NCBI GenBank assembly: GCA_000934665.2
Contig: JYFJ02003562.1
Location: forward strand, 1-40,169
Direction of reading: 5' to 3'
Source of the DNA: Catajapyx aquilonaris
Taxonomy: Eukaryota
DNA length: 40,169 bases
Shown: piece after piece, positions 1 through 40,169 of the stretch
Position numbering within the stretch: the stretch's first letter is position 1
Layout: each line of letters starts with the position of its first letter
Notes under the pieces: generated by a model
What the model was told of the DNA's origin: nothing
The model's input: the letters and a program-made list of their open reading frames with translations, nothing else
Database searches by the model: none
Position numbers and translations under genes: made by a program

Positions 1-90
1 GTCTTTCATTTACTGTTCCTTAATGGATGTTTTGATAAAATTCGCAAAACCTATTTATGTCGTCCTAAACTGGGCTCCGCGCCCACTGTG
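1..90 (-). mobile_element. Probable end of a Transib-like DNA transposon (RSS-like TIR), truncated by the window start
   Basis: The minus strand reads CACAGTG (84-90) + 23 nt + ACATAAATA (52-60). It is flanked by CGGCG (91-95), a CGNCG-type 5-bp target site. The partner TIR is not visible. Confidence 0.45.
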
Positions 91-395
91 CGGCGGTGCA
101 AAGAGACCGTTGCACCCGTGACTCTGCACAACTTGGCCCTGCCAGTAGGTATCCGGTGCCCTTAATGTTAAACTCTGTGTGATCACTTTATACTTGTTAG
201 GAAAGGTATGAAATATTTACTTGCAACTCCTCTGAATTATTTTTGATACACTCTTGCTAGGAAATATTCTAGTGCTAAACAGCAGGAATTTTTTCTGGAT
301 GTTACTAAGTTTGTCTAGCAATGAAGCTGCAATAATATTAATTTTATTGTTAATCTTTATTGAGCATTGACAAGTTGATCTCATTGGTCTATTAG

Positions 396-544
396 GTGCA
401 ATGGAGAATTGGGGTCTGGTTACATACAGGGAAACTTGCTTGCTGGTTGACCCAAAGAATACTTCTGCATCAAGGAAGCAGTGGATAGCCCTTGTTGTAG
501 GACATGAGTTGGCTCACCAATGGTTTGGAAACTTGGTCACTATG
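396..544 (+). CDS. Psa: Psa exon (GAMEN and HEXXH motifs)
   Basis: attag|GT GCA ATG GAG AAT TGG ... ACT ATG|gtaagg; encodes (G)[49 protein letters not shown]. Confidence 0.95.
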
Positions 545-3500
545 GTAAGGATTTTGAATTTTCATTTAATTGGACCTAGTATTGTGCCTTCTTACAGCTA
601 ATGAGTTTTCTTTGCTTCATGCTGAGCAGGAGTGGTGGACCCATCTGTGGCTTAACGAGGGTTATGCCTCCTTCGTGGAGTTCCTTTGCGTGGAACATCT
701 GTTTCCAGAATATCACATTTGGACTCAGTTTGTAACAGATGAGTATAGCAGAGCTCTGGAGTTGGACTCGTTAAGAAACAGCCATCCTATTGAGGTGAGT
801 ATGGGGTTAACTATAGTACAGCCAGTGTGTAGCTGAACTATACGTGTGATTTTCTTCTCGACTGTAGAGGGGAAGGGTGTGGGGCAGATCATGCAACAGG
901 TTATTCAGCTAGTGTAAACTAACCTACAGTCCAGTATGTACTCATCTTGAGTACTTTTCATTTTTTTTCTTCATCCCTCTCCTTTTCCTATGGTTTCTAG
1001 GCACCACAGTAAAGAATAGGAAAATGTACCATCTAACACTCAGAAATCTGAAGTATGAAAGTAGGAAGTATCTGAGCATGAACTGACAAGGGACATATCA
1101 CGGGTGATAATAACAAATCTGGATTAAACTGAATATCCTAATGTAGGACAATAAGGTAAGTGTCCCAGTGGTCGACACGTTAAGGAAAAAAATTCACGTC
1201 TGACGCTCTTTTCATGGGAATTAATTTAAGAAATCCCTGAAAAAAATACTGTTCGAATCATCGAGACTTGCTCTTTCATCCGGTGCATGTTCATGCCATA
1301 TTAATCAGGTTAATTTTGCCTTAATTTTTAAATATGTAAGTGTGCAAATGCTTCAGTTATCGACACCCAAAATGATGACAGTTCCAGTAATAGACACCAC
1401 TCGTGTCCCAGTATAGTCTGTGTAGCGTATTTACTGCTGTTGTGTCAATATCATAAGGGAATGGTAAGTTTTACATCATGTTGGGTTAGCAATCTTAGCA
1501 TAACTTAATAGAGTAATTAGATTTTATTCTGAATAATCATTCATTACAATAATGATCACACGTACATAAGTGATGAAATTTTAATGCTTGTGAAAAGTGA
1601 GTTTGCAGTCTGATTAATTTTCTGTTTATTTTTACCATGACAGGTTCCTGTAGGCCATCCTTCAGAGATTGATGAGATCTTTGACAACATATCGTACAGC
1701 AAGGGCGCGTCTGTGATTCGGATGTTGCACAAGTACATTGGGGATGATGACTTCCGTAAAGGAATGAACATATACCTGACTCGCCACCAGTACAAAAATA
1801 CCTTCACGGAAGACCTCTGGGCTGCCTTGGAAGAGGCCAGCAGGAAACCTGTGGGTGCTGTAATGTCCTCCTGGACAAAGCAAAAGGGATATCCTGTTAT
1901 CCGGGTGAAAGCCAAGCAGGATGAGGATCGGAGGGTTCTGACTCTGGTTCAGGAGCAGTTCTTTGCAGATGGAGCCACTAAAAGTGGTAAGAGTGTGAAA
2001 TTGAAGAATTTTTTTTTGTTGGTTAACTGTCCTTGTTTAGGAGGTTATGCAATGTTTGTGCAGGTAAAGGTTGCCAGCACTGCATTTTTCTCAACATAAA
2101 ATGCAATTCTAGTAGTTAATAGTAATGTACTGTTGTAGCCAACTTGATGGAGATGTACTGGAAGGCTTCAATTAGTATAGTTCATAAAAACCAAGTGATG
2201 TGTTCTCTAAGTGATGTGACACCATGATCATTTCTTCACGTTATGTCATTTACACGGCCTATTTCTTAAAGAACCAAGGTGCAGTGGGTCATCACTGTAC
2301 GGTTTACCCTACACTTTTCAAATCCTGAATTTGTGCAACATACTATCAACTTTTTTTCCTCACTATGGTAATTTTTCTCGGCTGCAGGCTGCCCAGTTTT
2401 GCCCAGATTATGCTTCACTTAGGTTGTAGTATTAATTTTGCTGTATGCCTTACTGCAGGACCTGAAAATATTGCCTGTTTTTTCATTTGACAAGTTCTGT
2501 ATTATCAGACAAAAATTTATGAGAAATCATATATATATCTCACTATTCCCAATATGGGTTGCCTGTGTGGGGCCTGAGTCATTTTAATCGCATCAGAAAA
2601 GTTCTGGCTTAGAGTGAAAATATTACATGTAATAATGCTGTACCTTTTTCTGAATTACAGCGGGAGACTCCAGTCTCTGGATGGTCCCCTTGACATTCAG
2701 TACAGCAGCTGACCCAAGCAAGATCACCTGCCAAATGGTCTTGGATGGGAGGTCAGCAGAAGTGGTGCTGCATGGGGTCAGTCAGGATGAGTGGGTCAAG
2801 ATTAATCCTGGCACTGTGGGCTTCTACCGGACCCAGTATCCTCCTTACATGCTAGAGCAGTTTCTGCCCTCTGTCAGGGACAGGAGTTTGCCCCCTCTGG
2901 ACAGACTTGGACTTCTTGATGATCTATTCGCCATGGTTAGTGTGTGGCAATGCTTTTTTATTATGTGAGGAAACAGGATGTCATGCTGGGAGAGTTTTTG
3001 ATGGTGTTAATGCTGAAACAGATACATATTATAAGGGGATGCAAAAATGAGGCAATGGGAGTTAAGTCAATTTGTATTTGAAGAAATGAGTGTTTGATGA
3101 AATTGTGTAGGATCAGTGAGATTTTGGGGGCTTCACCAAAGATTTGTGGCAACCATACATACAGTCCAGTGTGTTGAACTGGCAAAATCTGGGCCATCAT
3201 GTGATATCCAGTGTAAGTTGTGTAAGCCTCTTCAGGCATAAAATGTTACACAATTAAGTTTGACACCACGTTTTATGTGTTATTGGACACAAAAAATATT
3301 TTTTGGGGTAGTTTTGGCTTGAAAGAACGTTTATTGTTCTGATCAACAGCATGGAACCATAGGGTAAAATCATTTACGAATAAGGTTAGAACACTGGCCA
3401 CATTGGACACCTGGCATGGTATCTTTATAAGTACTTTCAGGTGTACAGGTTTGGTCCTTTTCTGTAATGCCTGGGTTCTGTGTGTAAGGGATGGTTTGCT

Positions 3501-6404
3501 GGGAGGGAATAAGTTGTACAGGTGCAGGTGAGCAATGTTGTTTTGTACAGTCTCCTGGGTAGTTAGTCTATTAGAAATCCTGCCTGAGATGACAAATCTC
3601 CACACAGGCTGAGAAGGGAAAGCCTGGGCTTGGGGTCGATCCTGGGACCTGTCTGTACATGGGAACGAGCGTAACCACTGTGCCACTCCACCTGCTCTTA
3701 ACATGGGGTGAAATACTTCCCTGTACCTCCGTTTGTTCTCATTAACTGTGTAAACTGCACCCCCTATTCAGCATTCTCCTGGCAACCCTGAATATGCCTC
3801 TGTTCACAATAAAAGTTAATGCAAAATTTTCCATAAGACCAATGAAGGGCACCATAACTAATCACAATTAAATAATGCTAATTAGGTTTCATTTGAATTT
3901 AGAAGTTGCTGTTGCAGTAACAATTTGAAAATGTTCAATAGATCGATGATGCACTTCCAATCCCAAAATAGCAGTTCATGCCATTTCTTCTGTTGCTGTT
4001 TTGTGGCCCTCTCCTTGCAAGGCCATAAATGTGTGACAAAAGTGGCACATTTCACAGTACAGCTGTTAATCAGGTCAATCAGGTGGAGGGTCACCGAACC
4101 TGTACTACATTGGTCCTTTAGCTTGAAGCTAACAAACAAGCTTCTCAGTTCTTTGTCAAGGTTAGCCTTGGTGTCACAAATTATTAATTTCCGGTTTTTG
4201 GAGATATGCAAATTCCATTTGGTGGGAGATGAGGAGTCGCATTATGTTGAGGTATACACGATTCTAAATGGGTGAAAACTTGAAGTTGGATGGTGGCACC
4301 CTTTGCATGTGGCTGATGCTAAACAGTATCTACCATAAATTATACGTCAGATTGGTACATTCTACAGTATAGTAGTTATGACCAGTTTTTTTGGAACCTA
4401 TAATTTTGCATGGACATCCTTCTTGTGCAGTATTAATGATTTGCCTTGGGCAGTAATAATTTTAAATATAAGGGTCATTCAGATGAAAATGAGCGATGGT
4501 CATGTAGCAAATTTCGTACCGTGTACGAAAACTGCACATCTTTGTTGTGTTAGAGCCTGGAGGAAGGAGTTTGCTTTCCTGGTCTGGAATCACCAGTCAA
4601 TGAAGACCACCCCTCTCGAAACCGCTTACTCCAGGCTCTAACACATGACAGAGATAAGCACTTTTTGTACATGGTAGCCTACTCGTACGGCAATTAATTT
4701 CTGTATCCTCTACACCTTTCACATTTCAGAAGCAGATTACCGATTGCTTCTCAACATTCATTGCTTTCATGTCTGACTGGATGGTCTTTATCATGAGGGG
4801 GTCCTGAATGAAGGCACTCTGCAACTGTGTCGAGTGATCGAATGGCCAACTGTCAGTGTGTCATAATACTACACCGGTATGACCTTCATTTTGTGTATAA
4901 GATGTTGGGACGAACCCATCCGGATATTTGCTATATGACCATGGCTCGTTTTCATGTGAATGACCTTAATATCATCGATTATTTTCACTTTTAAATGCAT
5001 GCCAACTGTGAAACAGTGAAATAACATGCGGTAGCAAGATGTAAGGACATGTAAGAAGATATTAGGGCTGAAAGGGTTTGACTTCCAATTTGTGGCAGAG
5101 AGGCTTACGTATTTTGTGTGTACAGTGTGATGAGTAATTCTAGCAAAATGGAGTAATTTCTTGGGTTATTTCAAGACTGTTCAGCTTGCAGCCATCAAGA
5201 GTCTTTTAGAGTTTGGTTCTTGCATCAAGTCAAGGAATTGCTCTGCATCTCATTTTATGGGACGTCTGGCATTTCAGGGCATAGATTTTTGCATTCCTGC
5301 TTTATTTTGCGAAATGATGTATGACTACTGCAAGAATAATGCATGTCAGCTTCTGTGACTGCTGATAGGAGAAATATGCATGCTGATGCTGCGTGAGAAC
5401 CAATGTTTGTATCACTATTGTGAACTTGCCAATGTGACAATTATAATTATGAGTAACTTGAGAGACTGGCCTTTTTCACACATATGTCTTGTGTTAATGA
5501 CACATTCTTTTCACTCTTTATCATAAGGACTTCTATCACTGGTTGTGTCTTTTCTCTACTGTCTAGAAATAAATCAGTGACTTAGTAAGTCAACTGGCAG
5601 TCAATGGCATTTTAAAAATTTGAGTAAATGTCAGCTTCTCCTGCGTGATCTGTAAATATTAATATTTTCCCACGAAGGGTAAACAAGATTGTTTGTGAAT
5701 ATTCAGAAAGCGTGACAAGTCTATCCTGCATCCCCCACCTCTTTTGACCCAAACCACCTTAAAAAGTGTGCTCGTTAGCAAGAGGCCTTTTCGTCGGGGT
5801 GGACAGGTGGGCGGGCCAGGGCATGGAGCTCTAATTACCCCCTTCTGAGATATTTGGTTAAGAAGACATGCTGATTTGCATGAGAGCCTTTTGGAAAAGG
5901 GGAGGGAAAAGTGAAGTAAAAGATCTCTTCCCTCTTCCCCCTGCTCCTTAGTGTGGTGTCACACCATATCATGATTAAGTGATCGGGCCAGGGCTACTAA
6001 GAGATTCCGTCATCACCTGGTAATTATAATGTCTTATAGAGTGGCCACTGGTGGGGGAGGACTGGGAGTTGGGGTGCTTGATATGTATATTAGCATACTA
6101 GAGTGATGTCAGGGAGGTGGGTAAGGGATTGGGGGGTGGGAGAGGTTGTGTGTGTGTATGGGTCAAGTCTTGTGTGGGAACCATACATGCTAATGTGTAA
6201 ATCATCACTTTTTTTCTGGGGCCATACAAATTGTACAGTCTGACCAAACAGAGTAGGCTTGATGGCCTATGGGTTTTAAAGTAATGATTGCGTCCTAGGA
6301 GATTAAGTGGGTGTCAGTAGACCAGTGGAGAAAGGTGGGCTGGGATTTTAGCATGTCTCAGGCATGGGTAAAACCTGTGGGAGGAGCCACTGACAGGAGC
6401 ACCA

Positions 6405-6446
<42 letters not shown>

Positions 6447-9400
6447 TTTATTTTGCAGCGTTGTTGGGATTTTTTTTTTTTACCAAACACTAGTCTAGGA
6501 TGTGTCAGATCCACCTGGACATGAAAAGTTGATATTTAATCCTATTATGGTTTTTGCTACTTTACCAGATGAAAATACCTTGATTTAAAATAGCCAGATT
6601 TGAAAATGGATAACATCACTAGGTTTAATATGGAAGCAAGTGACCAGTGTGTGTTATCTATTCCTCTGGTTGTGGTTTAAGTGCATTAAAAAAAAAAAAG
6701 AATTGGGGAGAACAAATTCATTTTTAAAGTAACTTCCTGTACTCATACAGTTATTATTTACTCTTAACAATTACATATCAGAATTCATATCTTCTTTCTG
6801 CTTCTGTGAACACAGGTTCAAGCAGGTCACACATCAACAGTGGAAGTTTTAAAGCTGATGGAAGCATTTGTGGAAGAGGACAACTACACTGTGTGGAGCT
6901 CCATCAACAGCTGCATTGGCAGGCTTCTCACACTCATGTCTTACACCCCTTGTGAGAGTGGCCTGAAAGCATATGGACGCTCTCTCCTGGATGGTGTCTC
7001 CAGGAAGTTGGGGTGGGAAGCGAAGTCAGGGGAGAGCCACCTGGATACTCTCCTGCGCTCCTTAGTGCTGGGCCGCCTGGGGATGCTGGACCATCCAGAT
7101 GTGGTGGACCAGGCCAAGAAGAGGTTCCGATCGCACCAAAGTGCTGAGGAAGTGTTGCCTGCCGACCTTAGGAGTGCTGTGTACAGGGCTGTGTTGGCAC
7201 ATGGCGATGAGTCCACCTATGAAGACATGCTCAAGGTCAGTGTAGTCCTCCCCTTAACTAGTCCTGATTGCAAGTGTAGCATTCGCAGGTTTAAATGTTG
7301 CGCACTAACAAAGATAAAGCCTTGTAGGATGTTGTAAGGTTGCTCTATTGTTACCAAGTTAGACCTTTGATATGGCAATTATTACTCCAATTATTTCCAG
7401 TGCTACACGGTGGGATCTAGCATGTTTGACTGTGAACATTTTTCATCCTCCAAAATGCGCCTATTCAGTAGCTTTCAAGTGCACAGCTGGTGCATTGAGA
7501 GACTGATTAATGGCTATTATTTTTTACATCCAATAAAGAAATGAGGTTTTCTTTTGTGAATATTACATTAAAAGAATTTTACGAACTTTTCAATTATGTT
7601 TTACAACTAGGTTTGCTGGTAAGTTGATATTTACGTAGAAGAAATTCCCAATTTATGTTCTTTTGAATAGCCACCTGAGGGGAAGGGAATTAATCTGGTG
7701 GGAAGGCCCTAATGGAGGCAATTAATTATCAAGTTCAATTGCTGGGGAGAGGGGGTGAATTAAGATTAAGATGCATACTGGGTCACCTAATCACAGGTTG
7801 ACACCATGTGGAGCACAAGGACAGGGCATAAAATCACAATCAAGGTGGGATGTGACAACAGTCCTGCATGATGAATGAAGTTGTATAATCAGCTAACCAG
7901 GAGTGCTAGTGACAGGGCTGTTGCTTGTGAAGGACTGGGCTCATTATTGACAGACCTTGGACCTGGTTTTAAAGGGGGATTTTCAGTGGGGGAGAGCAGA
8001 GGGAGTTGTAATTAATGCATATTTCACACTCCAGAAGTATCAAGCCCATTAGTCACTAGTAACATTGGGACCCCTAGTGGTGGGGCATTGGTACACTCAT
8101 GGACACAAATAAATTGTTAGGGTGTACCCTGGGGCTTAGCACAATTTATGTGTGTTCCTGAGTGTGCACCTTGGAAGGCCAATAACTCTGGTTTTCTGGG
8201 TAGGGCATTGTAACAGGACATTACAGCTTTTATGAGCATGGAAATTTTTTGTTTTAAATCAAAAGTAGAATATTGTTTGTTTGTGAGGAGACATTTTTTG
8301 TACATGTTTGGACTGTATAACTTATTTTTGCACATGATCTCATAATGCTCATGAGGCTCTCAGATTGGAGTCCGAGCATCCATATTTTACCAGGTATTGC
8401 GGCACCAGCTTATAAGACAAATTATGGCCCCCTGGAGCTTGATATGTTAATTAAGCACTAATTAGATCATTAGATGGGTTGTAAAGAGCTGCATAGTGAC
8501 TGGAACCCTACCTGAGTTATGTATTTTTTGGGTGGATGAGGACAAGTTGCGATGCACGTTGTGTTGTTGTTATCCCCGAAGGGTGCCAGGGAAAATTTCC
8601 AGCATGTTAAACAGGCAAATTTACTGCTCAGTATCTGTGGTCTCTTTTCCACAAGGCTCATTCTAACTGCAGGGGGAATAGAGCCATGGCAAAGAGTGAC
8701 CATTTATTAGTCGAGACGAAACGGGTTGTAAAACTATTTCTGATCTGTTGTTTTCAGTTGTACCGAGAGGCAGACCTTCACGAGGAAAAGGACCGCATCT
8801 CCAGGTCTCTCGGGGCCATAAGGAATGAGGCAATTCTTGCTAAGGTTCTTCAGTTTGCAATGTCTGTGAGTATCTTCCCAATGAGGAACATGCAGTTTTA
8901 CCATCTCCTTATGTCCATTACACATTGCATTTCTTTCTACTCTGCCTCACATCTATGTGTACAGATTGATGAAATAAAGTTATTGTCAGTAAGAAACATG
9001 CTGTTTTATCAAATTTAAACACTAGCAAGTTGAAATTATGAACTAAATGTTTAAAATTTTTATAAGGAAGATTAGTACAGCATTTATTGGTACTTTTTCT
9101 AAAACGCGTAAGCAAGTTAATTTTAAAATATATTCATTTTCAGGATGAAGTTCGATCCCAAGACACTGTGTTTGTGATCAATTCAGTGGCCATGACTCGC
9201 CTGGGACGGGAACTGGCCTGGACATTTTTCCAGGACAATTGGCAGACTCTAATGAACCGCTATGAGGTACATTTTTTTCCCACATGCATCATTTGTACCT
9301 ACACTAGGCTATTTATTTTTATTTATCATTGAATGCCTTTTTTTTTTGTTCTTCTAGGGAGGTTTTCTAATTGCCCGCCTGGTGAAGTGCACCACAGAGA

Positions 9401-9573
9401 ACTTTGTGACGGAAGAACGTGCCCGAGAAGTTGAGGCCTTCTTTCAGAAGCACCCTTTCCCTGGAACTGAACGCACTGTTCAGCAGAGCCTCGAGACAAT
9501 CCGCCTGAATGCAGCTTGGCTGAAGCGAGACACACATGCTGTTCAAGACTACCTCTCTAAGCGCAAGCTGTAA
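396..9573 (+). CDS. Psa: Puromycin-sensitive aminopeptidase (M1 zinc metallopeptidase), 5'-partial, spliced: join(396..544,630..794,1644..1986,2661..2935,6816..7235,8758..8865,9144..9266,9358..9573)
   Basis: Eight exons with canonical AG/GT boundaries join in one frame. Motifs: [30 protein letters not shown]...WLNEG (HEXXH-X18-E), ISYSKG (catalytic Tyr) and a C-terminal ERAP1-like domain ending [19 protein letters not shown]...KRKL*. The sequence closely resembles animal PSA/NPEPPS. Confidence 0.96.
630..794 (+). CDS. Psa: Psa exon (third zinc ligand, WLNEG)
   Basis: gagcag|GAG TGG TGG ... ATT GAG|gtgagt; encodes [28 protein letters not shown]...SHPIE. Confidence 0.95.
1152..1416. mobile_element. 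Degenerate DNA-transposon end with subterminal repeats
   Basis: Starts taaggtaagtgtcccagtggtcgacac. The motif CAGT(N)2T(C/A)GACAC recurs at about 1166, 1354 and 1385, and gtgtcccagt recurs at about 1404. No partner end was found. Confidence 0.35.
1644..1986 (+). CDS. Psa: Psa exon
   Basis: gacag|GTT CCT GTA GGC CAT ... AGT G|gtaaga; encodes [29 protein letters not shown]...[10 protein letters not shown]. Confidence 0.95.
2661..2935 (+). CDS. Psa: Psa exon
   Basis: ttacag|CG GGA GAC ... GCC ATG|gttagt; phase matches the previous exon; encodes LWMVPL...[16 protein letters not shown]...[12 protein letters not shown]. Confidence 0.94.
3541..3697 (-). mobile_element. tRNA-derived SINE, diverged copy
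   Basis: Minus-strand A-box TGGCACAGTGGT (3674-3685) and B-box GGATCGACCCC (3632-3642). The body shares (TTTTGT...GGGTRGTTAGTCTAT...AATCC) with the copy at 29517-29684. Confidence 0.75.
4472..4966. mobile_element. MITE, PIF/Harbinger (Tourist-like), 495 bp
   Basis: 41-bp TIRs match 36/41 (gggtcattcagatgaaaatgagcgatggtcatgtagcaaat versus the reverse complement of ...atttgctatatgaccatggctcgttttcatgtgaatgacct). TAA is duplicated on both sides (4469-4471, 4967-4969). No transposase ORF. Confidence 0.85.
6409..6440. repeat. (TC)16 microsatellite
   Basis: Read directly. Confidence 0.95.
6816..7235 (+). CDS. Psa: Psa exon (ERAP1-like C-terminal domain)
   Basis: cacag|GTT CAA GCA GGT ... CTC AAG|gtcagt; encodes [18 protein letters not shown]...[25 protein letters not shown]...PADLRSAVY. 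Confidence 0.94.
8758..8865 (+). CDS. Psa: Psa exon
   Basis: ttttcag|TTG TAC CGA ... ATG TCT|gtgagt; encodes [20 protein letters not shown]...VLQFAMS. Confidence 0.93.
9144..9266 (+). CDS. Psa: Psa exon
   Basis: ttttcag|GAT GAA GTT CGA TCC CAA GAC ... TAT GAG|gtacat; encodes [12 protein letters not shown]...[21 protein letters not shown]. Confidence 0.93.
9358..9573 (+). CDS. Psa: Psa terminal coding exon
   Basis: cttctag|GGA GGT TTT CTA ... TAA; encodes [16 protein letters not shown]...[26 protein letters not shown]. Confidence 0.94.
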   Translation, partial: GGFLIARLVKCTTENFVTEERAREVEAFFQKHPFPGTERTVQQSLETIRLNAAWLKRDTHAVQDYLSKRKL

Positions 9574-12500
9574 ACAAGTGTGCATGAGGGATGCGACTGT
9601 TTTATGAACAATAGGCAGTCAGGAAATCTGCAGGTCTTCTTTTTTTTTTCCTTTAATTTTTAATGTGTTGAGGGTGTTTGGCTATGACTCACTATTCAGG
9701 GAAATGCATCACAGGAATTCCAGTCTGTGTAAAATGTACCAAAGCTTCATCTACTGCAGAGTACTTGAAAGAGTGCCACAGTGATGTGCTTTTGCTTGGG
9801 CCACACACACCATTTTAATGTAACAAAACTAAGTGAGGATGTTGTTCAGTTTGGTGAATAACACTGAAAATCAACTGCCACGTTACCGGTACAAATTAGA
9901 ACTGTTTATGTTTAGGACCTTGCGGCAGGACAAGAGTGGTAAGGATGAGGAGATTTTTGTTGTTGTTGTTGCTTTTGTCAATTATTGGAAGCAACTATAA
10001 CTATAATATGTGTCCAAATAGTACATAAACAGATACTTGGTAGTAAGTTGGCAGCATACTTTTGAAGAACCGTTTATACCATTTTCCAGTGAACTTGATG
10101 ACTTGTGTGATGCAGTAGGAGCAAGCGTAATGCAAATGTCAAAAAGTATAACTTTTGTTAGTGCCACTCATCAGAAGCATTTATCCTGAAATGATGATGC
10201 TTCAAGATGGAATGTATGTGGGCATGTGTGTGCAGTAACTAGGTGATGGAGTTAAAAATGATTGCAGAGGCCAAAATTTTGGGCATGATTGTTATAGTCA
10301 CTAGAAATTAAGTATGTGTGCCTTCAAATCCCAGTTCCTTTTTTTTTTTTGTTAATCCCACAGATTATTTTTTTTACATGTTCTTTTCACTTTAATTTTC
10401 ACTTACTGTAATGGTAGTTTGTGTAGGTTGACATTTTTGTTTTAAAATACATGAATATTGGATGAATACGTGGATGACACCAATCTTGTCTCTTTTTGTA
10501 GAACTTCCCGAACCATGACCTCACCCTAGGAGATCAGGATAAATTTTTCAGGTAACCTGTGACCTTGTTAGAGGTGGGCTGAATAAATCTAACCCTCCCC
10601 TCTTTTTCTTGAATTTGTGAGATATGGATGCACCTCCCAAGTGATGAAATGCAGTACAAGCCACATTCCCAGGAGAGTAATTGGCTCTATCAGAGCAATG
10701 GCTTCATGGAAAGCCGGTTTGTTTTCTAGCAGTGCTATTTGTTTTTCCTGCAGCGTTCTGTCTGAATTGAGGAAAAGGGGCTTGTATTTGGGAGGGATAG
10801 TAATTTGTCACGTGATTATGTTATTCCGAAGTCAGTATGCAATCTGAAATACCACAGATAAGAACAGAATGTACTGCCATGTACCTCCACCATGCTCAAT
10901 TCAGAATACCACACATTACTTGCTAGAAGATTGCAAGGAATATACGGGTATATATGTAAGTCATTCTGATATAGACAGTTACTAGCATAAATCCATGTTG
11001 TTTCCATCCTTAAAATAATTTTAAAAACTGTAGCTGCAATGTGTGTCCAGATTTGCTTGTCTAGTTCCACTATTGGGATGAACAAATCAAATGGAGCTGG
11101 AAAAATGAAAATCAACCTTATCAGACAATGCAGTCATAGTTTTTTTCTCCAAGGACGGATGCCTGAATGCTTGCATGTCTGTACCAGGTTGCGTCTGGAG
11201 TGTGTAATTGGTATTAGAATGAAAGAAGTGCACACCAGTACCTTGTACCAGATGTGCTGACACCCAACCATGCAGTGCCCCTGGAAAGATTCCTCAAATA
11301 GCCTGGTGTGGTGGAGTGGGTGCTTTTGCGACTAAGCGAATCAAGTGTATCGCCGTATTTCCCTCCCGAATATAGGTGTTTTGGGGTCGCGATCAAAAAG
11401 TCTGGGAACAATAGGCCTAATCCACTGACTAAAGGTTGACGTACCTCTAACAGCAGGGCAATAGCAAAGGTCAGCAGCAACGAAACTGTAGGTGTCACCT
11501 TCAATGCCCTCTCCGTGAAACTCTGGTAAAAATCGTCGATACGAATGTTCATCATGCTAACGTACTTCTTTTCCTGATGGTGGTAGCCCGTGGCCGTATA
11601 GCATCCAGTTGCTTTAGAGAGGAAGGGTGAAGCAAACCAAGGAGCATTACATTTGGCAGCACGGCGGTGATGAAGCCAAGGATGAAGCAGTGTCGTGGAC
11701 TGGTGAGTACTGCTGCTTGTTTGCCATTTTTTTACCTCCTCCTCTGACATGTGAGTTGATGAATAATGCCGCTCAGTCTTTGAACTTACGCGAATGTGTT
11801 TATGGGGAAATCTGCCTAGTGCAAATTAAAAGAAGCAATTTTGTTAAAATTCGATATTTGACACTTTGTTACAATCAGAAACAGACACGGGAGAATAACC
11901 CAGCGCCGCCCGCATGCGTCGCTGCAAGTCACCGGCCAAAATCACGTAACTGCCCCCTACTCAAATGGCACGTTTGACACCCCCAGCGCTACGAATAACG
12001 GGCATAAATGCGGAGGTGGAATCAGCCATAAATCAGACCAGTTACCGGAAGCCCATCCATCCTTCAACTTAAGCCCCGATCGGGTGTACCATCGCAACAC
12101 CTATCTCAGCAATGGCCGTCTGGGCGATATGGATGCAAGAAATCGCCAGGTATGTCCCTGCAGGGGTTCCAGGTTGTGAGCTAGGTCGTCGCTGCCGTTT
12201 TTGTTGTTTTGTCGCGTGCTTTCCCCCCGGAGCATCCTGCCCTCCAACCGACTCCCAAACATTTTCTGATTGCTTCGTGAGCCTCCCTCCGAGAACGAGA
12301 AGCTAGATCCATTTCTCACTCGAGATTTGATACTCAGCAGGAGAATTCCTTTCTGGAGTGTCCCAGAACAATGCGGACCATAAGTTACGCGGGTGAAATC
12401 ATTTGTAGCGTTATGGCCTCAGTCTATGGGTGCTATCAATGATCAATGATGCCATTAATAATATGGAGGGACCTTCGATGTGTGTGTGTGTGTCAATATT

Positions 12501-15500
12501 TTGAGCACGTAGCTGGCTCAAAGTGTGCAAACAAACACATGGCGGCGTTTTGGTCTATTGTTGCGATGTCATCTCGAGCCGGGATTGTTATCCTCGTATT
12601 TGCCAGTCGCACAATGAGTAGTCGGGTAATTGTGTTTTTCACGTCTCCGGCCAGCATCTGTCATCTCCAGATGGCGATTTTCAGCCTTGAGTTTCAGAAA
12701 TATTCGTTTGGTTGTGGGGGGGCTCTTGTCTTAGTATTTTTTAATCACCGGCTCTTATGCAAGCTGCGACTTGAATAGTCTGAAAGCGACAATAAGCGTC
12801 AGATCCATGCAACATTAGGTTTGATTTGAATGGTTCGGTAGTGAATGAGCAGCTTCGGATCCTCGAAAGGGGACTTAGGATCGTGGGATAAATTCGAGAG
12901 CCATTTTTGCACAGTCAAGTCATGACTCTTTAGAGATAAGCTTCCTTTGACGGACGGTGTGTGTTTTTGTAATGCCGACCGATAGCTGAAGGTTTCATCT
13001 GGCGTCAATGGACACAATCTGCACGAATCTTTCGGCTAATTATTGTGGTAACATATGAGGAAGCGATATAGATGACGAGTATAGAGCGTTTTTTCTACTT
13101 CAGGGCGCTTTAATGTTGAGGAGAAATGGTCGTGACGGTGTTCCCACCTGGTAGGGTCATAGGTCAGGGGTGGAGGGGTCCGAGAGGGGGCGGAACCCAG
13201 GCCCCAAGGGCCACTCCAACCAGCTGTGGGAACTTAGCCTAGCCGCGCTCTTTTTTTTTCCTTATAATTTTTTAGGGACAAGCGACAAAGCAGCCCTCCA
13301 GGGCACTTATTCGCAACATTTTCTTACGGGATTGCGGTTTTTCTGCGGACAACCCCTTATTTACGCTGACATAAGATAACGGTCTGTTTGTCACTTGGGA
13401 TGCAGCCGCGGAAGGGCTTGCAGAAGGTAGTTTGGTAAACAAGAGCAAGTTGACACGTTCCACATTCACACGCACCATTTGCATATTGTTCTGCATAACT
13501 GGACTTGAAGATGCGAGGGCGGATTTCTGGGTGGTTTGTAGGATGAAACGGGTCATTATTATGACAACTACTGTGCGAGTTAAACTAAAGAGTGTGGGGT
13601 ATAATTTTTCTGACATGCAAATTGGTGTACTATAACTGTTCAATTTGTCAGGTTCCGGTTAAAAAGAAAATTTGCGATTCGATTCAGATTTAATAATGGC
13701 CACACTGGGCAATGCACGTCTTCTGACCAAAAATGGCGCAACGTGAAGGTGGAAGGTGCAAGCCTCCAGGCCCTAGATGGCTGCACCATACTTCCGGAAC
13801 TTTGTATATATAAAAAAATCACAAAGCGGAGCAAATTGCAGTGTAATGGTCCCCTCTTTTGCCCTCCCTCCTCATAGGGCCCGTGATATATAACCGGGCA
13901 TGAATCACACGATCCTCATCGGCCAGTACCGTCGTCTCTATTTGAACCCGAAATCGGCCATCTTGCTAGGAGAGAGCACGCGAGGAGTCGTGTCAAATTT
14001 GGACGTTGTTAAACGCCGCACCGGCCATTACAAGGCTCATCTCATCCACATTTCACACGTACCGGGACACGGCCTAAGGGCATCAACCAACCGACTTGAA
14101 GAGCACCGATGATACACACGGTTTTGGAGCAAGTGTGGTGGGGGTTATATACAGATGATTACGGATCGGGGCTCAATTCAGGCTCGCCGATATCCATAAG
14201 TCGTGACCATTAGTTCACACGTTTCGGGGGTACTTTTCGGTGGGAAGTATCAGGAGGCTGGAAATGGCTGGAGCATGATTTCGGTGTTTTTGAAGAACCG
14301 AATAAAAAAAAGAAGAAGAAGGTTCTAGTGCCGCCTTGCATTCCAGAGGGATGGAGGAGGGATATGAGTTACTGTATGCTCCTTTTTGAGGGTTTTAAAA
14401 TGAGTATATGCGTACTATTTGGGACAAAAGCGTGATCATATATGGCGTCATTCTGAGAGATGACAGGGATGATTTGAATTTGAATATTGCTAACCAATGA
14501 TGTCATGGATGAATTCATCGACTTGATGGACTGATGATGTGTGGACGAATACATGTGAGATGAGCTGGGGGTTAAAATGGGAGCAGATAGTTCAATGGGA
14601 ATGAGTTTTGTCATCTGAAAAATCACAGACCGTGGACGAGTTACACTGAACCAGAGCGTTGTCACGTTTCGTTTGTACCACAGACTCAGTTCGTGACACA
14701 ACTCGCACCTTCGCCTGCCTACCTCTCAATGGTTCATTAGTATTTAATGAATTAGTGTATAGAAGGCACTGGGTCTGGCCAGCACAAAACCACATCACCA
14801 TTATTTTTTTGTGGGTGTATGTAAGCATACCACTCTGATGGTACGACCCTGTGGAGTGACCAGGAGCGTGACACGAGAGGAATCTTCTCACAATCCTGTT
14901 GCTACTTGTGAAACAACTGCCTGTGAGGACTCATTTGCCTTCTCGATGGGGGTTGGACAGTCGTAACCTAGCAGCCCATCTCTTGCGCCCTATGTGGCGA
15001 CGCCATTTTTATCAAGTACTCCACTTCTGGCCTCAAACATTGATCAAATCCGGGATCTTGACAGCTCAGATTTTTGTAGAATGTAACTCACATTTTGTGA
15101 ACTAACTATATGTAGAAGAGAATAGGCGTTCCAAAGGTTCGGTCCATTAAAAAAAAAGTCCAAGGGCGTTTTCTTCGACAAGACTGCATCAAGCAGAGCG
15201 ATGACATAAAGGATGATCGTAATTATCCTTCGCAGTAGGATGCGAGACTCGAGCTATCCTGAGGAGAGCAAAAGGTCTCAAACTGTTCATGCCAAGTTAT
15301 GCTCTGAGCTGGCTTGCCTATTTTCTTTGCAAAGGTTAATTACACATGTGACTTCCCCGCCTGAAGGGAGCGCTACGCAACCTTATTGCCTACATTCCTG
15401 GTTATTAATGACCATAAAGCTGTGTTGTTGTTTTTTTCTTTGCAGGGGAGAGGGGGGGGTGTCGGTTGAAAGATTCATGAACTATACAGGTCGCTAATGA

Positions 15501-16149
15501 GATGTCCGATATTGTGAGGTCAATAAGGATTGTTAATCAACTTTCATTTTTTTTAAACGTAAGACCTGATTTTGTGCTGGCTATGAAAATTGCGTAACTA
15601 TCATTCGCAGAAATGTTAAATATCAGCCACATATTCAATTAATAGAGTGGCGAGTCAGTTACAATGGCAGCAATACTGGCTAAGGAGAATAGGAAAAAAA
15701 AATATCCATACTGACATCCTCGTGAGCGATAAGCACGATAAGGAATCCGGCGCGAGCTCTTCATCCCCACCTGAAACTTGTCTCTAGCAAATTTTTTTCT
15801 TCTATTTTTTTTTCTATATATAATAGGCAGGCCAGGGATGATCAGCAGCCACAAAAGCTTCCCCAACCGTATAATTAAAGGCAAGAGGGGGCTGGGCATT
15901 AGACGGGGATCATCCGTGACATCGAATGCACGGATCTGGCATCAGGCCCACAGCATCCTTTAAGGATAATCGAATATTGGGAATCCGCTACGCCTCTGGG
16001 GGCAGGCTTTCCCGGATTACTGGCTGCGGACGGTGAATTATGGCTAGGGAAAAAGGGCCGACTTTGGACTCAAGACCGGTCGCAAGTGCACCACAAAATG
16101 ATCTTATACCGTAGCTAAGAAATAATATAATGACTGAGATCAACTGATG

Positions 16150-16300
16150 TATCGAAAATTAATTTCGAAATCGACATTGCAAATAAAATCACCATCGATA
16201 TGGAAATTATTAGCAAAATATATATTGCAATTATCAAAATCGATATTGCAAATATAATCTCACAAATTATGGAAAATTAACTTCTTAAATCGATATAAAA
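16150..16300. repeat. Degenerate AT-rich tandem repeat
   Basis: Recurring aaatcgaYattgcaaat and atggaaatt units. Confidence 0.55.
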
Positions 16301-19300
16301 ATTGTCATTAAACAGCAAATTTAAGTAATATGTGACATCCATAGGTCAAAATGGTGCCTAAAATTCTCAGACCAAATTGGGCTCCCTATATTTCCCCCTG
16401 TGATTTATCCGACGCAGTGCATACCGGCACCGTCCCCATAATTCTTAGTCAGTGCGCTTAGGATTCCAGACGTGACCCCCAGATATGGATCACCTTGTCC
16501 AGTGTCTGGGTGTCACGGAAGCCCCTGTCAAAAAAGGCACCGCTCTGGGCTTCCACAGCGCACTCCTCTTGATCGGCACTCACTGTCAGTGACCCCCGTG
16601 GCCTGTCTTACTTGCCTTGCACACCCCTACCCTCCCATTCTATGCAAAGTCCTTTAGGGGAAGAGGCACACCCATATATCCCCCCATTTTTTTCCGGACC
16701 ACCTTTTGTTTGGTTTATAAGCAAAAGAGTCCGTCCATCCAGTGCAAATCATGCATGCATGCAGAGGCTTCTTCTTACACCAGGTACAGGGGGGGTTGGG
16801 GGGGTTGGGNGGGGGGGGATTAAAAAGAACACGATGGTTGTGATAGTAGGGGCCTTCCAGAGGGTCCGGTCCCAATGACGGGCCTCTCTGCGGGGAAGCG
16901 TGGGCTTTGAAAAATCACTGATCTCTCCAAACATGATCCGCTCGTAATAAGTTTATCTTTCCAATCCCCCGCCGCCATCACGGGACTTGGCAGGCGATTA
17001 TCCAATTATTCAGCGGCATGGAATGAAGTTAACTCGAGGCCTGATGAAGAATCGGTCAGGATACATTTTTTCTTATGGGTTTAAGAGGTTGGTTGATTTT
17101 TTAAAGGAATGTGGTGCAACAAAGGGAATTTTATAGTTATTGTGGTGTACCACAAACTTGTAGCAAGTGACCACTTGGTCATAGTGGACATTTATTTATC
17201 AATGGTAGGGCTATAGTTGCGAATCAGTATGACTTGTAGATATGGTAGAGTAGACAAAAGAATGACAGTAGTTCGGCGTGACCCAGCATATTTTTCCATT
17301 ATAGAAGCAGGAACTGTACACTTCTTGTTTGAGGGGGTCATCCGTGCAAAATTATCCTTCCCAGAAGAGATGTTCGGAGATGTTGCCGACTAAGACACAT
17401 CAGAATGGCTGCAGCGTAATGAGACATGTTATTAAGTGAACTATTGACCAAAATATCATGAGTAAAGTTACTTATTGAGGAAATATGCAAATAACAGGAA
17501 TATTTGAATACTTCTGTATTACTATTGAATTTGTTGACTCTCCTACGATGAGTATGTGACTATTCTGTATGTGCGACGTTGGTTGTAAATCTGTCCCCAA
17601 TCACTTAGGAATGTGACCCACCCTCTTTCTCCATAGGTCTCTTTCGGTTTGACTCGTTCGACCCTTCTTGATTTTTATCCCGTCCTATCTGTTCCCTATC
17701 TCCCACTACATACATCTTGTCTGATATAGTCTTTCATACATAATACATTGGTATGTAGGTATGGATACATTCCGCATAGAAATATTAAAAGTGGCTATAG
17801 TGCCAAAGGGCATTGCTCTCACGCGCCCTATAATAAATATAGTTTCCGATCAAACCAAAGTGTACAAATTCGATCAGTCCGAGGCGATACCTTCAGATTA
17901 ACTTCTAGTCTACAGATAAGGTTTGATTGATTCTTGGCGGGGCGCAGCAGACAACCGAAGCCTTTCCTGGAAGGCTGCCGGTTAGATCCACCAACCTTTT
18001 TTTTTTTCTCCTCTTCTACTTTTACCTCTCACAAAAACATTAGACATTCCAGGGGCGTGTGCACCGCGTGTTGCTCTCCAGATTTTATCACATGAATAAA
18101 CAAGGGATTACTTTTTTTATGTACCTCAATAGATTCATTTGCTATCGGATGGTTCAGGTTCAGACCACTGCAATTCCCGCCATTTTTAGTAAGATGGCCA
18201 CCTGGGAGTAAGCAAGATGTACAGATGCAGAGAAGTGTTTCCAGCTTGAGCAGATCCAAATCGAGGAGCGTGAACACAGGCAGCCAGGTGAAGGAGATGA
18301 TTACCTGCAGGGGGAAAAAAAGAATTAAAAAAAAAAAAAAGTCGTGACGCCTCCAGCGACTTGTGAGAGGTAGTCGGCGGCAGGTATACTGCAACAGCAC
18401 ACGAGGGTATCAAAGAGTCGCATCTGCACACCTCTGAGGGATAGGGGTGAAGGGGGAAGGAGGATGTGGGGGAGAAGAGATGGAGTTGGGAGATAAAGTC
18501 TTGTCGGAGATTGGCAGGAGGAAGAGAGAGAAGAGGCTGCTGGGTAGTTTACGATCTACCGTTCTCACTCGAGGATTCTTTTGCAACTGCGCTGATCATC
18601 GGAGGATGAGGTGTTACATGCCTGTTGTGACTCCAGATGTCACTCGCCAATATGGGGCCAAGCACTTGCATTCCTGATGAGTATGGAGCAGATGCTAGTC
18701 GAACGTTAATTAGCTCGTTTTTCAAATGTGTTAACAGTACAAAATTATGTGCAAACATTTTTTTAGAAATTTTTTAGAAATTTTAGAATCTGCCGCATTA
18801 TAAACAATTTAGAGCAATTTTGTACACACTTGAAATAAAACTTCATACTTTTGGGTGTAACTAACTGATTCATTAAAGCCATTTGTCAATCAATTTTTTG
18901 TTGATTTGCTAAAATATTTCACCAAAATTGGCACAAATTTGCTATAATAAGTTTGAAGAAAACCGCAAAAAACTGCTACTCGCATATATCCCAGGCCCTG
19001 CTGCACATGGTGTCTCAGGTGTTCCCTTCATAAATCCCCACGACGTGAGTTTCTCCTAACTATCTTGCAATAATTGAAAGTGGTTTCACATTTGTCGCAA
19101 TTTCGACACGTACACTACGTACCAAAAAAAAGTGTAATTTATAGTCAGCCTCTAACAACAGTCGTTGCCGTGCTAATAACTTAGGTCGTTTTAGAGCAGA
19201 TGTACAGTACAATCGTTGCATCTGCCATTTTTTTTTTCCTTCAAAGAAAACACATCTACTATTTTTTCTCGTCCCAAATATTGAGGCCCTCCCCTCATCA

Positions 19301-22300
19301 CCAGTTGACATGTGAATTATTGCAAGAACGACGTAGTTGCGTTAAGGGCCGCATTACCTTATCGGAAAGATCAAAGTGGTAATTGTTTGGTGGGTGTTGA
19401 AGTGCATGCCGGTTAATTGGCACGGTGTAACTATCAGGGACCTTAATGGATTTTCACTCATTAAAATGATTTCATTTGACCATTTTATTCAGGAAAGGGG
19501 ATATATGGAAAAAGGGGGTTATTACCTGGCGGATGATGGTAGTCATTAAGTTTTATTAGTTCGAGGGGTTCACCGGCAGGATGCACCCAGATCGTTTGCC
19601 ACGATTACGACTATGTGCATGATTATGGCTAAACGACGGCCTGGGAAATTAATTGGTCAGGGTCGAGGTCACGGACCAGGTCACGAAATGCTACACTACA
19701 ATTATTACTGATTGGTCGGAAGCGTAGAGCCCTGGCCGATTGTTTTATGGTACGGAGAGGACTTGCTGATAACGATGAGTGATCGATGCCAAAGTGCATA
19801 AGTCACGTTGGGAGGTGTCAGTCAAAAGACGGATTTGGGAGGGTCACGACTGACCCCTTTTGTTGGGAAGTTTGAAATAATGCAGAGGAGTTCCTCGTGC
19901 CTTGAACAAAAAATAGCCTACCGAAGGATGCATATTAAAAAGTAGCCCAAATTGAACTGGGAGGTTCGGCAAATAATTTCTAGGTCGACTGTTTCTAAAT
20001 ACCAAGCAGTAAAATAGTCACGACATTTTGAAGCTTTCACAAGTGACAATCGCAACAATTGTCGCGCACCTGTCGGAAATGACAGTGAAATAATATCGAA
20101 GCCCCTATTTTTTTGTAAAAAAAAATAATCTCAAAATAAAGATCACGTCCTAGCGCCAAATTCCATTACACTCTATAAAAAAACACTATCGCACATCAGA
20201 AACACCGCTAAACGAAAAACCTAGACGAAATGTCAAGTCTGGACTGACAAATTAGAGCGATTTGTGTGTAAAAAATATTTTGTCCTCCCCCTCCATTTTG
20301 CCCAGTCTTTTTTTTCTCTTATCTACCTTCATTGTCTCATTACATTACCATTCCTGGCGCGGACAAGACAAGGGTGCTAACGTGTCCAGATAGAGAAAAG
20401 AGATCGAGGCTCCTTTAAGTGGCCGCCCTCGTAAAATGGGACCGATTCTCAAGGGGGGGAGAACCTTTGAAAAAAAAAAGCACCAAAAAGAGGCCGGCCT
20501 GCCTTTTTGAAGTGTACTTTGGTATTAGACGGAGCGTTTTACGACCTGATCTTACAATGAGGTGTAGCCAAGGTGGTCTCCATCACTATACTTTTCGGTC
20601 GCTTTTTGGCCAGGTGATGGACGGGACCCGGATTCTGCTACACTTCTAGCAATTATCGTATAGGAGAGAAATACGCTATCAAACACTGCCTGATGGAATT
20701 TCACGACGTTCCTAGCCCTATTTTATGAAAGTGCAAAAATGTTATGAGGAAACAGATGCTGATATGCTAATTACAATAGTTTGACAAATTTGCGGTTTTT
20801 CTATTGTGTGTTCGACAGAATGATTTTTCATTTTTGGGGGGAGTTATTTATGCATGTTATTGTTAACAGGCTGCCGATGCACACAGTAAGTTATTTGGCA
20901 ATAATGGGTGATTCTTTTCAGTGTGTCCTATTGTGTAGTCAGATTCAGGGGGGGGTGACATAACCGTCGCATTTCCTCTGCTTCTACATGGCGTCGTCGG
21001 CTCGCTTAAGAACAAAATATCGGCGACCACCCAGAAACGGCTGTGTTGGTCAGTGTGGATTTGGTCACGACATCTTGGAGTCGTCTTCGTGAGCCATCAC
21101 TTAGCGGACAGTCCCCAAAAGCGCGGCCTTTTTTTTTCTCGTGGTCTTGGAAAAGCAGAAGAAGGAAGGCTTAATGACAATCATTTCTCTTTCTGGTATA
21201 GCGAGGCCGAAGGATAGAATTATTATATGTACCAGGCTGGATCTCTTTGTAATTTCAATACCGAGTTCAAAAGACTCAGAATGTGGGAGAAAGAAGGAGG
21301 GGAAGAAGGAGAAAAAAAATTAATGACCTCATTTTTGGAGACCTACAGCGTTGAGATCTGGAAAGCAGCAGGTGCGGAGTAGTGTGAATGATCATTTTTA
21401 TTATTATTATAAATGCGGTATGTGGCTAGTATAAATGAGATATGCTCACACAAGCATGTAAGTTGTCGAGACTCACCATTTGTAAATGGATAAGACGAGG
21501 AAAAATAATAGGCTGGCGGCATGTATGGGTAGTGCATATTGACCAAATTATGAGTCTGTCATGCACGTAATACATTTTATAGCAGATTTGTATCAACTCA
21601 CACAAAACAATTTTGTAACAGAATTACATCATCGGAATGTCTGCTGGTATATCTTATTAAAATCTGAGAACGGACGTCCAATTTGTTGTATTTTTGGAAA
21701 ACGAAAATAATGATGTCTTTTTCCTGTCACAAAGATGTGATTTTGTGAGGGGAGGAAATGTGTCGAGACTACTGAGAAAATATTTATCTCCGGATCTGAC
21801 TCGACACTAACAGTGTCATGACACGCGAGACGTGTAATCTAATAGCGTTGGGTGGACTAATATTGTTTCAAAACGTTTTTCGGAAGGGTTGATTGTGTTG
21901 ATATTATCTCCCTGCCACACATCTGCGGTAGAATAATTATTAGTCCCTACAGTACAAAAGAATTGTAGGCTGTTGGCCTACCTAGAAATATTTTTTTTAC
22001 CTGCACAAAATTGTGCCAGAAAGGTGTCTTTGTTGGAATCACAGGTTCACGCTGCACTTTTCTGGCAGTGGACATCAAAATTTAATATTTTTTACAACAA
22101 AATTTCCCCTCATTATAATGGTAACGGCCAAACTTATGCTAGCTTGTGTGCCTAATTCAAAATTAAGATCAACTATCATCTACATATTAAATATTGCATT
22201 TTGTGCATTTATGCGGGATGTCACACACTAAAAATATGTTATATTTATAAAATTTGATATGCCCATCCTGAATCATTTGGCAATATATTACGTCGCAGAA

Positions 22301-22805
22301 CATGACTGTTAATTATTAGCTTAAAATCGAACCGGATCCACATGTAAATCAGTTCACTGCAATAAGCCATCAATTTTGTTCCCCTTTAAATGTGACACTG
22401 ACCAATCTCTCTTCTCTCCTGGTCGAAAAGAGGCAGCTGAGGAAAATAAGTATTTCATCTCCTGTGATTACCCGCCTTTCCTCCCAACAATTTGCTCGCC
22501 TTGATGGTCGAACCGAATGGAGCCGAGAGACCAATAAGGATAGCTAATGGCACCGATCACGCGAGTGGAACAACCGACTACGCTGGTGGCTTCCCCCCCC
22601 CCNCTCGATATCAAGTCTCAGCACGTGCACCCCCACGCCTCCCCTAACCTCTCTCACCATCTTATAACTCTTACAAACTAGTCCGTCACTTCCCATAATC
22701 CCCCTCCGAGCCGTAAAGCTGCCATCCCCGCTCATCCAATCAGCCGTTAAAGTCCGAGTTGAACCACCCAAGCTCACCTGATTTACGCTCCCGCATTGGT
22801 TGATC

Positions 22806-22892
22806 CACTTTTCTATCCCTTAGGCAGGGCCCGAACGAATATATGGCCGTCGGAATATTTCGTTCGGGCCCTGTCTAAAGGATAGAAAAGTG
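22806..22892. repeat. 87-nt near-perfect inverted repeat (hairpin)
   Basis: cacttttctatcccttaggcagggcccgaacgaa-(19 nt)-ttcgttcgggccctgtctaaaggatagaaaagtg; 34-bp arms with 2 non-Watson-Crick positions. Confidence 0.9.
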
Positions 22893-23217
22893 TGGCTTTA
22901 GTTAGTAAATATTTAGAGGCGTCCAATACCTTCTAGTTGAATGCCGCTCCTGTCTCGATTTTATTGTTCTTTATGATCCCAGGCCTGTTTTGTGGCTGGG
23001 TGTCATTATGGGATTCACTTTTCTAGAGCCGTTTGAATCAATATGGTTTCTTCTGAATGGTACATTAGGATAATGAGTGGTTTGGCACTAAAAAGAGGAG
23101 TTACGAGGATGAATTCCAGGCCTGGACGTCAGTTATTCATTTTGGGAATGGAGAAGTTATGGCGGCTGTGGTAGGTAGAAAGCAGTGAAAAGCGTGGCTG
23201 TAAATGAATTTATTTCA

Positions 23218-23522
23218 TCTATATAAATAAAGCAGTTTGTGAGTCTGTCTGTCTGTCCGCCTGCCAACGGTCATTTACCTGCCATCTGTGCTCCACCCCC
23301 TGGCCGGGAGAGGATGGAGGTGTTGGGGGTTGACTACAGATGGCAGGCCAATGATGGTTGCCGTTAATATACAGGCGGGAGAGGTTGAAGGTTTTGGAGT
23401 AGGAAGACCACAGATGGCATTGGTGGCCGGACACACAGAACGACAGACATGTTCACGGGGCTACTGGCAGGTGTTTTCCCTTCATTCATTTCTTCCCGGG
23501 CAACGCCGGGTGCCGCAGCTAG
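23218..23522 (+). mobile_element. Non-autonomous Helitron, 305 bp
   Basis: Inserted between A (23217) and T (23523). The 5' end is TCTATATAAATAAA followed by (GTCT)n. The 3' end has a GC hairpin CCCGG-GCAACG-CCGGG (23495-23510) 8 nt before the terminal CTAG. No TSD. Confidence 0.88.
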
Positions 23523-26500
23523 TATAATATATGAAATAAATTCATTTATAGCCATTATAGCATATTATGACGTATTGTTCGTAACAATATTTGCATTATG
23601 ACGAATTGATGTACAAGACATAATCACATTGTGTACGTGGTCCATAAGGAACCCAGCCAGCCTTATGTATCGTGGTACCTCACAAGGAGCATATTGTACA
23701 GGGTGCAGCTGAACGTGTGAAGGTCTTTTCGGTATAAGAATGGGAGCAGACAAGAATTGATTCGCACCCTCGGGCATGACAGCTTGCTCCCTGAACTTTT
23801 GAAAAAATGTACCGGGCCGAAGTGCACAAGTGGTGTTTCTTTAGAGATGACAAGGCAGAAAAAGAGTGTTGGCCCCTACAGCCGCTCATCTATTATAAAT
23901 GCGAGGCATACCTGAGACGGTCACCTGGCGCCTCAGACGCGCAAAAAAATGAAAGCCGTACGGTACGTCACTTCTTGTGACGCATATCTTTTGTTCCGCT
24001 ACAATTATTGATGTAAGGCTTTTTTTCACTTTTGACGGCGATTATGTTTTTTTGGTCTTTTTTATGTATGGGGGCCATATAGGCCGCTTAATTATCTAGA
24101 GCGACCCCTAGGGATAATAATTATGGGCCGTACCATCCAGGTCTGGATTGGAATGTTTCCTTTTGCTTCTAGGCAAAATTAGAACCACCTAATTAGCACT
24201 ATAGGTCCTAGACAAACTTAAGTGTGTAGTTGGTCTGGAAGCAAAATTGGTAGTAAATGTTAGGAGGGTACGTTTACGACTGAGTGATACGGATTGCCTA
24301 GGGGCTGATGGCATCGGCAGCTGCAAGAGATGAGGAGGCAGGGGGTGTACGGTACAGATTTTTACTGCACATTGCTACCCTGGAGCCATTGGAGTCAAGG
24401 GAGAACCATGGCTGCAGGAGGAAGAAGCATTATTTGTTCCAGTCAGAATTGAAAATAAATGTCCTTATGAATAAATGCATTGCAGCTTTGATTTGTGCTG
24501 TACTGATGATAATTTGCATTCATAATTCTGGGGATGATTACAGGCATAACAGTTTTGAGGATGGGAAAAACTATCAAAACAAATGACGAGGAAGTGAGGT
24601 AGAATAATAGAGTTTCTCGGATTCTACGAAGAGGAAATCCATGTAATGTTGATGAATAAAGTAACCGCGCATACTGTATTTAGTTGTCAGATTAACATTC
24701 GTTGGATTTCGTGTCGAACGATAATTTTATCCGCCCTTTGTCGGGTCAAGGCATTTTGCAAAGACAAAAAAAAGCTGCCTATATGTAACGAGACAGCAGA
24801 ACAGCACTCTGTATATAGGTGGTACCTTTTTTTACTAGGCTCCATATACTTTCTGTAAACAATTGCATAGCACATACGTCCTACGCAGCACCTACCCGAA
24901 AAGTCAATGTTATTACAAGACGTGCACAATAATATTGACAAGTCGATATATTCTGATACCCAAAAGCTGTTATAATCTGTCACAGCCTATTTTTTGGTTT
25001 CTTGCCATCCTCTTTTAAATCGGATTAGAAGCAGAGACCTATACTTAACAGGCAATAAGAAAATACAGCACCATATTATTGCAGACTTCTGTAGGCACAG
25101 GGCTCAAAGACTTGTTTAATTTTATTGCAAACATTTTTCTAGAAACGGGAGCCAAAATATATGTGCAACTTTTTAATATGGAAGGTCAATATTCGCTTCT
25201 TACTCATACTTGAGCTTTCACCTTATCTCAGATGTTTGAACGAGCCTTTCTGCGATATAGTGATGTTTGAACTGTGATCCTGCCAAACTAAAAAAAATAT
25301 GGTACACTAATGACGAATTAATTTTGCACTTTAATCAAAGGGAACATATTTATGGAGTGCCAAATGTCTGCGACCTTCCTCTCCAACTGTATTCGGCCAA
25401 ATCACTTCAGATGCGGTTGTCACACTTGAAGAGGACCACCCTGCCATCCCTGGGTTTTCCAATGCCCAGGTATTTTTGAAGTACATCATAACTTTGACAC
25501 ACCCATCCTACAAGTTGAACTCTTCTGACACTCCATTATCAATCACATGCCCTGTGCCCCTACCCTTGCCGCATGTTGTAATATGGAATCATTACCACAC
25601 GTACTCAAGTTCGTGTCATAACATTGCCGACACGGATGTGACTAGTGAAATCTCTCGCCTCCATGGACCAGTCTCGTCCAGTCTATCATCTTAATATCGT
25701 TATTAGTATGCCAATGGAGGACTTGCCTTTTTTTCTCTCTCATATTCTCCTTGAATGTGGCAGCCGTCAAACCTGCGCAACGGTCCTTATCATGGGAAAG
25801 GTCCAATGCTGCACGGTCATGGCGGCGAGCCAGGATCCAAAATCCGCAATATGTGTAAGGTGGACATATTTATTTACACCCAAGTGCACCGGGATCGTAT
25901 TTTGAGATGGGGGATGCTCTTGTGTGAGCGGGCAAGGAACATTCACGCACGACTGGAAGAAATATCAGCCGGGTATCACTTTCTCCTCTTTATCGCATTT
26001 TCTCGGATGACTGACATCACTTTGAATGGACGCCTCTGACGGAGAGACCTCTTCGTGCCACTTAATGCCAGCTCTCGCCCATTAAAGAGTTAGGAACGTT
26101 CCTTTGTGATGGTCAGTTGCGTAAATGGGGCTGCTGGCACATGGTCAAGAGATGAATTGCCAAATTCTTTTTTTGTTGCTCTTTTGAAGAACACAGTTTC
26201 TTGCACCGATTTTGCCAAATATGGGTTTGCTTATGTGGTGCCGAAGGACAACTCTGTGTAGCATATGCCGCTTCAGGGATTTTTTTTTGCGGATTGATCT
26301 AAATAAAATTCAAACTGTAGCAAAATTATTTGAAAATTTCAGATTTAATTTAGGGTAGATTATCATCACAACACATACGGATAGTTTAGGTAGAACCTCG
26401 TGACATTCTATAGAAATTCCTCTATTTGACGCTCGTTTGAAGGAATTTGCTGTAAAGAAAAAATAGGAGTGTCTCGCCCTGGAGCTTTGTCTGTTGCCTT

Positions 26501-28404
26501 TTTGTCTCACTGTTGCTTTTGTTCCCTTAGACTCTGCTGCGATCTCGACCACGCCTATTCGAAAGTGATGATTCTAGCCCAGTTGTGCCTGCGGTACAAA
26601 GCATAGGATTAGGATTTCACACCTTGACTGGCCGTACAACAGTGGCTGGCCTTCCGTGCGCAGGATTTTTTTTTTTTTTTTTGGCAGAAGCCAAGTAAAT
26701 TATTTGCCTCTTGCTCTATTCCAGTACAAAGCTGGTTGTAGTTTATTGTCTTATAGTGGTATAATCCGTGAATGTGTGACATCCCAAGGATCTGTTTATA
26801 CCGCAATTAATTTGCACTTATTTAGCTGTTGAAATGGCAAACTGGCAGCGAAAACAACTGCTTCGTGACATTTAGCTAAAAGAGGAGTAGGCCATGTGAC
26901 AATATGTGGGAGGAACGTAACTGGAACTGTAAACGGAAAAATAGCTCAATCATTTAGTGGACATTTACAACTTAATGTAATATTCAGTTATATACAGTAT
27001 ATTCAGTCTAATTTAAACTTATACGGCTATAGCTGTAAGTTGGCCAATTGCTATTTAGTGATAAATTAATAGTTTTATGTAAATATATGATTGCGTTTTG
27101 TAGCTCATTCATGGAATCGTGTTTCCTTTTCCATCCCTGCATTAAAATCACGTGTGTATTATAGTGTATTATAGTCAAATGACTCAAATCTTCATGCTAA
27201 ACTTGCATCACTATTCAGTCGAATCAAGGTGCACTTTGAGTAAAATATCACACTTTTTCTCCCACACCAAAGTCATCCACACCGCTTTTTATCATAACCA
27301 TTTCTGCTTTATAACTGTCTTCAAATAAGTAATGGGAAGTTTACATCATACCGATTTCGCCATCTCAGGCATCCCCCCTTTAAAAAATAATGACTTGACC
27401 TGGTTGTGTGCATACTGTCATTTCAGCTTGCCAATCATGAGTGGGAATATTGTAACTGACATAAACGAGACAGGCTGCATGGCTTTCGTCTTTGATGCCC
27501 ACACAAGACCACCCCCACTCCCTTGAAAAATAACTCTGACGTAGTGTGTTCTGCTGTGCAATGCTGTGTTGATGTTTCATTACTAGACTAAACGTGACTG
27601 TCACTCGTCAATTGTAACATGCAAGTGGTTATGGATCAGTGTGTAGAGGGAATACCGATGGGCACTTGAATGCACTGTTGAAGAGTAATGTCATGCACTG
27701 TTTCTATGTTAATAATTCAATCCCAGGCTCAAAAGGACTGCAATTTTTTATAAGCAAAATTTTAGAAACTCTGTAGAAATTTTAACTATACTTAATTTTC
27801 CAGAAAAAAGTAAATTGCCAATTTTTTAAGTACACACACCTGCAATGCCATAAGCCAGAGCTAGGACTAAAAACCAAAACTTTTGAAATAAGGTGGCTCT
27901 CACCACTCACTCCTTAGATTTTTTCCCCCCCATCTTGTCGTCGGAGTGGCATATCTCATCTTTTACTGAGAGAGGTTGCTGATGCCTCAGAAAGTCTCGT
28001 CTATTCATCTGGGAGAACGGTAGCGCACGCGGATGGCAGGTTCAGACGGGAAATTACAATGTTAGATCTGCGTTTCCGGCCGTTTTCCTGGGAAGGGAAT
28101 GATGGAGACATTTTCCGACGGCTGGAGCTTTCACCTGTTAAAAGAACGTGGACACATCTTTTTATTTGAACTCATCTTGTGATGGGGGGGGATAAAGGTC
28201 CGTGGTTCAAGTCAGCACACCGAGATGTCAACGCGTCTGTATATTCTAATATCAGTCACTTCTGTTAGGCCACAGTGAGTGTAAATGTTACAAATTAATT
28301 GTATTGTGCAAGTTATTCATGATTACGTAGCCTATTTTCTTTTCGAGCAGGCATAGTCGGAGTGAATAATTGTTTTATGCATTGGAATTGCCACAGACTA
28401 TCAG

Positions 28405-28804
28405 TACCTTCCCTCGGTACTAGTACCAGTGATAAACTCGTAATGTCATAATTAAACTGATAGGAGGTTGTATGAGGTCCCGGCTGGTTCGCCAGCGACG
28501 GTACCAAATATTTAATATTTGACTGTACTCTCTTCCTCGAGCAGTCCTCGGACCTGACTCGCATTTCTTGGTCGGACGGGGTGCTTGGGAGAATATCCCA
28601 CCCCCGTCCCTGGGTTGGACCCGGCATTGCAGTACAGCCGGGGCCAGCCCTCCTCTCCCCCACCCTTCTAACCCACCCTTCCTTGCAATCCCACACCTTC
28701 CTCTCCTACCCCCGGCTGCCAAGGCTCGACTCAGACAGAGCCATACAAGCTGGGTAACCCTTCCTACCAACCAACCAACCAACCAACCAACCAACCAACC
28801 AACC
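28405..28804 (+). mobile_element. Possible SINE or 3' end of a non-LTR retroelement with (ACCA)n tail
   Basis: GC-rich block ending abruptly in (ACCA)9, with weak A/B-box-like motifs (tagtaccagtgat; aggtcccggctggttcg) near its 5' end. Boundaries are uncertain and no TSD was seen. Confidence 0.35.
28766..28804. repeat. (ACCA)9 microsatellite
   Basis: Read directly. Confidence 0.95.
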
Positions 28805-29516
28805 GTAATGGCATTAAAAAGGTTACAGCATTTTTATAATCATCGAATTTTAATTAAACTGTTACAATTTTGAAGTTTAATTCAATAATTATTAAAAAAT
28901 TAATATAGATACCATTTTAAAATGCTATTTCAAGTGTGTCACCTGCAGTAGTAAAGAGTGAGGGGACTAGTCGTCTGTGGCAATAACGATTTCAGTTGAA
29001 CGTTATTCACAAATTGGCTGGTGTGAGAAAGAAATATTTCTGAGAGGCGTAAGCTAACACGATGAAACCCTCAGAACTGTAGCAAGGTTCATGTGGCCAT
29101 TTCTTTTATCTCGTTTCACCTTACAAGAGTATGAATGAATGTTGTATGGCTTTAGGATGTGTTTAATTATGACAGACCAGGAAGCTGTGTGCTCAGTTAC
29201 CTTGGTGCATACCACTCATCGTTTTAAAATTTAAATTTTAAAAATTGACATAATTGGCGGAATCTCTGAATGGGAAGAGTTGTAGCAGAAAGGCAATATA
29301 CAGGACAAATATAGGAAAAGGAAATAGATATTGTATTATTTTAGGCACAGATTCTGCTTATATTTCGTGGAACCTCTTTGGCGACTTCAGAGTGAATAAC
29401 AACGTTGTTGCTCTTATTTTTGTTTCTTATTGGTAAGACTGAATTTATCTTAAAGGTGGGATTGTATAAATTACATTCGACTGTTGTAACACTATGAGAA
29501 AGCTAAATCCGACTCA

Positions 29517-29684
29517 TTTTGTGAACTCCCCCGGGTGGTTAGTCTATCGGAATCCCACCCAAGACTAAGTCAGGGATGGCCCTAAACTCTGCACGAGATG
29601 AAGGGGGGAACCCCGGACTGGGATCGAACCCGGGACCTTAACATCCGTGGGCCCATACGTTACCGCAGCGCCATTCTGCCTCCC
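29517..29684 (-). mobile_element. tRNA(Arg-ACG)-derived SINE
   Basis: The minus strand reads TGGCGCTGCGGTAACGTATGGGCCCACGGATGTTAAGGTCCCGGGTTCGATCCC. It contains an A-box, a consensus B-box (29620-29630) and ACG at the anticodon position, but the stems do not pair as a tRNA. The body is shared with the copy at 3541-3697. Confidence 0.8.
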
Positions 29685-30445
29685 TTATGTTCTTATAATA
29701 ACCTCATCAGTTGACAATATTTTGTGCTATATACAATGACCTGTGTTGCCTTTCTCAAGAGACTCACCAGAATGTAAACAGTTCATTGCATTACAATGCA
29801 CAAACTAAGAAAACTTAAAACTGTGCAAAAATTGTTCATAACCAGTTGTGTCTCGAGAAAAATCCGGATCACGACCTCTATTAACACGTATTAACTCGAC
29901 CATTTGGCATACCCTTGGGATCACCTGGTTTGCATGCGACGCGTTCCCCGCCAGCACCAAACAAAAAAAAAAATAAAAATAAAAAGAGAACGAAATGCAA
30001 GTCATGCGCGGAAATCTTTGAAGAAGCAAACGTAACAGGCAAAGGGCCATTCTTTTGTCTTTGGTAATTTATTTACGAGGCGGCGCGAAGTGCGCGCAGG
30101 TCGTCTTCCTTGTTCAAAAGAAAAGTGGTGGGATATGAGGGCCTCCTAACCTAACAGATGGGTCTCGAAGACGGTAGTTTTCTCTCCACTACGAGAGAAG
30201 TGTTATGACTTTTATGGATACGTACTTCATGAGTTCCTAACCCTACTCACGTTTCTCCTTGGCTTGCTGCAACTCTTTACCAAAAACTTACTCCTTTTTC
30301 GCAAGTTACTAAAGGCTGCTAGTTTGATGGTGTTCCAGCCAACGAGATATGGTGTTTGAACTATTGGCCCTAGATCAGGAGAATACAAATTACTTGCGTG
30401 TTAAGGGCGGTTAAAGGGGGGGCATATAATGTGTTGGAGACTTCA

Positions 30446-30806
30446 ATGGGCGCATGAATGACGATCATGTTGAGTTTATCTCGGCGACTCCGCCACCCAG
30501 TCGGTGTTTTTGGGGGGGACTTGAGAAATGCAACAAGCGCTTGTTAGGGTGGAACTATTTGGTGCCTTACGGGAAAACTGGATGGGGCGATTGCAGATAA
30601 GTAGGTGTTGAATAATGTGGTTGTAGCCAGGGGATCGTAAACTTCGAGAAAGCTTGCAATATTTTTGTCGAATTTTGGTGGATTTCATGCTATAAATGTA
30701 AACTTAAAAACATTTGGTTTCAAAATGGTTGGTGTGTTAGGTAAATTCTTGGATGGGCGTGTGAATGACGGACGGTGTTTTTAAGTGTCGATGGCCACCC
30801 AGTCGG
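30446..30806. repeat. Diverged direct duplication (about 60-100 bp unit, about 305 bp apart)
   Basis: ATGGGCGnnTGAATGACG at 30446 and 30753; GCCACCCAGTCGG at 30492 and 30794. Confidence 0.7.
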
Positions 30807-30872
30807 GCGTTATGTTGGAACTCGCCAGGGTGCAATATTTTCTAATGTTATGTGACAACGTTCAAATAGTGA

Positions 30873-31280
30873 TATAAATCAAGGTCTCCGTATATTCTGA
30901 ATTTTATCCGGCCATTGACTGCAGCAGTGGCCGGAGCCAGTTTTTGACCCGTTGAAGGCGGGAGCGTGATATTTCCAAGCATGTCTTCGGGGGTCGTGTG
31001 GTATAGTGGTCATATAGCTGTTGAGGCGCAGATGGTCGAGGCTGCTGAGGGATGGAGGCGGCGGCCTGGCTGGGCAACCTCAGAGGTGGGGGCGTCGGAA
31101 GCGTCGGAGGTGGTGGTGGCGCCTCCAGCAAAGACGACCGGTGGCCTTCCTCGTCGGGGGCGTCTTCTGCCGGAAGTGACGAGGTGAGCCTTCCCCGACG
31201 TTGGGCGCCTCTTTAACGCCGGCGCTTGCTGAATGTTCCTTCCTCAGCAGCCATTGCCGAGCGCCGGCTTGTTCTTTCAG
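30873..31280 (+). other. Candidate upstream exon/promoter region of the knirps-family gene
   Basis: TATAAA at about 30873, then a GC/CpG-rich block ending in a strong donor CAG|GTAAGA at 31280/31281. The downstream ATG exon begins at an acceptor, so an upstream exon is expected. Confidence 0.45.
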
Positions 31281-32564
31281 GTAAGAAGATGGTGGTGGGT
31301 TGAGCGACCACTTGCGCGTAGGTCAGGTTAGGTCACAGTTCGGATTTCGGGGTCGGGTATTGCAATTTATTGCTGACTCGAGGAGAGTTGCATCAATTGA
31401 AAATTAATGTGATTTATCAGTAGCGTTTCAGTTCACCAGTTATTATCAGTGATGATTGAGCTTAAGTTAGTTTTAGCATAATTAAATGGCATAAATTTTG
31501 TCCAAGTAATTAAAATGGGATCTAGTGGTGTGAGTCCTCAGGTGGGTTCAGCATCAGGAGGGTAATGAGAAGCATTAAATGCACTTAAATGACTTACTAT
31601 TTTCAATGATAACAATCATTTAAAATTGCTTGGGTTCTTCTCTCTTGACTCTAAAGCTGGGCTTGTATTATTATCCAAAATTTAATATATTACTGGATAT
31701 ATATGCGGTGGTAATTTAACATAATCCCCATGCTTTGAAGTGAACCTGCAATAAATTATTTGATAACGTTCACAATATGCATCTGACTGGAAAAATTAAC
31801 TGTACCTTCACTGTGTGCAGATAATGGTATTATTTTAAAAGGTTTTTCAAACATTGTTGGCATGTAATACTATAGGCCTACCTTCTACTAGCAACGTGAC
31901 TCCATCAGCGACATGCAGTCGATACGATAGGCACATTAATTGAAATATTTAAAATTAAGTGCTCGATTAGTGGCCACTTCATCAAAGGCACGAAAAACTT
32001 AACACATAGCAATGATTAACACTGATAAAGGTACACTTATTCTTAGGTGAAATAATATACCCATCAGAGCGTTACAGCACATGAGAGATTAAAAATACTC
32101 GTGACATAGCACGGTAGGTAGTTAGATACTCATTTAATAAACTCAAATATTATTTGTTTTTGGATGATGGACTTCTCTGTTTCTATTTCTCTGTCATCCT
32201 ATCCGAATGAATCTCAGAAAAGCAATAACTGCGACCAAATATCGTATATATCATCAGCTGCATACCTAGTAGACACGAATTTGCAGCAGCGTCCTCAGAG
32301 TACCCCAATAAACAAGTACTATTCAAAAAAATTGCAGTTATCAATATTGCTATGCATATTGGTAGGGTATGTACGAAAAGTTGCATAGTAATAGGTTGTT
32401 TGACACTTGAATTATGTTTTGGGCAAGCCAGCCAGTAAAGTGCGGCAACCTCCGGTATAACTTTGAGATCAGAATGCGAGAGTTGCGTGTTATGACCCCC
32501 AGGCAGTTGTTTGAAAACCCTGCTCCACCGAAAATTGGCTCAATATTTTGCAGTTAATTACCGA

Positions 32565-32684
32565 GGGCCTGTTGTATGAAAAGAAATTTAGGAAAAAATC
32601 TCCGCTCATGCGCAGGTATGCACAATACATAATTCCACATAATCGGAGATTTCCTCCCTATATACTTGCTTTCACAACCGGTCC
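32565..32684. mobile_element. Degenerate 120-bp mini-MITE (Harbinger-like ends)
   Basis: Imperfect TIRs gggcctgttgt...tagg...aaatctccg and cggagattt...ccta...acaaccggtcc, with flanks cga/tga. Confidence 0.45.
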
Positions 32685-35600
32685 TGAATTTGTCTTCTGT
32701 TATCGAATGTATTAAGTTTTACGCGGGTTCAAAAATGAACAATCTCTAACAAAAATATGATCAAGTAAATGTGAAAAGATTTCTGGAATCTTGGGGAGGT
32801 ACCAAGGTCTCGGTTCCTCCAACAACAAATGAAATTTGCAACCAGTAGTTTTTGCAAGTTTTGCTCGGGATGTTCAAGGGAAACATACACAGTACATGAA
32901 TGGAAATGAACTTTTTTACATTGTGACTACTTGGTACTCCCGGAAATTTGACATCTCCGTATTTCTATTTGAATTCAATTTTCTGAAACATGTAAAATTA
33001 CAGGGAAGTTCCCCACTGCTCCATAACTAAAGGCTATAATCCTGAGTAAGTCTTTTTGCGGGTTATTAGAGAACAGCTCATGAATGACCCCGTGTGCTAC
33101 CCGCACACGCAAAACTGGTGTTTGAAAAGTACCTGCGCGTCCCATAAAACATGATAGCCTTTTGTGTATTCGGCTGCCAGTCTTTTCCAGCATAACCTGA
33201 CAGGCGACGCATAAAAAAGGAAAATAAAAAGCAAACGCCTTTGGGGCAGGGTAAGGTTTGAAGGGCATTAAAATGCTGCGGGGAATGACGTCAGAAATTT
33301 TGAAATTGAAAAGAAGTATTTTGAAGAATGTGGAATATTGTTACGATTTGTCCGTGCTTATAACCGTATAACTATTCGATTTTGTTCATAAATACCACCA
33401 ATTCCAATAATCAAAACAACAAGAATTTGTGGAGCTACTGCCATAGTGATACCGTTCTCCGCAAGTTGAGAATAAAATGCATACAATAATGAGACTCAAA
33501 TTATGCGCACGGTGCATCAAATTTTGTAAATCACAGCTACGTTTAGCGATATGTTTTAAACTTTAGAACATATTGCTTCAAGTATTTATTAACTATAATT
33601 ATTTGTGTCAAATGCACAAATTATTTTCTACTGATTGATCCAATCATGTTTCAAATTACCGATCTGAAAAATCACAAAATGAAATTCTTATTACTGCTAC
33701 AAGTATTTCAGCAAATTTCAATAACTAAATAGCTGCCTTTAAAATGCCCTTTCTTAATTTTTAACTGCGTGTCTGCTATTATACTGCATAAATGATAAAT
33801 CTGAATGATTTTGAAACACCATATTTATTGAATCCTCATATTTCCATCCTCAGAAGCAAACTGTGCCCACCTATCTATAAGGAGGACAACATTTCACAAA
33901 GTTACACAGCATATTTGCTTAAATGGCGGTATCCATCAGAAAAATGCATGTTCGCCTAATTGATCATCACGATCGCACTGCCCACTCCCAGCGTGAAACA
34001 AATCAAAGCCTTGCGTACCACATGACGAATGCTATAAATCAGGATGACAGTTCAGAAAAAGGGACAAGCCCGAGATTATTTTTTGGAGCTCCTTCTTTGT
34101 GTCCTGTATTGCATTAGGACACACAAGAACCCCCCTGGTGTAGTCCGATCTGCTTACAACAAGCTTTGTGGTGCTAGCCAATCTTTGGTCTTCTTCTTTA
34201 TTTCTACAAGTCATCCGACATCGTTGAAAAAAAAAGACTGTAGGTGTCAAACGACAAGGTGTAGATGGGGACCGATCCCACACTATGAGTGGGCAAGGAA
34301 ATCGTGAGCTCCTCAGAGCAGACCATCTAGATCCAGAGAAAGAGTTGGGTGGAGGGGGTTTTCTTTTCTTCGTTTTTTTTGTTTCTTTTTTCTTTTTCAC
34401 GCGGTGGGTGATTGAATATAAAGGCGCCGTTTGTTTTCTCCGAAACGACCGTGTCTCAGAAGATCGATCCGGTCGTTTAAGTGCTCAACATGTTGGAAGA
34501 GGGGAGTTAAGATCCGGACCTAATCTGTGAATAATGAGATGGCTCATTGAGGCCTTAAGGGAAATGAGGGATGCTGAGAGGAGTTACAGGACCTATAGGG
34601 GATGAATTGTTATCTGTTAGTGGGGAGAAATTCGTTAACTGTTGAGGTCCACCCGTTTGGTGTTGTGGTAATAACAGTGCTGGGATCTCGATTTGTAATG
34701 GGAGGACATTAGGGACTATCTTGGGGCACCTGCACTGCGATGGAATGCTGTCAGCCACGTTGAGATACACAGATAGGTATATTTGCAGGGGGAGCCAATG
34801 GCAGGATAGAAATCATGGCTGCAGCCAATAAAATCACTCGACCTTCATCACGAAGAATCGTGGAATTTACTATACCCATCGTGAATACTTTTTCAGCGAT
34901 CTGTTGTTGATCGAATCTAGACATGTTTCGGTTCAGTCCATGCGATCAGAATTCAAGTCAGATCCAGAGTGACTCATTCGACCGATATTCGAGGGCTGAT
35001 TGAAAGTTCACGCACAAGATACCAACATGGACAGCCAGGACTGATTTAAAACAATTGTCCTTGCAAACTGTTTCAGGTTCCCGTTAGTGTAAAGATGAGG
35101 CAAAAAGACAATCATGAAAGTCGATGTGGGCTCGAGGACTTGATGCCCTGCCAAACCTTCCGGAAGGGCGCGGCAGAAAAATAACATGAAGTACTATTGC
35201 CCAGACACGCCTTCTGACAAACCGTCTTTTTCTGCGCCCAAACTTGGGCGTGTCCGGACCGTTCCCTAATATTCTGTGCCAAAAGACATCTCCTAGAGTC
35301 AGGCCTCGGTGCTAATATGTATTCTGGTATGATCCTGGAGAGGGAGAGAGAAAAGGGAAATGAGGGTTGGGTATAGACCGACCGACCCAGACGCGTTCCA
35401 TCGTATGTAAATCAGGTTTTCCAGTCGGACTTTGATGGAGTAGTGTTGGGTTCCGATCGGAATTCGTGGGCAGAAAGAGGGCGGGGGGTGGACGCAAGCA
35501 GGGGCAATGCTTTCTTGTATTGGAATTCATTCCCGTACAGTGCCAGTGGATATGCTCCGACGAATAGGTACACACATGTGACGTCGCACGTGCCATGCGC

Positions 35601-36368
35601 GAGCCACAGGTGCACGATCAGTACTTGACATTCACACGAGCAGGTGTTGGAATATTGGCTAGAATTTTATCTGTCCCGGACCATATGGGTTGTGGACCAG
35701 ATTGACCTCCGGCGACAGAATATTAATACACGACGGGTTTCGCAATAATTAATCTGCCATCCGTACAGCATCTTCCAGCCCCAGGCTTTTCCACCACAGC
35801 AGGCAGAAACATACTGTACATGTTTGTATTACGAATGAAATCATGCGAGATATTCGTACATAAGTGTTGTAGGTTATTAACTGACTCCATATTGAAGCAA
35901 TTTTGTCAGTTATTGTCATATTTGGCTGCCTCTCCACTGGATGATACCGGCCATGGAGCCGAAATTTTTTTTTCCAACCTTCCCTCACCTGCAAGATATT
36001 TTCTTCTTTTTGTGAGTGTTGGTGGAAGGTGGAAACTAAGTCGGTCCGTGGCTGCTTGTCATCATTCCCCGGTCGAGCGTGCTGTGAAAGCCCCTCGCAG
36101 CGCTTTTGACAGAAGCGGACCGAGGCAGCAAAAGCGAGATGGGGCCCTCAGCCTCCCGCCCGCCTTGATTTGTCAAGCGTCTTTATCCTGCTGTGAAGAC
36201 GAATCGGAGGTGAGATGGCGGATGGATGGATGCTAGTAGCATGCTCTGCCAGGGGATCCTCTTTTTTTATTGTCCATATGCATAAACTGTCAAGATAATT
36301 TGTGCGACGTTATGAAACCGGACCTATTTTTTTGTAGTTATACCCATTTTGTGTTGTGGTTTTTGCAG

Positions 36369-36446
36369 ATGAATCAACTGTGCAGAGTTTGTGGTGAACC
36401 TGCGGCTGGTTTCCACTTTGGAGCTTTCACGTGCGAGGGTTGTAAG
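36369..36446 (+). CDS. eg: Knirps/eagle-like exon: first zinc finger
   Basis: ttttgcag|ATG AAT CAA CTG TGC ... TGT AAG|gtaaca; 26 codons, with the ATG directly after a splice acceptor. Confidence 0.93.
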
Positions 36447-38020
36447 GTAACATTTTTTTTTCTGATGCACGAATTGGCTCACCCTGTGGTAGGCTAAATC
36501 TTATTAATCCTACCACCTTGAAAATTCTTTTGCTCTTTTTTTTATTTTCTTCCTCCATCTCCGGCCCGTTTCTTCTCTTGTATTCCGACACTTGCCAGAC
36601 GGGAGCTACAGATATAGTTAGTTCCAGTCGGTTCTCTTTGAAGTTTGCGCCACGCTTTGCCTAACACTTTTCCACCGTTGGAACGAAACAGAACGACAAG
36701 CTATCATTAACACTCGCAGTTTGGCTCCGATCACGTTTCTAGAAAGCTGGATTTTGCAGTTCGTAAAATTTTGGGTCCCACCTCGGAATGGCAGGTTACG
36801 CAGCAACATTCCTTTCATGAGGAAATTATTATTTTTTCTTTTCCTTAGAAAATGTGTTCGCTTTAGTTTATCGGCAGTTGCATCGGGGATGAGGTAACGG
36901 ACGACAGGAAATTGTCCATTGTGTTTCTGGCCGGTCACGTTCCGTAAGCATAGATGCGGGGAAGGCATAAACCGGTATTGCAATCCCTTCATTTGTGTAT
37001 TATTATGGTCCAAATACCTCATCTATGCAGGCGTGAGAAGAATGACTATAACCAGACATAGGCCGGTAATAAGTTTTTTTTTCTAGTAGGTTCACCGCAA
37101 TTTAGGCCTTATTTGCCTTGTTATACAGTAGTTTTTGAAAGTGGGGCCTTTGTCTAATTGACTGTCAACATGTCTGGATTGTTAAGTGCAGCTTTCTCCT
37201 TGGGTGGTGGATGAATCTGCCTTTCTTAGAGGTGACCCAGAGGTCTCGTTCGTTGCAGTCCTTCTTCGGTCGGACCTACAACAATCTGTCGGCCGTCCAG
37301 GAGTGCAAGAATGGCGGCCAGTGCGTCATCAACAAGAAGAACCGGACGTCCTGCAAGGCTTGTCGTCTCCGGAAATGCCTGGTGGTTGGCATGTCCAAGA
37401 GTGGGTCTCGGTATGGACGGAGGTCCAACTGGTTCAAGATCCACTGCCTCCTGCAGGAGCAGCAGGGACAGCAGGGGTCGTCGCCGGAGAAGGACGCGTC
37501 GTCTTCACCTGCGGATAGAAACAAAATGGCTTCCAGCAGGTGCAACCCTGGGACAAGCTTTATGGGTATTGGGGACGGGGTGTGGCCGGGGACAGCTGGA
37601 TTCCTGCCGTTTCCGTCCGGTCCGGATATGTCCTCTTTGGTTCCGTCCCCGTTTTCAGGGCTGGGACTGTACGCGGCTAGGAACATGTTCTTGCCTTACT
37701 TGGGACAGACCTTTCCGTCGTTGCCGCCGGGACAGTTGAACAGACCGCCTGTGCCGGTGGCGGAGGAGGAAAAGAAGAGTCCCGAGTGTGTCCCGGGAGA
37801 AGTGGCTCCCGAACAGGACAGGCCGATTGACCTGTCCGTCAAAAGTGGTGCTTGCGTGTCGGGAAGTGCTGTCCAGGATGAGGAGGTGCAAGAGAGTTCT
37901 GATGAACTTACGGATGAGGAGGATGATTCCATAGAGGATCAGTCGAGTGACCAAGAGACTAAGGTTGTGAATGCGATGACAAGAACTAGTGCTCCTCTTG
38001 ACCTTACGAGACGAACCTGA
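36369..38020 (+). CDS. eg: Knirps-family (NR0A; kni/knrl/eagle) orphan nuclear receptor, eagle-like, 279 aa, join(36369..36446,37259..38020)
   Basis: [36 protein letters not shown]...[38 protein letters not shown] is the knirps DBD plus kni-box. There is no LBD; PIDLSVK and C-terminal PLDLT motifs are present. The family call is firm. MNQL and RTYNN resemble eagle more than kni/knrl, but the paralog call needs a phylogeny. Confidence 0.93.
37259..38020 (+). CDS. eg: Knirps/eagle-like exon: second zinc finger, kni-box, repression domain
   Basis: cgttgcag|TCC TTC TTC GGT CGG ACC TAC ... ACC TGA; in frame with the previous exon. Confidence 0.94.
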
Positions 38021-40107
38021 GTAGAATAGTCTTGATCTGTACAGTGGCCACGAAAGCAAAGCTTATTGTTCATAGTTGGAGTAAAATTTATTTTTGTTTG
38101 ATTTATTATGTATAAAAGTATGTGTGGATTTCCAAAGACGTAACATTGGTGCTCTCTGTATACGGGGACAGTACCCATTGGAACTCTTTGTTATGATGTG
38201 TTGAGGTGCTCTTTTGATGTGCATTCAATTTGCCTTTCAAAGGATCTGCTGGGCATAGGTCGATTTGTTTTTGTTGCGCTGATAGTTTTTAGTGGAAGAT
38301 GCACCTAATAATAATACGGTAATGATGGTAAACATGAAAGTCAGTTTCATCTTGAGTTGTAAAAATTGGGAATTTTTGAGTTTCAAATACACGTAGGACC
38401 CTTCCACACATTTACATGCACATTCGATGACAATTTTATTGCAAATTTTAGACTTTTTTGAGTATGTGTCAGTTTTATTAAATATCGGCTCTACCGTACA
38501 ATGCGTGACTCAAAACATTTGACGCCATTTTACCCGATTTCGACAACTCAAGAAAGAGGCAGGGAAAATTGAACTTTCCTCATTAACCTAATATTATTAC
38601 CAGAAAATTGCACTTAAAACTTTGGTACAATGAAGAAAAATCGATCCATGGACAGATACTTTCATAGGATCCCTTGTTACTGTTCATAAACGTTAGTGTC
38701 TAGTGGTATACCTGGGTACATAAACCAAATTCCAGTTCCAGTTAATGCGAGATATATTATGCTGCACTTTAATTTAAAAGCAAAGATGAAAACCTTGCGA
38801 TTTATTCGAAAAATCGCATTATTTTAAAGCGATAAAAACATTATGACCAGTTACTCATCGTCTTGAGTTCCCGCACATAAATATCAATTGCTGCATTGTG
38901 TAATGCATAAATATTTGTTTGTGAAACTCCACAATTTTTGGTGCCGAAATAGCTTTTAAAAATAAAGTGTATATTATGTTATTCTTGGACATTGACGTTT
39001 GACAGCTGTGTGTGACAATATTTATTAGAAAGACTCCCTTGCAGACCCCTAAACTATGTATAAGAGTGTCAGGATAAGTCGGTGCAGCATTGTTTTCACA
39101 AAATAAAATTCAGTGCATAGCAAATGGAGCTCATGTATTGGGAAGCTACGATGAATACTGCGCAGGTACGTACGTCGTAGTAAACAAATTGAAACTATAC
39201 GGAAGCATGTTTGGCATCAACCTCGTAGTACAGGCATGTATGTACACCGAGGAGGAATACCAAAAGGTGCTTTAAATATTAGGCTCTTACGCGATTGGTA
39301 GCTATTTTTATCATGATCACCACAAAAATTCACTTAGAGTTAATTAAATTGATTATTAATTTTTAAAACATTGCATAAAACTCGCTTGCTCTGTCAAATT
39401 CCTCACTGACTGGGTGAACCAAGTTTAGTGCGAGTTCAAGTCGGTTAAACGATATTTCTTCGTGAAATTGTCGGATGGTTATATAGCTGCAAAGATGGTG
39501 TAATGAGGACAACACCTATCCCATAATTTATCACAGCTACCATTCATGTGCCTTCAAAAACGTATATTTCTTTGTCCTCCGTAATTTTTGATATCGCGTC
39601 CTGAGAAATCCGGTTTTGCCATTGCAGTATCTGTGTTTTGACCGAAAAGATGAATGGGGTCGTGACAAGGTCTTAAGGTGGTGTATTTTGACTTTTAAAT
39701 AAAGGATGCTATAGTCAGTGCCAACTCATGTGTAACTTATGATCATGTGAGGAGTTGAATAATAAAGAAACAATTTGAAAAACTTGTGTAGCCCACATTT
39801 GTTAATTAATGACACTTTATTTATTGCCCTTTTTGGGCATTATATTATTTTTCTCTTAGGACACTGTTGCATAGTGATGGAGCCGGAATTTGGCAGGAAC
39901 TTCAATGAGTGTAAATGAAAATAAGCTACTGTATAATTATGGTCGATTTAGCAAGGATTATGACGTCATATGCTGTCTAAATACTAATGTGATTAGTACC
40001 TGCACTGTATACGTATAATTGTTTGGGGGACATCACAGAGTTATTCTTCTGCGTTAGGCCGCACATATTATTGCGAGGGGTCCGCCATTCGAAGATTTTT
40101 TGTACGA

Positions 40108-40169
40108 GATTCAATGAATCGCCTGATTCAACACTGATTCATTGATTCAGATGGTGATTCACAGATTCA
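40108..40169. repeat. GATTCA motif array running off the window end
   Basis: Six direct GATTCA copies (40108, 40125, 40136, 40144, 40156, 40164) and one inverted copy (40115). Confidence 0.7.

Follow-up and report, generated by a model that had tools for sequence, protein, structure and literature searches.

The transposon end at the start of the Psa contig

The window analysed here, that is the whole stretch of 40,169 nucleotides (contig C1855:1–40169), starts at base 1 of its contig inside an intron of Psa, and the contig edge cuts the element that lies there. The gene is assigned as Psa from its best PDB matches, which are to puromycin-sensitive aminopeptidase (E=2e-45), and from Pfam Peptidase_M1, and this intron is the insertion site of a Transib transposon. 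The features at this end of the window are the following.

1..52, minus strand: subterminal part of end A of an element that continues past the contig start (near-identity among A ends)
52..60, minus strand: nonamer-like box ACATAAATA (6/9), with ACATAAATG at the other end (words common among the ends of the family; similar box in other Transib families)
53..90, minus strand: 38-bp terminal inverted repeat (TIR), 5′ end (end A) of a Transib element (38-bp match to the other end of the family; divergence from base 39)
61..83, minus strand: 23-nt spacer within the TIR, of equal length at both ends (sequence of both ends)
84..90, minus strand: RSS-like heptamer CACAGTG, the element terminus (sequence; homology among copies ends here)
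91..95, plus strand: CGGCG, right-hand member of the 5-bp target-site duplication (CGGCG also adjoins end B on contig C3963; a single CGGCG in the other arm of the host repeat)
96..161, no strand assigned: outer right arm of the older inverted-repeat element hosting the Transib copy, with TTAA next at 162–165 (flank alignment to the opposite arm)
396..544, plus strand: GAMEN-motif exon of Psa, the first that the window contains, lying downstream of the insertion (Pfam Peptidase_M1; in phase with the exon on C3963)

The layout described in the first-pass annotation, with a perfect heptamer CACAGTG on the minus strand at 90–84, a spacer of 23 nt at 83–61, a nonamer-like box at 60–52 and CGGCG on the plus strand at 91–95 directly outside the heptamer, was exact in every part on re-reading. 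The box ACATAAATA agrees with the nonamer ACAAAAACC at six of nine positions and has AA at positions 5–6. By itself such a 6/9 match is weak: composition alone gives it a frequency of 1.3%, among the 80,320 9-mers of the window 1,356 reach it, and for CACAGTGG the window has two occurrences where 1.26 would be expected. The feature at end A is placed beyond chance by the family to which it belongs, through its many copies, the exact matches of its TIR, the stop of homology at the terminus and the recurrence of the box.

No partner TIR was found within the window. The first-pass annotation had proposed to look upstream for CGGCG with a second end, and an end B flanked by CGGCG does start a separate contig, C3963; the join between the two contigs is drawn from three concordant lines, no contig bridging C3963 and C1855 through the element having been found among those examined. 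This end is likely to be the partner of the window's copy because it has the same CGGCG, because upstream Psa exons in phase with those of the window lie on the same contig, and because a paralogous empty site can be recognized. The exons on C3963 are on the same strand as the gene in the window; the last of them has ADFSS-G before its GT donor, and its in-phase continuation at window position 396, behind an AG acceptor, restores the GAMEN motif. One contig of run X5 shows this exon (396..544) spliced at its 3′ junction. Both flanks of the Transib copy align to the reverse complement of the host-repeat arm ~0.9 kb upstream on C3963, and in this other arm of the inverted repeat CGGCG is present once, which gives the paralogous empty site. 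In each of the runs X1, X3 and X4, which are possibly from the source sample, three contigs match from base 91 and have host-repeat-like sequence before it; these are best read as paralogous empty host copies, and no empty allele at the insertion site was shown among the contigs examined. The window's copy is antisense to Psa. Its interior is not assembled, and it probably carries no genes. Sitting inside an older inverted-repeat element, the antisense copy would probably be spliced out with the intron and have no effect.

The host element itself (window 96–165 and about 91–1053 on C3963) is an older inverted repeat bounded by TTAA, and a second TTAA-bounded inverted-repeat element of ~440 bp (C3963 1053–1495) abuts it with one TTAA in common. 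Given the TTAA and the purine-rich ends, these may be Kolobok-type MITEs. Two further short repeats, seen as high contig depth, lie in the next Psa intron at window 1081–1200.

Copies, ends and target sites of the family

The first-pass annotation had named a single-copy sequence, together with a missing partner end or CGGCG upstream, as an outcome that would speak against its reading. A search of the 286-Mb genome with window positions 1–110 gave 28 matching places, all 28 candidates having been scored, so this sequence is not single-copy, and a 19-base TIR pattern had 21 exact matches genome-wide against none for the reversed control pattern. The homology between copies ends at the heptamer, and their flanks differ. 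There are two types of end, A (that of the window) and B, which are alike over 38 bp and then divergent. Two copies are assembled in full, one of 1,350 bp with CGGCC on both sides (C60:4260–5609) and one whose 1,849 bp comprise a nested insert with inverted repeats and which has CGACG on both sides (C3804:17815–19663). Each has the CACAGTG terminus at both ends and both (2/2) are flanked by a 5-bp target-site duplication; neither has a transposase ORF between its TIRs, the longest stop-to-stop frames being 100 amino acids in C60 and 130 in C3804.

Among 26 distinct ends obtained by pattern pick-up (16 A and 10 B), CGNCG adjoins 21 and the remaining five are one base off, in a count into which the two full copies enter twice, L017 and L018 come with a shared flank, L019 is collapsed with L017, and more strongly decayed or indel-bearing ends (L014, L016, L058, L062) are left out. 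The nonamer-like position is kept among the copies, the exact box words (ACATAAATA or ACATAAATG) being present in 14/16 A ends and 9/10 B ends. The first 90 bases of the window are matched at 90/90 in six of the 16 other A ends compared and at 84–89/90 in the rest, and the contig depth at the element end is ~9x that of the flank in runs possibly from the source sample. From the near-identity of the A ends and this depth we infer that the family is young and has ~10–20 copies, these counts being lower bounds.

Several other repeats touch on these copies. The older A ends L017, L018 and L019 have a nearly identical GC-rich flank, which suggests one insertion into another repeat that was later amplified. 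The insert nested in the C3804 copy is an element of ~440 bp with long inverted arms (L030 about 759–1199); 78 bp of this element are found again on contig C1435, a short way upstream of the transposase fragment described below. A degenerate, palindromic, non-coding stretch at L029 about 1080–1410 (element bases 620–950) is 68–70% alike to a separate repeat, of which the four fetched copies (L069 4632–5113, L070 4689–5161, L071 and L072) are 85–93% alike mutually. A frame in this interior, L029 1284–1463, seemed at first to resemble a hAT-like C-terminal motif and was rejected, as stops fall in frame at related loci and the stretch is part of the degenerate palindrome common to the other repeat.

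Transposase remnant and related Transib elements

In several longer copies the last ~33 codons of a transposase are kept near end B, and because this C-terminal remnant lies there, end B is the 3′ end of the element and the end in the window its 5′ end. A longer piece is found on C1435, where DNA that is the same as the family 3′ end (91% over 166 bp plus 97% over 64 bp) is preceded by ~200 C-terminal transposase codons, split by a frameshift. The two parts of this fragment match HzTransib (6pqn) with E=1.9e-34 and 6.5e-5, the only significant match in the structural database, and no match to RAG1 was obtained at E≤1 or 5 for the two parts. The fragment covers the region of the catalytic Glu, and the enzyme of the family is known here from its C-terminal part alone, neither of the regions with the two catalytic Asp residues having been seen. 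A search of the genome with the Pfam RAG1 model (PF12940) gave 0 matches with one candidate scored, and the control of that search also gave no match. Derivation of the family from an element encoding an HzTransib-like transposase is shown at the level of sequence homology. Since the remnant matches HzTransib and has no RAG1 match, the family is assigned to Transib and not to RAGL; the label ‘Transib/RAG-like’ used earlier can be kept in its first half, and of a RAG1L/RAG2L-type element the remnant gives no sign. The proposal of a Transib end with an RSS23-like layout is borne out by the many copies with the same terminal base, the 5-bp CGNCG duplications and the HzTransib-matching remnant.

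The nearest intact transposase, a 600-aa frame in C2893 that is 65% identical over 116 aa, belongs to a sister Transib family comprising C2893 (L116 261–2983) and C5357 (L125 1409–5567), with related ends at C298 and C2817. It matches HzTransib at 6.8e-126 against 0.0026 at best for RAG1. The 3′ TIR of C2893 is 76% alike to that of the window's family over 34 bp and has CGGCG outside, and as the likeness is no higher than this, its transposase is only a candidate for the mobilizing enzyme. It is hardly credible that a different superfamily gave rise to this non-autonomous element, its CAC termini resembling an RSS by chance and its Transib fragment being acquired. Most copies indeed retain little of the Transib coding remnant and C60 none of it, and the C1435 fragment has neither TIR within the 10 kb read, but the 5-bp CGNCG duplications, the likeness of the TIR to that of an intact-ORF Transib and the continuity of the remnant's stop codon and 3′ flank with the family interior toward end B all speak for Transib.

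The genome contains further Transib elements. C3133 (L117 3320–6553) is an apparently complete Transib of 3,234 bp with a 730-aa open frame and a GRPK motif, paired TIRs, a CAACG duplication and nonamer-like boxes of 7/9 at spacer 22 at both ends. Two more are paired, C3118 (L120 2382–6539; 4,158 bp, CGCCG) and C3278 (L121 3176–6393; 3,218 bp, CAAAG), and their coding frames are broken by short intron-like stretches.

Genome searches with the C1435 fragment gave 62 matches (71/71 candidates scored), among which no near-identical transposase copy besides the fragment itself was present, while the 3′ remnant was found at eight places, with continuation into coding sequence seen only at C1435. 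The N-terminus of the sister, used in a search for the N-terminal half of the family's enzyme, gave 46 matches; the best unassigned of these, C2439 (54%), shows no connection to the family at the DNA level and was rejected as that half. No intact transposase of the window's exact family was found in the searches with the C-terminal fragment and the sister N-terminus. These results bear on a reading in which the family is the same Transib with the same symmetric ends, but with a youngest subfamily that is autonomous, ~3 kb long and stripped of its coding interior by the assembly. Many young copies do run into a contig edge 90–97 bases inside the element, 4/10 B ends, the partner on C3963 among them, carry a variant at TIR base 20 that is absent from both full non-coding copies, and Transib elements with intact ORFs exist in this genome (the 730-aa and 600-aa frames of C3133 and C2893). 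Both fully assembled copies are non-coding, however, and with one broken fragment as the only near-identical transposase and the only coding continuation among the eight remnant places, we regard an autonomous subfamily as improbable.

End symmetry, the nonamer-like box and known systems

The first-pass annotation had raised the case of an asymmetric 12/23-type pair of ends. Both ends of the family score 6/9 at a spacer of 23 and at most 2/9 at spacers of 11–13, and the nonamer-like box falls within the 38 bp common to ends A and B. The end pair of the window's family is symmetric, both ends being 23-type, and the 12/23 case is therefore refuted for it: the other end repeats the same 38 bp, has its box at 23 bp as well and lacks one of the 12 type. 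In three other fully paired Transib elements (C3133, C3118 and C3278, from 29 loci examined) no 12/23 asymmetry was seen; C3118 has an A-run at spacer 12–13 at both ends. A 12/23-type pair, or the end of a RAG1L–RAG2L (RAGL) transposon, in an arthropod-like genome could appeal to the perfect heptamer, the 23-bp spacer, the 6/9 box and the 5-bp duplication, and to the asymmetry that exists in some Transib and RAGL-A elements according to the available parts of PMC1131882 and PMC10462144. It is nonetheless extremely improbable, given the 38 bp of likeness between the ends, the scores of at most 2/9 in the 11–13 slots, the lack of a RAG1 match for the remnant at E≤1 and the far stronger match of the sister transposase to HzTransib than to RAG1, and for the family the sequence of end B has already refuted it.

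Likeness to an RSS is the published norm for Transib ends, and the element is ordinary in this respect. In the accessible text of Kapitonov & Jurka (2005; PMC1131882) the 38-bp Transib terminus is composed of heptamer, 23-bp spacer and nonamer, RSS23-like sequences stand at both termini in most Transib families, and pairs of the RSS12/RSS23-like kind were already listed for fly and mosquito families in 2005, so that even a 12/23 pair would not be new for arthropods. As in the RSS23-ended non-autonomous families of that paper, as far as its accessible text describes them, the present family has a 38-bp TIR of heptamer, 22–23-bp spacer and A-rich nonamer-like box, a GC-rich 5-bp duplication, a strong target preference and non-coding copies of 1–2 kb. 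It differs from them in its sequence and in its target, CGNCG as against cCASTGg/cCAWTGc of TransibN1/N2_AG, and its symmetric ends set it apart from the 12/23-asymmetric Transib5, Transib2_AG and TransibN1–3_AG; TIR base 34, given there as 85% conserved, is T in the window's family, the box lying one base further in. In the part of PMC4735498 available, CGNCG is the target site of Transib in general. HzTransib of Helicoverpa zea (PDB 6pqn and five further entries) is the best match of the remnant, including the catalytic-Glu region, and shares the 5-bp duplications; the available text of PMC4840297 describes its nick-hairpin cleavage and 5-bp duplications, and TIRs that are heptamer-like with little or no likeness to a nonamer, unlike the 6/9 box found here. 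Of the present family's enzyme, the searches yielded no more than a broken C-terminal piece. According to the consulted part of PMC10462144, both Transib and RAGL-A are known to include asymmetric TIRs and GRPR/K domains, and the criteria for RAGL are given in that of PMC7204232. On these partial sources, the family shares with RAGL-A elements and the vertebrate 12/23 RSS the CACAGTG at the cut site, the 5-bp duplication and a nonamer-like A/T box, and differs from them in having no spacer asymmetry, no RAG2L in a long-frame check of the two full copies, and a transposase of Transib and not RAG1L type. What the case contributes is a further Transib family, young and sharply inclined to CGNCG targets, and another instance of RSS23-like ends as the normal state in Transib.

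Within the family, symmetric TIRs, 5-bp CGNCG duplications and descent from a Transib transposase gene are shown. We consider it very probable that window 1–90 marks one end of a likely non-autonomous, many-copy Transib whose two 38-bp termini are equivalent and which likely arrived recently in the Psa intron through a transposase made elsewhere. On the known mechanism of Transib, a transposase supplied in trans from elsewhere in the genome would bind two like ends as a dimer and, by analogy with HzTransib, would cut at the edge of the heptamer by nick-and-hairpin chemistry, and the excised element would be inserted with a 5-bp stagger at a GC-rich CGNCG. The A-rich box 22–23 bp in may be a secondary contact for an N-terminal DNA-binding domain, and the 12/23 rule would not be in play.

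The nonamer-like box is real and common to nine Transib families of this genome. With one end taken from each of the nine, the mean best score for a box at spacer 22/23 was 5.9 against 3.0 ± 0.4 for shuffled sequence (0/20,000), and 6.0 against 3.2 ± 0.5 for the seven families left when the window's family and its sister are removed; the families share ancestry, and the score could be raised by the choice of ends, since 8 of 14 unpaired end candidates were kept and six dropped by eye, and one of three candidates was taken for C2893. The box may be read by the transposase, in favour of which are its position, kept across families, and the presence of GRP in most N-terminal regions. It may also not be read by the enzyme, in view of the HzTransib TIRs with little likeness to a nonamer and of a sister box of 4–5/9. 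A scan of 14 loci for GRP, two of them without a match and one further row being a chance match, placed GRP before the basic helix in 10 of 12 N-terminal regions as first counted, or strictly in nine, as C2439 has GRS. The exceptions are C2893 and C5357, read as one lineage without Gly-Arg-Pro, and this sister lineage has the most decayed box (4–5/9), with boxes of 5–7/9 in the two GRPK families. C3118 (GRPQ), with boxes of 5 and 3 of 9, and C5404 (GRPS), with 5/9, do no better than the lineage without GRP. Co-variation of box and GRP rests on one lineage, and for this reason and because of the low scores of C3118 and C5404 it is only a lead. Taken together, it is unlikely that Transib activity persists in the youngest subfamily and that the box also tracks the GRP motif of the transposase across the Transib families of the genome; if true, this would open a test of whether a GRPR/K domain already read the nonamer in Transib before the advent of RAG. 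The present case would matter more widely only with proof of an active copy or of a real link between box and GRP, as this would bear on whether nonamer recognition predates RAG. For biochemistry, the C3133 Transib is a good candidate.
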